Shown: positions 1 to 64,000 of the stretch, piece by piece
Layout of the letters: each line of letters opens with the position of its first letter
Position numbering within the stretch: position 1 is the stretch's first letter
Origin: a virus
Length of the DNA stretch: 64,000 nucleotides
Direction: 5' to 3' (one strand)
IMG/VR virus record: IMGVR_UViG_3300032236_000443
Location: 34,100 to 98,099 of that record
Notes under the pieces: generated by a model
The model's input: the letters and a program-made list of their open reading frames with translations, nothing else
What the model was told of the DNA's origin: nothing
The model's database searches: none
Position numbers and translations under genes: made by a program

Positions 1-316
1 AAAGGTGCAGTTCGCACACTGCTCTTCCAGCGTTTACGTCTGAAGACGTTAGCATATAAAGACTTGCTACTGCTCCAGTTTTACCTGAACCTCCTGCAGA
101 ACCATTTCCGTACAAAGATGTAGCAGAGTAGTTGCTTTGAGTGTCGCTATTGAACTGGACAAAAGCAGTTCTATCCCCATTACCTCCAGTTATGTTTCTG
201 TACAGATTTGTTTTAATAACTAAATCTGTATAATTTTGAGGTATGTTATTAAAAACAATAGATTTTGTGTTTACACCTAAAGTTTGACTAGCAATAAAAG
301 TGTACGTAGATGCCAT
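1..316 (-). CDS. tail fibre/receptor-binding module protein, truncated at window edge (paralog of N-terminal domain of 2968..4323)
   Basis: Manually translated MASTYTFIASQTLGVNTKSIVFNNIPQNYTDLVIK...QFNSDTQSNYS; start overlaps the stop of the upstream gene (TAATG). Confidence 0.75.
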   Translation of the reverse strand, partial: MASTYTFIASQTLGVNTKSIVFNNIPQNYTDLVIKTNLYRNITGGNGDRTAFVQFNSDTQSNYSATSLYGNGSAGGSGKTGAVASLYMLTSSDVNAGRAVCELHL

Positions 317-915
317 TATTGAGCCACCTTAATTCCGTATAGCGCAACTTGTGAGTTTTGCTGAAAGTTTACTGCGTCTTTTGAGTAAACTTTTACGCTA
401 GTAATTGCGTCAGAGTTAACTCCAGTGCCCGCTTTAAACCAAAGTCCAGAGTTAAGCATTGCAAATCCACCTGTAACGTTATCTACGCCGTGAAGCGAAC
501 GTGTTACTTTATTTTTATTTACATTTGTATAATCTAATATATCCACAATAGCGCCAAAAAAAGCGTTGTTTCCGACAGAACCATACCCAGCATACGCACC
601 GTTAGCGCTGCTTGAGGCATAGGCAGAGACAGGGCTAGAACCTTGACCGTATAAAAGGTGGTAAGAGTAATTTGCTGAAGTATCGCCGTTAAATTGAAGG
701 TCTAAATCTCCAGTAGAGTTAAACTGTCCAAAAATTCTTAGTTGCAAATGTGTAAAGTTTTGCGGAATATTGCTGAAGGTAATGTTTGCTTGACCACCAG
801 AGGGTACAACCACTGTTGCGATAGATTGAAAGTCATTCTGAGTAGTGGTTTGGTCCCACACCTTAATAGACTTGGTGCTGGATAACCCAGCACCATTAAA
901 TCTTTTAATAGACAC
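316..915 (-). CDS. virion fibre module protein (paralog of 4323..4922)
   Basis: ITFSNIPQNFTHLQLR...NYSYHLL...IVDILDY...SGLW...LYGIK pattern shared with neighbours. Confidence 0.7.
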   Translation of the reverse strand: MSIKRFNGAGLSSTKSIKVWDQTTTQNDFQSIATVVVPSGGQANITFSNIPQNFTHLQLRIFGQFNSTGDLDLQFNGDTSANYSYHLLYGQGSSPVSAYASSSANGAYAGYGSVGNNAFFGAIVDILDYTNVNKNKVTRSLHGVDNVTGGFAMLNSGLWFKAGTGVNSDAITSVKVYSKDAVNFQQNSQVALYGIKVAQ

Positions 916-937
916 GAATGACTCCCCTTTGGGAAAA

Positions 938-1174
938 TTAGAGAACTAGAACGGCGGCTTCTTCTGCTGTCAAAGGAGTACCAGCGATTAACTTAGCCTT
1001 GGCGCTTTCCTTGAGAGCAGCAGTTGCTTCAGCAGCAGCGTCAGCAGCAGCCTTTGCTTCAGCAGCGGCAGCAGCGTCTTGGTCACGCTGTGCAATTTCT
1101 TGTGCAGTTAGGGGAACAATACGTTGTTCTCCAGTTGTGCAATCAACAATAATCTTTGTAGGTGTATCAGACAT
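938..1174 (-). CDS. small tail-fibre-associated protein (chaperone-like)
   Basis: VDCTTGEQRIVPLTAQE followed by an Ala-rich helix; lies among fibre genes. Confidence 0.55.
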   Translation of the reverse strand: MSDTPTKIIVDCTTGEQRIVPLTAQEIAQRDQDAAAAAEAKAAADAAAEATAALKESAKAKLIAGTPLTAEEAAVLVL

Positions 1175-1539
1175 TACTTAACTTCCTTCCATGATGTAGT
1201 TGGTTCGTCCCATGAATAAATCTTGCCATCTGTAGGCATAGGTGTTGGGGCATCCCAAACACAGGTTTCTTCGTTCAATGTCCAAGAAGCAAATGGCTTT
1301 GGAGGAATGAATGCATCACGAACAGAGTCGTAAGTAAACCCAATTCCAGCATAGTTCTTGCGGAAAGGAGTACCGCCATTGCGATGCTCTCCAGCAATGG
1401 TGTTATAGGAAGTTTGCTTCCATGTACCACCCAAACCGAGTTCATCGGCTAAAAATGCTTGACCATCTTCCTTATCGTCTGCAACGACAAGTACACGAGT
1501 GACAATGTTGTCTTCGTCAATTTCGGCCCAATGTGCCAT
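1174..1539 (-). CDS. conserved tail-fibre-associated protein (MAHWAE...YAGIG...DAFIPPKPF type)
   Basis: Likely start MAHW with GGAG RBS; family commonly adjacent to Gly-rich fibre genes. Confidence 0.65.
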   Translation of the reverse strand: MAHWAEIDEDNIVTRVLVVADDKEDGQAFLADELGLGGTWKQTSYNTIAGEHRNGGTPFRKNYAGIGFTYDSVRDAFIPPKPFASWTLNEETCVWDAPTPMPTDGKIYSWDEPTTSWKEVK

Positions 1540-1588
1540 AGATTTTCTCCTTGCTTGATTGTCTAATGATAAACAGTTGTTAGTTAAT

Positions 1589-2968
1589 TTATGCCTTATA
1601 CCGAACAATAACTACACCAGAACCGCCAGCAGCACCGCTGTCTGCTCCAGTTACGATAGGTAGGCTGTAGCCCCAAGTTGCTCCTCCACCGCCACCTCCA
1701 GTATTTGTAAGACCAGCAGTAGGTAAAGAAGCAGGATTTGAAGTGGGAAATTGACCTCCACCCCAACCTCCCCCACCTTTTGAGCGGTAAGTAGGAATGT
1801 AACCTTGGTAAGCGCCCCAGCCTCCATTAGTTCCAGTTCCTTCAGTACCACCGTTACCACCACCACCGTAATACGCCGATAAACCGTATACGTTTCCAAC
1901 TGGGTGTGAAAAACCGTCTCCACCAATAGAGCCAACAGTTCCTGTTGTAGCGCTGCTATTCAACCCGTTAGCACCTGCTCCCGCACCGCCGCCGCCTGCA
2001 AGGTGAGAATTGTCGTTACCATTTGCAGTCTGACCACCGATGTAGCCAGTAGAGGTACCATTTACAACGTTACCTGAAGAACCACCTCTATCTGGGTAGT
2101 AATAGTTAACTCCACCTACACCGCCACCAGAAGAAGTTAAGTTGTAAAACGTTGAAGATGTACCAGCAACAGCAGTAGCACCACCAGCAACTGCACCAGC
2201 GCCACCACCACCGATAGTTGCTACGTAGCCAACTCCTGGTGTAAAGGTAACTCCAGTAGTAACGCTTACGTAACCGCCACCACCACCAGTTCCTTGAGGT
2301 CCTCCTGCTTGTCCTCCACCTCCACCGCCAACAACCATGTAATCTGCTAATAGACGAGTAGAAGGTTGGAAAGACCCAGTTGAGTTAAAGATGTGGTAAA
2401 CATAAGTGCCATCAGTAGTGACAATTCCACCATTTGCTTTTAGTGAATTGCCAACTACTTTCGTCATATCTTTAATGCCGTATAAGGTGAACTCTGAGTT
2501 TTGAGCAAAGTTAGATGCAGAAATCATGGTAAAACTAATAGAGGTAATTGGCGAAGTATTTGACCAAGTTCCAGACATAATATTTTCATGCCCAGTTGAA
2601 GAAAGAGCATCTGCAACGTTGTTTACAGAAAAGTTTTTAGGGTAAGAAGATGTGTAATTAGGGATGTAAATTTCCGTACTGTTAAACGTGCTTGCAGTAC
2701 CGTTAGTGCCCCATACAGAGCCTACATACCTAGCAAGAGACGATGATGATTTGTTAGTTCCATCTGAGTACAGGTAGATGCCTGAAAAACCTGTAGTAGT
2801 CCCATTAAATGCAACGTTCATACCTTGCGCTGCGGAATCAGTGCTGCGTACAGATAGGTAAACCCTTAAATCAGTGTAATACGAAGGTATGTTAGAGAAG
2901 GTTACAGTAGTGTCTCCACCAGTTGCGCTTACAGTGTAAGAGCCAATTTTTGTCATTGTCTCATTCAT
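1589..2968 (-). CDS. glycine-rich tail fibre/receptor-binding protein
   Basis: N-terminal FSNIP..YTDL module plus Gly-rich domain ending GGSGVVIVRY. Confidence 0.75.
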   Translation of the reverse strand: MNETMTKIGSYTVSATGGDTTVTFSNIPSYYTDLRVYLSVRSTDSAAQGMNVAFNGTTTGFSGIYLYSDGTNKSSSSLARYVGSVWGTNGTASTFNSTEIYIPNYTSSYPKNFSVNNVADALSSTGHENIMSGTWSNTSPITSISFTMISASNFAQNSEFTLYGIKDMTKVVGNSLKANGGIVTTDGTYVYHIFNSTGSFQPSTRLLADYMVVGGGGGGQAGGPQGTGGGGGYVSVTTGVTFTPGVGYVATIGGGGAGAVAGGATAVAGTSSTFYNLTSSGGGVGGVNYYYPDRGGSSGNVVNGTSTGYIGGQTANGNDNSHLAGGGGAGAGANGLNSSATTGTVGSIGGDGFSHPVGNVYGLSAYYGGGGNGGTEGTGTNGGWGAYQGYIPTYRSKGGGGWGGGQFPTSNPASLPTAGLTNTGGGGGGATWGYSLPIVTGADSGAAGGSGVVIVRYKA

Positions 2969-4323
2969 TAGCGTGCGTACCTCACAATGATTAGTCCAGA
3001 ACCACCAGTTCCACCTGCACCTGCCTGAGAGTTTCCACCAGCACCTCCACCAGTGTTAGCAAGTCCATTGGCTTCAGTCTGGAGGTTGTCGTTACCTCCA
3101 CCTTGGTTACCTGCACCACCGTTACCGCCTCCGCCATTACCTCCAAGGCCGTGACCGTCCCAAGTACCGTCTGAACCTCCGTTACCTAAGTTAGCAGCAC
3201 CTCCGCCACCACCTGCGTAGTAAACCGTTCCTGAAACATTCTGCCCTGTGTTGGTTGCAAGGCCCCATGAAGAGTACGCAGAAGTTCCTGCACCACCGTT
3301 ACCGCCATGATTAGCGTTACCAATTTCTCCAGCAACTCCAGCACCACCACCGCCACCGCCGTTGCGAACATTCGTAGCACCATTACCACCAGAATTACCT
3401 TGAGTACCAGTTCCTGTTCCACCTATGCCAGGAGTGTAACCACCACCACCACCTCCAGAACCACCATTGGCTCCGTTGTCACGGGATGAACCTCCTGCAG
3501 AACCTCCACCAACTGCAGCGGTTAGAGCACCAAACTGTGAGTTGCCACCATTACCGCCAATACTGCCTCCACCGTTAGCACCGCCTGCACCTACTGTGCA
3601 TGTGTACGAAGTACCACCTGTAAGAGATTGAGATGTAAGTGCTACTACACCGCCCGCACCACCGCCACCACCAAAACGCCAGGTAGAACCGCCACCTCCA
3701 GCAACTACAAGGATGTCAGCAGTAAGGTTACGGGTAGGTGTAAATGTACCTGTTCCATTAAACACGTGATAAACGTAAGAAGAGTCATAGGCAATAGAGG
3801 TTCCGCCAGAAGCCTGTGCAACTCTAGCGTTTACTGGGCTAATGCCGTATAAAGAAAAAGTAGAACCAGCAGCAAAAGTATCGGAGTCTAAGTTAATAGT
3901 TATAGATGTAATAGGTAAGAAGTTTCTCCACGTACCTGTATGAGCGTCAACTCCTCCACCGCCTCGGTCTGCTCGTGACATGATGGTTTTGTAGACAGTT
4001 GAGTTGGAATATTGAAAAATATCTACACGTCGCATACCCCACTCAGTGTTAGATGGAGTAGCGTAGTAGTCAATAGTTAAGTTGTTTCTGTTTGACCAAC
4101 GACTTGAGATAGGGCTACTTCCAGTTCCTGCCATAACTGTGCTGGAGTAATTTGCTCCAGTATCTCCGTTAAACTGAAGGTTTACGTAGTTAGTTGTAGT
4201 TGAAGAAGCAAGGCATGAAATGACTAAATACAAATCTGTATATGTTTGGTCAATGTTTGTAAAAGTTACACTAGCCGCTGATGAGTTTAACTTAATAGAC
4301 TGTAAAGGAGTATTTGTTGGCAT
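2968..4323 (-). CDS. glycine-rich tail fibre/receptor-binding protein
   Basis: Same two-domain layout; ends GGSGLIIVRYAR. Confidence 0.75.
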   Translation of the reverse strand: MPTNTPLQSIKLNSSAASVTFTNIDQTYTDLYLVISCLASSTTTNYVNLQFNGDTGANYSSTVMAGTGSSPISSRWSNRNNLTIDYYATPSNTEWGMRRVDIFQYSNSTVYKTIMSRADRGGGGVDAHTGTWRNFLPITSITINLDSDTFAAGSTFSLYGISPVNARVAQASGGTSIAYDSSYVYHVFNGTGTFTPTRNLTADILVVAGGGGSTWRFGGGGGAGGVVALTSQSLTGGTSYTCTVGAGGANGGGSIGGNGGNSQFGALTAAVGGGSAGGSSRDNGANGGSGGGGGGYTPGIGGTGTGTQGNSGGNGATNVRNGGGGGGAGVAGEIGNANHGGNGGAGTSAYSSWGLATNTGQNVSGTVYYAGGGGGAANLGNGGSDGTWDGHGLGGNGGGGNGGAGNQGGGNDNLQTEANGLANTGGGAGGNSQAGAGGTGGSGLIIVRYAR

Positions 4324-4922
4324 TATTTAATCCCATAGATAGATGCTATGCAACCTGAAACTAATGTTTGGCTACAGTTTAATGAGATAGTTCCTACTGC
4401 TTGTGTGCTATTCCATAGCCCCGATGCCAGTTGAATTTTACCTGAACCATTTACTTCCTGGGCTTCTAGCACTCTAATGTTTTTTGTTTTATTTGTATTT
4501 GAATAATCCAAGATATCAATAATGAAAGTGGTCCACATACCTGCGGTAGAACTTGAGCCGTTTACTTCTCCAACTCCCATAAAACTAACGCCCGTTTGTC
4601 CACCCGTAAAGACGCTTGAACCATCTCCACCAAGTAGGTGATATGAGTAGTTGTTTCCAGAGTCAATGCCTGATGCAGGACCCATCTGCATTTGCCAACC
4701 AATGCCTACCGCTTGGGCATAAGTAGAACGTACTAATCCACGAATTTGAAGGTGAGTGTATGTTGAAGGTATGTTATTGAACAAAAAAGCAGTTGAGTTT
4801 GTAGACAACTGTGCAGAAGTTATAGCATCCATCGCAGCAGTTTGAGATACTTGGTCCCAAACAGTTTGTTGCTTCGGAAAACCAGCCTGAATACTTTGAC
4901 GAGAAAGACGACTAACTGCCAT
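4323..4922 (-). CDS. virion fibre module protein
   Basis: FNNIPSTYTHLQIRG...IIDILDY...SIYGIK; paralog of 316..915. Confidence 0.7.
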   Translation of the reverse strand: MAVSRLSRQSIQAGFPKQQTVWDQVSQTAAMDAITSAQLSTNSTAFLFNNIPSTYTHLQIRGLVRSTYAQAVGIGWQMQMGPASGIDSGNNYSYHLLGGDGSSVFTGGQTGVSFMGVGEVNGSSSTAGMWTTFIIDILDYSNTNKTKNIRVLEAQEVNGSGKIQLASGLWNSTQAVGTISLNCSQTLVSGCIASIYGIK

Positions 4923-4935
4923 GAGTTAGGTCTCC

Positions 4936-5304
4936 TTACGCTAGTTCAGAACCGAATGCTGAGAAAGAAAGAGTGGTTGCTGAGGCGTTAATGGTGATGA
5001 CATCTGTGGTCGCCAATGTAATGCCAAGTGTCAAAGCAATCGTATCGTTTCCAGCAATTGGGGTTCCGTAAGCAATGTAGTGACGAGTATCAAGAGTTGC
5101 ACCTGCTGGGCGCACAGCGATGTTGAATGTTGCCGCTGTTGAAGCCTGGTTGCAGATAGTCAATGTTGAAACAACAGTAGAAGTTGCTGCTGGAACTGTG
5201 TAAAGGTTGTAGTTGGTATTAGCGGCAGAAAGTTGCTGAGCACCGTTACCAGTTGCTCCTGCTGCGCCTGTCATACCTAAAACTTTGTAAGAGGCTGTTG
5301 CCAT
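4936..5304 (-). CDS. small virion structural protein
   Basis: LYTVPAATSTVVSTLTICN...SFSAFGSE beta-rich pattern typical of phage fibre clusters. Confidence 0.6.
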   Translation of the reverse strand: MATASYKVLGMTGAAGATGNGAQQLSAANTNYNLYTVPAATSTVVSTLTICNQASTAATFNIAVRPAGATLDTRHYIAYGTPIAGNDTIALTLGITLATTDVITINASATTLSFSAFGSELA

Positions 5305-5366
5305 TGAATAAACTCCTTGTGGCTGGTGATACCGTAATTATCTATGGTTAAAAGGCTTCTGTATTG

Positions 5367-5933
5367 TTAAAGCGCCCCTAGATTTTTAAGGTTAGAGGTT
5401 ACAGAGTTCCTGTATTCCTCAGTCAAACTAGGGTCTAGTAGGAGGTTCTTAAAGAGGTCTACCGACTCATCTTGGCGTCCCACCCACCAAGCGCTTACTG
5501 CCTTTTCAAAGATAAGACCATATCGTCCTGGGTAATCTACCCAGATAGGAAGTAGGTCATTTTTTGTTGCGGGCAAAGAAAGTCCAACTTCGGCGTAAGT
5601 GTAGGACTCTTGCCACTTCTTGTTCTGCTCAAAGTAACGTGAGAATAAGAACCATGCTTCAGGGCGGTTAGGCAGGTAAGCGATAGCCTTGTAGTACAAG
5701 TTCCGAACTGTGTGCTCACGGTTCTGCTGGGCGCTAAAACACTTGGCAGATTTCAGCAACGACGAGTAGACATAGGTGGGATGGGTGTAGTACCCGTACT
5801 CAGCAGTCCGTAGGTAGAAGGAAACGGCAGAAGCAGTCTGACCTATGCGGTCGTACTCTTCGGCAATCTGTAGGTTAAGTGCAGGACTAAAGGGGTCATT
5901 AGATAGTTGGACTATTAACTCTTTAATTTCCAT
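5367..5933 (-). CDS. TPR-like helical repeat protein
   Basis: All-helical; AIAYLPNRPEAWFLFSRYFE TPR-like motif. Confidence 0.6.
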   Translation of the reverse strand: MEIKELIVQLSNDPFSPALNLQIAEEYDRIGQTASAVSFYLRTAEYGYYTHPTYVYSSLLKSAKCFSAQQNREHTVRNLYYKAIAYLPNRPEAWFLFSRYFEQNKKWQESYTYAEVGLSLPATKNDLLPIWVDYPGRYGLIFEKAVSAWWVGRQDESVDLFKNLLLDPSLTEEYRNSVTSNLKNLGAL

Positions 5934-6924
5934 AAAGAGCCTCCGAAATCATTGAGTCAACTGTTGACTTGGGTACTTCAAGGACAAATGCCGCATTGTC
6001 CTGAAATCCAAATGAGAGAAGTAAGTTGTCGTTGAGCACGGCAGCGCCGCAGACAAACTCAATCTTTGCATCTAGGAATGACCACTCTATTGGTGACACC
6101 CCAATTAATTTAAATGATTTGTTCCATACACATAAGCGATGGCGATAGACGCCATCTTTCTGTCCCATGTAGTTCTTAGTAAGCACAACTTCGTGTGTGA
6201 TGGCGATGTACATCTCGCCCCACTTAATGAGTTGAGAACCACCACGCAAATCAGCAGGAGCAGTAACGCCCTCTACAACCGCTAGTTGCTCACAGAATGC
6301 TGGGCGGTGTGGTTTAGTGCGAACAACCTCTGTCGGAGATGACCACTTAACGTATACATACGGCTTATCAAGTACAGGCATCCAGTTCTTTTCGCAGTAT
6401 GCGTTCTCATCAATTGGCGCAGGAATACGGATGCGTGAAACTTCTTTAGCAGTCCATTGTTCTTTATCAACTTCTAACTCCGATAGTTCCATACGGCCTT
6501 GACCAGTTGTAGTGGTATCTCTACGAACGCCTGTGCCGTAGTACTTTCCATCCCACTTAACTAAGCGGGCATCTTCTAACCCTACAAACTCCCAAATCGG
6601 CTCGTGAAGATTTTGCATTTCTATCTTGCAATAGTTGATGACATTAAAGTCTTTATCTAATCTACAGAAGTAATTCTCTGTACGTAACTTTTGGTCTTTC
6701 TCTGGATGCAAGTAAGAAAGAGGACCCCAGATACTGGGGAAGCGTTGGTCGTTTTCTGAGTGATAAAGAGTGTAATTGATATGACGCAAAATGCAGAGGA
6801 TATCTCCATCATCATCTATAAAGATAGATGGGTTCATTAAACCAGTTCCACCTGTAACTTCAGAAGGAATGATGAGAGGCGTTAACTTGCCGCCTTCTTG
6901 TACCGCCTTTTGCACCAGATTCAT
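5923..6924 (-). CDS. five-bladed beta-propeller glycoside hydrolase-like protein (GH43/GH130-like)
   Basis: NPSI, GLEDARL, EKNWMP, LRGGS, IEFVCG, SFGFQD motifs; probable leaderless start at 6924. Confidence 0.65.
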   Translation of the reverse strand: MNLVQKAVQEGGKLTPLIIPSEVTGGTGLMNPSIFIDDDGDILCILRHINYTLYHSENDQRFPSIWGPLSYLHPEKDQKLRTENYFCRLDKDFNVINYCKIEMQNLHEPIWEFVGLEDARLVKWDGKYYGTGVRRDTTTTGQGRMELSELEVDKEQWTAKEVSRIRIPAPIDENAYCEKNWMPVLDKPYVYVKWSSPTEVVRTKPHRPAFCEQLAVVEGVTAPADLRGGSQLIKWGEMYIAITHEVVLTKNYMGQKDGVYRHRLCVWNKSFKLIGVSPIEWSFLDAKIEFVCGAAVLNDNLLLSFGFQDNAAFVLEVPKSTVDSMISEALYGN

Positions 6925-6937
6925 GGGGCAAAGACTA

Positions 6938-7597
6938 CTACATACCACCTAGCATAAGTACTTGAGGTAGTGGGTCAGATGCTGCTGCCGCCCAAGCAAC
7001 ACCTGTACCTGTAGAGGTAAGAGCATAACCGCTAGTTCCTGCAGAACCACCAGCAGTCAATGTTCCAGTAAGAGTAAGGTTGGCAATAGAAGGACCTGTT
7101 GCAGCAACGATAGTTCCGCCAGTTCCTGTGATGAAGTCAAAGCCAGAAATTTGATAATCCCATGAGGCAGCGGTAGTTCCCGAAGTAGAGACAACTGTAA
7201 AGAAACCGCTAAAGCCAGTCTGCAGTGTAGCGACAAGATTTCCGCCAGAAGAGTTGATAGTCAAAGACTGTGTGCTGTTGTTGAGGATTTGGAAAGCAAA
7301 ACCAAGAGTTAAAGTGCTAACAACTGGAAGAACAATTGTCTGTGCAAGTGTTCCAGTGAAGTTTTGGGTAGTTTTGCTAGAGACTGTAAGGGTAGTAGTA
7401 GCACCAGCAGTTGCGGTTGTAGCGTAAGAAACACCACCACCTCCAGCATAAGACAAACCAGTCCACGCAGTAGAGCCATCACCGATTTTGAACTGGTTAG
7501 TATCTGACTCAAAGCCAATTTCGCCCGCTGCAAGAGTTGGGTTATTGGAAGTCCAGTTAGCCGCTGTATCACGGCGTTGCTGCATTCTAGATGTCAT
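6938..7597 (-). CDS. fibre protein with major-tropism-determinant N-terminal (hyaluronidase-N-like) domain
   Basis: QQRRDTAANWTSNNPTLAAGEIGFESDTNQFKIGDG signature. Confidence 0.8.
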   Translation of the reverse strand: MTSRMQQRRDTAANWTSNNPTLAAGEIGFESDTNQFKIGDGSTAWTGLSYAGGGGVSYATTATAGATTTLTVSSKTTQNFTGTLAQTIVLPVVSTLTLGFAFQILNNSTQSLTINSSGGNLVATLQTGFSGFFTVVSTSGTTAASWDYQISGFDFITGTGGTIVAATGPSIANLTLTGTLTAGGSAGTSGYALTSTGTGVAWAAAASDPLPQVLMLGGM

Positions 7598-7613
7598 TGA
7601 AGACCTCTCTCAA

Positions 7614-10600
7614 TTAGAAACTTACCGTTGATGCGCCTGCATCAATCGTGTAAGTCCACGTAGTGGTGTTACTTGAAGAAACTCCTGCGTCATAGATTAT
7701 ATCTGGCTTTATTGCTGAAGAACCGCCATCTAGATAATCAACTATGTATGCATTACCGCTAATGCCCTGGATACCTTGTGCACCTGTGGTTCCGATAGAA
7801 CCCTGAACACCTTGAGAACCTGTAAGTCCCTGTGTACCTGTTGAGCCTTGGGTTCCTGTAAATCCTTGTGCACCAGTGGCTCCTTGGGCACCTGTGGCTC
7901 CAGTAGCACCTGTGGCTCCTTGAAGACCAGTTGTACCTTGAGAACCTGTGGCTCCTGTTGTACCTGTAAAACCTTGTGCGCCCTGCGCTCCAGTGGCTCC
8001 AGCAGAACCTGTAGCACCAGTGGCTCCCTGTGCTCCTGTGGCTCCAGTAGTTCCCTGAACAGTTCCGCTAGTGATAAGCGTTGCTGAGAAATAAGTACCT
8101 TGACCGTTTGTATTACCGCCCCATTGCAAAACCTGTGATGTTGTGTTGCTTGTGTACGCAGTAAAGTCAATGTAATCAGTAGAACCGTTTAGGTAAACAA
8201 CCTTAGAACCACCCTGAGTGTAACCATTAGTGGTTGATACAGAGTTTTGGTAGATGGCGATTGTGCTGCCATTCTTCCTTACCTGGGTGTTGGTCTGAGC
8301 AGTACTCAGTGCGCCAGTTGCCCACCATGCATCAAAGTTAATAAGGTAGTAACCAGCAATAGTTGGTTGGAATCGCTTTGCTGTTGGGTCGTACCAGTTC
8401 TGTGGGTCAAAGTCATCAACAAACGCAATGAGTGCATCTGCGCCAGCAGTTACTGTTTGGTCGTTTGCTAATCGTCCATTTGCCGTGTAGTTAGCAGCGG
8501 TGAGCATTCCACCATTAAGACCTTGAATACCTTGCGTACCTTGTGAGCCTTGGGCTCCAGTAGTACCTGTTGTACCTTGGGCTCCAGTAGAGCCGATAGC
8601 GCCCTGTGTTCCAGTAAAGCCTTGGGTACCTGTCGCACCTTGGGCACCAGTAGCACCTGTTGTGCCTGTTGTGCCTTGTGCGCCCGTAGTTCCTACTGCG
8701 CCTTGAGTACCTGTAAATCCTTGAGCACCCGTAGTGCCTTGAGAGCCTGTTGCTCCTGTGGTTCCCTGTGCGCCAGTAAAGCCTTGCGTACCAGTAGCGC
8801 CTTGAGTTCCTGTGGCTCCCTGCAGTCCTTGTGTACCTTGAATTGCGTAAGCAACTTGGGTAGCAGTAAGGATAATTCCTGGGGTAATTGGTGTAGTTGG
8901 AGTTGTTCCTGCAGCAATTGTTTCAATAGAAACTGTTGTGCTTTCCGCTTGCCACATGAAGGTAACAACGTCATTGGCATTAAACGTGTAGACATAATTA
9001 ACGGTCTCAATGATTTGACCTGAAACGGAACCGTGCGATTGAGGTACAGTCATTTGACTGTTGGAGTATGGGGAATCTACTCCATTAACTCTTAGCCACA
9101 AGTTAGCGTTGTAAATCTGAGAAGAAGTGTTAACTAGTTGCACTGAGATAGTTATGCTGTAAGTTCCTTGGTTTAAGAACTTAATAGAGTTACCGCCCTG
9201 AGTTATTACGCCATTGTTCTCATAGGTGTTATTGATACTGATTGGATAAGCGGTTGTAGAGTTTGCAACAGTTTGAGTAGTTGTGTCGTAAAAAGAACCA
9301 TAGTAAGCAATTGTTCCACCAGCACCTTGAGCACCAGTGGCTCCTTGTGCTCCTACACCACTAGCCTGTGTCCATTGGATAGCGTCAGTACCAATACGGA
9401 TAGAGCCGTCTGAGTTAGAGCCGTTGGCATACATAAGCCATGCGGTCTTACCATAAACAGTTCCATCGGTTACAAATACGTAATCGCCTTCTTCTACCTG
9501 TGCTGCGACATGGTTATCAGCATCTGTAGCACGAGTAAGTTTCCACACAGAAGAAGAACTACCTGTCTGTGTTACTGTGTAAATACCATTTTGAACTTGA
9601 GTTGCTTGACCAGCAATAAGAACACGGTCACCAACTGCCATGTTTGGAGTGGTGTAACCATCAATAGAAAGAGTTCCGTTAGATGTAGCAATAATATAAG
9701 CGCCAATACCAGTACCGTTGCTAGCATCAGCAGAGCCAGCATAGTAAGTAGCACCATTACCAAGAGGCGTTGTCTGTACAGCCTCTACTGATTGGTGTGC
9801 GTTCTGAGAGGAGACAGGACCAACTGCTCCTTGAATACCCTGGGTTCCTTGTACGCCTTGGCTACCAGTTGTTCCCTGGGTTCCTTGCGCTCCAGTTGTT
9901 CCTTGAGCACCAGTGGTACCCTGAGAACCAGTTGTTCCTTGAGACCCCGTCGCTCCTTGAGAACCTGTTGTTCCTTGAGAACCAGTGGTTCCAGTCGTAC
10001 CTTGAGAACCTGTAGTTCCCTGACTACCTGTAGTGCCCTGAGAACCAGTAGTTCCTTGTGAACCTGTAGCGCCAACTGCGCCTTGAGCACCCGTTGAGCC
10101 AGTGTAGCCCTGAGTTCCCTGTGCGCCTTGTGCACCAGTTGTACCTGTAGTTCCCTGTGAACCTGTGGCTCCAGTAGCACCCTGTGCTCCTGTTGTTCCT
10201 TGGCTACCAGTTGGGCCAATGTCTCCAGTTAAACCTTGAGAACCAGTAAAACCTTGTGCTCCTGTAGTTCCTTGGGAACCAGTTGCTCCAGTAGTTCCTT
10301 GATTTCCTGTAGCACCTTGCGAACCTGTAGCACCTTGGCTACCCGTAGTTCCTTGAGAACCAGTTTGTCCAACAGCACCTTGGATACCAGTTGTACCTTG
10401 TGCACCGTCGTTACCTTGTGGTCCAGTAAATCCTTGCAGACCTTGAGCGCCAGTAGAACCAGTAGTTCCCTGTGAGCCAGTAGCGCCAGTGGTTCCTTGA
10501 GTTCCTACTGAACCTTGTGAACCTGTAGCACCTTGGCTTCCTGTTAATCCTTGAGAACCAGTTGCTCCCTGAGTTCCTGTTGAACCTGTGGTTCCTTGGG

Positions 10601-10751
10601 CTCCTTGTAGTCCAGCAGTAACCCACTCAGAGCCATCCCAAGTGTAAAGGGCATTATAAGTCGTATTGAAATAAACATCGCCAAGAGACGGACTGCTTGG
10701 CGGAGTCGCCAGATGCAGTACGTTAAGGGATGTTAAAAACCGACGGCTCAT
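7614..10751 (-). CDS. collagen-like fibre protein with BclA/C1q-like globular domains
   Basis: Long G-X-Y runs (GSQGTTGAQ) interrupted by globular segments, e.g. FQPTIAGYYLIN (C1q-like). Confidence 0.8.
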   Translation of the reverse strand: MSRRFLTSLNVLHLATPPSSPSLGDVYFNTTYNALYTWDGSEWVTAGLQGAQGTTGSTGTQGATGSQGLTGSQGATGSQGSVGTQGTTGATGSQGTTGSTGAQGLQGFTGPQGNDGAQGTTGIQGAVGQTGSQGTTGSQGATGSQGATGNQGTTGATGSQGTTGAQGFTGSQGLTGDIGPTGSQGTTGAQGATGATGSQGTTGTTGAQGAQGTQGYTGSTGAQGAVGATGSQGTTGSQGTTGSQGTTGSQGTTGTTGSQGTTGSQGATGSQGTTGSQGTTGAQGTTGAQGTQGTTGSQGVQGTQGIQGAVGPVSSQNAHQSVEAVQTTPLGNGATYYAGSADASNGTGIGAYIIATSNGTLSIDGYTTPNMAVGDRVLIAGQATQVQNGIYTVTQTGSSSSVWKLTRATDADNHVAAQVEEGDYVFVTDGTVYGKTAWLMYANGSNSDGSIRIGTDAIQWTQASGVGAQGATGAQGAGGTIAYYGSFYDTTTQTVANSTTAYPISINNTYENNGVITQGGNSIKFLNQGTYSITISVQLVNTSSQIYNANLWLRVNGVDSPYSNSQMTVPQSHGSVSGQIIETVNYVYTFNANDVVTFMWQAESTTVSIETIAAGTTPTTPITPGIILTATQVAYAIQGTQGLQGATGTQGATGTQGFTGAQGTTGATGSQGTTGAQGFTGTQGAVGTTGAQGTTGTTGATGAQGATGTQGFTGTQGAIGSTGAQGTTGTTGAQGSQGTQGIQGLNGGMLTAANYTANGRLANDQTVTAGADALIAFVDDFDPQNWYDPTAKRFQPTIAGYYLINFDAWWATGALSTAQTNTQVRKNGSTIAIYQNSVSTTNGYTQGGSKVVYLNGSTDYIDFTAYTSNTTSQVLQWGGNTNGQGTYFSATLITSGTVQGTTGATGAQGATGATGSAGATGAQGAQGFTGTTGATGSQGTTGLQGATGATGATGAQGATGAQGFTGTQGSTGTQGLTGSQGVQGSIGTTGAQGIQGISGNAYIVDYLDGGSSAIKPDIIYDAGVSSSNTTTWTYTIDAGASTVSF

Positions 10752-10770
10752 GTACGCCCTTTGCTATTTG

Positions 10771-13023
10771 TTAGCCGATTACCACTACTCGGAATTGGTT
10801 GGTTCCTGGAGCAACCGCAAATGTTACGTTAACCTTTGAGGTTGTTGCGTGTGTAACGTCTGCAAAAACTTCTTCTCCAGAATCAGTATCATAAATAGTT
10901 ACAGATACATCTGTAGTTCCAAAGTTATGGTAGATATCAAACGAGGTGTTGTCAGCATCACCAATAGTCTGAGCCATCTTCTTGGTGATGTATGAATAGT
11001 CAATGATTTCAATAGCACCAGTGCCGTTGTTAATCTGAAGACCAGTTCCAAGGAGTGCAGCAAATCCATCACCGTCTAGTGAAAGTCCGCCATTTTCCTT
11101 GGCTACACCAGAGATAACTCCGCTTGAGATATTGATTCCGTTGCCTGCAGTGTATTCACCAGCGGCTGAGAACTGTGTCCAAGTAGATGCTCCAGCAGTA
11201 AACGCTGTGACAATCCAACCTTGAGCAGCGTAAGTTCCTTCTTCTACAAGGACGTAAGAACCTTCTTTAATGTCTGTATCTGAAGGGGTTGTAGAAGCAA
11301 CCAAGGTCTGTGAACCAGAGTTGTAAATATAGATTCCGTTTTCAGTTGCTGTGGTTTGTGCCTTAACAAGTACACGGTCACCATTTACAAGAGTAACTCC
11401 ACTGATTGGGTCAGAGGCATTTGCAGTGATGTCAATGTTTGTACTTGTTGCAGTACGAACTGAGCCAAGAACAGATAGTCCTTGTGCTGTAGAGTCTACG
11501 TAGCCTTTAGTTGCAGCATCACCAGGGTTTAGCGGAGTTGCCAAATTGCTGATGGTGTAACCCTCTGCGTTTAGGTCTGCGTCAAGGATGACACCAGACC
11601 CAAGGGTCTTGTTAGTAAAGGTCTGTGAAGTACCGACTGTTGCAATTTCACGTTGTGGGTATGCGTTAGCCGCATCATCGCCCCAGTGAATATACGCCTT
11701 ACCTGTGTGACCGCCAGCATCATTTCCTGGGTAAAGGATGATGTCGTTAATCGCACGGAGAGCAAGGTCATCTGCAGCAGTGATGCGTGCTGTTCCTGTA
11801 TAAGAACGGTAAATTTGAAGGTATTCAGTTTGTGAAGAATCACGGTAACTAATTCCGTTAGGAGTATCTACTCGTACTGTTCCATCGGCAGCGATTACTA
11901 CATCGCCGCTATTTGACTCAAGACCAAGGTCTCCAGTTGTAGCAACTACAGTAAATTCACCAGATGAAAGTGCGGCAATAATGCCACGTTGGTATCCAGT
12001 GTCATCTCCACCGTACCAGTACTCTGTTTTACGAGTATGAATTTCTTGGTTACGAGTAGTGATTACTCCGTTATCGGCTTGAAGAACAAGTGGTCCATCG
12101 TAAGTACCGATGGTTTGTTCTCCTGCTGCAGTTGTTATGTAAAGTTCTCCACCAAAAACTGTGCTATTTGTGGATGGGTTTACGTAAATATCACCGCTGT
12201 GTGACTCCAAAACCATTTGGTTGGATGCAACTACAGAAAGGCTTCCGTCTGATGGGTGAGCAAGAATTAATCCAAGACGAGAACCAGAAGTATCTCCACC
12301 GTTCCAAAGTTCAATCTTTGGTGTATGGAACTCAGAGGTATCTGTTGTTACAGTGCCGTTGTCTGCCGTAAGGTGAAGAGAATTAACATCAGTTGTGATA
12401 ATTCCGCCATCACCGTTAATTGTGAGATTACCATTAAAGATAGTAAGAGTTGTAGATGGCTCAATCTTGACGTTGCCATTGTTTGACTCCAAAGCAAGGT
12501 TGTTGATTGCAACAATCGCAAACTCACCTGCAGTGTAAGGGTTTGCGGTTACAATGCCGTACTGGTCGCCATCTTTCCAATACTCGGTCTTACGAAGGTG
12601 AAGTTCGCCGTTAGGAACGTCAATGTATGACGGAAGACTTACGGTTACATCACCAGTTGTTTGGTCAACAGAAATTTGATTTGTAGTACCGTTTACAGAG
12701 TTGACGTAAGTAGCGCTACCTGATGCGCCAATTTGCAACCAAGCATTATTGTAATCTAAGTAAAGAGTTTGTGTGTCAGTTGTAGCGTAGACACGTCCAT
12801 TGTTACCTGCTGTAGGAAGAGCAGAGTATGTACCGTACTCAATAGAGCCACCAACTGGAACCCAGTTAGTACCATCGTAGATACGGAGTTCTTTAGCAAC
12901 TGTGTTGTAGTAAGAGTGACCAGCACCGTATGGGGAAGGGTTATCTGGAAGGTTTTGAATCTTAAAGTTGGTTAACTCAAGACCAGTTAAACTAATTGGT
13001 GTGTAAAACTTACGGGCCATCAT
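10771..13023 (-). CDS. tail fibre protein
   Basis: DAATKGYVD and LVNGDRVLVKAQT..ENGIY fibre motifs; three internal repeats (ELHLRKTEYW/EFHTPKIELW/EIHTRKTEYW). Confidence 0.75.
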   Translation of the reverse strand: MMARKFYTPISLTGLELTNFKIQNLPDNPSPYGAGHSYYNTVAKELRIYDGTNWVPVGGSIEYGTYSALPTAGNNGRVYATTDTQTLYLDYNNAWLQIGASGSATYVNSVNGTTNQISVDQTTGDVTVSLPSYIDVPNGELHLRKTEYWKDGDQYGIVTANPYTAGEFAIVAINNLALESNNGNVKIEPSTTLTIFNGNLTINGDGGIITTDVNSLHLTADNGTVTTDTSEFHTPKIELWNGGDTSGSRLGLILAHPSDGSLSVVASNQMVLESHSGDIYVNPSTNSTVFGGELYITTAAGEQTIGTYDGPLVLQADNGVITTRNQEIHTRKTEYWYGGDDTGYQRGIIAALSSGEFTVVATTGDLGLESNSGDVVIAADGTVRVDTPNGISYRDSSQTEYLQIYRSYTGTARITAADDLALRAINDIILYPGNDAGGHTGKAYIHWGDDAANAYPQREIATVGTSQTFTNKTLGSGVILDADLNAEGYTISNLATPLNPGDAATKGYVDSTAQGLSVLGSVRTATSTNIDITANASDPISGVTLVNGDRVLVKAQTTATENGIYIYNSGSQTLVASTTPSDTDIKEGSYVLVEEGTYAAQGWIVTAFTAGASTWTQFSAAGEYTAGNGINISSGVISGVAKENGGLSLDGDGFAALLGTGLQINNGTGAIEIIDYSYITKKMAQTIGDADNTSFDIYHNFGTTDVSVTIYDTDSGEEVFADVTHATTSKVNVTFAVAPGTNQFRVVVIG

Positions 13024-13029
13024 GTCTCC

Positions 13030-13479
13030 TTATGACAAGTATGCAACGCCGCTAAACGCTGCTAGAAAAGTTATTTCCAAGTAGTTCGGGTCTCGGTAGT
13101 AAATTTCGCCCTCGCATATTGCACCAGTGGAGTCCATTGTAGTGACGTTTGGAAAGAAATTAAGGTTATGCGAGATACGCCATAAAGCAGATGAAACACC
13201 TTGGTTGTGTGTATACGCAATTGCACGGTTAGTTCCTTGTATACCTTGGATACCCTGAATTCCTTGAGTTCCAGTTGCTCCTTGTGCTCCAGTGCCAGTA
13301 GCGCCTTGTACACCTTGTGGACCACGAGCACCGCCCTGACCAGGGCCAACTACAACAGTTGATTGGGTAGATTGAGCAGCGCTAGGAGGTACTACAGTAA
13401 TAACTACAGGATTAGTTGCCTGTACTGTAATTCCCTGTGTGCCGCAAGAGCATGTGTTCTGGCAACCACAAGTTGTCAC
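13030..13479 (-). CDS. short collagen-repeat virion protein
   Basis: G-X-Y run plus C-terminal W.I.HNL..FPNV domain. Confidence 0.65.
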   Translation of the reverse strand: MTTCGCQNTCSCGTQGITVQATNPVVITVVPPSAAQSTQSTVVVGPGQGGARGPQGVQGATGTGAQGATGTQGIQGIQGIQGTNRAIAYTHNQGVSSALWRISHNLNFFPNVTTMDSTGAICEGEIYYRDPNYLEITFLAAFSGVAYLS

Positions 13480-14525
13480 ATCGTCACCTCACGGGTAACG
13501 AATACTGTTCCACGCATGTAAGTCTTTTGATAAGTTGGGTCACCATCAGTAGTTGCTTGGATATCCCAATAGCAACGTTCTGGCAGGTCTGTGGTCTGTG
13601 ACGGTGTGAGGGAAAGGGTCAACTTCTGGTTGTTGCCTGATACTGGTGTAACAGTCATGTTGGCAACAAGAGTTGGGTCTCCTGGTTGCATACGAATTTG
13701 AGAGGCAAATGTGTAGCCTGAGATATCGAATGGGAAATCAAGTTCGACAGAGAACGAATCTCCTTGGTACATAGTCAAGTCGTATGTAGGAACATCGGAA
13801 GGTGAGATAGCACTTCCGTAACTTGGCATTGAAAGAAGGGCACGGCTAGGCATAGAGCGGTCGTCCACTTCTTGTGGCAAGTAGATAGGTACATAACGGT
13901 TTGTGGTCTTAGAAGTGCGGCGAAGGGTGAATACGTCTATCTTGTAAAGACCGATGCCAAGCATTGAGCAAAGTTCCTTGTATTGATTCTTGCGCTCTTC
14001 AATCATCTGCATGAGTTGGCGGTAGCGCTCAGAACGTGGGATAGCAACTCCGTCAGGAGCAGTAATGTCAATATCAAATGAAGCGTCAGTAGCAAGTGTG
14101 TAAAGCGCCAAGGTAGAGGCGTACACAACTACTGGGTATTCTTCAATACCTGGAAGGCTTGTGTAGGTGTAGCCACGACCGTATGCGTCAGCGTGGTTAG
14201 CGATGTGTTGACCAAAGGCTGTATCAATGAACTGGCAGATTTCGCTATCTACAAAGTAACGGTAGTAGGTGCCAGAGAAAACAATGATAGCCCCAGAAGC
14301 AGGTACATCATGAAGAGTTACATACCCTGTTAGTTCCTCAACGACAGATGTGTCGGAGACGTCTGTGTTATTCACATAGACCATAAGGGAGGCACCATCA
14401 ACTGGTGAGTAAGGGATGAGGAAACGGTTAGTGGCGCCGTCTGCAACAATTTGATGGACAAAGGACTTGCCTGTGTCGCCTATTTCAAATCGTAGACGGT
14501 CTGCAAGACTGTTTAGTGTAGCCAC
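13476..14525 (-). CDS. putative head-tail connector/neck protein
   Basis: Immediately downstream of the capsid operon; LRFEIGD N-terminus; C-terminal YQGD...YWDIQ Ig-like domain. Confidence 0.5.
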   Translation of the reverse strand: MATLNSLADRLRFEIGDTGKSFVHQIVADGATNRFLIPYSPVDGASLMVYVNNTDVSDTSVVEELTGYVTLHDVPASGAIIVFSGTYYRYFVDSEICQFIDTAFGQHIANHADAYGRGYTYTSLPGIEEYPVVVYASTLALYTLATDASFDIDITAPDGVAIPRSERYRQLMQMIEERKNQYKELCSMLGIGLYKIDVFTLRRTSKTTNRYVPIYLPQEVDDRSMPSRALLSMPSYGSAISPSDVPTYDLTMYQGDSFSVELDFPFDISGYTFASQIRMQPGDPTLVANMTVTPVSGNNQKLTLSLTPSQTTDLPERCYWDIQATTDGDPTYQKTYMRGTVFVTREVTM

Positions 14526-14573
14526 ATAACCTCCGAAATACGTTTAAGCAATTATCGCTTAATACTCCAAAAT

Positions 14574-14628
14574 AAAAAGGTCCAACCCCCAACTGGGAGG
14601 AGGGCGGGAACCAGTTGAGGGTCGGACT
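14574..14628 (-). terminator. intrinsic terminator
   Basis: Minus strand GTCCGACCCTCAACTGG...CCAGTTGGGGGTTGGAC stem followed by CTTTTTA. Confidence 0.75.
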
Positions 14629-14640
14629 ACTAGCGACGTC

Positions 14641-15012
14641 TTAGTTAGGACGCCAAATGTATCCAAGTTGTTCTAGATAGTTTGCGAGGTGTGAAGGTAC
14701 TCGGTACTTAACTCCTGCTTTAAAGGAGAATGTATTTCCGACTCCGTAAGTCATCTCGTCAATATCGGTGATTGTACGAATGATAACCATGTCATTCGCT
14801 ACTGATACTCCGACATCTTCAATTTCATCTAGTACAAGTGGAGCCTCTGGACGCTTCGGGTCGAATACGTCTTTCTCAAGACTCTCTGCCTCAATCTGGG
14901 CAGCAATTGAAATTTCATCTTTGCGCTTGCGTAGCGCTTCTGCGTTCTTCTTTGCTGCTGTTTCCGCTGCACGGCCTGTTGCGTCAAGCGGACTTGTTGG
15001 TGTATTTGCCAC
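14641..15012 (-). CDS. hypothetical head-associated protein
   Basis: ORF with GGAG RBS directly downstream of the capsid gene. Confidence 0.6.
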   Translation of the reverse strand: MANTPTSPLDATGRAAETAAKKNAEALRKRKDEISIAAQIEAESLEKDVFDPKRPEAPLVLDEIEDVGVSVANDMVIIRTITDIDEMTYGVGNTFSFKAGVKYRVPSHLANYLEQLGYIWRPN

Positions 15013-15048
15013 GGTGATAATTCTCCTAAGTTAGTTGTTTAGTTGTGA

Positions 15049-15085
15049 TGGCTGTGGGCCCAGGAAGGAGTAGGGCCCACAGTCA
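15049..15085 (-). terminator. stem-loop after major capsid gene
   Basis: TGACTGTGGGCCC...GGGCCCACAGCCA inverted repeat. Confidence 0.55.
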
Positions 15086-15094
15086 TCGGGTGTC

Positions 15095-16225
15095 TTAGTT
15101 TGTGTAAACCTTGACGATAGCCTGGTCGGTGATAACACCGAGGCCCCAGATTGCGTACCATGCAAGAGCGTGCTCACGACCGAAGTCGAGAACGCCACCG
15201 TCACGGAGTTCAACTGGAAGAGAGATTGCGTGTCCGAATGCGTTGTCACCAATCATGATTGATTCGTAGACAGTTGCACCGTTACCTGTTGCGTTGGTTA
15301 GGTAACCCTTTTCTGCTGTGTAATCAGCAGAGACTGGGTTTCCACCCTCACCTGGGTTGGTGTTAGCAAGAACGTCAGAGATTGAACCCTGGGTTGCTGG
15401 AGCACCGACGAGTGAAGAGGTTGTGTAACCAGCGTTAACAGAAAGTTGCTTAACCTGTGTTGTCTCAATGAAGACTACGTCGTAGAGACGACCGATTTCA
15501 CCGAGCATGAAGTTACCTGGAGCAGCGTACTTTGTAACTTCGATGAACTCTGGGTTCGAACGAATGTCACGAGACTGCTTTGGGTGGATGAATTGGACGT
15601 ATGTTTCGCCCAAACGAGGGATGTTCTTGCCAGCGAGGGTAAGAGCAGCATCCTTAACTGCACCTGTTGACAACTTGTAAGCGCCATCGAGGTCAGAGAA
15701 TTGTGTTGCCTTTGTACCTTCGTTGTACCAGTCGTTAACACCTTGAACACCTGTGCGGTCGTAACCGAACACTGCTGATGTTGCAGCAGAAAGGGTGTTG
15801 CGTGCCTGTACGTCGAGGTACTGAGCCATGTGGCGACCAAGAAGACGTGAAGCAGATGCCATAACGTCATCGAATGATGCGTTAAGAAGGAGTTCAGAAA
15901 CTGCTACTGCGTAGCCGTGTTCTGCAACTGTGATTGCAATTTGCTCTGCTGTAAGAGCGTTTGTTGTCATACGGACACCTTCTGTAAGTGGTGAAGGGTC
16001 TACAGCAAAGTTCTTGTAACGGAGGAAGTTCACACGAAGACCAGGAGCAACTCCTAGTTCAGTCTTCTTAACAGCGAACTGCTCGAAACGAAGAATTGGC
16101 ATTGCCTGGAACAAGATTTCCTTGGACCAGATTGTTTGGATTGCTTGATTCAAAGATGAATTAGCACCTGAGTAAGCGGTTGGGGCTCCTGCGAGTTGCC
16201 CTGTACCTGTAATTGCACTTGCCAT
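15095..16225 (-). CDS. major capsid protein (N4-gp56 family-like)
   Basis: PLTEGV, EHGYAV, FIHPKQSRD, GEIGRLYDVVFIET, DFGREHALAWYAIWG; follows portal and scaffold. Confidence 0.9.
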   Translation of the reverse strand: MASAITGTGQLAGAPTAYSGANSSLNQAIQTIWSKEILFQAMPILRFEQFAVKKTELGVAPGLRVNFLRYKNFAVDPSPLTEGVRMTTNALTAEQIAITVAEHGYAVAVSELLLNASFDDVMASASRLLGRHMAQYLDVQARNTLSAATSAVFGYDRTGVQGVNDWYNEGTKATQFSDLDGAYKLSTGAVKDAALTLAGKNIPRLGETYVQFIHPKQSRDIRSNPEFIEVTKYAAPGNFMLGEIGRLYDVVFIETTQVKQLSVNAGYTTSSLVGAPATQGSISDVLANTNPGEGGNPVSADYTAEKGYLTNATGNGATVYESIMIGDNAFGHAISLPVELRDGGVLDFGREHALAWYAIWGLGVITDQAIVKVYTN

Positions 16226-16261
16226 GTAGGTCAAGTCCTTTCATTAGTTGTTTGGAGGGGA

Positions 16262-17011
16262 TTAACCGAACAGTCCCTGACCACGGTTGCTGGCTGCAGT
16301 GCCAAGTAGTTTGGCTCTTTGTTTCGCATAGTCTGCCAATGACATATCCCTGATTGAATCAGGTGTGTACGATTTTTGTTCCGAGTCATTATCGAGGGGT
16401 CCTGAAGCAGGAGCGGTAACACGTGCTCCTACCATTGATTGCTTTGCATTAGCAGTTGCCTGCTGAACATCCTGCATAATTCCTGCAGACTTGTCCTTGA
16501 GCGTTGCAATGCTTTGCTCAATTTCTTCTTGGCTGTTACCGTTAACAAGGTCAATGAGTTGAGGGACAATGCTGTCACGCTCTTCCTCAATACGCTGTGA
16601 ACGATACGCCATCAAATCTTGGAACTGACGTTCTCTTTCAAGGAGGGCAAAAGCCTTTTCTCTCTCAAGACGCTCGGACTCTAACTGAGTCTGCCATTCT
16701 TGCTCCTTCTTAGAAAGGAGTTCCTTGACGGAGAGTTCTTCTTCTTCTTTTGCTTTCGCTTTTGCAATACGCTCTGCTTCTTTTGCAGCACGCTTTGCTT
16801 CTTTTTCTGCTTGACGAGCGGCTTCTTCTGCTTGAGCCTTCTTTAGTGACTCAAGTTCTTGAGCCATCTTTTCCATCTGAGGATATAACTTAGCCTTCTC
16901 CTGTGCACGAGCCTTTGCAAGGTCGTCAGCAGTAAAGCCAGGCATAGTTGTCTCACTCACTTCCGAAACTTCAGCAACTGCTGGAGTCTCAATTACTTGG
17001 TTTTCATCCAT
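16262..17011 (-). CDS. capsid scaffolding protein
   Basis: Coiled-coil between portal and capsid; C-terminal IRDMSLADYAKQRAKL. Confidence 0.8.
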   Translation of the reverse strand: MDENQVIETPAVAEVSEVSETTMPGFTADDLAKARAQEKAKLYPQMEKMAQELESLKKAQAEEAARQAEKEAKRAAKEAERIAKAKAKEEEELSVKELLSKKEQEWQTQLESERLEREKAFALLERERQFQDLMAYRSQRIEEERDSIVPQLIDLVNGNSQEEIEQSIATLKDKSAGIMQDVQQATANAKQSMVGARVTAPASGPLDNDSEQKSYTPDSIRDMSLADYAKQRAKLLGTAASNRGQGLFG

Positions 17012-17139
17012 TGTAATCACCTATTTTTCTTATGTCGTTGTCCAAATGCCTTGCGGCGTGCCACTGAGTTATAATGAGATAATTGCATATCATTTCAACG
17101 CATTTGTCTCGTTATATTCTGATGTTTATCAGAATTCTT

Positions 17140-18876
17140 TTATTCCTTGTCTACAGTTCTCCTCTGTGGAATTTTCGTTCCATAGGCGTCAGTGACAAGT
17201 TTGTTTCGTATTTCTGCCTCAGCCATCTTTTCAGTATTCATCATCTGTTGGTTGGCTGGGTCCATAGCGTTTTCAGGAGTTTCTGGTCCAGACATTCCAT
17301 CGCCTAGAACATCTCCATCACCCATCGCTTGTGGTTGCATTGGAATTGCAGAGTTGCCATCAGGACCAGGCATCATGCCTGTCATATCCATAATAGCCTT
17401 CTGAATCTGAATCTTTACTAGTTGCAAAGCACCATCTGCTTGTGCATCTGCCATGAGTTCGTCACGGATTTCGTTCAACTTCTCTTCTGGGAATTCCTCA
17501 CCAAGAGTACGAAGTGCACCTTCCTTAGACTCAAGTCCCATTCCAAGTTTTGTCTGAATTTCGTTCAAAACAATCAACTTATCCAAAGGAAGAGGTTGTG
17601 GGAACTGTGCGTAGTTCATGAATGAGATTGGGTCATTAGGGTCAAGTTGTGGTAACTGACCTTCCTTGATTGGACCATCTACATCAGGGTTGTAAATCAT
17701 TGTCTCTGGCTCTTTAAAGAAGAGGGTACGAAGAGCGAGTTCGTTAATCTTCTCAAGACCCTTGCCATATTGTGCTACTTTTTGAGAGTAACGGTTCATC
17801 AATGGCTGATACTGAATAGAAAGAGCAACACCAGAGGTGTTAGAGATAGGTTGAACTTGACCCAGTGCGGTTTCTGGGATGTTCATGATTTCGTGCATAG
17901 AACGCTTCAAGAGTTCTAGGTACTGTAAAGCACCAGAAATTCCTGCAGCACCTCCCTCAAGGTTGAAGACTTGAGCATCTTTTGGAAGACCGCCCCAAAC
18001 CTTCTTTGCACCCTTTTCGAGATTAGAGGCTTTTGCACCAACAATAACTGTCACAGGGGAAGCGTGATAGTTAATGATGTCTGCAACGTCAGTTGATATT
18101 TCATTGTATGAGCGGTTTAGTGTGATGATGTCGTGTGCGTCTGCGAGACCCCACGGTGAACCTGAAACAGGAACATTAGGAATGTGAACCACTGGAATAA
18201 GACCAAGTGGATTCGGACGAGAATCAATCAACTCATCGTTGATGTATTCCTCGATTGTGTCGTCAGTAAGAATTTCAGTGTAAGTAAATACTTGGCGAGT
18301 ACCTTCTAGAGATGTACCCCAGAAACGGTACTTCTGCTTGAAACGTAGCAAACGTGTACGGTCATGTGGGTGGAACTCAGGGAAACAGAACGATGAGTTC
18401 ATTGGAAGAATACGAACACGACCTGGATGTTCTCCACCAGCAGAGTCTTGCCATGGTTCTTCATAAGCAATCTTGACGAATACATCGCCAGTGATTCCGC
18501 CTTGCTGTGCCATTTCAAGAAGCACACGCATCTTGTCGTTATCTACTTCCCAGATACGCTCTAAGCGGTCTGGAACGATTGCTTCCGTTGCTTTGGGGGA
18601 ACGGAAGTGAATCCCCTTGCCGAAAGTAAAGCGGGCTAGAAAGTCGTTGAATGCACGGTAGTAATTAACTGTGAGTTGCATTTCGCCAGTCTCACGGCGA
18701 TAACCCCAGTGATGTCCAAGATACATCGCCCAGTTAAGTGAGTAGCGATTTAGTCGAGGACCATGTACTTCGAATTCTTCGTCAGCAAGTTCGACCAAAC
18801 CAAGTGGTGAAACCGAAATGGTTAAGTCTGATGATGCAGCCCTGTATGACGGAGGACTGAAGTCCATGAATGACAT
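17140..18876 (-). CDS. portal protein (SPP1 gp6-like)
   Basis: NPLGLIPVVHIPN, SGVALSIQYQPL motifs; 578 aa; located between terminase and scaffold. Confidence 0.88.
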   Translation of the reverse strand: MSFMDFSPPSYRAASSDLTISVSPLGLVELADEEFEVHGPRLNRYSLNWAMYLGHHWGYRRETGEMQLTVNYYRAFNDFLARFTFGKGIHFRSPKATEAIVPDRLERIWEVDNDKMRVLLEMAQQGGITGDVFVKIAYEEPWQDSAGGEHPGRVRILPMNSSFCFPEFHPHDRTRLLRFKQKYRFWGTSLEGTRQVFTYTEILTDDTIEEYINDELIDSRPNPLGLIPVVHIPNVPVSGSPWGLADAHDIITLNRSYNEISTDVADIINYHASPVTVIVGAKASNLEKGAKKVWGGLPKDAQVFNLEGGAAGISGALQYLELLKRSMHEIMNIPETALGQVQPISNTSGVALSIQYQPLMNRYSQKVAQYGKGLEKINELALRTLFFKEPETMIYNPDVDGPIKEGQLPQLDPNDPISFMNYAQFPQPLPLDKLIVLNEIQTKLGMGLESKEGALRTLGEEFPEEKLNEIRDELMADAQADGALQLVKIQIQKAIMDMTGMMPGPDGNSAIPMQPQAMGDGDVLGDGMSGPETPENAMDPANQQMMNTEKMAEAEIRNKLVTDAYGTKIPQRRTVDKE

Positions 18877-19151
18877 TACTTCTTGCCTTTATCCTTCTTT
18901 GAAGACTTCTTCTTTGAGGTTGTCTCTTTATCAGTCTTGCTTAACTTTTCTGACTTCTCTTTTTCGTGCTTCTTTTTAGCAACACCCATTTTACGGTCTT
19001 GCTCTGTGGTTTCAATGAAGCGACCACCATGCTCAACATAAGTCTTGTGTACCCAGTGAGATGCTCCTGGGTTTGGATAGTTGGAGTACTTTGCTTTTGC
19101 CTGTGCGACAATCATCGCCCACATTTTGGGGTTTGCTGGTTTACTCGCCAT
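18876..19151 (-). CDS. small basic hypothetical protein
   Basis: PANPKMW...YPNP...GG motif, Lys-rich tail. Confidence 0.65.
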   Translation of the reverse strand: MASKPANPKMWAMIVAQAKAKYSNYPNPGASHWVHKTYVEHGGRFIETTEQDRKMGVAKKKHEKEKSEKLSKTDKETTSKKKSSKKDKGKK

Positions 19152-19177
19152 ACTATCTCCTCTCTATAACCTAATAG

Positions 19178-19199
19178 CCCCCACACTAATGTGGGGGCG
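19178..19199. terminator. GC-rich hairpin
   Basis: GCCCCCACA-CTAA-TGTGGGGGC. Confidence 0.55.
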
Positions 19200-19218
19200 A
19201 CTAGATGTCTGTATGAAC

Positions 19219-19614
19219 TTAGTCGTTTACGACTGTTGCGGATGTACGTTGTTGACGTCCGCCTGAACGAGCCACTGTCTCAATTGTCTGAGCAGCGTAA
19301 TCGTTGTGAGAGCCGTGTGCGAACTCTCCGAGGAATGTTGGTGCTTCTACCCAAGCGGCAGAACCAACATGTGCACGCTCTGAAAGAGTTTCAGCAGCAG
19401 GCTTCTCGAAAACGTTTGCATTACGGTTAGGGCGTCCTGCTGCAGGAATGTAACCCTGCATCATGCCCTTCTGGAAATCGGTAGGCACATCGGTGTCTGT
19501 TGCGATTCCTTCTTCAAAGCGAAGAGGACCACGACGGACTGCGTTGTCTGCACCCTTACGCTCGTATACTTGTGGTGCACGCTCTGGAAATTGAGGTGCT
19601 GGTGAGATAGACAT
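19219..19614 (-). CDS. hypothetical protein
   Basis: ORF with AAGGAG RBS between terminase and portal. Confidence 0.7.
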   Translation of the reverse strand: MSISPAPQFPERAPQVYERKGADNAVRRGPLRFEEGIATDTDVPTDFQKGMMQGYIPAAGRPNRNANVFEKPAAETLSERAHVGSAAWVEAPTFLGEFAHGSHNDYAAQTIETVARSGGRQQRTSATVVND

Positions 19615-19690
19615 AGGAGTCTCCTTATTTCTTAGGGAAGGCCATTCCAGGTAATAGTTTCCTACCTTTTGCCCTACTTGTGTTGTTTAA

Positions 19691-21274
19691 CTAGAAAAAA
19701 GGATTTGAGGATGCCAGAACTTCAGGCATTACCAAAGATTCTGTCAAAGAACAGGCGATTGATAAAGAGTCCACAAAGTCATCGTGGGCATAGGCTTCAT
19801 CAGGGGCGGCTACAAGAAAGTTAGGTCCCTTGAACTGAACTTCTGCATCCGTCATCTGTTGGTAGAAGCGCTTCCAAGTACGAAGTCTGCGGGTTTTTGC
19901 ATGTGCAGGCCAAGAAATCATTTCTCGTTGAATCAAGGCTTGCAAGTGCTTCCAACGCTTTGACTGTTCGGAAGGAGAAGATGTCAATGAGGATACTTCT
20001 GCTCTAGGCATAAGTAACTTTAGACGTTGCGCTACTGCGTCTCCAACACCGTTGGCATCCACTCCGATGGCAAGAACATCATAGTTCTCCAAGAAGTTAA
20101 CAATTTGAAAGTATTGTTCTTCCCAATCGTCTCCCTGCAATTCCATCCAATTCAAGATGCGGTGTTCAAAGTAGCCAAACTCATCAGGTCGGTCCCAGTC
20201 AACCCACACAACTGTGACAACTGTTGAGTCAGTTTTACGTGCTGGGTCAATACCTACAACAACTGGTGTCTTGTGCCAAGACTTAACTAACTCAGAAGAT
20301 GTATCTCCTAGTTTGTCCATAACGCTTGAGGTTACAAACATACCTCTCTCAAGCAACCACTTGCAGTTATACGACATTTGGAACTCATCAGAGTCTTCAC
20401 CGATGCGAAGCATCTCTCTTTTAATGTGAGTTGCGTAGTTAGGGTTAATCTTTGCAACTTCTTTCCAGTCCCATTGGAAGTGATTTTGCCTAGAACTCTT
20501 ACCTGTTTGACGACGCTTGTTTAACTGAATAGCCTTATAGAAGTTGTTCTTAGAAGTAGTAGGTGTGCCAGTTTTAACCATAGTACCTGCGTAGTACGCA
20601 AGCATTGGAGAGATTGATTTAGAGACGGTAAAGTCATCGGCTTCTTGACACTCATCAATAACAATCAAATGGAATGACTTAGATTCAATCTTTGCACGAG
20701 GGTTAGCAGTCATCATCGTGATTGTTGAACCAGACTTCTTTAACTTAATCTGACGAGTAACGCCGCCTACACGAGCAGCAGCATCATCAATTTCTGGGTC
20801 ACCCATAATCTCGATAGCACGCTCAGAGGTAAGTCGGGTTACAGCACGACCAAAGAGTGTTTCTACCTGTCCTTCTGTAGGTGCAAATAGTCCTACCCAC
20901 AAACCATCTTTAAACTTGCCAAGTAGGTCTGGGTACAGTTTTGCAAGGCGTGGAAGAAGAACCATAAGTGTGGCTACTACGTCAGCAACAGTTTCTGACT
21001 TACCTGACTGACGTGCGGCAAGGGCTGTGATTTCTTCGCCATCGTTAATGATTACTGACTCAATGATGCGACGTGCTAATGGCTTTTGGTATGGGTGCAG
21101 GTCATGGCCTACAAGGACCTTTAAGAAGTCCATAATTTTGTCTACAAGTTTTTCAACAAACTGTTGAGACAGTTCGTCTAGTTCTTCAACTTTTTCTTCG
21201 GGTGCAGGCTCTTCATCCTGAAGGTAAAACTCAGGATTGATTTCTTCAAACTTCTCGTCGTCGTAACTATTCAT
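19691..21274 (-). CDS. terL: terminase large subunit
   Basis: Walker A ARQSGKS, Walker B LIVIDE, GTP coupling motif, nuclease VGIDPA and HDDFVDS. Confidence 0.93.
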   Translation of the reverse strand: MNSYDDEKFEEINPEFYLQDEEPAPEEKVEELDELSQQFVEKLVDKIMDFLKVLVGHDLHPYQKPLARRIIESVIINDGEEITALAARQSGKSETVADVVATLMVLLPRLAKLYPDLLGKFKDGLWVGLFAPTEGQVETLFGRAVTRLTSERAIEIMGDPEIDDAAARVGGVTRQIKLKKSGSTITMMTANPRAKIESKSFHLIVIDECQEADDFTVSKSISPMLAYYAGTMVKTGTPTTSKNNFYKAIQLNKRRQTGKSSRQNHFQWDWKEVAKINPNYATHIKREMLRIGEDSDEFQMSYNCKWLLERGMFVTSSVMDKLGDTSSELVKSWHKTPVVVGIDPARKTDSTVVTVVWVDWDRPDEFGYFEHRILNWMELQGDDWEEQYFQIVNFLENYDVLAIGVDANGVGDAVAQRLKLLMPRAEVSSLTSSPSEQSKRWKHLQALIQREMISWPAHAKTRRLRTWKRFYQQMTDAEVQFKGPNFLVAAPDEAYAHDDFVDSLSIACSLTESLVMPEVLASSNPFF

Positions 21275-21355
21275 TTCACTCCGTAAATAGCGAGACCCAC
21301 TTGCGTGGGCCTTCGCCTGACCAAGAGAGAGGTAAAGCAAGTAAATGGTAACACA

Positions 21356-21589
21356 TTAGTTGCGTCGTCTCAACTCTTTAGCAATGGCATGGAATGCTTC
21401 TGCACCCATAACTACTTCGTCTAATAAGACGTCACTCGGATTCTTTTGCCAAGCGGTAATACACTTGCCAATCGTGTACATCGAGTGCTCCATCCACTGA
21501 ATCAAGTCGGGAGTAGAAATCTTCGCTACTCTCTTCTCTATCCGAGTCTGGGGCTGGTGTCCATCCTGCTTCTTCCGTAAAATCGTCAT
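21356..21589 (-). CDS. hypothetical helical protein
   Basis: 77-aa ORF overlapping the upstream ORF in another frame. Confidence 0.55.
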   Translation of the reverse strand: MTILRKKQDGHQPQTRIEKRVAKISTPDLIQWMEHSMYTIGKCITAWQKNPSDVLLDEVVMGAEAFHAIAKELRRRN

Positions 21590-21827
21590 AAGTAACTTCC
21601 CGTGTTTCTAATGCTCCTGATAGTGCTTCTTCTTCAGTTTTTACGCCAGTCCAACGTCCACACACTAGTGCTTTGTATTTTGGCAGTCTCAGTATAAAGG
21701 GTTTTGCTGTACGGAAGGGTTCTTCAATTTCTTGTGTCCATCCACGAACAGCAACCTTATGGCCCCAATCATAGGGGAATTTAGTAACTTGAACGAATAG
21801 TGGTCCGATGTTGTGTACCTTTGGCAT
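21432..21827 (-). CDS. hypothetical protein
   Basis: 131-aa ORF in operon orientation. Confidence 0.6.
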   Translation of the reverse strand: MPKVHNIGPLFVQVTKFPYDWGHKVAVRGWTQEIEEPFRTAKPFILRLPKYKALVCGRWTGVKTEEEALSGALETREVTYDDFTEEAGWTPAPDSDREESSEDFYSRLDSVDGALDVHDWQVYYRLAKESE

Positions 21828-21828
21828 C

Positions 21829-22560
21829 TTATTGTTTTATCTTCCCTGTTCCTGTTGTACCTTTTCTTAGGCTTACGCCCTTCTGATATGCACGGCTAAT
21901 AGCGTACAACTTCTTACGTGTTCCAGCAGCCATACCAGCAGTATCGGCTACGCCACGAGGCTTGTAATCTAGGAAGTTATAAATGTACTTACCCTTTGAA
22001 ACAACGCCCTTAAAACTACGCCACTCATCTTCGGTAACTTCGTAATAGTTATACCAAGTACCATCTCTAAAGACTACTGTTAAAACGCCTCTCTCAGGGT
22101 CGTAGCCCGCAGCAACTGTGCGTGGGCGCTGAGTATTAGAGGTAGTTGTAGGAACGACTGTAATCTGTGCTGGAGCACTGCTTTCGCCCTCTTGTGGTCC
22201 TTTAAGACCAGGAACAATAAGTTCGCCCGACTCTTCATCTATATCGTAAGACTGACGGTAGATTGACTTATCTACATACTCACCGTTCTTATCGGTGTAA
22301 TAACCTTGCGCCTCATCAGAGACCCAAACATTTGCGCTGGTAGCAAGCGCTTCACCAGCCATGTTCTTATAAGTCTGTGGCTTATAGAACTCGCCAGCAA
22401 TCTCGTTAAGAGACCCAAATTCTCCCATTGCCGCAGCAACTGGGCGTGAACCAATAAGATTCAGTAACTCTTCGCTAGAAGGAAGTACTGGCTTACTGGA
22501 ACGAGAAGACGGTGAAGCCGTTCGTTTCCGACCGACTCCACCGCCTCTTGTACTAGCCAT
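21829..22560 (-). CDS. KTSC-domain protein
   Basis: GYDPERGVLTVVFRDGTWYNYYEV...W..F....SKGKYI KTSC signature. Confidence 0.8.
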   Translation of the reverse strand: MASTRGGGVGRKRTASPSSRSSKPVLPSSEELLNLIGSRPVAAAMGEFGSLNEIAGEFYKPQTYKNMAGEALATSANVWVSDEAQGYYTDKNGEYVDKSIYRQSYDIDEESGELIVPGLKGPQEGESSAPAQITVVPTTTSNTQRPRTVAAGYDPERGVLTVVFRDGTWYNYYEVTEDEWRSFKGVVSKGKYIYNFLDYKPRGVADTAGMAAGTRKKLYAISRAYQKGVSLRKGTTGTGKIKQ

Positions 22561-22565
22561 TTATA

Positions 22566-23216
22566 TTAGGAGGCTGCTGCCCAAGGAGTTGTGGTGACTG
22601 TTACACCGACTGCTACAGATGTTCCTGCTGCAGTTCCTTGTGACTTGATTGTTCCAGCAACACCAACTACTGTGCCTGAAAGACCAGTAAGTGAAAGTGC
22701 TGTTGTGGTTGTTGTAGCAACTGTGAATGTGTTAGTTGCGTTATCAACAACTGTCCAAGTACCGTTTACAGTTGCGTCAACAGATGCGACTGTAACCTTA
22801 GTTCCAATTGCATACGCTGCGCCTGCACCTGAAGCAGTAAGAACTGCAAGGCCGCCTGCTGCACGTGTGACTGCTGTAACTGTCTTAGCAGCGTTAGTTG
22901 CTGCTGTTTGTACTGAGGCAATAAGTGTTGAGTCAAGGAGTGTGTCAGTTGCGTCTGCTGTAAGTTGTCCAAGTACGTTTGGAACCTTTACATAGTCAAC
23001 TCCACCAGACTGTGTGCCTGTTGTGTTAGGTGTGTAAAGAGGATAGCCATTCCAGCCATCTTCTGCAATATTGTGTGAATCCTTGGTGTAATCAAGGTTG
23101 GTTCCACCATTGTCACGGCGAACATCGTTTGGTTGTAGTGGGAAGTTACCCCATACAAAATCAACGACGACGTTTCCTTTGTCATCTACGAGATGACCGT
23201 CTTGATTTGTAGCCAT
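22566..23216 (-). CDS. PASTA-like domain protein with inserted Thr-rich beta domain
   Basis: VKVPNVLGQ...GTIKSQGTAAGTSVAVG are the two halves of a PASTA repeat. Confidence 0.6.
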   Translation of the reverse strand: MATNQDGHLVDDKGNVVVDFVWGNFPLQPNDVRRDNGGTNLDYTKDSHNIAEDGWNGYPLYTPNTTGTQSGGVDYVKVPNVLGQLTADATDTLLDSTLIASVQTAATNAAKTVTAVTRAAGGLAVLTASGAGAAYAIGTKVTVASVDATVNGTWTVVDNATNTFTVATTTTTALSLTGLSGTVVGVAGTIKSQGTAAGTSVAVGVTVTTTPWAAAS

Positions 23217-23309
23217 TTTTCTTCTTTCTCTAGAGAGGTGTTATTTTCCCCATGCGCTTAGGGGAACCCTGGTATGTAGTATCCAAGACTTCTTAAAGAA
23301 TGTCAGGGT

Positions 23310-23540
23310 TTAGTCCTCACACTCATGTTCGTCTAGTTCATTTTCTAAAAGGACTTCTTCACAGTCTCTACACTTAAAGAAACGGACATCATCAAGTCCA
23401 ACGTGCAAAGAATCTGCGTGGTACTCATCTACAGCCATTTCTGGCTGAGCCAAGATTTCTGGGGGAAATGGACCTCTAGGACTATGCGCTACAGAAGGGA
23501 CTGCGTGACCTTGAACTGCAAACTTACGAATTAGAGGCAT
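23310..23540 (-). CDS. small zinc-finger protein
   Basis: CRDC...HEC. Confidence 0.6.
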   Translation of the reverse strand: MPLIRKFAVQGHAVPSVAHSPRGPFPPEILAQPEMAVDEYHADSLHVGLDDVRFFKCRDCEEVLLENELDEHECED

Positions 23541-23841
23541 TTTTTGTTGCGGCCTTCTTTACAGTTTTCTTAGCGGTTGTGGGAGTCGGTGTAGAATCTG
23601 TATCAGGAGCAACATCTTCGGCAACAGGTTCTGCTGCTGGCTCCTCAACGGGAGCAGCCTCTACTACTGGAGAGGTGTAGTTTGAAATAATAGCCTTGTA
23701 AGCGTCTGTTGTAGGAAGAAGTCCTGCATTCTTACGGTCGTTTAGGAATGCTGGAAGGTGCTTATCGCAGTAGAGAATCTCTGTTCCAAGAGTAATTTGA
23801 TAGACATATAGAGCATCCGAGTTGCAGTTAGCGCAATTCAT
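23524..23841 (-). CDS. zinc-finger protein with Pro/Ala/Lys-rich tail
   Basis: CANC...YCDKHLP. Confidence 0.65.
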   Translation of the reverse strand: MNCANCNSDALYVYQITLGTEILYCDKHLPAFLNDRKNAGLLPTTDAYKAIISNYTSPVVEAAPVEEPAAEPVAEDVAPDTDSTPTPTTAKKTVKKAATKNASNS

Positions 23842-24146
23842 TTCTTTTTCCCTTTGTTAGCAGCCTGGATTGCTGCACCCTTTTTCTTAGCGTCAGCCTT
23901 AGAGGATGCACCCCATGCTTGGAGTGATAGAAGTAGGCGAGTAGGTGAGCCATCGGGCTTACGCTCTGGTCCTGGCATATTACCCATACGAGTAAGGAAT
24001 GCGCCACGACGTGGGTTATTACCAGACTTAACTGGTGCCTTTAAATCTGAACCAGGGTGAGCCTTCTCGTAAGACTTGCGACCCTTTTCGTTAAGACCGC
24101 CCTTGGAGTTCTTACCTTCTTTACGCTGCCATGCTTCGCTTGCCAT
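23838..24146 (-). CDS. basic conserved phage protein (DUF6321-like)
   Basis: GGLNEKGRKSY...LKAPV...RRGAFLTRM...SLQAW. Confidence 0.7.
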   Translation of the reverse strand: MASEAWQRKEGKNSKGGLNEKGRKSYEKAHPGSDLKAPVKSGNNPRRGAFLTRMGNMPGPERKPDGSPTRLLLSLQAWGASSKADAKKKGAAIQAANKGKKK

Positions 24147-24370
24147 TACCACATCACCCCGTGACTAAATTGATTTGGATTAAGAATATCTGCGCCACCA
24201 GTCATTGGACCAGGTGTACTCATCTGCGATTCTAACCAATATGCTGGTGGTTGCATCCCAAAGTTACGGACAATTTGTCCTTCTACAACAGTCGCTGAGT
24301 TCATAGCGCCTACTACTCCGTCATTGAAGTTGGAGTATGCTCCATCAGTTCTGTTTAGCGCTACTGGCAT
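24146..24370 (-). CDS. small hypothetical protein
   Basis: Coupled ORF; carries LNPNQF near its C-terminus. Confidence 0.6.
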   Translation of the reverse strand: MPVALNRTDGAYSNFNDGVVGAMNSATVVEGQIVRNFGMQPPAYWLESQMSTPGPMTGGADILNPNQFSHGVMW

Positions 24371-24373
24371 AAA

Positions 24374-25039
24374 CTACTTCTTCTTTTTTTGAGCAGCCTT
24401 TTTAGCAGCCTCACGTGCTGTTGGGGTCTTTGTTGCTTTCTTAGCAGGCATAACTTGTGGCTGGTCTGCGTAGTGAGTAATTTTCTTTGTGACAGGGTCA
24501 CGGTGAGCATACTTCTGAACCTTTGCAGGCGCTTCCGTTGGTGCGGCTGGTGCAGGAGTTTCAGACTTTGCCTGTGGTGCTGAAGGCTTAACTGGAGACT
24601 TTGCAGGCATACCTAAATCAACAGGACCGCCCTTTGGTGCAGATGGAGTCTCTGATTGAGGAACGTTAGGAGAAGAAGGTGAACCCTTTGGTTTACTAGA
24701 CTTACGAGTAAATCCAAGTGACACATCGCCAAACTGTGCGTTAACTGGAGTTCCGCCTTCAGCGTGCTTTAGTACAGAACCAAGAAATTCTTTATGACGA
24801 CCGTGGTCGTTTTGCTTTGCTGCTTCACCAAGTACGTGATTTACAACAGCCATGCGCTCTTCGTGCGAGTTGTTTGTTACAGTCTTCCACTTATCGTGCT
24901 CAAGACTTGCAGAGTGCATACGAGCATTATTAATGCCGCTGAGCATTGAGCCCATGCGACCTCCGCTAGGTGTCAATCCCGAAAGCATTGAAAGGCCTTC
25001 GTTACCGTGGCCTGCTGTTGTACGACTCATCTCTGGCAT
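24374..25039 (-). CDS. Pro/Lys/Ala-rich hypothetical protein
   Basis: Low-complexity basic C-terminus; AGGGA RBS before ATG at 25039. Confidence 0.6.
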   Translation of the reverse strand: MPEMSRTTAGHGNEGLSMLSGLTPSGGRMGSMLSGINNARMHSASLEHDKWKTVTNNSHEERMAVVNHVLGEAAKQNDHGRHKEFLGSVLKHAEGGTPVNAQFGDVSLGFTRKSSKPKGSPSSPNVPQSETPSAPKGGPVDLGMPAKSPVKPSAPQAKSETPAPAAPTEAPAKVQKYAHRDPVTKKITHYADQPQVMPAKKATKTPTAREAAKKAAQKKKK

Positions 25040-25053
25040 AGTCTTATGGTCCC

Positions 25054-25410
25054 TTACTTTGTTTCGTCTGACTCTGTATTCGTCAAGCAATTTTCAATAG
25101 AAATTAGTCTTTCGCCCATCTCTACAAAGGCTTCCATAAGGATTGCTTGATTTGCGTAGAGTTTGTCTACCTTGTCCTTGGTGGTGCTTCCTCCGTTATT
25201 GCTGAGTTCTCCGTCAAGTTTGTTGAGGCGCTCCATAACTCCAGGAACACGGTCACGGCCTGGTTCTGCATCTTCGCCCTCCCAATCACGCATGAAACGT
25301 TCCATCCATGAGGACCAACGCTTTACCTTCTTACGAATAGGGTTGAGGAGAATCCCCAAACTGATGATGGCACCAGTAACGATGCCAAGAGTTGTAAAGA
25401 AAGTTGTCAT
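25054..25410 (-). CDS. single-TM membrane protein (DUF2746/holin-associated-like)
   Basis: N-terminal TM, PGVMERL...NNGGSTTKD. Confidence 0.6.
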   Translation of the reverse strand: MTTFFTTLGIVTGAIISLGILLNPIRKKVKRWSSWMERFMRDWEGEDAEPGRDRVPGVMERLNKLDGELSNNGGSTTKDKVDKLYANQAILMEAFVEMGERLISIENCLTNTESDETK

Positions 25411-25625
25411 TGATTAAACCCAATTACCTTTGTTTTGCACCCATCGGTCCAATATAAACCAGGTTTTCCTGGAATTGGAATTATAGCCTGGGTACAGAAG
25501 CGCACATTATTAAGTGAAGGTGAATATCCTGGAGGGGTAATAGGAATTGCATGAGGTACATAGCCTGGAAAGAAAGGCTTATGGATTGCAACAATAACTG
25601 CCACTACAAGAAGATACTTTTTCAT
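25407..25625 (-). CDS. small secreted/membrane protein
   Basis: MKKYLLVVAVIVAIH signal-like start; two Cys. Confidence 0.5.
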   Translation of the reverse strand: MKKYLLVVAVIVAIHKPFFPGYVPHAIPITPPGYSPSLNNVRFCTQAIIPIPGKPGLYWTDGCKTKVIGFNQ

Positions 25626-25626
25626 T

Positions 25627-25806
25627 TTATTCTTTTGGATTACGTAGTCGAAGTGTAAGAATCCACACAATAAACGACGCAAGAGTTACTTTGCCAATAA
25701 CTGTTTTGGCGCTTCCTGTAAGGACTAGCCATGCTGAGAAAAGACCTACAAAGGTCCAGATTTCGCTAAAGAAATCTTTTGAAACATCTTTAAAGAATTG
25801 CTTCAT
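25627..25806 (-). CDS. 59-aa two-TM membrane protein (not in ORF track)
   Basis: MKQFFKDVSKDFFSEIWTFVGLFSAWLVLTGSAKTVIGKVTLASFIVWILTLRLRNPKE, directly after the PA14 gene. Confidence 0.65.
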   Translation of the reverse strand: MKQFFKDVSKDFFSEIWTFVGLFSAWLVLTGSAKTVIGKVTLASFIVWILTLRLRNPKE

Positions 25807-28134
25807 TTAGTTACCAAACTTTCTACGTACTGCAGCGATGACGGTTGTCAACACTAGGATTTTCTTTGCTTTCTTTCTTGTAACAGGAGACATGTCGTTA
25901 CCGATATTCGCCATAGCGACGAATGCGTGGTTTAATGCCTGTACACCAGGTACTGCTGCAATGGCGCCAGTAACTGGAGTTTCAATAACGGGTACTGCAA
26001 CGTCAGGTGCGTTAAATGTTGTACCGCCTGGTTGTCCGATAAATGTAGCCGCAACAGTGATTGCCTCTGGAGGAATAGGAAGTCCTGAACCTGGAGGTGG
26101 GGCTGGTGGAGTAAGTTTACCGTCTTCTCCAACTACCTGTGGCGCTGACTTTGTTCCAAAGAATTCAATGCCGCCGTTTTCAACTCCAGGCTTATCTACC
26201 TGAACGTGAGCGACTAACGCCTCTGCTGGAGCAACTTTAGGTGTAGTGTCTGATAATTGGTCAGGACTGTTAGATACAAGACCAGGAACTACTACAACAG
26301 GAGGTTGTGATGCAGGAGCAGGTGCGGGTTCTGGTGCAGTCGTTGGAGCAGGCGCAGGAGCGGGTTCAGGCGCTGGCACAGGAGCAGGTTCGGGTTTTGG
26401 GTCTGGTTGCGGCGCAGGTTGCGGGTCTGGTTGAGGTTGTGGGTCTGGCTGAGGTTGAGGCTGAGGTTGTGGGTCAGGAGCAGGTTGAGGTTGTGGGTCT
26501 GGTTCAGGCTGAGGAGCAGATTGAGGTTCTGGAGCCGTGGGCTGATTATCAGTTTGAGCACTCTGGTTGGCAGCCGCCTGAGCAGCGGCATCTGCTGCCG
26601 CCTTATCAGCAGCCGCTTTAGCAGCAGCGGCATCTGCAGCGGCCTTAGCATCTGCGATTGCCTTTGCAGCAGCAGCGTCAGCAGCAGCCTTTTCTGCAAT
26701 AGCGTTTTGAACTGTGGCTACTGCGTTATCTAACGCTTTTGCTGCATCATTTGCGGCTTGCTGTGCAACTGTTGCAGAATCATCTGCAGTAGCAAGGTCT
26801 GCGGTTGCAGTGTCTTGAACAACTTTGAGGACACCTTGTTGAGTGGTGAGGTTTTGCTGAGCAGTGGTGAGGTTTTGTTGGGCAATGGTGAGGTTTTCTT
26901 GTGCAGTAGTGAGGTTTTGCTGAGCATCTGCAACTGCTTGTTGAGCAGGTGGTATAGCCGCAATAGCATCAGCAGCCGCCTGCACTAACGCTGGGTCTTT
27001 AGTAGTAGTTGTTGTACCAAAAGCACTTGCTCCAGGAGTAGTGAAGTAACCTGTACCGTCTGCCCTAAAAATCATCCAACCAAGTGTGCAACTAGCACCA
27101 CCACCATTTTCGTAATACCAAATGATGAAGTCCTGTTGTTTGTCTGTTGTTGTGTTGTAGGTAGGTGAGTACTGACTCCAAGCAGTTCCTTGGTCTCTCC
27201 AATTATTTATTGCAAGAACACCGTCAATGTACATCTTAGAACCATCGTCAGATGAAACAGCGTACTTAACAGACACAGCGTCATTAGGGACAGTAATTGT
27301 TCCCTCGTATTTAACAATGACATGGTCTGATAGTCCAGAGTTAAGAATTTGACCACTTCCCCAGTTAGCGGCAATGTAGGGAAGAGTAAGTACCTCTACT
27401 GGAGTTTGGTTAGCAATTACTGGTGAAGAACCGTTCGTCGCACGATATACCGTTGCGGTTACTCCATTGGTGGTCACAGTCACTGTTGAGGAATCTGCCG
27501 CTGCTTGTGCTGCAGTTGCGGCATTTGTTACATCGCTCAATGTTTGTTGAGTTTGGGCAACTGTAACTGTGGCACCATCAACTGTTGATTGGGAAGAGGC
27601 TACTAATACGACGTTGTCTGAGACAACGGCAGTTGCCGAATCCACGCTAGATTGAGCAATTAGCACCAAAGCGGCTGAAACAGTGGCAGTTTCTAGGGCT
27701 TGTTGAGCAAGTTGAATCTTGGCTGCAGCGTCCTGTACGGCTACGGTAGCGCTATCTACAGCGGCTTGAGCCACGGGAAGTTCTGCAACTTTGGTCTGTA
27801 CATCAGGGATTGCCTGAAGAGTAGCGGTAGAGTTATCAACAGCAGTTTGCACTGTGGCTGTTGCTGTCTCTATCTTGGCTGCAACAGTCTCTAAAGTAAC
27901 GGAGGTAACCGTAGATGTATCAGACGATAAAGATGATTGGTTTGCTAATGGCGTGGCTAGTGATGGGTCTTGCGGTTGTACTACCACTTCTGTCGCTACT
28001 GAAGTAACGTCATCGGCTTGAGCAGTTTGCGCCAACGCTAAAGATAGGCAGAACAAAGCAGTTCCACCTAGACTTGCTTGTGTAATCCGTTTACGAACGT
28101 CAGATTGTGCTGCGAATGTACGCAGTGGTTTCAA
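25807..28134 (-). CDS. exported PA14-domain surface protein with coiled-coil and Pro-Gln stalk
   Basis: Signal peptide (AQA-DD), PA14 motifs SDDGSKMYIDG/NNWRDQG/WYYENGGGA, PQPQPDP repeats, hydrophobic plus basic C-terminus. Confidence 0.8.
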   Translation of the reverse strand: MKPLRTFAAQSDVRKRITQASLGGTALFCLSLALAQTAQADDVTSVATEVVVQPQDPSLATPLANQSSLSSDTSTVTSVTLETVAAKIETATATVQTAVDNSTATLQAIPDVQTKVAELPVAQAAVDSATVAVQDAAAKIQLAQQALETATVSAALVLIAQSSVDSATAVVSDNVVLVASSQSTVDGATVTVAQTQQTLSDVTNAATAAQAAADSSTVTVTTNGVTATVYRATNGSSPVIANQTPVEVLTLPYIAANWGSGQILNSGLSDHVIVKYEGTITVPNDAVSVKYAVSSDDGSKMYIDGVLAINNWRDQGTAWSQYSPTYNTTTDKQQDFIIWYYENGGGASCTLGWMIFRADGTGYFTTPGASAFGTTTTTKDPALVQAAADAIAAIPPAQQAVADAQQNLTTAQENLTIAQQNLTTAQQNLTTQQGVLKVVQDTATADLATADDSATVAQQAANDAAKALDNAVATVQNAIAEKAAADAAAAKAIADAKAAADAAAAKAAADKAAADAAAQAAANQSAQTDNQPTAPEPQSAPQPEPDPQPQPAPDPQPQPQPQPDPQPQPDPQPAPQPDPKPEPAPVPAPEPAPAPAPTTAPEPAPAPASQPPVVVVPGLVSNSPDQLSDTTPKVAPAEALVAHVQVDKPGVENGGIEFFGTKSAPQVVGEDGKLTPPAPPPGSGLPIPPEAITVAATFIGQPGGTTFNAPDVAVPVIETPVTGAIAAVPGVQALNHAFVAMANIGNDMSPVTRKKAKKILVLTTVIAAVRRKFGN

Positions 28135-28185
28135 GTATTCCCCTCGGAATCCTTAGTGCCCCCTCAATGGGTTAATTAAATCAGA

Positions 28186-28401
28186 TTATGCTGGCTTACG
28201 GTTCTTAATTAATTGAGCCTTGCCTGAACCAGTTTGTGAGTTAACGCTTTCACCTTCAACACCTTTACCGTAACCATTCCAAGAAACAATACTTGGTTCT
28301 GCTACAGACTTGTATCCTCTATCTGGTGTGTAGATAAAACCTGTTGATACTTCTGTTCTGTTATTTACTTTTAATACTTTGCGGTTTAGTTGTTTGCTCA
28401 T
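28186..28401 (-). CDS. hypothetical protein
   Basis: Coupled ORF. Confidence 0.55.
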   Translation of the reverse strand: MSKQLNRKVLKVNNRTEVSTGFIYTPDRGYKSVAEPSIVSWNGYGKGVEGESVNSQTGSGKAQLIKNRKPA

Positions 28402-28736
28402 GCGGACATTCCTGACGAAGCAGTTGCTGTACCACCAATACCGCCACCATCAGAAGTTGGTGCTGGCATTGCAGTGTCTGTAACTCCGTTAGTTGCTGCA
28501 CCCATTGATTCATCACCGTGTTGTTCAGCAGTTTCTTGTCCTGGTGTTTCTCCTTGCTCATGGTTAGCAGTGGTCATTCCACCAGTACCCATAGCACCGT
28601 ACATGTAAGGATAGTTTGCCCAGTTTGAGCCAAGACCAACATAGACACCAGAAAGACCACGACGTGCTTTCTTACGTCGCTCTTGCTCTGCTACGTCAGT
28701 TGCAGCAAGGAATTGCTGCGATAGGTTCTCATTCAC
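28398..28736 (-). CDS. disordered hypothetical protein (N-terminal NLSQQF)
   Basis: Gly/Thr/Met-rich low complexity. Confidence 0.6.
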   Translation of the reverse strand: MNENLSQQFLAATDVAEQERRKKARRGLSGVYVGLGSNWANYPYMYGAMGTGGMTTANHEQGETPGQETAEQHGDESMGAATNGVTDTAMPAPTSDGGGIGGTATASSGMSA

Positions 28737-28923
28737 CTGTTTGCCTCTGTCTTGGTTGGTTAAGTTCTAGTTGGGTCATATTGCCGATGTTGTAGTTGCC
28801 AAAGTCTCCGTTAGGACCACCAAAGATTCCATCAGCAACCTTCTCGTTTTGAGGGCGCTGCTGATAGTAGTAGGCAGTGGTTGTCAACGGCACGCTTGTT
28901 AGGGCTTTGTTATCCGTTGGCAT
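28729..28923 (-). CDS. hypothetical protein
   Basis: Coupled ORF starting MPTDNK. Confidence 0.55.
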   Translation of the reverse strand: MPTDNKALTSVPLTTTAYYYQQRPQNEKVADGIFGGPNGDFGNYNIGNMTQLELNQPRQRQTGE

Positions 28924-29113
28924 AATCAAACAATCCTTCTGGGTCATAAACTTCTAAAGAAGTCTTTAATAGTGTGTAGCCAGTTTCCTTTGCGTGATGA
29001 CCGCAAAAGAACAATTCTCCTGTGCGTAGCGTTGCTCGTACCAGGGCTCTTGCGCTGCAACGGTCGCAACGGTCTTCTGCAGTAAGTTCTTTAGGACTGA
29101 CTGCGGTGTTCAT
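28910..29113 (-). CDS. small actinobacterial-type zinc-finger protein
   Basis: LTAEDRCDRCSARA...LFFCGHH. Confidence 0.7.
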   Translation of the reverse strand: MNTAVSPKELTAEDRCDRCSARALVRATLRTGELFFCGHHAKETGYTLLKTSLEVYDPEGLFDYANG

Positions 29114-29283
29114 TATGAACTAAATCCTGGCTTAGCAAGGGGTTGAGAATTGTTAGCAGCAAACTTATTGTCGCTACCAGATGTATCTAACCCTGCTGGA
29201 CCATCGTACTTTGGGTTCTCAGGCATGGCTTGTTTGTTAGCCGTAATGTTTGGCTGACCACCAAACTGTGAGTTAGAAATCAT
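29113..29283 (-). CDS. 56-aa disordered protein (N-terminal ISNSQF; not in ORF track)
   Basis: MISNSQFGGQPNITANKQAMPENPKYDG...; TAGAAT 6 nt upstream of ATG; stop overlaps the next start. Confidence 0.6.
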   Translation of the reverse strand: MISNSQFGGQPNITANKQAMPENPKYDGPAGLDTSGSDNKFAANNSQPLAKPGFSS

Positions 29284-29325
29284 GTGTTTATTCTACTCTC
29301 TCAAAGGATGGTGTATGCTCCAACC

Positions 29326-29502
29326 ATGCCTAAGTATCAATACGCTTGTATCAACTGCGATAAGGACTACGAAAAAGAGCGTAGCATCCACGATGCAGAA
29401 CCTAAGTATGTCTGCGACGATTGCGGCTACGCTCTTCAACGAGTCTTTACATCCTTTGGCCTTCAGTTCAAAGGCTCAGGATTTTACTCAACTGGAAATT
29501 AG
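29326..29502 (+). CDS. FmdB-family zinc ribbon protein
   Basis: MPKYQYACINC...CDDCG..LQRVF...FKGSGFYSTG. Confidence 0.85.
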   Translation: MPKYQYACINCDKDYEKERSIHDAEPKYVCDDCGYALQRVFTSFGLQFKGSGFYSTGN

Positions 29503-29891
29503 TTGTAGTTAGGGTCTGCAGGAACCTCTGGTTCTGCAGGTGCTGCTGGTGCAGCAGGTGTAACTACTGAAGTTCCACCTTGTGCTGAGATAACGATATC
29601 TTGACCAGTCTGCTTTGCTTCGACCTGTAGGTCTGCTGCAGTCTTGGAGTTAACATCAACTGCTGCAAATGCTGCGTTGATTTCATCCATGTCAAGTTTT
29701 CCGTCATTCATAAAGCCACGAGCAAGTTTCTCAACTACTGCGGCAACTGCGGTAAGTCCAGCAACTGAAACTGCTTTGACAACAGAGATACCTGCTACAG
29801 AACCAGCACCAATTACTGATAGGCCTGAAGCGGCAAACACTGCGACAATACGCAAAAGGATGTTGCCAAATAACTTAAGTCCGTCTTTCAT
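29499..29891 (-). CDS. two-TM membrane protein, holin candidate
   Basis: Two hydrophobic helices then DGKLDMDEINAAF. Confidence 0.5.
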   Translation of the reverse strand: MKDGLKLFGNILLRIVAVFAASGLSVIGAGSVAGISVVKAVSVAGLTAVAAVVEKLARGFMNDGKLDMDEINAAFAAVDVNSKTAADLQVEAKQTGQDIVISAQGGTSVVTPAAPAAPAEPEVPADPNYN

Positions 29892-30036
29892 TCTTCTTTA
29901 CTCCGTTCGATAGATTTCCGAAGTTGTGTCGAACGGTCACGATTACGTTTTGTGCGCCTGTCATTGAATATGGGTGCAGTTTGATTAACCTTTACTTCAG
30001 CACGTGCTTGAACGTACTTAGGTTGTTTTGGTTTAG

Positions 30037-30399
30037 TCATTTGACCCTCTTAGCCTTGATGCCCTCGCTACGTAACATTTTAACATTAGAAGGCTTATCG
30101 TCATAGGCTTTCTCAACCTTATATTTGCCCTTAATCTTCTTCTCGAACTGGTCTTTCTTTTCAACCGAGTCTTTGCGCTTATCACCTTTGGGACGCATGA
30201 TTAGAGCGTCGTCAGGGATATTGTTGCTTCTCAAGAAGTCTTTGGTGCTCTTACGCTGGTCTGAAGCACGGGAAGTAAGGACGAGAACTTTCTCGCCCTT
30301 CTTCTTGTCCTTGCGTGCTTTGTCAGCAATTGGCTTCTTTGTAAGAGTCTTATCTAAATCAAAGATTACTGCTTTAGGTTTAGAGGCCTTTTTCTTCAT
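30037..30399 (-). CDS. HAD-family (PNKP phosphatase-like) protein
   Basis: FDLDKTL, LTSR, LIMRP, K, AYDD motifs I-IV. Confidence 0.8.
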   Translation of the reverse strand: MKKKASKPKAVIFDLDKTLTKKPIADKARKDKKKGEKVLVLTSRASDQRKSTKDFLRSNNIPDDALIMRPKGDKRKDSVEKKDQFEKKIKGKYKVEKAYDDKPSNVKMLRSEGIKAKRVK

Positions 30400-30719
30400 T
30401 ACTCAAGTATGACGCCATTTTCAGGATTCGTCTCAAGAACCGATGGGTCAACCCCACGAATGACGACAGTAGTAAGTGGAACACCAGACTGAACAACAGC
30501 ACTAAGACGATGCTGTCCGTTAAGGAGTCGTCCGTTTGAATCGAAGATGAGGGCTTTTCCATTGAGCCTCCATTTTCCATCCTGCATCTCGTTCTTGTAA
30601 GCATCAACTTTCTTCTGCTTTATTTTTCGGTGCATAGCGTTGTTAGTTAGATACGCTTGTGCTTCTTCTGGGTTAATTACGTCTACTGTAACTGTTAGTC
30701 CGAAATCTTCTGGATTCAT
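30399..30719 (-). CDS. ParB/Srx-like N-terminal domain protein
   Basis: GKWRLNG...FDSNGRLLNGQHRLSA. Confidence 0.65.
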   Translation of the reverse strand: MNPEDFGLTVTVDVINPEEAQAYLTNNAMHRKIKQKKVDAYKNEMQDGKWRLNGKALIFDSNGRLLNGQHRLSAVVQSGVPLTTVVIRGVDPSVLETNPENGVILE

Positions 30720-31025
30720 TTAGTCTGCCTGTATTCCCATCGCTTCTAGGTATGCGTCTTTTTCTGCCATTAGGAACGTCTCGATTTCACTTTGACGTTC
30801 TTTAATCATTTCTTCTGTTTTAGTAATCACTTCTTCTTCTAATTCTTCCTTGTGTTCGCTGTACTGCTCTACTGCGTAGTCCAATACTGATTGAAAACCA
30901 GCAGCCTTAATCTGAGCATTTGTCCAACGCTCTTCTGCTGCATGGCGCTTTTTTTCTAGAATAGTCTCTAGTTGAAGGGCTTTGCGCTCTTCTATCTTCT
31001 TCTGACGATTTGATGTGTATTCCAT
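30720..31025 (-). CDS. acidic coiled-coil hypothetical protein
   Basis: 101-aa ORF; possible leaderless start. Confidence 0.6.
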   Translation of the reverse strand: MEYTSNRQKKIEERKALQLETILEKKRHAAEERWTNAQIKAAGFQSVLDYAVEQYSEHKEELEEEVITKTEEMIKERQSEIETFLMAEKDAYLEAMGIQAD

Positions 31026-31042
31026 GTCTTGACCCTATCAGA

Positions 31043-31594
31043 TTACTTGTATTGCTCCATAGTTAGTAAAGGTCCTGATGAGTAGACACTAAACTTAATT
31101 GCGGCTTCTACCGCTTCTTCAGGGGTAGCACCCATGTACAAAGCGCCCAATGCGTACTCTGCCCCAGAACCTACGGCATACCAATTCTCATCGGTACGGC
31201 AGACTGAGAGGTCATCGCCAATATCAAAGAGTTCTCCACCTACTGCGATGAGGAAGTGGAAGCGTTGTTCTCCGTCATCCTTACCTTCACCCTTACTTTC
31301 GTTGAAGTCATAACCATTATCGGTTAAACACTTTCTCATAGAAGGCATAGCCTTAGTAATGATAAAGTGATAAATGTCTTTTTTAGCAGTTGCAGTTAAC
31401 TTAGGTGGATTCCAGAAGTGCTGGACGATATCGCACGGACTTACCTCACCACTGCCTGCAATTATGAAGTCGCCTCTTTCAGCAATCTTCTTCATGTCAG
31501 GATGGTTGAAACGGCGACCATGCTCATCAGTTACTTGGTTATCAGCAACAATGACGCATTTATCTGTGTATTGCACTCCAACGATTGTGGTCAT
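31043..31594 (-). CDS. HslV/proteasome beta-subunit-like Ntn protease
   Basis: M-TTIVGV (Thr1), ADNQVT, KKI, AGSG, AVGSGAEYALGAL, SVYSSG. Confidence 0.85.
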   Translation of the reverse strand: MTTIVGVQYTDKCVIVADNQVTDEHGRRFNHPDMKKIAERGDFIIAGSGEVSPCDIVQHFWNPPKLTATAKKDIYHFIITKAMPSMRKCLTDNGYDFNESKGEGKDDGEQRFHFLIAVGGELFDIGDDLSVCRTDENWYAVGSGAEYALGALYMGATPEEAVEAAIKFSVYSSGPLLTMEQYK

Positions 31595-31613
31595 ATCCGC
31601 TCCTTGATAGAAG

Positions 31614-31646
31614 AACCCCCCTAGCCTACCAGAGGCTAGAGGGGTT
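31614..31646. terminator. stem-loop after endolysin
   Basis: AACCCCCCTAGCCT...AGGCTAGAGGGGTT. Confidence 0.6.
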
Positions 31647-31661
31647 GTGTTCGATGTCCGA

Positions 31662-32474
31662 TTAGTCCAAATGCTTCATAATCTCTGTCCAAGTAGCAGG
31701 ACCTACGATTCCGTTAGAATCTAGGTGGTCATGGCTGTCTTGGATAGCAATAATCGCTTTTTTTGTGGCGGGACCGTAGTCGCCGTCAGCATCAAGGTCA
31801 AGCGCTTGCTGAATCAACTTAACGCCATCGTTCTTATCGCCAGGCTTAATTTGACCTGGGAATGGTGGAACTGCCTTTGGAGCAGCAGGAGTTGCTGGGT
31901 GTGAGTCTGTGGCAGCGTCAGCATAGTCTGGGCGGCCGAATCCGACGATAGAAGCCCAGAGGTGACGCTTGTTATCCACCTTGTAGCCACGGACGTTCAT
32001 AGCGCATTCTCCGCCGTTATTAGGGGAACCCTTTGGCTTTGAGTCAGGAGTGGTGTTTCCTTCTACAGTTGTGACTGTGCCGTCTCCATTGTCCTTGACT
32101 ACGATGCCAACGTGCTGGATTGGGCTAGAAGGAAGTGCATGAGGGATAAATGAGAAGTAAACCAAGTCTCCTGGTTGTGGGTGAGCAACTGCTGCGTCTG
32201 CCCACTTGCCAGCCTTCTTAAATGCTGCAGCACCTGTTGGGGTGTAAACAGTGTTAGGAATCTTTACGCCAGCCTTGTTAGCGCACCACATCATGAGCGA
32301 ACCGCACCATGCTTGGAAATTAGCGCCAGTGAAAGCGCCGTAGATTGTCTCGTTGTCCTTTGGACCTTCGATAACGCCAACCTGTGACTTAGCAACTTCG
32401 AGCATACGTGCTGCTGTACCTGGTTGTGCGGTTGTTACTGGAGGAACTGGATTTCCTACATTACCTAATGCCAT
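31662..32474 (-). CDS. endolysin: CHAP domain plus peptidoglycan-binding domain
   Basis: AWCGS, QPGDLV, HVGIV, TVEGNT; DGDYGPAT / NGIVGPATW. Confidence 0.9.
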   Translation of the reverse strand: MALGNVGNPVPPVTTAQPGTAARMLEVAKSQVGVIEGPKDNETIYGAFTGANFQAWCGSLMMWCANKAGVKIPNTVYTPTGAAAFKKAGKWADAAVAHPQPGDLVYFSFIPHALPSSPIQHVGIVVKDNGDGTVTTVEGNTTPDSKPKGSPNNGGECAMNVRGYKVDNKRHLWASIVGFGRPDYADAATDSHPATPAAPKAVPPFPGQIKPGDKNDGVKLIQQALDLDADGDYGPATKKAIIAIQDSHDHLDSNGIVGPATWTEIMKHLD

Positions 32475-32759
32475 TTACTTCTTCTTTCTGTTTTGGTTAC
32501 CCTTACCAATATTTTTGGAGGCTTTCATTACTTGAAGGTTCTTTGAACTTTCATTCTTCTTGTTGTTGTCCTTATGGTCCACATGCTCGTCCTTAGACAA
32601 CTTTCGCCCTAATTCTTTTTCCTTCTTATCACGAGCAGCGTTCTTGCTCGTCATCTTTTGGGTCTTTGGGTCATACTCGACCACAATCTTGCGACCACCG
32701 TTTTGCTTGCTGCCCTTATAGGGACCGTAGGTCTTTTTTGCCTTTGACGGTAAAGTCAT
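32475..32759 (-). CDS. small HNH-motif protein
   Basis: EHVDHKDNNKKN...NLQVM..SKN. Confidence 0.75.
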   Translation of the reverse strand: MTLPSKAKKTYGPYKGSKQNGGRKIVVEYDPKTQKMTSKNAARDKKEKELGRKLSKDEHVDHKDNNKKNESSKNLQVMKASKNIGKGNQNRKKK

Positions 32760-32851
32760 TTGTATTCCCTTTCAGAACAGACGCATGTGCAAGCGTCATC
32801 CGTGCAGATGCCGTATTCAATCTCGTGGTTGCACTTAACGCATTTAGACAT
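32756..32851 (-). CDS. 31-aa Cys-rich microprotein
   Basis: MSKCVKCNHEIEYGICTDDACTCVCSEREYK; overlaps both neighbours. Confidence 0.5.
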   Translation of the reverse strand: MSKCVKCNHEIEYGICTDDACTCVCSEREYK

Positions 32852-32975
32852 TACTTAATCTTTCCTTGGCCTCGTCGTGATGCTTCTTTTCGCATCCACG
32901 AGCCAAACTGCTGACTACGTAATACTTTCCGCATACTTTGCATTGCCACGCATCGTAACGATGGTTCGTTTGCAT
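32844..32975 (-). CDS. 43-aa zinc-finger microprotein
   Basis: WQCKVCGKYYVVSSLARGCEKKH; GATAAT 7 nt upstream. Confidence 0.6.
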   Translation of the reverse strand: MQTNHRYDAWQCKVCGKYYVVSSLARGCEKKHHDEAKERLSNV

Positions 32976-33012
32976 TAAGCCTATTATCGCAAAGACGGGT
33001 CAGAGAGGAGGC

Positions 33013-33375
33013 CTATTCGTCCCAGAGAGTTTCTTCTAGTGCTTGGTCAGCATCAATTACATACTGTCTAGGAACTTGCACATACCATCCAACCTGTTGA
33101 ATACGGCGAAGTGAGTCAACAGCAGGGCTCACCCTTATCTCTGGGATACCTTCCCATCCAGGAAAGTTTTCAGCCTTTGCTTTGAAGAAATCATCTAACG
33201 CCATTTGGTAAACAGTTTTTACAGTAATGTCGTTAATTGCAATAGCAGAAACGGATATGTCAAATGCTTTCCCAAACTCAACTACATCTGGGAAAGGGAT
33301 TGTGTGGGTACCTGTTGAGGTAGTGACAGTAGGGTTGTTGTAGCCACTTGTGTTTGTTGTGTAAATGTTACTCAT
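33013..33375 (-). CDS. hypothetical protein (C-terminal EETLWDE)
   Basis: 120-aa coupled ORF. Confidence 0.6.
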   Translation of the reverse strand: MSNIYTTNTSGYNNPTVTTSTGTHTIPFPDVVEFGKAFDISVSAIAINDITVKTVYQMALDDFFKAKAENFPGWEGIPEIRVSPAVDSLRRIQQVGWYVQVPRQYVIDADQALEETLWDE

Positions 33376-33580
33376 CCCACAAACTATCTTCGAACATCTG
33401 GTCCTCTTTGGTCCATTCCTTCTTTTTGTACATCTTCTCGTAATCTTTGGATGGGTAACCAGTAATGTTAGGAATGCGGTGTGGATTCTTTTCTGTCTTT
33501 GAAATCTCCTTCATGGTATGGACATGATGCTCATACTCTTTGATGGACTTGTAATCATTGGAGAATTGCTTAGTGTTCAT
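33368..33580 (-). CDS. hypothetical protein (MNTKQF...EDSLWDE)
   Basis: Start adjusted to the ATG just after the upstream stop. Confidence 0.55.
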   Translation of the reverse strand: MNTKQFSNDYKSIKEYEHHVHTMKEISKTEKNPHRIPNITGYPSKDYEKMYKKKEWTKEDQMFEDSLWDE

Positions 33581-33581
33581 A

Positions 33582-33728
33582 TTACTTACCTTCATTTATC
33601 TTCTCTTGTGTCTCACGGACAAGGTTCTCTAGGATAGAGAGTTGCATGGCTAGATAGACTTCCTTTTCAAAGGGAATATCTACATAGCGGACAAAGGGTT
33701 TGCGGATTTCATAGCGACCAAGTTTCAT
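33582..33728 (-). CDS. small hypothetical protein (not in ORF track)
   Basis: MKLGRYEIRKPFVRYVDIPFEKEVYLAMQ...; TAGGTT 6 nt upstream. Confidence 0.5.
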   Translation of the reverse strand: MKLGRYEIRKPFVRYVDIPFEKEVYLAMQLSILENLVRETQEKINEGK

Positions 33729-33785
33729 GCCCATAACCTATACCCAAGGGTTTCGAAACACAACTTGGTGTGGTAGGTTCTTCCC

Positions 33786-34166
33786 ATGCCATACAAAGAC
33801 CCAGATGTCCGCAAGGCCTATCAAAAGGCTTACTCCAACAATCACTACGAGGCTAACAAGGAAATCTACAAGTCTCGAAGCGCCGCCTACAACATCAAGG
33901 CCCGCAAGCGCAACGCAGAGTACATCCAAAACATCAAGTCCAATACGCCATGTACAGACTGCGGCAAGAAGTATCCCTACTACGTCATGCAGTTTGACCA
34001 CATCTATGAGAAGAACGGCGCAGTAGCAGACTTGGCACGAGCATCTGTCTCCATCGCTCGACTACAGAGAGAGATTGATGGTTGCGAATTAGTGTGCTCT
34101 AACTGCCATGCGGAACGCACATACTCACGCAAGTTTGATGATGAAGGACTAAGTGAATGGATTTAG
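33786..34166 (+). CDS. HNH endonuclease-like protein
   Basis: CTDCG...MQFDH...CELVCSNCHAERT. Confidence 0.8.
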   Translation: MPYKDPDVRKAYQKAYSNNHYEANKEIYKSRSAAYNIKARKRNAEYIQNIKSNTPCTDCGKKYPYYVMQFDHIYEKNGAVADLARASVSIARLQREIDGCELVCSNCHAERTYSRKFDDEGLSEWI

Positions 34167-34170
34167 CACA

Positions 34171-34208
34171 AAGCCCCTGCAACGTATTCGCCGTATAAAC
34201 AGGGGCTA
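34171..34208. terminator. hairpin between convergent HNH gene and tRNA transcript
   Basis: AGCCCCTG...CAGGGGCT, followed by TTGT on the minus strand. Confidence 0.55.
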
Positions 34209-34215
34209 AGGCTAC

Positions 34216-34246
34216 AGGTGTTTTTAACGACGTGACCTAGGTCGGA
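34216..34246 (-). ncRNA. putative H-type pseudoknot, copy 1
   Basis: UC-CGAC-CU-AGGU-CAC-GUCG-UUAAAAAC-ACCU; covaries with copy 2. Confidence 0.65.
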
Positions 34247-34291
34247 GAGGTTTGCACACTGGTACGCCACTCTCAAGTAAAACTATACACG

Positions 34292-34362
34292 CTCCCTGGC
34301 CTGGATTCGAACCAAGATAACCACCTCCAAAGGGTGGCGTCCTACCGTTAGACGACCTGGGA
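34292..34362 (-). tRNA. tRNA-Gln(TTG)
   Basis: Cloverleaf: CCACC-CTTTGGA-GGTGG anticodon arm, GGTTCGAATCC T-arm; A5-A68 mismatch; CCA not encoded. Confidence 0.9.
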
Positions 34363-34516
34363 TTGGTTGGCAGCCACGGTTAAGCCTGCTGCCTGTTACC
34401 ACCTAGTGAGTTAGCAGAGCAATCTCCATCGGCCTGAACACCTTCGTATGATGCGCTCACAGGTTAGGTTTCAGTGGTAACGAACTTGTACAAGTTGTTC
34501 AGACTCATACTTCGTG

Positions 34517-34589
34517 CTGGTCTGGGAGGGCTCGAACCTCCGACTTAGGCATTAACAGTGCCTCACTCTGCCAACTGAGTTACAGACCA
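34517..34589 (-). tRNA. tRNA-Asn(GTT)
   Basis: TGGTCTG/CAGACCA acceptor, AGGCA-CTGTTAA-TGCCT, GGTTCGAGCC; CCA not encoded. Confidence 0.93.
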
Positions 34590-34593
34590 TAGT

Positions 34594-34624
34594 GGGCGTT
34601 TTTAACGTCGAAGCCCAAGACGGA
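34594..34624 (-). ncRNA. putative H-type pseudoknot, copy 2
   Basis: UC-CGUC-UU-GGGC-UUC-GACG-UUAAAAAC-GCCC; ends 4 nt before tRNA-Asn. Confidence 0.65.
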
Positions 34625-34692
34625 AGATAGGCGCTTTAAGTTTGCACACTCAAAGCATTCTGCAGGCATAGTGCACTAGCCCACCTTCTTCG

Positions 34693-34763
34693 CAGAGTCT
34701 CTAGGAGTCGAACCTAGGCTTACCGCTTTGGAGACGGCAGTGCTTCCGTAACACTTAGACCCT
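34693..34763 (-). tRNA. tRNA-Trp(CCA)
   Basis: AGGGTCT/AGACTCT acceptor, GCCGT-CTCCAAA-GCGGT, GGTTCGACTCC; 3' CCA not encoded. Confidence 0.9.
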
Positions 34764-34767
34764 TTAT

Positions 34768-34801
34768 GCAGTTTTTGTAACGGACTCATACTGCCAACCG
34801 T
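34768..34801 (-). ncRNA. putative H-type pseudoknot, copy 3
   Basis: ACGG-UUG-GCAGU-AUGAGU-CCGU-UACAAAA-ACUGC; ends 4 nt before tRNA-Trp. Confidence 0.5.
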
Positions 34802-34806
34802 CAGGA

Positions 34807-35304
34807 CTAACCTATCATTGATTTATCGAACTGGTCTTGCGGAATACGCCACGAACCTTCAACCGCATACTTCCACTCATTATGCGGTGGAATCTCTTCC
34901 ATCTTTAACCAACCGAAGATTTCCACTTGCGAGTAGTAGTCACGGTCCAACACTCGTGCGCCAACAAGTAGCCACCCTGGACGAATGTCTTTAGGAAAGA
35001 CAGGTATCGCATCTTTAGTGCGGATGGTCTTGACTTCGATGTTTGTGCCTACCTCAGCAATGTCTTTGCGGTAGCCGTGCTCTGAGTTGGGGTAGAACGG
35101 GAAGGTGAATGACTTCTTGTACAACTTAGCCACTGCGTACTCAGCGACGATAGTTCTGACGTTGGCAGCAATCTCTGGCTCTAGTTTTGATTTATCCTTG
35201 TAATTGTCACGGTCTTCTGAACCCCACTTCATCATCCAGCGATTTAGCGCAGCATCGGCGCAGGCACGCACTTCCTCTTTAGTTAAATTGACGATGTGAC
35301 TCAT
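34807..35304 (-). CDS. hypothetical protein, possible PD-(D/E)XK-like fold
   Basis: AEYAVAK...IEVKT...FGW; resembles 35301..35825. Confidence 0.55.
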   Translation of the reverse strand: MSHIVNLTKEEVRACADAALNRWMMKWGSEDRDNYKDKSKLEPEIAANVRTIVAEYAVAKLYKKSFTFPFYPNSEHGYRKDIAEVGTNIEVKTIRTKDAIPVFPKDIRPGWLLVGARVLDRDYYSQVEIFGWLKMEEIPPHNEWKYAVEGSWRIPQDQFDKSMIG

Positions 35305-35825
35305 AACTCCTCCATTGAGTGTAACGACGCTCTAGGAACGTAAAACGTCTTGTTGTTGAAACGCCACGCCTCGTTTTTGCACTCGTGACCATACATCCAT
35401 CCTACAGCAACGTAAGGAGCGCCCTTCCAGTCAGGAGCAACACGGCGGGTCTTTTTTGCAAGCCCGCCCGCCAATAAAACGTACTTCAACTCTGGGTCAT
35501 CATGCGTTGTGAACCTCAAGCCTCGTATCTCATTGGTGTACTCAGGAAACTTTGGTGGAAAGGCATAGCGCACCTCGCCAAAGCCAGGGATATCTAACTC
35601 GGTCTTCCACTTGTTGACGTGTGGAACGAACTCGGTATCTCCCATCATGCGGGCAAAGGCCAATTCGCTACCTGCAGCAATCATGTGCTGCATAGACTCC
35701 CAGACATCTCCCTCTGAGTAGTTCATGTTCTTCTCAGGTTGTCCGAGATACGGTAGTTGTCTATCCCAACCTACTTGAGCGCAGATGGCTTCTTCTTCAA
35801 TTGTTAATGCGTATTCGGTAATCAT
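35301..35825 (-). CDS. hypothetical protein, probable paralog of 34807..35304
   Basis: LTIEEEAIC...SELAFAR...GEVRY...VGW. Confidence 0.55.
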   Translation of the reverse strand: MITEYALTIEEEAICAQVGWDRQLPYLGQPEKNMNYSEGDVWESMQHMIAAGSELAFARMMGDTEFVPHVNKWKTELDIPGFGEVRYAFPPKFPEYTNEIRGLRFTTHDDPELKYVLLAGGLAKKTRRVAPDWKGAPYVAVGWMYGHECKNEAWRFNNKTFYVPRASLHSMEEL

Positions 35826-35986
35826 TTGATGTCCTTTTCAATAGCCGTTACTGCTGCCTGTGCAATACAGAGGATGCAATTGCTTTTAGTACGGGGAGGT
35901 ACTTCCTCATGCCTCATGTGTGGACATAAACCGTGAAGCATACGAATGGCTTGCTCTGCCTTCTCAACCATCTGCTCGTGGGTCAT
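35822..35986 (-). CDS. 54-aa protein (MTHEQ...CILC...AIEKDIK; not in ORF track)
   Basis: ATGA-coupled on both sides. Confidence 0.55.
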   Translation of the reverse strand: MTHEQMVEKAEQAIRMLHGLCPHMRHEEVPPRTKSNCILCIAQAAVTAIEKDIK

Positions 35987-36183
35987 TCCAACTCCTTCTC
36001 AATAATCGTCACTGTTGGTAACCAAGTAGCAGGACTAAAGTACATATACTCCTTGCCACATCCACCACATTCCCAGAGGGAACCTAGACCTACAATGATA
36101 TACGGGCGTTGACGAGAGCCATTTGGGTAGTCACATTCGTGAACGGCCTTATTTTCTATCGGAACGATATGTGATAGCCCCAT
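35983..36183 (-). CDS. small zinc-binding protein
   Basis: HEC...WECGGCGK; ends IIEKELE. Confidence 0.55.
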   Translation of the reverse strand: MGLSHIVPIENKAVHECDYPNGSRQRPYIIVGLGSLWECGGCGKEYMYFSPATWLPTVTIIEKELE

Positions 36184-36407
36184 TACTTCAACTCTTTCTC
36201 TATGGCTTGAATAGTAGGGCAGGGATACGGCGTTAATAGGTCAGGGCAACAAGCCAAACAAACATCGCCTCTCTCGTCTAATGGCTCTGGCTTATGCAAT
36301 TCCACCACCGCACGAAGAGCGGAAGCGGAAGGTGTGGATGTCTTGATGCGATTCCATTTTCTTTTTGGTAAAGCATCAATCTTTGCCAGCAATTCTTCGT
36401 GAGTCAT
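36183..36407 (-). CDS. small phage protein (ALRAVVELHKP...C..C...YPCPT family)
   Basis: MTHEELLAKID...YPCPTIQAIEKELK. Confidence 0.7.
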   Translation of the reverse strand: MTHEELLAKIDALPKRKWNRIKTSTPSASALRAVVELHKPEPLDERGDVCLACCPDLLTPYPCPTIQAIEKELK

Positions 36408-36511
36408 TTGGTGTCCTTGCATCGTGGGCACTGCTTTGTGGGATTTGGTGTGCCGTCAGGGACGATGAACATCCCCCCGCACTTGTAACACAAGACTGTG
36501 AGGGTACTCAT
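36404..36511 (-). CDS. 35-aa zinc-ribbon microprotein
   Basis: CYKCGG...CPRC; ATGA-coupled. Confidence 0.55.
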   Translation of the reverse strand: MSTLTVLCYKCGGMFIVPDGTPNPTKQCPRCKDTK

Positions 36512-36753
36512 GCTGCGCTCCTTTGGTAACGTGGTCGGTGTTTCCAGATTCTTCTCTGCTTATCATTCATGCCACCCCAGATACCGTGGATGATGTTGTT
36601 ATCTATTGCGTATGTCAGACAGTCAAGTTGTACTGGGCATCCCATACATGTCTTCTTGGCGTACTCCGCCGTATCACCTTGTTCTGGAAAGAATGCATCT
36701 CCATCCGTTCCTGCACAACTAGCCTCTGCCATCCACTCTGGCGAGTTCCCCAT
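36508..36753 (-). CDS. whiB: WhiB-family transcription factor
   Basis: W...ASC...FFP...C..CPV..DCL...GIWGG. Confidence 0.93.
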   Translation of the reverse strand: MGNSPEWMAEASCAGTDGDAFFPEQGDTAEYAKKTCMGCPVQLDCLTYAIDNNIIHGIWGGMNDKQRRIWKHRPRYQRSAA

Positions 36754-36845
36754 TTCTTTCCCCCCTTGTAACCGCTATTTGATGATGTGAAGAATGATAA
36801 CCACTATCGTGACAATGCTCAACAGGGGCCAAAAGACTCTATCGC

Positions 36846-37127
36846 TCACGATTCCCACAACTCCTCTTCCTTATGCTGCTCTAATAGTTCAATATTGTGT
36901 TCTGTAACCGTAATAAAGACTTGGAAGCGGCGACCATCTTCCAAAATGACCTCATGCTCAATTTTGTAACCCTTGTTATTAGTTATTTCGACGATATCTT
37001 TATAGGTAACTTGTTCAGCAACGGTCTCTTTACCATCTGAGAACAAAATTATTGCTTTGCGGTTTGGTCCAAAGAAGAAAGTTTTACCATCTTGGGTGTA
37101 TCCAGCAGTATGTGGCTTTAGTTCCAT
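36846..37127 (-). CDS. hypothetical protein (C-terminal EEELWES)
   Basis: First leftward gene; GGAGGG RBS. Confidence 0.65.
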   Translation of the reverse strand: MELKPHTAGYTQDGKTFFFGPNRKAIILFSDGKETVAEQVTYKDIVEITNNKGYKIEHEVILEDGRRFQVFITVTEHNIELLEQHKEEELWES

Positions 37128-38190
37128 CTTTCCCTCCTGGCTTTAGGCTACTGCCTTTACAAGGAAAAGTGAAATTTTAGTTGAGTAGGGGAGGTAGGCG
37201 GCATTTTGGCTATCCGCACCCCCCTGGCAACCTGACAACCTGGCAAATTGGCCTTTCGGCTACTGCCTAGGCTGCCACCTCGCAACCATTCCTCTCACCT
37301 GGCTGGTCATATAGCGAAACACGCTTAACTGTGGGGGTGTTGTGCGCTGGAAAATTTTTAGTTATGTCGCTACTTGTTTTAGAAACTTGTATTAGTTGTT
37401 CTATCTACGCACGAAATAGTTATTTATTAATTGTTTGATAGCGAAATTGATAGCGTGATTAAATAACTTTTGGCTACTGCATTTATTTATTCGTTTGTTT
37501 GTATCAGTAACACCAGACTACGACTATCACTTCGGCGTTGTAATCATGTAATAAATCATTATGTATCACTAGTTATTTACATTGTTAATCACTTACTAAA
37601 TACATTGTTATTAACTTGCATTGTGTATCAATAACTATATGAAACACATTCACTATCAATAATCACAATCAATACTTATATCTATCTATATCTATTCTCT
37701 CTATTAGTTATTGATAAACATTCATTATTAAAAGATAAAGGGGGCGTTGCCCCCTTAAACCCCCTGCGCCTTCTATCTATTGTTATGTAATCATATTTAT
37801 TTAATCTTGTTAATTATCTTTTACATTACTTGCGAATTGTTATTGTCCTGCACTTATATTCTTTTACATATATCTATCTTCTTTTACATATATTTTTCGT
37901 ATCTATCATTCGGATTATTTACTTGCCAAATACAAATCCAAATACCTAATACCAACTTGCTATTGTTATTTAATTGTTTTAGTAATGGATAAACATTGAT
38001 AACTTCTTTATCTTTATTATTCATATTCATTCCAATCGCAATAACATTCATTTAGTTTTTTCATTCCGCAATTTTCACACTCTATTGAAAACTCATTCAT
38101 TCCTTCCCCTTCCTACTGGGATTACTCTCTCTTGGCGAAAATTGTGTTAATACCTGCGCTGAAATAGGCGTGAAATACTGCGTGTTGCCG
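37128..38190. other. AT-rich non-coding divergence region with short direct repeats; candidate origin or genome terminus
   Basis: No credible ORFs; CTTTNGGCTACTGC x3; isolated GC-rich hairpin at 37737-37764; gene orientation switches here. Confidence 0.55.
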
Positions 38191-38192
38191 AC

Positions 38193-38222
38193 TTGCATAC
38201 TTGCCCCCTTATGCCCCATAAT
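38193..38222 (+). promoter_or_regulatory. sigma70/SigA-like promoter for the rightward block
   Basis: TTGCAT-N18-CATAAT. Confidence 0.55.
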
Positions 38223-38228
38223 TGAGCC

Positions 38229-38640
38229 ATGCCACCGAGAGGTGCGCTAAGTCCGAAAGAAGTTTGAGATTTATTTACAACTTCATCTCGTTACGAAAAA
38301 TTATTTACGAACGACTTGAAACTAATCTTGAAATTAAAAACTTCTTTACAAAATAACTTTCGGCTCTAAGAATTCTTACGACTTCTTAATGAGTGGCAAC
38401 TTGCCTAAAACATTCTCATTAAGTCGAGGTAATGGAATTCAATAAGTGAAAAAACTTTCAACGACTTTTCGCCGTTGCAGTATCTAGTTACGAAAAATAA
38501 TTTACGAACTACTTACTTCACAACTTGATTACTTGTTGATAGTAAAAACTTATACGCAAAATAATTTACTAAATACTTTTAGTCAATCACTTGCATTAAT
38601 CGTGCAAGTGGTTGGCTATGAGTAGTTAAACAATTACTCA
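38229..38640 (+). ncRNA. putative ~410-nt structured RNA or 5' leader
   Basis: GNRA hairpin, multiple long stems with G-U pairs, two 39-nt stem-loops with compensatory changes. Confidence 0.7.
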
Positions 38641-38668
38641 ACAACAACAACGAAACGGAGTAACAACA

Positions 38669-38914
38669 ATGGCAACTGCAACTACACAACGCAAAACAAA
38701 GTACGAGCGCAATTACGAAAACAATTTGCGTGATGTTGAAATGACTATCAATGTGTTTCGCAAAACTGACAATGTTGAACGCCTTGTTCATATCTTGGCG
38801 CAATCACTTTCGCCAAATGAATTCAGAATGTTGTTCGCAACTGAATTCGCAAATGTTCCACTCACAGTTCGTTATGTTGATGAGAACGGCGTTGAGATTA
38901 AGGAGAACAACTAA
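38669..38914 (+). CDS. hypothetical early protein
   Basis: AACGAAACGGAG RBS. Confidence 0.7.
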   Translation: MATATTQRKTKYERNYENNLRDVEMTINVFRKTDNVERLVHILAQSLSPNEFRMLFATEFANVPLTVRYVDENGVEIKENN

Positions 38915-39114
38915 TGCAATACAACTTCTACAAGTTGTCAAAAGATGAACGCTACGACTTTACATTCGACTTCTTACTTACTTTCAAGAAGTTCTGCTTT
39001 CAACCTATTCACTTATGTATCCAATCTGATGAACTAACAATTTCAATCGGTTGGATATTCGTTCGTGCAACTATCCGCTTAACGAAATGGGGAACAGATG
39101 AAACTAATTCGTAA
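38914..39114 (+). CDS. hypothetical protein
   Basis: TAATG coupling. Confidence 0.55.
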   Translation: MQYNFYKLSKDERYDFTFDFLLTFKKFCFQPIHLCIQSDELTISIGWIFVRATIRLTKWGTDETNS

Positions 39115-39241
39115 CTTCTTTATCACTATCGTTGTTCTTTACATTCTTTACAAGTTGTTTGATGTAACAACACCTCAACAATGCAAAGTGCCAGTTGAAC
39201 AAATGTCACAGTTCTGCAAAGACCTTCTTTATCCTCACTAA
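39098..39241 (+). CDS. 47-aa membrane-anchored protein
   Basis: MKLIRNFFITIVVLYILYKLFDVTTPQQCKVPVEQMSQFCKDLLYPH. Confidence 0.6.
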   Translation: MKLIRNFFITIVVLYILYKLFDVTTPQQCKVPVEQMSQFCKDLLYPH

Positions 39242-39285
39242 CAATCAATTCAATTCATTATCAACTAACGAAACGGAGAATGTAA

Positions 39286-39405
39286 ATGTCAGTATCAAAT
39301 GCAACAATCGCAACAGTAGATGAGAACGGCGTAACACTTCTTATTGATGATGATTACGAAATGAACTTCTTATCTCTTGTATCACTTCTAAGAAAAGGAA
39401 ACTAA
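39286..39405 (+). CDS. 39-aa protein
   Basis: AACGAAACGGAG RBS; MSVSNATIATVDENGV... Confidence 0.5.
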   Translation: MSVSNATIATVDENGVTLLIDDDYEMNFLSLVSLLRKGN

Positions 39406-39408
39406 ATC

Positions 39409-39684
39409 ATGCGAATTAAAATCAATCGCCAAAAGAAGTTAGACCTGCCAAGTAAATTGCAATCGGTGTTTGAGATTAAAGAAGCAATCGCCTTCTTAGA
39501 ACCCGAACGCACAAGTGACGAAGTGAAAGATAAACTGCTATTCATTCTTACGACAATCGCTGATAGCGAGAAGTTGCAGTTGTTATGGAATAGCACCAAC
39601 GCACTTGCCAATAAGAAGGTTGATGAAGTGTCCGACCTTTACTGCAATTTCTTTAGCCAAGACCACACCGACAACAACAACTAA
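39409..39684 (+). CDS. hypothetical protein
   Basis: AAGGA RBS. Confidence 0.6.
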   Translation: MRIKINRQKKLDLPSKLQSVFEIKEAIAFLEPERTSDEVKDKLLFILTTIADSEKLQLLWNSTNALANKKVDEVSDLYCNFFSQDHTDNNN

Positions 39685-39708
39685 CAACGAAACGAAACGG
39701 AGAACTAA

Positions 39709-41028
39709 ATGTCATACGCAATTCTTATTACTGGTGAAACTTCGGTAGCAGATACTCTCGTACAAATTCTTATCGCCAATCACAACGGAAGCAATCACGC
39801 ATGGACACGAACAACAAATGGTGGTCGTGGTGAAGCGAACGCATGGTTCGACAATGACTATGCAGATGTAATTGCAACTGCAAATGTCACACATATTGTT
39901 GGTGAAGTTCTTTCATCACCACTTACTGATGTTGATGTAAGTGCAATCGAGAATGGAGAGCGACCAACAGTTCTCATTCAGAAACTTACAAAGCAGTTTG
40001 GTTTGCGACATAAGAATGTTGATACAAATAAAACTATTGCTGATGTATTAGTTGAGGTTGATACCATTCTAAAGAACAATCCAAATGATTTAGACAAGTA
40101 TCGTTCAGACGGAAGGAAGGATAAAAGCGTGACCGCAACAAAAACTTTCACACCAACAACGCAGACACCTGCACCACTAATCAAAGTAGAACGAGCAGAG
40201 CCAACAAGTGAAGTAATCGGTAACTACTCAATCAATGTACCTACTAAAGAACAAATCGGTCACTACATAGAGCGCACTCTTATCGGTGGCGTTAATGAAG
40301 TGACAATGTATGACACCGCAAAGAAGTTGAAACTCAATGTTCTTTTAGAAGGCGGTGCAGGTAGTGGTAAGACTTCATCACCAATCAACTATGGATACAA
40401 GCGCAATCAAGGCGTTGTTGTTGTATCAATGTCTGCTGGTATCGAAGTCGGTCACTTCGTAGGCAAGACAATCATTAAGAACAATGGAGAAGTCGGTTGG
40501 GTTGATGGCGTACTTGTTCAATCAATGAAGCGTGGTGACATTCTTGTTATTGATGAACTTGATTTCGCAACGCCAAAGATTATGCAACGACTACAAGATG
40601 TTCTTGCTAATCGCACTCTCACACTTGTTGAGAATGAAGGCGAGGTCATTCATGCACACCCCGACTTCCTTGTTGTTGCAACTTACAACAACGGATACCG
40701 AGGTTCGCAGAAGGTCAATCAAGCAGTTCTTGACCGCTTTAAGATTAAGTTGATGTTCGACTATGACAACACAATCGAGAAGCAACTAATCAAATCACCA
40801 ACACTTCTAACTCTCGCAGAACAAATGCGTGCAGACAGTATTGCTGGTATCTATGAAACACCAATCTCACTTCGCTTGTTGCTTGCGTTCCAAGAACTTA
40901 CAAGCGAAATCAACTACGAGTTCGCAGTAGAGAACTTCTTAATGGGCTTTACTACTGATGAACGAGCAAGTGTGAAACTTCTTTTAGAAGCACACCGCTA
41001 CAACTTGGAAGCAGAACTAACAAAGTAA
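39709..41028 (+). CDS. MoxR/CbbQ/CobS-type AAA+ ATPase
   Basis: Walker A GGAGSGKT, Walker B LVIDE, AHPDF.VVATYN, YRG, AVLDRF. Confidence 0.9.
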   Translation: MSYAILITGETSVADTLVQILIANHNGSNHAWTRTTNGGRGEANAWFDNDYADVIATANVTHIVGEVLSSPLTDVDVSAIENGERPTVLIQKLTKQFGLRHKNVDTNKTIADVLVEVDTILKNNPNDLDKYRSDGRKDKSVTATKTFTPTTQTPAPLIKVERAEPTSEVIGNYSINVPTKEQIGHYIERTLIGGVNEVTMYDTAKKLKLNVLLEGGAGSGKTSSPINYGYKRNQGVVVVSMSAGIEVGHFVGKTIIKNNGEVGWVDGVLVQSMKRGDILVIDELDFATPKIMQRLQDVLANRTLTLVENEGEVIHAHPDFLVVATYNNGYRGSQKVNQAVLDRFKIKLMFDYDNTIEKQLIKSPTLLTLAEQMRADSIAGIYETPISLRLLLAFQELTSEINYEFAVENFLMGFTTDERASVKLLLEAHRYNLEAELTK

Positions 41029-41068
41029 TCCGCAACAAAAATTCGCACACCAACTAGAGAGGGAACAA

Positions 41069-43090
41069 ATGACAACAGTAATTCCTAACTTCTTGCAAGA
41101 GAAGTCTGATGTTGCAAAGCAAGCAGAACAACAGAAGCGCAATCGTCTTAATGGACTTGCAAATGTATTCGCTAGAGCCAATAGCGTTCTTACTGGTCGC
41201 AAGGTAAGTGTCAATGTTGTATCCAAGCCCGATTACAAAGCACCTGCTTGGTCTAGCACAACAGAAGTGTGGCTTAATCTTGCAGAGATTAAAGATGACT
41301 TCTCTGCAAGAAGTTTGGTATCTCATCAAGGTCTTAACTTCCATGAGTTGTCACACCTTCTTTACACACCTCGTAATGGTCATGCACTTGTTAAGTGGGT
41401 TAAAGAAAATAACTATTGGGAAGTATTCAATGCGCTAGAGGATAGTCGTATTGAGAACTTGCTAGTTGGTTACCTTCCAACAACTGCAAATTGGCTTACT
41501 GCAACAATCGCTGATTACTTAATGTCAGACCCAAGTGCAATCGAAACTGCATTACCACTTGTTGCTGGTCGTAAGTATCTGCCAATCGAAGTGCAACAAC
41601 TTGCAGTTGATAACTACAAGTTGCCCGAACAAATTGATGAGATTTATTCAATCGTTAATGAATATATCGGATTAATTTTCGAGGGTGGTTCTGCAAGTGC
41701 TGATGATGTTGAGAAGGCAAAGCAGTGCATTATTGACTTCTCAAATCTAATCAATCAACTTCCACCACTTCCAAATAACGGCGGTAGTGGCGAGGGCGAA
41801 GGTGAAGGCGAAGTTACAACAGTTGTCTATCGCATTAAAAACCCTAATGGTCACAACAACCGACCAGTTGAAGGTTGGGAGAGCAGTAGCGCACGCCCTA
41901 AGAAGCGTGCAGACCAAGAGCGTGACCGCAACAATTCGCCAGAGTGCCCACCAAGAGTGAAGCGAAATGTAAAAGTTGTTGATGTTGAAACAGAAGCAGA
42001 CATTCCCGATACTTCTAAAGAAGGTTCATCAACAACACCAAGCAACAACAAATCAGATGACAAGTCAGATGACAATTCAGAAAGCAACGAAGTTGCGTTT
42101 GATGAATTGCAGTTTGATGATACCGAGTTTGATGATGATGACTTCGACTTCGGTGATGATTACTCAGAAGCAGGTTCTAAAGAAGTTGTGGGCAATCAAA
42201 GCGGAACAACTGGTGACAACAATCAAGTCACAGATGTTCTCAATGATGTTCTCAATGATGTTGTTAAAGAACTTGCTAAAGAAGTTAATCAAATTGCAAA
42301 GCAGTTAGGTATATCTATTGACCTTGACGGCGGTAATGCAATCACACCAAAGAAGGCTAGTTACAACGAAGTTAATTGCCCTGCTGATTTAGTTCTACTT
42401 GCTAAGTCATTCGGTAAAGAGTTAGAGCGTTTGCGTGCTAACTACGAACCTGCATGGGAGAACGAGGTTGATACTGGTCGCTTGAATGTCAATCGTTATC
42501 TACAAGGCGAGGACTTCGATACTTGTTTTGATGAGTGGCACGAAGGCAAGTCTGATGTAACTGCAATCGAAGCAGTTATTCTTTTAGACAAGTCGGGTTC
42601 AATGTCGGGTCGTAATGCTGACGAAGCATACAAATCAATGTACGCAATCAAGAAGGCGTTAGAGAATGTCGAAGCACGCACAAGCGTTGTTCTTTTCGAT
42701 TACTCAACAACACTTCTTTATGGTGCAGATGAGAAGGCTGGTACAACAATTCGTGACGGCGGTGCGAGTGGTGGTACTAATCCCGAACAAGCAATTCTCT
42801 ATGCAAAGCGTGTCCTTGCTGAAACCGATAAGCCAATCAAAGTTCTATTCATGATTACTGACGGCGCATGGGATACCAAAGTTGGTGAGGAAGCAATCGT
42901 TGAAATGCGTAACGCTGGTGTTCTTACTTGCCAAGCATACTTATCACAGTATGACGAACGAGCAGAGAGCGTTGAGAGTTATCGCCACTCATTCGAGTTG
43001 CTTACTCAGATTAAGTCTGCAAAAGACATTCTCACACTAGGCAAAGACTTAGTGCGACTTGCAATCAATCGCAATCTAGTAGTTCGCTAA
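41069..43090 (+). CDS. metallopeptidase-like plus VWA domain protein (CobT-like MoxR partner)
   Basis: HELSH, NALEDSRIE, acidic linker, MIDAS DKSGS, GGT, ITDG. Confidence 0.85.
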   Translation: MTTVIPNFLQEKSDVAKQAEQQKRNRLNGLANVFARANSVLTGRKVSVNVVSKPDYKAPAWSSTTEVWLNLAEIKDDFSARSLVSHQGLNFHELSHLLYTPRNGHALVKWVKENNYWEVFNALEDSRIENLLVGYLPTTANWLTATIADYLMSDPSAIETALPLVAGRKYLPIEVQQLAVDNYKLPEQIDEIYSIVNEYIGLIFEGGSASADDVEKAKQCIIDFSNLINQLPPLPNNGGSGEGEGEGEVTTVVYRIKNPNGHNNRPVEGWESSSARPKKRADQERDRNNSPECPPRVKRNVKVVDVETEADIPDTSKEGSSTTPSNNKSDDKSDDNSESNEVAFDELQFDDTEFDDDDFDFGDDYSEAGSKEVVGNQSGTTGDNNQVTDVLNDVLNDVVKELAKEVNQIAKQLGISIDLDGGNAITPKKASYNEVNCPADLVLLAKSFGKELERLRANYEPAWENEVDTGRLNVNRYLQGEDFDTCFDEWHEGKSDVTAIEAVILLDKSGSMSGRNADEAYKSMYAIKKALENVEARTSVVLFDYSTTLLYGADEKAGTTIRDGGASGGTNPEQAILYAKRVLAETDKPIKVLFMITDGAWDTKVGEEAIVEMRNAGVLTCQAYLSQYDERAESVESYRHSFELLTQIKSAKDILTLGKDLVRLAINRNLVVR

Positions 43091-43098
43091 AGAAGTAT

Positions 43099-43126
43099 CG
43101 GGGGCAGATACGGAAGTCTGCCCCCG
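43099..43126. terminator. GC-rich intergenic hairpin with no U-tract on +
   Basis: CGGGGGCAGAT...GTCTGCCCCCG. Confidence 0.5.
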
Positions 43127-43165
43127 CAACAAAAATTATCAATCAATCAAAAGGAGTATTACCAA

Positions 43166-43747
43166 ATGAAACTATCCGAACTCACAGTTGGCACAGAGTA
43201 CGCAATCGTTCCGTCATGGACTTACAACAACAAGTCTGCAAGAGATGTAGATACAGTTCGAGAAAATGATGTAGTCAAAGCAACACTTCTTTCGCTTGAT
43301 AAGTACGAGTACGAGCCAAGCAATCGCAAATACAACGCTAGTGACTTTACTAAAGCACAATCAGGTAATCGTTCAGTTGGTGTCCTTGTCAAAGCAGTTG
43401 ATAACAACGGCAAAGATATTTATTGGACTTCACGACTTGCAGACATTATTGCGCCTTACGCAATTCTTGAACCTAAGTGGTCACAAGCCAAGCAAGCACA
43501 GGCAGACCAAGAGCGTGTATGGCGTGAGCAACAACAGAAGGAATACGAACACCAAAAGAAAATTGAAGCGGAGATAGAACGCTCACGCAATTCAGTAATC
43601 GCAACTTCTAAAGAACTATTAGGCGTTGGCACTTATGTATCAGTTGATACAGAAGGTCGTGGCGTTGATATGAAGGGAATTGTAAAACTATCCCTTACCG
43701 AGTTTGAGGCACTAATCGAAATGGCATACGCAGGAAAGGATAACTAA
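43166..43747 (+). CDS. hypothetical protein
   Basis: AAGGAG RBS; MKLSELTVGTEYA start. Confidence 0.7.
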   Translation: MKLSELTVGTEYAIVPSWTYNNKSARDVDTVRENDVVKATLLSLDKYEYEPSNRKYNASDFTKAQSGNRSVGVLVKAVDNNGKDIYWTSRLADIIAPYAILEPKWSQAKQAQADQERVWREQQQKEYEHQKKIEAEIERSRNSVIATSKELLGVGTYVSVDTEGRGVDMKGIVKLSLTEFEALIEMAYAGKDN

Positions 43748-43915
43748 ATGAAAATTGAACTAACAGATGAGCAGTACGCATTACTCATTCGCTCAGTAGG
43801 TAATGAGAAAATGAAATTACAAAATGGTGGGTTCTTTTCAAGCGCACACTTAGTTAGCAATCTACTTGCACACCTAAAGAACAATGTTGAAAAAGGAGTA
43901 ACAACAAATGGGTAA
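43748..43915 (+). CDS. 55-aa hypothetical protein
   Basis: MKIELTDEQYALL...; fills the gap between neighbours. Confidence 0.55.
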   Translation: MKIELTDEQYALLIRSVGNEKMKLQNGGFFSSAHLVSNLLAHLKNNVEKGVTTNG

Positions 43916-44330
43916 CGAACTACTAGATGTAAATACGAACTATTCATACAAGCCACGCACTTACTACCATGCACTTGCAAGCAACGGCGCACAAGCGGTG
44001 CGTGGTAGCCATGACGATAGATACACGCACGCAGTTGTTATGACTTCGATTAGTTATCCGAACCAACTAAGTTGGGCTACCTTTCATGGAAGCGAACAAC
44101 TTGCCAAGCGACAGATAACTTCTAATCGCAACTATCAAAAGAAGGCTGGAGATAGTCATTACTGGAACAATCGAGAGTGGGAAGTAGTACCACTTGTAAA
44201 GATAACTGCACAACAGTACCGAGCCATAAAGAAGGTTGATAGTAAAGCAAATACAGAATGGACTAAGAAGCAAGTGCAATTCTCAACAGGCTTATTCGTA
44301 GAACAAGAGGGAGAACTATCTAATGTCTAA
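43908..44330 (+). CDS. hypothetical protein
   Basis: AAGGAG RBS. Confidence 0.65.
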   Translation: MGNELLDVNTNYSYKPRTYYHALASNGAQAVRGSHDDRYTHAVVMTSISYPNQLSWATFHGSEQLAKRQITSNRNYQKKAGDSHYWNNREWEVVPLVKITAQQYRAIKKVDSKANTEWTKKQVQFSTGLFVEQEGELSNV

Positions 44331-45051
44331 TACAACAACTCACAGAAAAGGTGGAAGCACAGGTGCTAACGGATACGGAGAATATAAAGTGCGTTACGCA
44401 AGCGATAAGCAAAAGAAGTTTATCGAGCAGTTGCTCGCCACAAAAAATCACAGTTACGACAATCTCAATCTCAACGAACTCAATGTTCAAGGGGCAGGTG
44501 AGATTATCAACGCACTTCTCAGTTGTGATAACAAAGCAGGTGTTGTCACACCACCAACAGAGCGACAAGTATCTTTCGCTCAATCACTAGTAACTTCTAA
44601 AGAAGGTGGGCAGGAGTTACTAGCAAATGTTTTGCAATCAAGAGGCGTTCATTCTTTAGAGCAACTTAGTCGTGGTGATGTATCTGCAATCATTAATTCA
44701 CTAAAGACATACAAGGCTAAAGAAGTACCAATCAAGATTAAAGAAGTTGGTGCGTACTTAGTAGATGAAACTATCTATTCAATTCGCCAAGCACAGGAAA
44801 GCAAGAAGTGGCAAGTGTGGTCTTACAACGCCGAAGCCGAGAAGTATCTACGCAACCCTAAAGAAGTTGAGAAGAATGTTCTTGAAAAGGTAGATGAAGG
44901 CAATCGCTTAACACTTGAACAAGCGATTAAGTATTCTGCACAGACAGGGTTGTGTTGCCATTGTGGTCGCACACTCACAGTATTAAAGAGTGTTGCTGGT
45001 GGTATCGGACCGATATGCGCCAAGCGTTACAAGTCAGTTGCTAGTGTCTAA
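44323..45051 (+). CDS. DUF6011-like zinc-finger protein
   Basis: Two ASDKQ/PTERQ helical repeats; CCHCGRTLT..KSVAGGIGPICA. Confidence 0.75.
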   Translation: MSNTTTHRKGGSTGANGYGEYKVRYASDKQKKFIEQLLATKNHSYDNLNLNELNVQGAGEIINALLSCDNKAGVVTPPTERQVSFAQSLVTSKEGGQELLANVLQSRGVHSLEQLSRGDVSAIINSLKTYKAKEVPIKIKEVGAYLVDETIYSIRQAQESKKWQVWSYNAEAEKYLRNPKEVEKNVLEKVDEGNRLTLEQAIKYSAQTGLCCHCGRTLTVLKSVAGGIGPICAKRYKSVASV

Positions 45052-45062
45052 GGAGTAACCAA

Positions 45063-45404
45063 ATGAAGGCTAAAGAACTTGCTGAAAGATTTTCTGCTAT
45101 GAACCCTAATGATGAAGTGTGGATTTCTTACATTACTAAAGATGATATTGCTGAAAACTTTAGTGAATGTGAATTCACAGATGAGAATGACAACTTAATT
45201 GAAACAGACCAATTCGTTACAGATGATGTCGTTAAAGAAATTGTAAATTCTTTAGACAATGACGATTATCTATGGGAACGATTTAACGAGAACTACACCG
45301 ACACTTGCCGAGAAGTGTTGGCACGACTAATAGATGAAAAGAAAGAAGCCGAGCAAGACACCGACCTATGGGATACAGAAGGAAAACCAAATGACAACAG
45401 TTAA
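45063..45404 (+). CDS. acidic hypothetical protein (DTDLWDT near C-terminus)
   Basis: AAGGAG RBS. Confidence 0.65.
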   Translation: MKAKELAERFSAMNPNDEVWISYITKDDIAENFSECEFTDENDNLIETDQFVTDDVVKEIVNSLDNDDYLWERFNENYTDTCREVLARLIDEKKEAEQDTDLWDTEGKPNDNS

Positions 45405-45972
45405 AACACAAGTAGGAAAAAGAAATCAGAAAACTAAATTGAACCTGCCAAATGAAACGGCAGAACTTCTAAAGAACTTATCAATGGCAGACCGCAAGGC
45501 ATACACAAAGCGGTTGTGTGAAGCAGGTTGGACTTACCAATCAATCGCTGATGTATTTAAGGTGAGCCGACAAGCCATAGAGCAGTACCTAAAGAAGTGT
45601 GATGTTGTTAGTGATGAAGTTCTTGCACTACCAATTCCCGAACTTCCTAGCGAACCTATCTATCGAATGAAGCGATTAGAAGTAAGTGCTGATGTTCTAG
45701 CAGAACTAAAAGAACTTCATGCTAAGGCAAGTTTAGTTAGAGGTAAAAGCCCTAAGTACCGAGCAGAAGCAGAGCAATTCACTAAGTTGGCATGGGAACA
45801 GACACAACAAGGTATAAGCACTTATTCTTTAGCAAAGTCTTTAGGAGTTACACATGGCGCATTGTTATTTAGGTTCGTGCGTTATGGGTACATGACAACA
45901 AATGGCAAATCAAAAGTATTCAGACAACTAACACACCGAGAGGGAACACCAAATGTCAGTAGCGGTAATTGA
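45391..45972 (+). CDS. double helix-turn-helix DNA-binding protein
   Basis: GWTYQSIADVFKVSRQAIEQ and GISTYSLAKSLGVTHGAL. Confidence 0.75.
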   Translation: MTTVKTQVGKRNQKTKLNLPNETAELLKNLSMADRKAYTKRLCEAGWTYQSIADVFKVSRQAIEQYLKKCDVVSDEVLALPIPELPSEPIYRMKRLEVSADVLAELKELHAKASLVRGKSPKYRAEAEQFTKLAWEQTQQGISTYSLAKSLGVTHGALLFRFVRYGYMTTNGKSKVFRQLTHREGTPNVSSGN

Positions 45973-46375
45973 GCAAGCAGAAGTAAAGATAGGTGGTTGG
46001 GAACGAATTGAATTCCATGTTCAACTTCCCGACCTAGAGCAAATCATTATCACCGCAAATCAAGGTGGCTATTACTACGACACCACAACAAGCAGTTGGC
46101 AGACAAAGCAAGACTTAAAGAAGTTTCGTTTGACAGGTTTCGATTACGAACTTGATGAAGGAACTATTAAGTTAAAGACGATTAGGGGTAACTTCTTTAC
46201 CAAAGCAAATCGTGTAGGGGCTAGAGAAGCATGGCTAAGGTTGTTTGACCAAGCAACGCTAGACCAAATCCCCGACACACTTCACGACTACGCAAGAAAT
46301 TACTTCGCTAAAGAAATTAGCACCATGTTGCAAAAGGTAATTGATACAGGGTTGGTGGTGAAGGCAAGTGCCTAA
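45953..46375 (+). CDS. hypothetical protein
   Basis: Coupled ORF. Confidence 0.6.
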   Translation: MSVAVIEQAEVKIGGWERIEFHVQLPDLEQIIITANQGGYYYDTTTSSWQTKQDLKKFRLTGFDYELDEGTIKLKTIRGNFFTKANRVGAREAWLRLFDQATLDQIPDTLHDYARNYFAKEISTMLQKVIDTGLVVKASA

Positions 46376-47006
46376 CTGGTGTTATCAGAAGTTAGAAATT
46401 TCAGGTGAGCCAAAACAATTAAATAAACTTCTAAAGAAAATAGAAGTCACTAAGAACGAAGCCACAGATGTAGATGATGAAACACCATTCTCATTCGACA
46501 ATGTAATACCTATGCCAAAGCACTTGCACAACAATCAAGGCTGGTATGACTGGCGTGTTACTAACTGGGGAACTAAATGGCAACCTAGAATAAATAACGA
46601 TAGCGTTAGCGAATGGGAAAGTGGTTCAATACATTTTGACTTCGATACCGCATGGTCACCGCCTTACCCAATCATTGAAGCCCTAGTTAAAGAGTTTAAG
46701 AAGTTAGAGTTTCATTGGGAGTATTACGAGGAAAGTTATGAGTTCTGGGGTATTCATAACTTTAAGGGTGGTAAAGAAGTTTCTTATGAAGGCGGTAAGT
46801 TTGACAGTTGTAATCAATACAATCACTTCGGATTAGACCACCATTGGTGCGCTAGTTGTGGAGAGAGTTTAGAGTGCGACAAAGAATTAACCGAAACTTC
46901 TTTATGTGAAACTTGCGATAAAGAAATGATAGAAACAGATACAGAACTATGGGATACAACAACAGAGGGAGTAGTACCAAATGGCAATCAAGCATTACTT
47001 AGTTGA
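46368..47006 (+). CDS. YubB/DUF1281 ferredoxin-like domain protein
   Basis: MPNWC, WYDWRVTNWGTKW, FDTAWSPP, YYEE. Confidence 0.8.
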   Translation: MPNWCYQKLEISGEPKQLNKLLKKIEVTKNEATDVDDETPFSFDNVIPMPKHLHNNQGWYDWRVTNWGTKWQPRINNDSVSEWESGSIHFDFDTAWSPPYPIIEALVKEFKKLEFHWEYYEESYEFWGIHNFKGGKEVSYEGGKFDSCNQYNHFGLDHHWCASCGESLECDKELTETSLCETCDKEMIETDTELWDTTTEGVVPNGNQALLS

Positions 47007-47160
47007 ACTCACTACACAAATCGGTGTAGTGGTAGATGATAAAGAAGTATCCGCAACAAAAAGTCTTTATCAGTTGGTTGTAGATAAAACGCAATCGCTG
47101 ATGAATGACCAAGACTTAAACGATAAGAACTATAACCTAAAACTAATAGCGGAAGGATAA
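46981..47160 (+). CDS. 59-aa hypothetical protein
   Basis: GGGAG RBS; MAIKHYLVELTTQIG... Confidence 0.5.
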   Translation: MAIKHYLVELTTQIGVVVDDKEVSATKSLYQLVVDKTQSLMNDQDLNDKNYNLKLIAEG

Positions 47161-47166
47161 AGAACA

Positions 47167-47355
47167 ATGAAGTGCATAGTACGAGGTTGCGATAGTGACG
47201 AGTTAGTTTATTCAGGAACAGACGCTTTCATGTTAGGAGTACCAACAGAGAAGGTCTGCTATGACCATGCTAACTCTTATGCCCAAGTTTCTGCATTAAC
47301 ACAAGTAGTTCATATTACGGATAACGGAAACTTATACTTAGGAGATAAGTTGTGA
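47167..47355 (+). CDS. small Cys-containing protein
   Basis: MKCIVRGC...LVYSG.DAF.LG...CYDHA. Confidence 0.6.
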   Translation: MKCIVRGCDSDELVYSGTDAFMLGVPTEKVCYDHANSYAQVSALTQVVHITDNGNLYLGDKL

Positions 47356-47525
47356 AGTTAGTTGCAAGTGACCCTACAAGTCTTTACCAATGGAATGAGG
47401 GTGCAGGGGAATACGAAGTTGTATGCCCTAGATGTAGCGCAGAGTTGTTTGCGCCTACTCTCGGCACTATGAGGGATAGTTACTTATCCCATTACAAAAC
47501 AAAAGAGTGCAAAGCGCACTATTAG
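47352..47525 (+). CDS. small zinc-finger protein
   Basis: CPRC...FAPT...H....C; GTG start with GGAG RBS. Confidence 0.55.
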   Translation: MKLVASDPTSLYQWNEGAGEYEVVCPRCSAELFAPTLGTMRDSYLSHYKTKECKAHY

Positions 47526-47537
47526 AAGGAGAGCAAA

Positions 47538-47705
47538 ATGGGTTATGTAACCGCTAGACGAATTACGCCATACGACAGAATTGAAGTTTGCGATAGTTGC
47601 GAACAACAAGGCGTATATGCGAATGGTAAAGAAGTTAAAGATACGCATAACGAAGTTGTGATGTGGTTCTGCTTTAACTGCGCCAACAAAGTTGTCAATG
47701 GCTAA
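47538..47705 (+). CDS. small zinc-finger protein
   Basis: CDSC...MWFCFNC; AGGAG RBS. Confidence 0.6.
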   Translation: MGYVTARRITPYDRIEVCDSCEQQGVYANGKEVKDTHNEVVMWFCFNCANKVVNG

Positions 47706-47747
47706 AGAAGGTTAAGTAACTTCTTTAGGTTCATCAGTTAGCACTCA

Positions 47748-47787
47748 GGGGGGTAGGTTGCCAATCGGCAATCTGCCCCCCTTTTTT
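47748..47787 (+). terminator. intrinsic terminator ending the early block
   Basis: GGGGGGTAGGTTGCC-AATC-GGCAATCTGCCCCCC-TTTTTT. Confidence 0.9.
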
Positions 47788-47848
47788 GCATTTGCTAAGT
47801 TACTCACTAGTAGGTATTGTTCTATCCCTAGCCGAGAGGGGCAGAACA

Positions 47849-49177
47849 ATGGCGTATGTAATCAAGCGCAACGGGCGTTATACGGGCTATTACCGCAACG
47901 CAGACACAGGCAAAGCAAAGTCAGTAGGAACTTTCCCAAGCAGGGCTAAGGCTCTCAATGCTGGTCTGCTGGCAGAGGAAGGCGAACTCTTAACCCTGCC
48001 CGAATACCAAGACACAGTAGCAAAATATGTTGAACAACTTATGAAACGAACTGATGTCCGACTAAGTACCAAAAGACATTACTCAATCCTTCTAAAGAAG
48101 TATGCCCTACCTGCTATCGGCAGCAAGAAGATAACGAGCATAAAGAAGCAAGACATACGCAAGATGTTTGATACCTTGCAAAGCGAAGGCATAAGCCCTT
48201 CCACTATCTCCCACCTCAAGACGGCGTTAGGTTACCTATTTAGGCAAGCCGTAGATGATGAGGTAATCCCAACCAATCCCACGCACCGCATAAAGACCCC
48301 CTTGTCAAAGCCCGACCCTACATACACACTAGAAGCAAAAGACTTTAGCCTTATCCTAAAGAACTTACCCACAGACGGCTCACGCTTATTTGCCAGATTT
48401 CTCATAGGTTCTGGGTTGCGATATGGAGAAGCAACAGAACTACGGGTTAAAGACTTTAACTTTCAATCAAAAGAAGTCTATGTTCGCAGAAGCGTAAGTG
48501 ATGTTGGTAAAGAATTAAACAATGGAGAAAGGTTCTTAGTAGTGCCCGCCACAAAAAATGGGCGAAAGCGCACAGTAACCATAAGCACAAGCCTCATAGC
48601 GGAAGTAAAAGCCTTTGTCAAAGCAAAAGACCTATCAAAAGACGACTTAATCTTCTCGAAGCACCTCGTCTTAGATGGGGGTAGAATAAATGTCCCAAGC
48701 GAAAGCAAGGGAAAGCAAAAGCCTTACACGAAGGGAAGCAGAATATTCCAACACGCCACAGCGTATTCATACAATGTGGGTGGGTGTAGGTGTAATCAAT
48801 GCAAGCAAGCGGTTAAGGAATACCGCAGTCAATACAGAAAGGAGAAAGGCAAGGTAGAAAGCCCTAGCCAAAGCAAAAGCCTTAGCAAAAGCGAAAGCAA
48901 TAGCAAAAGCCTTAGCAGAAGCGAGAGTCATCTACCTCGTGACAGGTGGAGAATCACTTGGAACGGCGCCATAACCAAGTCAGGTATTGGCTGGTATCCC
49001 AAGACGCACGACTTACGGCACGCTAACGCCACACTTCTTTTGAAGGGTGGGGTAGATGTTCACGAAGTCAAAGAGCGTCTAGGTCATCAGTCAATCACAA
49101 CGACGGAAAGGTATCTGCACCGAATTCGTCACCAGCAGTCAGAGGCAGCCGAGGTTGTCAATGGCTATTTGGAGTGA
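47849..49177 (+). CDS. tyrosine recombinase/integrase with inserted Zn-finger
   Basis: GLRYGE (R), TKNG (K), HDLRH, LGH, TERY; SAM-like core-binding domain. Confidence 0.92.
   Translation: MAYVIKRNGRYTGYYRNADTGKAKSVGTFPSRAKALNAGLLAEEGELLTLPEYQDTVAKYVEQLMKRTDVRLSTKRHYSILLKKYALPAIGSKKITSIKKQDIRKMFDTLQSEGISPSTISHLKTALGYLFRQAVDDEVIPTNPTHRIKTPLSKPDPTYTLEAKDFSLILKNLPTDGSRLFARFLIGSGLRYGEATELRVKDFNFQSKEVYVRRSVSDVGKELNNGERFLVVPATKNGRKRTVTISTSLIAEVKAFVKAKDLSKDDLIFSKHLVLDGGRINVPSESKGKQKPYTKGSRIFQHATAYSYNVGGCRCNQCKQAVKEYRSQYRKEKGKVESPSQSKSLSKSESNSKSLSRSESHLPRDRWRITWNGAITKSGIGWYPKTHDLRHANATLLLKGGVDVHEVKERLGHQSITTTERYLHRIRHQQSEAAEVVNGYLE
48857..48922 (+). repeat. 11 tandem NNNAGC hexamers
   Basis: GAAAGC CCTAGC CAAAGC AAAAGC CTTAGC AAAAGC GAAAGC AATAGC AAAAGC CTTAGC AGAAGC. 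Confidence 0.9.
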
Positions 49178-49180
49178 AAG

Positions 49181-49801
49181 ATGAAACTAACAAAGAAAGC
49201 ACGAGTGTTCTTAGGAACTCTCACAACAATGCCTTTCTTGGCGGCTTTACTAATAGGGTTTGCAGCCCCAGCAGTAGCCCCAAGCAAAGCAGAAGCACAA
49301 ACGCTAGCCCTAAGAAAGTACCAGAATGAAGCGGTTCTTCCAGCGAAGGACTTAGTCGGACTTTTGAGTATCGTAGGCTTTAAGGGAGAACACCTTAAAG
49401 AAGCATGGGCAATAGCGATGAAAGAATCACATGGAAACGCTCTCGATTACAATGGCAATGTCCATACAGGAGATAACTCCTATGGCTTGTTCCAAGTAAA
49501 TATGTTGGGTCAAATGGGACCCGATAGACGAGCCCAATTCGGTTTAGCATACAACGCTGAACTGCTTAACCCTGTGAAGAATGCCCAAGTTGCTTATTAC
49601 ATGAGCGGTGCAGGCAAAAATTGGAGTGCATGGAAGGGCGTTCACACGCCAGTAGTCAAATACTGGCTAGCGAAGTACCCATACAAGGCACACACTCAGG
49701 CAAACAAAGCCGTAGCAAAAGCAAAGGTCAAAATCAAAGCGGTTGGTTCTAAGACCAAAGCAGTCCGTAAGATAAAGCCTAAGCAAAAGCCAAAGCAATA
49801 G
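49181..49801 (+). CDS. secreted lysozyme-like/lytic transglycosylase
   Basis: Signal peptide; AIAMKES (catalytic E), SYGLFQVN, NWSAW; basic tail. Confidence 0.85.
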   Translation: MKLTKKARVFLGTLTTMPFLAALLIGFAAPAVAPSKAEAQTLALRKYQNEAVLPAKDLVGLLSIVGFKGEHLKEAWAIAMKESHGNALDYNGNVHTGDNSYGLFQVNMLGQMGPDRRAQFGLAYNAELLNPVKNAQVAYYMSGAGKNWSAWKGVHTPVVKYWLAKYPYKAHTQANKAVAKAKVKIKAVGSKTKAVRKIKPKQKPKQ

Positions 49802-49814
49802 CAGAAGGCGAAGG

Positions 49815-49848
49815 AAGCCCCATCAGAAATGGTGGGGCTTTCTCTTTT
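49815..49848 (+). terminator. intrinsic terminator
   Basis: AAGCCCCATCA-GAAA-TGGTGGGGCTT-TCTCTTTT. Confidence 0.8.
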
Positions 49849-49887
49849 GTGATAGAGTAAAAGCATTAGCAGAAGGGAGGGAAAGCA

Positions 49888-50031
49888 ATGGGAGCAAAGA
49901 AGAATCAAATGAAAATTGATGCAGCCCTAGCAGTTCGCCAGGCAGCACACAAAGGTCCAGGAGGTAAGTTACCTGGTTCAAGAAACAAAAAGAAGACTGG
50001 ATACGTAAAAGTAGCCGCAATTCAGAAGTAA
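49888..50031 (+). CDS. 47-aa basic protein
   Basis: GGGAGG RBS; MGAKKNQMKIDAALAVR...KLPGSRN. Confidence 0.6.
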   Translation: MGAKKNQMKIDAALAVRQAAHKGPGGKLPGSRNKKKTGYVKVAAIQK

Positions 50032-50044
50032 AAGAAGTTAGTAG

Positions 50045-50075
50045 CCCCGATAGCCCAAAACTATCGGGGTTTTTC
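50045..50075 (+). terminator. intrinsic terminator
   Basis: CCCCGATAG-CCCAAAA-CTATCGGGG-TTTTT. Confidence 0.8.
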
Positions 50076-50090
50076 TTTATCCTTATACCT

Positions 50091-50459
50091 ATGTCACTTC
50101 CTCTTGACCCTTCATACCACGCTGGTGACCGTTCTTTTCAGCGCAACATTGACTACCGACTAGCAACTCACGTAGTCAAGCATGGTGGTCAAACAATTCA
50201 AGACAATGGCAATATCCTTCACGAAGCACGTGACCCAGACAATCCAGACCATGTCATCAAGGTAGTCACAACACCTCACCCAAAGAAGATTGTTACAGTT
50301 ATTAGAGATACAAGCCGTCCTTTTAAAGACGTTCAATTAGCAAAGCAAAAGGACAAAGAAAAGAAAACCGAAGAAGTGCAAAGTGCTAATCGGTCAAAGC
50401 GCAATCAAAAGGCGCAACTTGCTAAGAAGCGGTTGAGGAACCCTCCTAAAGAGAAGTAA
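50091..50459 (+). CDS. DUF4258-like (RelE/BECR-fold-like) protein with basic tail
   Basis: YHAGDRSFQRNI...KVVT...KIVTV pattern. Confidence 0.5.
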   Translation: MSLPLDPSYHAGDRSFQRNIDYRLATHVVKHGGQTIQDNGNILHEARDPDNPDHVIKVVTTPHPKKIVTVIRDTSRPFKDVQLAKQKDKEKKTEEVQSANRSKRNQKAQLAKKRLRNPPKEK

Positions 50460-50463
50460 AAGA

Positions 50464-50494
50464 AAAAGCCCCCCAGTAATTTGGGGGGCTTTCT
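50464..50494. terminator. bidirectional terminator at the convergence point
   Basis: AAAAGCCCCCCA...TGGGGGGCTTT. Confidence 0.85.
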
Positions 50495-50504
50495 TATTTA
50501 GAAC

Positions 50505-52520
50505 TTATTGATTGTCTTTAATCAACTTAACTTCACAAGCATCGGTGGTGCAATAAGCCTCACCAATTGCGTCTGAAGCCATACCTGCATAGACACCACT
50601 GAAGTCAATAGGGAACAACTTCATTGTGTAGTCCTCATACTCCTCAGCAGTAATCTGCGTGTAAGGCATTTGAGGATAAACTGTGTTACCCATTGGAAGG
50701 AATGAGATTGTCTTTAGTTGTCCGTCATACATGTGAAGGACTGACTCAATGCTCTCTGCTTCTTTCTCAGCGTCAAAGGTAACGGTTACTGATACAGAGT
50801 TATCTGACCAATAACGTTGAGCCGCTGATGCCAAGGCAACTTTCTCATAGATAGAGACTTCTTTTTCAGCACGCTTAGCGTCAGTCTCTACTGGGAAGAA
50901 CACAACGCTAGTTGTATCAGGAGATTCACTTGCTGGCTCAATTCGGTATTGCGCCATTTGGAATAACGGAAGCATTGGGTCTCCGTTGCTAAAGCGAATA
51001 GCACGAAGGAAGTGCTTACCACCAGAAGCCCAGTGAACTCCAGGAGATTCACCTGCAAGGATAGACACAGTTCCTGATGGCTTAACAGTTGTTGTTTTAA
51101 TTGATTCACGAATGCCAAGCCACTCAGAGTAAGTTACATCGTGACCCTTGATAACTCGGTAGCCCTCATCCATCCATGTACGCAATACAGACCAACCATT
51201 GTTATCTGCAAAGTTTGCTACACCAGAGATTGAAGTTCCGATACGGCGATTGCGTTGCATGATTGCGTTGGTCTCTTGCCAGTGAGTAGGGATAAGAGTC
51301 ACAGTCTTGGCGTAGAGGTAAGCGAACTTTAGTGTTCTCTTGAAATCTTCTAATGAGTCATGGCGATTCAAGTATGTTTCAACCAAAGTACAACACTCGT
51401 ATGATTCAAGTGACTGCTCAGCACAAGGGTTGTAACCTGCAATGCGCCAATCCTTGTTATTGATTGGGTCTGCAAGACGACCATACTGGCGAGATACATC
51501 CATCCAAATAACTCCAGGCTCACCGTTACGGGCAATGCCGTCAATGATTGGAGATAGGTCTTGACCTACTGCAACTTCAACAGAGTTGTTAGACATCCAA
51601 CCATGAGACATACGCTCAGGGTTCTTGTCATAGTTCTTTAGGTCTAAGAAGTCTTGGTCATCTAGGCGTCCCATAAGAAGTTCTGCGGAACGGCGAACAT
51701 TGCCCGATACAACGCAGACGCCAATGACGTTGCCAATATCTGCAATGTCACGACGGGTTAACTTCTGACCAGAACGACCAGAGAACATCCCGTTAATGAA
51801 GTCGTGTAACTTCTCTAGCGGTTCGTGTCCTGCTGCAGTGCCTCCAAAGGTTTTAATCGGAGCACCTGCTGGACGGATTTGCGAGTAGTCAAAGATTGGC
51901 TTCTTCGTATCTGGCTTAAGGTAAGAATTGATGAGGGAGGCTGTTGACTCGACCCATCCCTCACGTGTGTCTGGGATGACATAGGTATCACCTTCTTGTG
52001 GCTCATAGATGTTGAAGTCCTTGTCTGCACCCTTGTCATCAAAGCCAACGCCCACTCCGAGCATTGAGGCTTCCATGAGGAATGCGAATGGTTTGGCAGG
52101 GTCAGTCTTGGTCATTGAGCCTGTGGATACAAAGGCGCAATTTTGTAGAGCAGCGGAGTTGCGTTGCTCGTTAACTAGTGGGGTGCCCATTACCCATAGT
52201 CCTCGTCCTGGTGGTGTCCACTTCAAGTTGAACAGGCGGTCAAAGGCTTCTTTAGCCGAGGCTGCTGCCTTGGCGTCTGACCATGGAAGGCGGTTTAGTT
52301 TGGCGTGGTCCTTCTGAAGGGAGTACATACCGTTGATGACTCGCTGGCATACATCTACCCATGTCTCCTTAGTACCATCTGCCTTCAGGCGAGAATAGGT
52401 GCGTAGGAAAGTAATCTCTCCTACTGAATTGCCCCCAGCATCTCTATACCCGAATGGTGCCTTCTTACCCTTGTAGGACTCTACAAATTCGTTTGCTAGT
52501 TCAAAAGAGAACAAGCCCAT
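50505..52520 (-). CDS. nrdJ: class II (B12-dependent) monomeric ribonucleotide reductase
   Basis: PPGRGLW, NCAF, GNVRRSAE, NPCAEQ, CTL, VKPSGT, C-terminal YCTTDAC. Confidence 0.93.
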   Translation of the reverse strand: MGLFSFELANEFVESYKGKKAPFGYRDAGGNSVGEITFLRTYSRLKADGTKETWVDVCQRVINGMYSLQKDHAKLNRLPWSDAKAAASAKEAFDRLFNLKWTPPGRGLWVMGTPLVNEQRNSAALQNCAFVSTGSMTKTDPAKPFAFLMEASMLGVGVGFDDKGADKDFNIYEPQEGDTYVIPDTREGWVESTASLINSYLKPDTKKPIFDYSQIRPAGAPIKTFGGTAAGHEPLEKLHDFINGMFSGRSGQKLTRRDIADIGNVIGVCVVSGNVRRSAELLMGRLDDQDFLDLKNYDKNPERMSHGWMSNNSVEVAVGQDLSPIIDGIARNGEPGVIWMDVSRQYGRLADPINNKDWRIAGYNPCAEQSLESYECCTLVETYLNRHDSLEDFKRTLKFAYLYAKTVTLIPTHWQETNAIMQRNRRIGTSISGVANFADNNGWSVLRTWMDEGYRVIKGHDVTYSEWLGIRESIKTTTVKPSGTVSILAGESPGVHWASGGKHFLRAIRFSNGDPMLPLFQMAQYRIEPASESPDTTSVVFFPVETDAKRAEKEVSIYEKVALASAAQRYWSDNSVSVTVTFDAEKEAESIESVLHMYDGQLKTISFLPMGNTVYPQMPYTQITAEEYEDYTMKLFPIDFSGVYAGMASDAIGEAYCTTDACEVKLIKDNQ

Positions 52521-52704
52521 TTATCTACCACCATTTCTGTAATTGTATAAATACCCCTCAATAGGGAACCCTATTGTGACGGAGGAAAACCTACCATGCA
52601 CTTGTTAACTTCAAGGACTTGGAATCAAACAGTTCGTGTGCTAAACGCCACTCCACTGTCCTCCACCTTGTTCCATACTTACCCACCCGCTGTTATCAGA
52701 TAAG

Positions 52705-54210
52705 TTATTCTTCTATAGAAGTCTGAATAATCTTAGTAACGGCGTCTTCCTTTAGAGCCTCTGGCAGTTCTCGAAGTGCTTGTGCCCTGTCTCCAAAGAT
52801 GGCAGAGAGAACTCCACCTGACGATTGACGGCTGGCAGTAATCTGAATGAACTCTTTATTCTGGTCCATCTCGTTGACGTTGCCCACCAGTTTTAGGAGT
52901 CGGTCAATTTCTTGGGAAAGGTTAGGGTCTGCGTATCCACCGTTCATTTCTTCAGCAAAACGCATAAAAGCAACTCTTTGGCCCTGCATTTCAATGATTG
53001 CAGTAAGTAACGCCTTCAACTGTTCTTTAGTCTTTACCTCAACTGGAAGGTTAAAGGCGCACATGTTTGAGGGCTTGAAGGCTGGGCAGTTCGCTGCAAC
53101 AAAGCAGGTATCGCATTGGCGAAGAGAAGAAGACTGGTTGTTGATGACGGGAACTTCTTTAAGGACATCACGACCATTGTCGTCTTGCTCGACTACCGTC
53201 TTCATCTTGTACCCAAAAACAGGTAGGTTTTGTATCTCTTCTGGCGCTCTTTGGACTAGTTCAGTGGGCTCTTTTTTCCGCATCTCAACATCACTGTTAT
53301 CAGAAAGGTACCCCCCTAATTCCCCTAAACCTGATAGTAGAGGGGTATCGCTGTTATCAGATACTTGGGAGTTTTTACCGCCCTCAATGATGTGTAAGTC
53401 AGGTGTCTTCTTGTCCATGGATGCCTCTAGTTTCTTGTATGACCAGACTGCCACTCTAGTGGCTTCTAACGTACTATCTTGGCTAAACGCCGAATAGTCC
53501 AGTCCTGCCTTCTCCACTACGGACTTGTAGCGGGGTCTTGCTTGGTCCTTCATCTTCTTTGGGTAACGTACTAACTTGGTGCCATCCCAGATGATTGTCT
53601 CGCCTCGGCGCATGGGGGATAGCCACGACAATGTGCTGGCAGTCGTAAATGGTACCTGCCGTAGGTTGTCGGGCTTGGCGCAGGCAAGGGCGTGGAACCG
53701 TGTTCCATACTGGCGCTCATACGACCTTGTAAGGGCTGAGAGGCTGGTTACAGACTCAATCTCAGCGTTGGGTATGACCACGTTCTGATGGGCCTCACAG
53801 AGGGCTTTGAGGGCTGGTAAGCCGTACTCCTCATGCCAGACCACCCATAACTTAGGGTCGTTCTCGAAGAAGGGGCGTTGGGCTTCTACCCAGTTCTTTC
53901 CTAGAACTAGGGAGTCGAACTCTGTAAATGCCAGGGCCCTGTCAGCATTGTTCACCAGGAACTCCTGGTACTCAGCGGCTAAAGAAGTTAGTTCTTCTTT
54001 AGATAGCCCAGCCTTATCTGCCTGGGCCGCTCCAGACTCAATGACAACCAGGGTATCTGAGTCGAAATGCTCAGAGATGAGCCAGTTCTTATTCTTGGGC
54101 AAACCTCTTTTGCGTAACCCCCAAAAGTTGAGTCCCATCAACTCAACTTTCTGACCCTCTAGGAGGGTACGGTTACTTCCAACTTCGGCGCCACTAAAGA
54201 TGATTCTCAT
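52705..54210 (-). CDS. TGT/DpdA-like barrel (degenerate) fused to a Cys-rich C-terminal domain
   Basis: IESGA, EFD, VVWH, FHALA, PFTTASTLSW...RRG echo DSGA/ELD/PVWH/HGFG/PFYSVDSSSW; CDTC...CPAF...C. Confidence 0.5.
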   Translation of the reverse strand: MRIIFSGAEVGSNRTLLEGQKVELMGLNFWGLRKRGLPKNKNWLISEHFDSDTLVVIESGAAQADKAGLSKEELTSLAAEYQEFLVNNADRALAFTEFDSLVLGKNWVEAQRPFFENDPKLWVVWHEEYGLPALKALCEAHQNVVIPNAEIESVTSLSALTRSYERQYGTRFHALACAKPDNLRQVPFTTASTLSWLSPMRRGETIIWDGTKLVRYPKKMKDQARPRYKSVVEKAGLDYSAFSQDSTLEATRVAVWSYKKLEASMDKKTPDLHIIEGGKNSQVSDNSDTPLLSGLGELGGYLSDNSDVEMRKKEPTELVQRAPEEIQNLPVFGYKMKTVVEQDDNGRDVLKEVPVINNQSSSLRQCDTCFVAANCPAFKPSNMCAFNLPVEVKTKEQLKALLTAIIEMQGQRVAFMRFAEEMNGGYADPNLSQEIDRLLKLVGNVNEMDQNKEFIQITASRQSSGGVLSAIFGDRAQALRELPEALKEDAVTKIIQTSIEE

Positions 54211-54704
54211 TCGTCTTTTTCAGACCAGAAGTCTTGTTCTTTAGGGCGTTGGGCTTCTTTAGCCTTAGCCATGTTTACACGAGTTACTGCAGCCTCAATG
54301 TCAGACCACTTACGAACCTTGCTTGGGGCATCTGGGCGATTCTCTACCCTTGTGTAACCAGGGTGGCTAAATAACAACGCAGTTACATTCTGCTCTTCGA
54401 ATGCCCAGGCACACATGGCTGGGTCGCTGTCAACATACATCTCTAGGGGTGACTTAGACCGTGCCAAAAGAAACTGTCTCTTCTTTAGGTCATCGCCTTC
54501 TAGCCCTACCTTGACGTCAATCAGTTCGTCATAATTAATGATTCCATGACCCTGCAACCATTGCTCTGCGTCATCAGTCTTACGACTGGTCATAATCGCT
54601 ACACGATGGGCATTGGCTAGGGCGTAGTACAGGATGACTCCTGCTCGGATTGGCTCCCCTGATTCCGAACTAAGTACTCCATCTAAGTTCAACAATATGT
54701 TCAA
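54207..54704 (-). CDS. HAD-like protein with atypical motif I
   Basis: LLNLDGVL, MTSR, KK, YVDSD. Confidence 0.6.
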   Translation of the reverse strand: MNILLNLDGVLSSESGEPIRAGVILYYALANAHRVAIMTSRKTDDAEQWLQGHGIINYDELIDVKVGLEGDDLKKRQFLLARSKSPLEMYVDSDPAMCAWAFEEQNVTALLFSHPGYTRVENRPDAPSKVRKWSDIEAAVTRVNMAKAKEAQRPKEQDFWSEKDE

Positions 54705-54707
54705 CGT

Positions 54708-64000: not shown

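What the first reader, a model, noticed from the sequence alone, without database searches (positions are those of the whole stretch)
34216..34801. Three small H-type pseudoknots interleaved with the tRNA genes, two with compensatory changes in both stems
Seen (minus strand): copy 1 UC-CGAC-CU-AGGU-CAC-GUCG-UUAAAAAC-ACCU (34246-34216) and copy 2 UC-CGUC-UU-GGGC-UUC-GACG-UUAAAAAC-GCCC (34624-34594) have the same length and the same A-rich L3. Both stems differ in sequence yet still pair (CGAC/GUCG vs CGUC/GACG; AGGU/ACCU vs GGGC/GCCC). Copy 3 (34801-34768) has the same topology. Copies 2 and 3 each end exactly 4 nt before a tRNA 5' end, so RNase P would release RNAs capped at the 3' end by a pseudoknot; copy 1 precedes the terminator. 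Known folds of this size with an A-rich L3 include preQ1-I aptamers, type III antitoxin RNAs (ToxI, which phages can mimic) and tmRNA PK1. Inference: the tRNAs may serve as processing punctuation to generate a set of stabilised small RNAs (antitoxin mimics, ligand sponges or nuclease blocks).
Basis: partly seen in the sequence, partly recalled or inferred. Interest (0 to 1): 0.88.

Follow-up and report, generated by a model that had tools for sequence, protein, structure and literature searches.

The report
Small pseudoknot RNAs between phage tRNAs
The spacers of this uncultivated phage's three-tRNA cluster hold real structured RNAs: a rare 31-nt pseudoknot whose pairing is kept by compensatory changes, and a separate ~155-nt RNA found between tRNA genes in many other phages. 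What either one does is not shown.

Summary
The three elements sit at the stated coordinates. Copies 2 and 3 each end 4 nt before a tRNA. Copies 1 and 2 are paralogues whose only stem differences are three compensatory pairs; random mutation reaches that in under 0.1% of simulations.

One orthologue exists, in a syntenic relative (L083). It adds a third pair type at position 9:31, but that stretch has no tRNAs, so the link to tRNAs is not obligatory. Exact-pattern scans of IMG/VR, JGI metagenomes and GTDB genomes found no other member. Copy 3 shares only the topology and the A-rich motif, which is weak evidence.

No Rfam family matches. The PreQ1 model run over the whole phage genome does not hit any copy, and no ToxN gene was detected, though that search was uninformative. 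The elements do share some preQ1-I hallmarks (Y-C before the P1 3' strand, A-rich L3 ending in C). The phage also encodes a TGT-fold protein but no preQ0 synthesis genes. This is a lead, not a result.

My best reading is compact 3'-terminal structures of RNA segments released by tRNA processing. In support, the Asn-Gln spacer is a covarying ~155-nt RNA whose core 17-mer occurs in 34 phage contigs. In about 20 of these it lies directly between two tRNAs.

This scan had noted the shared spacer motif before, on this same DNA only.

The parts
34768..34801 (-). Copy 3: candidate pseudoknot (ACGG/CCGU and GCAG/CUGC, A-rich L3). It starts 6 nt after the stop codon of ORF165 and ends 4 nt before tRNA-Trp.
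   Evidence: for the sequence. The topology alone is weak evidence. No homologue lies downstream of ORF165 in 60+ relatives. Model R1 does not find it.
34692..34763 (-). tRNA-Trp (CCA anticodon); no CCA 3' end encoded
34633..34656 (-). Hairpin upstream of copy 2 (9-bp stem) that carries the shared GUGUGCAAAC motif (34640-34649)
   Evidence: MFE fold of the Trp-Asn spacer, z = -2.8; motif positions
34594..34624 (-). Copy 2: 31-nt H-type pseudoknot (S1 CGUC/GACG, S2 GGGC/GCCC, L3 UUAAAAAC). It ends 4 nt before tRNA-Asn.
34516..34589 (-). tRNA-Asn (GUU anticodon)
34363..34515 (-). Asn-Gln spacer: a conserved ~155-nt structured RNA. It has a 5' hairpin with a nearly invariant CUGAA(C/U)A loop, a conserved multi-helix core and a variable 3' hairpin. 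It is a separate family from the pseudoknots.
   Evidence: Its core 17-mer occurs in 34 IMG/VR contigs. On 18 unique sequences, 17 of 31 predicted pairs show compensatory changes. No Rfam match.
34291..34362 (-). tRNA-Gln (UUG anticodon)
34250..34259 (-). GUGUGCAAAC motif upstream of copy 1, shared with copy 2 and, as GUGCAAA, with L083
34216..34246 (-). Copy 1: 31-nt H-type pseudoknot (S1 CGAC/GUCG, S2 AGGU/ACCU, L3 UUAAAAAC), 8 nt before the terminator-like hairpin
   Evidence: The orthologue at L083 10516-10486 (minus) differs only at the paired positions 9 and 31.
34165..34207 (-). Terminator-like hairpin (8-bp GC-rich stem, 20-nt loop, UUUGUGCU tail) at the convergence with the HNH gene
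   Evidence: The tail is conserved in L083. The loop sequence is conserved in L087/L089 just before a tRNA-Asn. The simple terminator scan did not call it.
33786..34166 (+). HNH endonuclease gene, convergent with the tRNA/RNA cluster
   Evidence: PHROG 3106, E = 1.4e-24; Pfam HNH just below its cut-off

Best explanation
Copies 1 and 2, and one orthologue in a related phage, belong to a very small, lineage-restricted family of ~31-nt RNA modules. Each folds as an H-type pseudoknot: S1 4 bp, L1 2 nt, S2 4 bp, a 3-nt junction ending in C, and an invariant L3 of UUAAAAAC.

The modules lie in the non-coding RNA block of the phage, always in the direction of transcription. Each sits at the 3' end of an RNA segment: either 4 nt before an RNase P site (copies 2 and 3) or shortly before a terminator hairpin (copy 1 and L083).

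The most likely role is a compact 3'-terminal structure. When the tRNAs are cut out, this would leave each upstream segment (the ORF165 mRNA end, the Trp-Asn spacer RNA) with a folded end and only a 4-nt tail, which is poor substrate for 3' exonucleases. It would also keep the tRNA leader from pairing into the tRNA.

Shown: the conserved pairing, the positions, and the rarity of the family. Inferred: the processing, the stabilisation, and whether copy 3 belongs to the family at all.
For: - Pairing: all 24 cells pair, three pairs change on both sides, and position 9:31 has three pair types. Under random mutation this has P of about 2e-4 to 8e-4.
- L083 differs from copy 1 inside the 31 nt only at the paired positions 9 and 31.
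- L3 and the upstream GUGUGCAAAC motif are identical between copies whose stems differ.
- Position: copies 2 and 3 end 4 nt before tRNAs. Copy 1 and L083 precede hairpins with the same U-containing tail.
- The same design rule holds for the unrelated Asn-Gln spacer RNA. Its terminal helix ends 3-4 nt, A first, before the next tRNA in most of the other 17 sequences (6 nt in the window), and it lies directly between two tRNAs in about 20 contigs.
- Precedent: the T4 tRNA-region transcript is the precursor of eight tRNAs plus the species I and II RNAs (PMC2330249).
- Each stem alone is weak, -1 to -6 kcal/mol, as expected for a fold that depends on tertiary A-minor contacts.
Against: - There are only three alignable sequences from two phages, so covariation rests on few events, and one changed position (31) borders a divergent flank.
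- More than 60 relatives that carry the neighbouring ORF165 lack the module. No other tRNA cluster examined has it. It is therefore dispensable for tRNA processing.
- Two of the four copies are not next to a tRNA.
- In copy 2 the 3' tetramer could instead pair with a distal GGUGGGC at the start of the spacer, and the nested MFE folds do not contain S1.
- No expression or end-mapping data could be obtained.
Confidence: 0.4

Rival explanations
1. The pseudoknots are ligand-binding aptamers built like preQ1-I riboswitches, specific for a 7-deazaguanine or another purine. They would act as sensors or as decoys released from the tRNA precursor, linked to the phage's TGT-like enzyme. For example, they could titrate preQ1 so that the host's que genes stay on and supply the base.
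For: - The architecture equals preQ1-I: a short P1, a 2-nt L1 containing U, a 4-bp P2, a junction whose last base is C preceded by A (copy 1, L083) or U (copy 2), and an A-rich L3 followed by C. These are the hallmarks listed in PMC11625349.
- Loops are conserved while stems covary.
- The stems are marginal without tertiary or ligand support.
- The phage encodes a 501-aa protein with a TGT fold: PHROG 887, E = 4.6e-57; pLDDT about 98 over residues 1-270; the 50 best Foldseek matches listed are all TGT, best E = 1.8e-5.
- It lacks QueC, QueD, FolE and radical-SAM genes, so it would depend on host 7-deazaguanines.
Against: - Rfam PreQ1 (RF00522) run over the whole phage genome does not hit any copy. 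Its only hit, 12.3 bits against a cut-off of 39, lies elsewhere. Searches of 56-58 nt at E <= 10 gave nothing.
- The P1 closing pair is C-G, not the conserved G-C pocket floor. Copy 3 has the G-C floor but a U at the specificity position.
- There is no expression platform and no regulated ORF downstream.
- The TGT-like gene has over 1,600 homologues in related phages, whereas the pseudoknot occurs in only two contigs. The two are therefore not co-inherited.
- The Pfam TGT model does not recognise the protein.
Confidence: 0.12
2. The pseudoknots are protein-binding decoys or antitoxin mimics, such as a pseudo-ToxI-like RNA against a host type III toxin, or a decoy for a host or phage ribonuclease.
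For: - Their size and pseudoknot fold with an A-rich single strand resemble ToxI units. Phage TE is known to carry and expand pseudo-ToxI repeats (PMC3475682).
- There are several copies in one highly transcribed RNA block.
- The rarity and lineage restriction fit an arms-race element.
Against: - The copies are dispersed, 378 nt apart and separated by tRNAs, not tandem. They differ at 29% of positions, which does not fit mimicry of a single host repeat.
- No Rfam antitoxin RNA family matches.
- No homologue was found in 185,579 species' genomes by the exact-pattern scan.
- No ToxN gene was detected in the phage, but the control for that search was silent, so this point is weak.
Confidence: 0.1
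3. There is no function of its own. The copies are by-products of local duplication and recombination that shuffle tRNA and small-RNA cassettes, perhaps promoted by the adjacent HNH endonuclease. The pairing would be a simple hairpin plus coincidence.
For: - The family is tiny, and absent from most relatives and from all other collections.
- The region is a mosaic. tRNA content differs among relatives, the hairpin loop is shared with L087, and an HNH gene is adjacent, as SegB is in the T4 tRNA region (PMC2330249).
- Loose 4+4-bp pseudoknots are common by chance.
Against: - Three compensatory double changes with no uncompensated stem change are very unlikely by chance.
- The single interior difference between copy 1 and L083 falls exactly on the partner of position 31.
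- L3 and the upstream motif are invariant while the stems diverged 29%.
Confidence: 0.2

Closest known systems
preQ1-I riboswitch aptamer (Rfam RF00522)
   Same: About 31-34 nt H-type pseudoknot. A-rich L3 that would lie in the P1 minor groove. Junction cytosine preceded by A or U directly before the P1 3' strand. U in L1. C after the A run. Stems that are marginal on their own.
   Different: - It fails the Rfam model.
- P1 has 4 bp and its closing pair is C-G rather than G-C.
- The C after the A run is not paired into P2 in copies 1 and 2.
- It does not sit in a 5' leader, and it has no terminator/antiterminator or Shine-Dalgarno platform and no que or transporter gene downstream.
Type III antitoxin RNAs (ToxI) and phage pseudo-ToxI
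   Same: Small RNA pseudoknot units of similar size, several copies per locus, phage-encoded precedent.
   Different: The copies are not tandem and not near-identical. No toxin gene was found. There is no sequence or model match. The units would be released by tRNA-processing enzymes rather than by a toxin.
Stable species I and II RNAs of the phage T4 tRNA gene region
   Same: Non-tRNA RNAs encoded within a phage tRNA cluster, made from the same precursor as the tRNAs, of unknown function, with a homing endonuclease gene in or beside the cluster.
   Different: I made no sequence comparison with the T4 RNAs. The modules here are much smaller (31 nt, inside 43-140-nt spacers). The ~155-nt Asn-Gln spacer RNA is the closer analogue.
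Luteovirus-type compact frameshift pseudoknots (from my own knowledge, not tested here)
   Same: The same size class, with a 2-nt L1 and an A-rich L3 forming minor-groove triples.
   Different: There is no slippery site and no overlapping ORF. Copy 3 follows a stop codon, but an in-frame stop follows two codons later. The inter-helix junction is 3 nt rather than 0-1.

Membership tests
preQ1-I riboswitch (RF00522) | Scores above the Rfam gathering threshold (39 bits) with the family covariance model | tested here: not met
   RF00522 over the whole 98-kb phage genome gave one hit of 12.3 bits, elsewhere (G000 16963-17001), and none at the three copies. cmscan of 56-58-nt pieces at E <= 10 gave nothing.
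preQ1-I riboswitch (RF00522) | Strictly conserved specificity cytosine directly 5' of the P1 3' strand, preceded by U (type I) or A (types II and III) (PMC11625349) | tested here: met
   Copy 1 and L083 have A-C, and copy 2 has U-C. Copy 3 has G-U, so it does not meet this.
preQ1-I riboswitch (RF00522) | Pocket floor formed by a G-C closing pair of P1, with the G on the 5' strand (PMC11625349) | tested here: not met
   Copies 1, 2 and L083 close S1 with C6-G16. Only copy 3 has G-C.
preQ1-I riboswitch (RF00522) | Sits in a 5' leader with an expression platform that controls queuosine synthesis or transport genes | tested here: not met
   The copies lie before tRNAs or before a hairpin at a convergent gene junction. 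The L083 copy lies after a small ORF.
preQ1-I riboswitch (RF00522) | Binds preQ1 or preQ0 | not testable with these tools
   Needs in-line probing or ITC.
Type III antitoxin RNA (ToxI-like) | Tandem array of near-identical ~34-40-nt repeats directly upstream of a ToxN/AbiQ-family toxin gene | tested here: not met
   The copies are 378 and 177 nt apart, separated by tRNAs, and differ at 9 of 31 positions. The PF13958 search of the phage genome was negative, but its control did not ring.
Type III antitoxin RNA (ToxI-like) | Sequence or model similarity to a known antitoxin RNA family, or to a host repeat | tested here: not met
   No Rfam match. No homologue in GTDB genomes by exact-pattern scan. 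The host is unknown.
H-type RNA pseudoknot (structural class) | Two helices in which the 5' strand of the second lies in the loop of the first, both supported by covariation | tested here: met
   S1 has one pair and S2 two pairs with changes on both sides, all cells pair, and sliding controls collapse. Simulation P < 0.001. Only three sequences.
Non-tRNA stable RNAs of phage tRNA clusters (T4 species I/II type) | Encoded between or beside tRNA genes on the same strand and released from the common precursor | tested here: inconclusive
   The gene arrangement is met.

The most novel reading that the evidence does not exclude
The pseudoknots are a new, minimal class of 7-deazaguanine-binding (or other purine-binding) aptamers. 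The phage would express them at tRNA-like levels and release them by RNase P and RNase Z. They would act in trans as metabolite sponges, lowering free preQ1/preQ0, switching off the host's riboswitch feedback, and so feeding the phage's own TGT-fold transglycosylase, which has no biosynthetic genes beside it.
Probability: 0.07. Interest if true: 0.9.

Novelty: new variant of a known kind. Interest (0 to 1): 0.55.

Why it matters
If the pseudoknots are real functional units, they show that phage tRNA clusters serve as production lines for other small structured RNAs, with the tRNAs acting as cutting marks. This idea has been open since the T4 species I and II RNAs were found.

The much more widespread ~155-nt spacer RNA seen here gives that idea a tractable and abundant test case. 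The preQ1-like build of the pseudoknots, in a phage that carries a TGT-fold enzyme but no base-synthesis genes, suggests a cheap binding experiment. A positive result would reveal a metabolite-sponge strategy not described for phages.

If the pseudoknots only act as 3'-end caps, the finding is a modest addition to what is known of RNA processing in phages.

Tried and rejected
**Searches for further homologues**
- Pattern with the upstream motif plus L3 in IMG/VR: 14 hits, all chance matches in coding DNA.
- Pattern with the loops fixed and S1 free in IMG/VR: 12 hits, only L083 real.
- Stricter pattern in JGI metagenomes: 18 hits, none real.
- Stricter pattern in GTDB genomes: 6 hits, none real.
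- Covariance model R1 over 44 loci including 30+ phage tRNA clusters: only the three known copies. The best other hit was E = 0.29, on the wrong strand.
- Anchoring on ORF165: 67 relatives, none with the spacers.
- Anchoring on an L083 ORF: one relative, without the module.
- blastn against cultured phages matched only the tRNAs.

**Readings rejected**
- Promoter: no sigma-70-like site is shared by the copies (and inspection).
- Recoding signal: no slippery site, and an in-frame stop follows two codons after the ORF165 stop.
- Genome-wide repeat: the motifs occur only in this cluster.
- Antisense-tRNA origin of the 5' half: a chance-level hit, E = 4.5.

- Searches of the TGT-like protein against PDB sequences, Pfam and NCBIfam were silent, and the protein atlas gave only unnamed viral clusters. 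Only PHROGs and the fold search identified it.

Full report
**What the window is.** The window is bases 34100-98099 of a 98,099-bp IMG/VR virus record with direct terminal repeats. The region in question is a minus-strand block. It runs from a string of small ORFs ending with ORF165 (34807-35304), through three tRNA genes (Trp 34763-34692, Asn 34589-34516, Gln 34362-34291), to a GC-rich hairpin at 34207-34172. It then meets a convergent HNH endonuclease gene (33786-34166). None of the three tRNAs encodes a CCA end.

**Check of the observation.**
- Copy 2 ends at 34594 and copy 3 at 34768, each 4 nt before a tRNA 5' end.
- Copies 1 and 2 are clear paralogues. Besides the 31-nt element they share an exact GUGUGCAAAC further upstream, and both that motif and CGUUAAAAAC occur nowhere else in the 98-kb genome.
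- Within the 31 nt they differ at nine positions. Six of these form three compensatory pairs (5:17 A-U to U-A, 9:31 A-U to G-C, 12:28 U-A to C-G) and three lie in loops.
- I simulated 20,000 copies of copy 1, each with nine random substitutions, and asked how often any shared two-helix structure showed three or more compensatory pairs. The answer was 0.02-0.08%.

**Relatives.** The flanking protein ORF165 has 67 relatives in IMG/VR. Their tRNA content varies from none to two, and none has the spacers.

Exact-pattern scans that fixed the loops and left the stem positions partly or wholly free found a single true homologue in IMG/VR, L083. They found none in the JGI metagenome contigs and none in one genome per GTDB species. 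A covariance model built from the three sequences found nothing further in 44 loci, including more than 30 phage tRNA clusters.

L083 is a syntenic relative of this phage (tblastx). Its element differs from copy 1 inside the 31 nt only at positions 9 and 31, which become C and G. That gives this pair a third type. Position 31 borders a divergent flank, so I count this as moderate extra support. The one interior change falls on exactly the partner position and gives the complementary base, which by my estimate has about a 1-2% chance.

L083 has no tRNA genes at all in 12 kb. There the element follows a small ORF and precedes a hairpin with the same CUUUGUGCUA tail as in the window. The link between pseudoknot and tRNA is therefore not obligatory.

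**Copy 3.** Copy 3 shares a CGUUA(C)AAAAAC-like motif, the 4-nt distance to a tRNA, and the topology. It is not alignable to the other copies, has no homologue elsewhere, and is missed by the model. A loose 4+4-bp descriptor fits 22 of 202 unrelated A-rich sites. I treat it as a possible distant member.

**Comparison with known families.**
- cmscan against all 4,227 Rfam families gave only the tRNAs over 1.5 kb, and nothing at all for 56-58-nt pieces at E <= 10.
- RF00522 (PreQ1) run over the whole phage genome gave one sub-threshold hit elsewhere and none at the copies.

I compared the elements with the hallmarks of preQ1-I listed in PMC11625349.
- Copies 1, 2 and L083 have the junction cytosine preceded by A or U, a U in L1, and the A-rich L3 followed by C.
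- Their P1 closing pair is C-G rather than the conserved G-C floor.
- They have no expression platform.
- Copy 3 has the G-C floor but a U at the specificity position.

So they are built like preQ1-I but are not members of the family.

For type III antitoxins, the defining tandem near-identical repeats and the adjacent toxin gene are absent. PMC3475682 gives the phage precedent.

**A lead I did not expect.** The phage encodes a 501-aa protein (52705-54210, minus) that matches PHROG 887, 'queuine tRNA-ribosyltransferase', at E = 4.6e-57.
- Pfam, NCBIfam and PDB sequence searches are silent.
- An AlphaFold model built on 78 diverse homologues has pLDDT of about 98 over residues 1-270.
- The 50 best Foldseek matches listed from the PDB are all tRNA-guanine transglycosylase, best E = 1.8e-5, TM 0.42-0.50 on the target.
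- The genome has no detectable QueC, QueD, FolE or radical-SAM gene.

A phage that handles 7-deazaguanines and also carries preQ1-like pseudoknots is suggestive. However, the TGT-like gene has more than 1,600 homologues in related phages, while the pseudoknot is in two contigs. The two are not co-inherited, and I keep this as a low-probability rival.

**What else is in the finding's coordinates.** The Asn-Gln spacer (34363-34515) is a separate and much better supported structured RNA. L083 carries it just downstream of its pseudoknot.
- Its core 17-mer occurs in 34 IMG/VR contigs.
- In about 20 of these it lies directly between two tRNAs of varied identity. The upstream tRNA always ends 86-88 nt before the 17-mer, and the next tRNA starts 66-68 or 82-86 nt after it.
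- On 18 unique sequences, RNAalifold predicts 31 pairs, of which 17 show compensatory changes (a first set of eight sequences is).
- Its anatomy is a 5' hairpin with a nearly invariant 7-nt CUGAA(C/U)A loop, a conserved multi-helix core, and a variable 3' hairpin.
- No Rfam family matches it.
- Its terminal helix ends 3-4 nt, A first, before the next tRNA in most of these sequences (6 nt in the window). Copies 2 and 3 use the same spacing and the same A-first linker.

T4 gives the precedent: its tRNA-region transcript is the precursor of eight tRNAs plus the species I and II RNAs, with a homing endonuclease gene in the cluster (PMC2330249).

**Mechanism.** My preferred reading (confidence 0.4) is that the pseudoknot is a compact 3'-terminal fold of RNA segments. 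It would be left with a 4-nt tail after RNase P cleavage, or would sit just before a terminator. Either way it would protect the segment and insulate the tRNA leader. Each stem alone is worth only -1 to -6 kcal/mol, so the fold would depend on L3 minor-groove contacts, on Mg2+, or on a ligand or protein.

The rivals are a purine or 7-deazaguanine aptamer (0.12), a protein decoy or antitoxin mimic (0.10), and a functionless recombination by-product (0.20). 

**Verdict.** The pseudoknot fold is probable, at about 0.75 for copies 1 and 2. The family is real but tiny, and its function is open. The more important object inside the same coordinates is the widespread ~155-nt RNA embedded between tRNAs. 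An earlier first-reader note on this same DNA (e1-6021718) had already flagged the shared spacer motif, and nothing was found on other DNA.

Noticed in passing
window 34363-34515 (minus); also L083-L085, L087-L090, L092, L132, L134, L135, L138, L143-L146, L148-L150, L152-L154: A conserved ~150-170-nt structured RNA lies directly between two tRNA genes in about 20 of the 34 IMG/VR phage contigs that carry its core 17-mer. It has a nearly invariant CUGAA(C/U)A loop that resembles an anticodon loop reading GAA. Of 31 predicted pairs, 17 show compensatory changes. It has no Rfam match. It looks like an undescribed phage RNA family.
   Followed up: yes
window 52705-54210 (minus): A 501-aa protein with a confident TGT (tRNA-guanine transglycosylase) fold in residues 1-270, followed by a C-terminal part with four invariant cysteines. 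Pfam and NCBIfam do not recognise it. It has over 1,600 homologues in related ~95-100-kb phages. The phage has no preQ0 synthesis genes. It may be a DNA or tRNA 7-deazaguanine transglycosylase.
   Followed up: partly
window 34172-34207 (minus) and L087 about 3880-3917: The terminator-like hairpin after copy 1 has a long loop containing UACGGCGAAUACGU. The same loop sequence is conserved in a hairpin placed directly before a tRNA-Asn in another phage (L087/L089). The hairpin may be a shared RNA module rather than a plain terminator.
   Followed up: partly
window 34807-35304 and 35301-35825 (minus): Two adjacent paralogous proteins of 165 and 174 aa (PHROG 18407, function unknown) lie directly upstream of the tRNA block. 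ORF165 contains a D...E-V-K pattern reminiscent of PD-(D/E)xK nucleases. In relatives the gene is followed within 7-9 nt by a tRNA.
   Followed up: partly
L084 about 4461-4648 and L085 about 10696-10887 (oriented as): Other 155-215-nt inter-tRNA spacers in unrelated phages are conserved between contigs and end in possible pseudoknots, for example AUUG/CAAU crossing GGUGG/CCACC with a UAAAA loop. Structured non-tRNA cassettes may be common in phage tRNA arrays.
   Followed up: no
L083 10776-11120 (minus): A 114-aa ORF upstream of the L083 pseudoknot begins with an FHGT...PGD-type motif that reminded me of Arr-type ADP-ribosyltransferases. This was not tested.
   Followed up: no

Follow-up and report, generated by a model that had tools for sequence, protein, structure and literature searches.

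A long structured RNA predicted at the head of the AAA/VWA operon of an actinophage-like genome

The plus strand between positions 38229 and 38668 of the DNA analysed here very probably encodes a real structured RNA under selection. By "the window" we mean the whole analysed stretch of 64,000 nucleotides, i.e. the bases 34100-98099 of the 98,099-bp IMG/VR virus record IMGVR_UViG_3300032236_000443, a record which has direct terminal repeats. The RNA would be the whole untranslated leader (about 440 nt) of a rightward operon. The best explanation we can give of it, and one that has about an even chance of being right, is a leader acting in cis: it would shield a long stretch of untranslated RNA, and the double-stranded core, which has two states, would be a site of processing or recognition, for which RNase III is the first candidate.

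In this genome the leftward genes, which include a WhiB-like factor and three tRNAs, stop at 37127 and the rightward genes start at 38669. The gap between them is a divergent intergenic region of 1.5 kb, AT-rich and poor in ORFs. The first gene of the rightward operon (38669-38914) codes for an 81-aa protein of no known family: Pfam, PHROG and the PDB gave no relative of it, and its three-helix model has no significant match in the PDB. Besides small proteins without known family, the rightward block contains an AAA_5 (MoxR/CobS-like) ATPase (39709-41028) paired with a VWA (CobT-like) protein (41069-43090) and, further on, an integrase. The AAA/VWA pair (39709-43090) stays linked to the leader. 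The first strong intrinsic terminator of the plus strand, a 16-bp stem followed by a T-run, is found at 47747-47782 and is the likely end of a transcription unit of about 9 kb. The ATPase has its nearest cultivated relatives in phages of Gordonia and Brevibacterium with genomes of about 90 kb. Taken with the WhiB-like factor and the GGAG-type ribosome-binding sites, these relatives point to an actinobacterium as the probable host, and the 98-kb genome is actinophage-like.

A promoter had been proposed at the head of the structured RNA in the original prediction. It is indeed of the sigma-70/sigma-A type (38193-38222, plus strand), with hexamers at 38193-38198 (-35) and 38217-38222 (-10) and an 18-nt spacer, and transcription is predicted from this sequence to start near 38229. 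A promoter of the form TTGnnn-N16-18-nAnAnT occupies the equivalent place in the relatives, about 385-535 nt upstream of the first ORF. We then folded the leader 38229-38668. The minimum free energy of the plus strand is -113.8 kcal/mol, to be compared to -72.8 +/- 5.0 kcal/mol in dinucleotide shuffles (z -8.2), whereas the minus strand gives z -4.0. Controls of equal size gave z -0.5 for the 469 nt upstream of the start site, z -0.8 for the first 440 nt of the downstream coding sequence and z -1.95 for the leftward leader. The first two of these values mean that the exceptional structure spans the region from the promoter to the ribosome-binding site. The extent first proposed, 38229-38640, is right for the structured part, which reaches about 38640, but too short for the full functional unit, which runs on to the ribosome-binding site through an unstructured CA-rich spacer (38641-38668) holding the Shine-Dalgarno sequence (38656-38661) before the ATG at 38669. 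The unit is a 5' leader joined to a ribosome-binding site, and not obviously a free-standing RNA. Its transcription, its start, its processing and its 3' end are all predicted. Two small ORFs with TTG starts (44 and 30 codons) can be read within the leader; in the closest relative, L008, they are disrupted by indels of 8, 6, 2, 2 and 1 nt. One can also notice an ATG sitting exactly at the predicted start site, which opens a 12-codon frame (38229-38267) with the look of a leaderless mini-ORF; we rejected this candidate as it is absent in all the relatives.

The leader begins with a small 5'-proximal hairpin, H0 (38231-38247, pairing probability 0.98), whose core is a 4-bp stem with a GAGA loop (38233-38244); this is the GNRA hairpin which had been read directly after the promoter. 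Folding predicts a small hairpin at this position in 7 lineages, whose stems differ in sequence and of which 4 have loops of the GNRA type. In the relatives it is not always at the extreme predicted 5' end, and this variable position weakens the idea that it protects that end. Next comes module 1 (38250-38368), a rod made of a 10-bp and a 5-bp helix (38256-38272 with 38331-38347) and carrying the hairpin P1 (38282-38320) at its tip, then a central irregular hairpin, domain 2 (38370-38440), in which 7 pairs show two-sided changes with respect to L008 and are still paired, and finally module 2 (38442-38553), a paralogue of module 1 with the hairpin P2 (38479-38517) at its tip. Every helix listed beforehand appears in the minimum-free-energy fold. 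The duplication of a module of 110-130 nt also stands: the two modules, of about 120 nt each, have 78 identical positions. Likewise P1 and P2, noticed earlier as two 39-nt elements with compensatory changes, are paralogues, 91% identical over a 33-nt core; their 17-nt tops are nearly identical, differing at one base, and their stems differ by four compensated pairs. A single base difference makes the 9-nt tops 38296-38304 (P1) and 38493-38501 (P2) perfect complements. Kissing of the two loops was considered and rejected: the tops of L008 are merely self-complementary, and those of L023 are identical and not complementary.

The tops of the P hairpins change from one lineage to another. In L008 both are swapped for an unrelated self-pairing sequence while the stems are kept; L023 has two hairpins, 170 nt apart, which share a 100% identical 21-nt top on completely different stems; and in L035 a stem of the window type carries yet another tip insert. 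L015 is without the second P hairpin, and the second copy was also not seen in several other lineages. The tops thus look like lineage-specific recognition elements presented on hairpins. An A-rich motif had been counted four times in the leader. We found three strict copies of it, the fourth being a loose one, and none outside the leader on either strand of the 98-kb genome; a scan of IMG/VR for the exact motif with the loop of the window gave no match. The A-rich sequence itself is not the conserved feature. The proposal of a multivalent sponge binding some protein through A-rich loops is not supported by this comparison, as the motif is not conserved in L008 and as nine lineages share nothing more than the two short words, X and Y, described below.

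Homologues of the 81-aa first gene are found in IMG/VR and in freshwater metagenome contigs, all of them behind a long non-coding stretch. The leaders of the relatives measure about 385-535 nt, and in 10/10 full leaders folded the plus strand has z between -4.9 and -8.9. Their sequences diverge quickly: the leaders of the window and of the L002 type can barely be aligned, while the adjacent proteins are about 80% identical. The closest leader is that of L008 (87% identical; its contig ends inside module 1). When the fold of the window is laid on it, 77 of 100 aligned pairs are unchanged and 23 are changed; among the latter, 9 have two-sided changes and remain paired, 7 are kept via G-U and 7 are broken. 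The broken pairs are mostly situated at hairpin tips which re-form differently, and none of them is A-C, which means that there is no wobble signal from the minus strand. In the leaders of group C (L011, L013, L042 and L045) we counted 103 consensus pairs, with compensatory changes in 25 of them, including a long-range helix in which 8/8 pairs covary. Such changes along the leaders imply selection on the pairing of a single-stranded molecule of the plus strand, over the whole leader. The covariation looked for in homologues is therefore present, and, together with the G-U pairs and the difference between the z values of the two strands, it agrees with the function at the RNA level, on the plus strand, that had been proposed. 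As far as the sequences go, their rapid turnover shows that shape matters, without telling what for.

These comparisons bear directly on whether the region could instead be a DNA-level element, that is, a replication origin, a set of operators or tandem promoters, whose repeats would be protein sites or -10-like boxes. The region does lie in a 1.5-kb AT-rich divergent intergenic stretch, the A-rich motif resembles a -10 box, pairs of promoter-like hexamers occur at 38274, 38345 and 38536, and the phage encodes an integrase, which makes an immunity-type control region conceivable. But the compensatory changes preserve pairing and not the sequences of half-sites, the G-U pairs (one of them conserved) exist only on the plus strand, the z values and the model scores are strand-asymmetric, and the structure starts exactly at the promoter. 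Moreover, L008 departs from the window by 2 nt in the distance that separates the -35-like from the -10-like boxes and has lost one "-10", and promoter-like matches number 8 where 7.0 are expected by chance. We consider a DNA-level element very improbable. The narrower idea of the A-rich boxes as tandem promoters was rejected, since neither their spacing nor their sequence is conserved in L008 and since the promoter-like counts are at the level of chance.

The sole element common to every lineage is a core of about 75 nt, located just before the ribosome-binding site (38569-38642 in the window). It consists of a motif X (38571-38579), of a hairpin A (38580-38618) and of a hairpin B (38619-38640). 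Hairpin A had been described as a 15-bp stem with two G-U pairs; the stem is genuine, and it has in fact 17 bp (38580-38596 with 38602-38618) with 3 G-U pairs. Hairpin B has 9 bp. The words shared by nine lineages are two 7-9-mers, X (around UAAAUAC) and Y (around GUAGUUA), which flank hairpin A, Y being at the same time the 5' arm of hairpin B. Hairpin A itself is free in sequence and strongly constrained in pairing. In a MAFFT alignment of 13 sequences, 12/14 of its pairs show two-sided changes, and 97% of the cells pair, against 25-52% when the partner is slid. With 20 distinct sequences, fitted to a covariance model and including one row which is a reverse-strand match, 13/14 pairs covary, 97.8% of the cells are paired against 23-46% with a slid partner, and one position retains a U-G pair in 17/20 rows. 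The covariance model R1 scores 64.6 bits at the core of the window, which is its only plus-strand copy in the 98-kb genome; the lone other match below E=0.01 in that genome is the same locus read on the opposite strand. More generally the core scores 65-80 bits on the plus strand, against 19-45 on the minus strand. A scan of IMG/VR for X and Y separated by a variable gap, made independently of any protein, gave 23 loci. The covariance model confirmed 14 of them; the nine others, which do not match the model, are probably chance hits.

The core can adopt two conformations. The pairing of X with Y lengthens hairpin A, which has 16-22 bp across lineages, into a rod of 27-32 bp with one conserved mismatch, an A opposite a G; alternatively, Y pairs with Z and forms hairpin B. 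The two conformers lie -2.2 to +4.2 kcal/mol apart in 13/13 sequences. One column of Y covaries with both alternative partners, which represents essentially one evolutionary event. Neither conformer is followed by a U-run. Both the plain and the extended hairpin A offer the near-continuous double strand of about two helical turns expected of an RNase III site.

We propose that, downstream of the promoter and of the 5' hairpin, the three rod-like domains, two of which are paralogous, fold during synthesis and would keep some 400 nt of untranslated RNA compact, a shape which would protect it from nucleases and from the loading of Rho. The X/A/B core would then stand beside the ribosome-binding site, in front of the open CA-rich tail bearing the Shine-Dalgarno sequence, either as the long rod (A with X:Y) or as the two abutting hairpins A and B. 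As a two-state processing or recognition site it would set the stability and the translation of the first cistron. Its likeliest partner would be a factor specific for double strands, for instance the RNase III of the host; it is the length of the helix which suggests RNase III, or any other partner. The paired P hairpins would offer genome-specific loops to some factor. Simple masking of translation in cis is not supported: the full-leader fold of the window pairs the Shine-Dalgarno sequence with 38250-38255, yet when 18 nt of coding sequence were added to nine leaders, the Shine-Dalgarno sequence was no more paired than in shuffled-leader controls. As to a riboswitch, its ligand-binding core would have many invariant nucleotides in distant relatives, whereas nine lineages share just the X and Y words; this tells against it.

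Leaders of this general kind are known in other phages. In lambda, the leader of N, the first early gene on the leftward side, carries nutL and an RNase III site. The leader of the window resembles it by the long untranslated stretch between the early promoter and the first early cistron, and by its hairpins, with a long double-stranded segment near the ribosome-binding site which could be processed (a prediction in our case). It differs from it in having no boxA and no conserved N-like first gene, in being about twice as long, modular and internally duplicated, in showing no similarity of sequence or of model, and by a host which is probably an actinobacterium. The T7 early leader has the RNase III site R0.3 ahead of gene 0.3, and owes its length to three tandem promoters. 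It shares with the window several hundred untranslated nucleotides, the last of which form a long irregular hairpin just ahead of the first ribosome-binding site; in the window, unlike in T7, promoter-like matches inside the leader are at chance and not conserved, and the cleavage is putative.

The put RNAs of HK022 are two adjacent stem-loops of the nascent early transcript, whose shape matters. Since the original prediction compared the RNA with put, we weighed processive antitermination, in which the leader would act either put-like, directly on RNA polymerase, or nut/rrn-like, through Nus factors, against Rho or intrinsic terminators over the operon of about 9 kb. The leader does sit in the predicted nascent early transcript, and its hairpins A and B abut with a 0-nt spacer and preserve their shape, so that with their conserved flanks they recall the two-stem design of put. 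A long C-rich untranslated leader (C exceeds G in 9/9 lineages) would otherwise invite Rho. However, no intrinsic terminator of the plus strand is predicted between 38.6 and 47.7 kb that a put-like element would have to override, and this tells against the put-like reading in particular. Some 350 nt separate the predicted start from the core, which immediately precedes the ribosome-binding site and is not near the promoter as in HK022; it is embedded in about 440 nt of structured RNA, and the polymerase of the host belongs to another lineage. Nor is there a conserved N-like first gene: a lambda-type N/nut system would have there a small RNA-binding protein matched to the hairpin loop, whereas the first genes behind the core are unrelated to one another. 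For the nut/rrn-like variant, the 9-mer 38340-38348 matches at 6/9 bases the rrn boxA quoted in PMC2724277. This boxA-like candidate was rejected: it is deleted in L008 and is common genome-wide. We judge antitermination distinctly unlikely. Neither an attenuator nor a need to read through intrinsic terminators is evident, no plus-strand terminator being predicted inside the leader or anywhere before 47747. Concerning the 9-mer itself, ACTTCTTTA, we counted 104 copies in the genome against 23 expected with one mismatch allowed (for example at 42178, 44718, 44739, 44859 and 46116). They are mostly antisense to genes, largely via Lys-Glu-Val coding on the opposite strand; among the exact in-gene copies listed at 38-51 kb, 6/10 read xxT-AAA-GAA-GTx (Lys-Glu-Val) in the sense strand.

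To which genes, then, does the leader belong? Behind the core, the newly recovered contigs have first genes of unrelated kinds, which code for a 57-aa protein and for two larger proteins; in all, at least four unrelated first genes stand behind the same RNA core, which is placed 3-40 nt before the Shine-Dalgarno sequence of whichever gene comes first. In the relatives the genes for the AAA ATPase and for the VWA protein follow within about 0.2-2.8 kb downstream of the core, the same synteny as in the window, as had been anticipated for the MoxR/VWA block. The first gene varies while AAA/VWA is constant; hence we concluded that the RNA belongs to the head of the AAA/VWA operon and does not go with the 81-aa gene, whose product is, for the same reason, unlikely to be an autoregulator. 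Among cultivated phages, Gordonia phage Chidiebere has a matching layout: a 1.17-kb gap holds a good promoter and a leader of some 810 nt, and two small genes precede AAA and VWA. The fold signal of its leader is weak (z -1.9). This leader is syntenic with that of the window and not demonstrably homologous to it. The gap (L027:3860-5026, i.e. NC_071005.1 55693-56859) is unannotated and contains a strong promoter-like site; inside the predicted leader one can notice repeats at a distance of 180 nt, and a series of hairpins precedes the Shine-Dalgarno sequence of gp70.

The constancy of this linkage raises another possibility, namely that of a trans-acting non-coding RNA or ribonucleoprotein: a sponge, a decoy, an anti-defence RNA or an RNA partner of the AAA/VWA proteins, synthesised as the 5' portion of the early transcript and possibly freed by processing at hairpins A and B. 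Such a role would suit an RNA which is large (about 385-535 nt), strongly selected for structure, the first to be made from the promoter, and which keeps the AAA/VWA pair while the adjoining gene changes. Near-identical tops on compensated stems in P1/P2, in L008 and in L023 suggest that a specific factor reads the loops, and identical loops on differently built stems could fit a trans-acting ribonucleoprotein equally well. Against it, we found no terminator and no conserved 3' end before the ribosome-binding site, the proposed A-rich binding motif is lost even in L008, the lineages have two 7-9-mers in common where known large functional RNAs have conserved cores, and the second P hairpin is absent from L015 and unseen in several other lineages. 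No evidence in support of an anti-defence RNA, which had been suggested, was found. All this makes a trans-acting RNA unlikely. A bolder reading, which is doubtful as well although slightly less so, is that of a hitherto undescribed class of large riboregulators or RNA subunits of phages, in which X/A/B would be a switch, the genome-specific loops of the paired hairpins would be bound by a factor evolving along with them (perhaps the AAA/VWA proteins, or the RNA polymerase of the host) and the 5' GNRA hairpin would dock into the rods to give a compact fold.

As first supposed, the leader matches no known RNA family. At the gathering score Rfam 15 matched only three tRNAs in the window, and a permissive Rfam scan of 37100-38720 gave at best 21.5 bits, against a threshold of 48 bits (E about 0.5-7). 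Searches of cultivated phages by blastn and tblastn gave no relative, either for the leader or for the 81-aa gene, and a search of 185,579 species genomes gave no prophage copy. None of the catalogues searched contains the family, but structured early leaders as a kind of element are already known from phages. Bacteria and phages have few structured RNAs longer than 400 nt, most of them still without an assigned function. GOLLD and ROOL, which are in Rfam, resemble the present RNA in being longer than 400 nt, borne by phages, found by covariation and without known function; the RNA of the window differs from them in that it matches no Rfam model, has very few conserved nucleotides and is joined to a ribosome-binding site. 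The candidate structured RNAs which were mined from IMG/VR in PMC10690425 are unnamed and measure 29-151 nt; this size sets them apart from the leader, a part of which they may overlap.

The leader thus defines a well-supported uncatalogued family of at least 20 distinct sequences, from viral and freshwater metagenome contigs, which marks the head of a widespread and unexplained phage pair, the MoxR/CobS-like ATPase with the VWA protein. Its core is compact, at about 75 nt, has two folds of nearly equal energy and can be put to the test, and the existence of cultivated Gordonia phages with a syntenic long leader opens the poorly understood early-gene control of actinophages to study at the bench. 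If the RNA turned out to be only a stabilising leader, it would be a useful annotation and not a surprise.

Finally we must note several features around the leader. Directly upstream of the -35 box of the leader promoter, an inverted repeat TGCGT-5 nt-ACGCA is found at L011:1752-1768, at L023:1512-1530 (in the version CGCGT/ACGCG) and at 5450-5468 of L042 (oriented); it is a candidate operator. The window has at the equivalent place two direct copies of GCGTG (38169-38186) and no inverted repeat. The left half of the intergenic region contains three copies (37141-37159, 37253-37271 and 37467-37485) of a repeat of about 13 nt with the core GGCTACTGCC, and two or three copies occur at the same relative place in L011, L013 and L023; this repeat is probably a DNA-level site or an element of a leftward promoter. 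A lone GC-rich hairpin stands in the AT-rich region at 37738-37756. It is conserved in L002, L004, L011, L021 and L042, often has a UUCG loop when read on the plus strand, and is a terminator of the minus strand according to our scan. A 55-codon ORF (37884-38051, minus strand) points away from the leader promoter and could be a small gene with divergent transcription; a minus-strand ATG (MTNKL...) occurs at the equivalent place in L035 and L041. Lastly, the ACGAAACGGAG string found in the ribosome-binding region of the first gene occurs again in that of the AAA ATPase gene (39684-39708).
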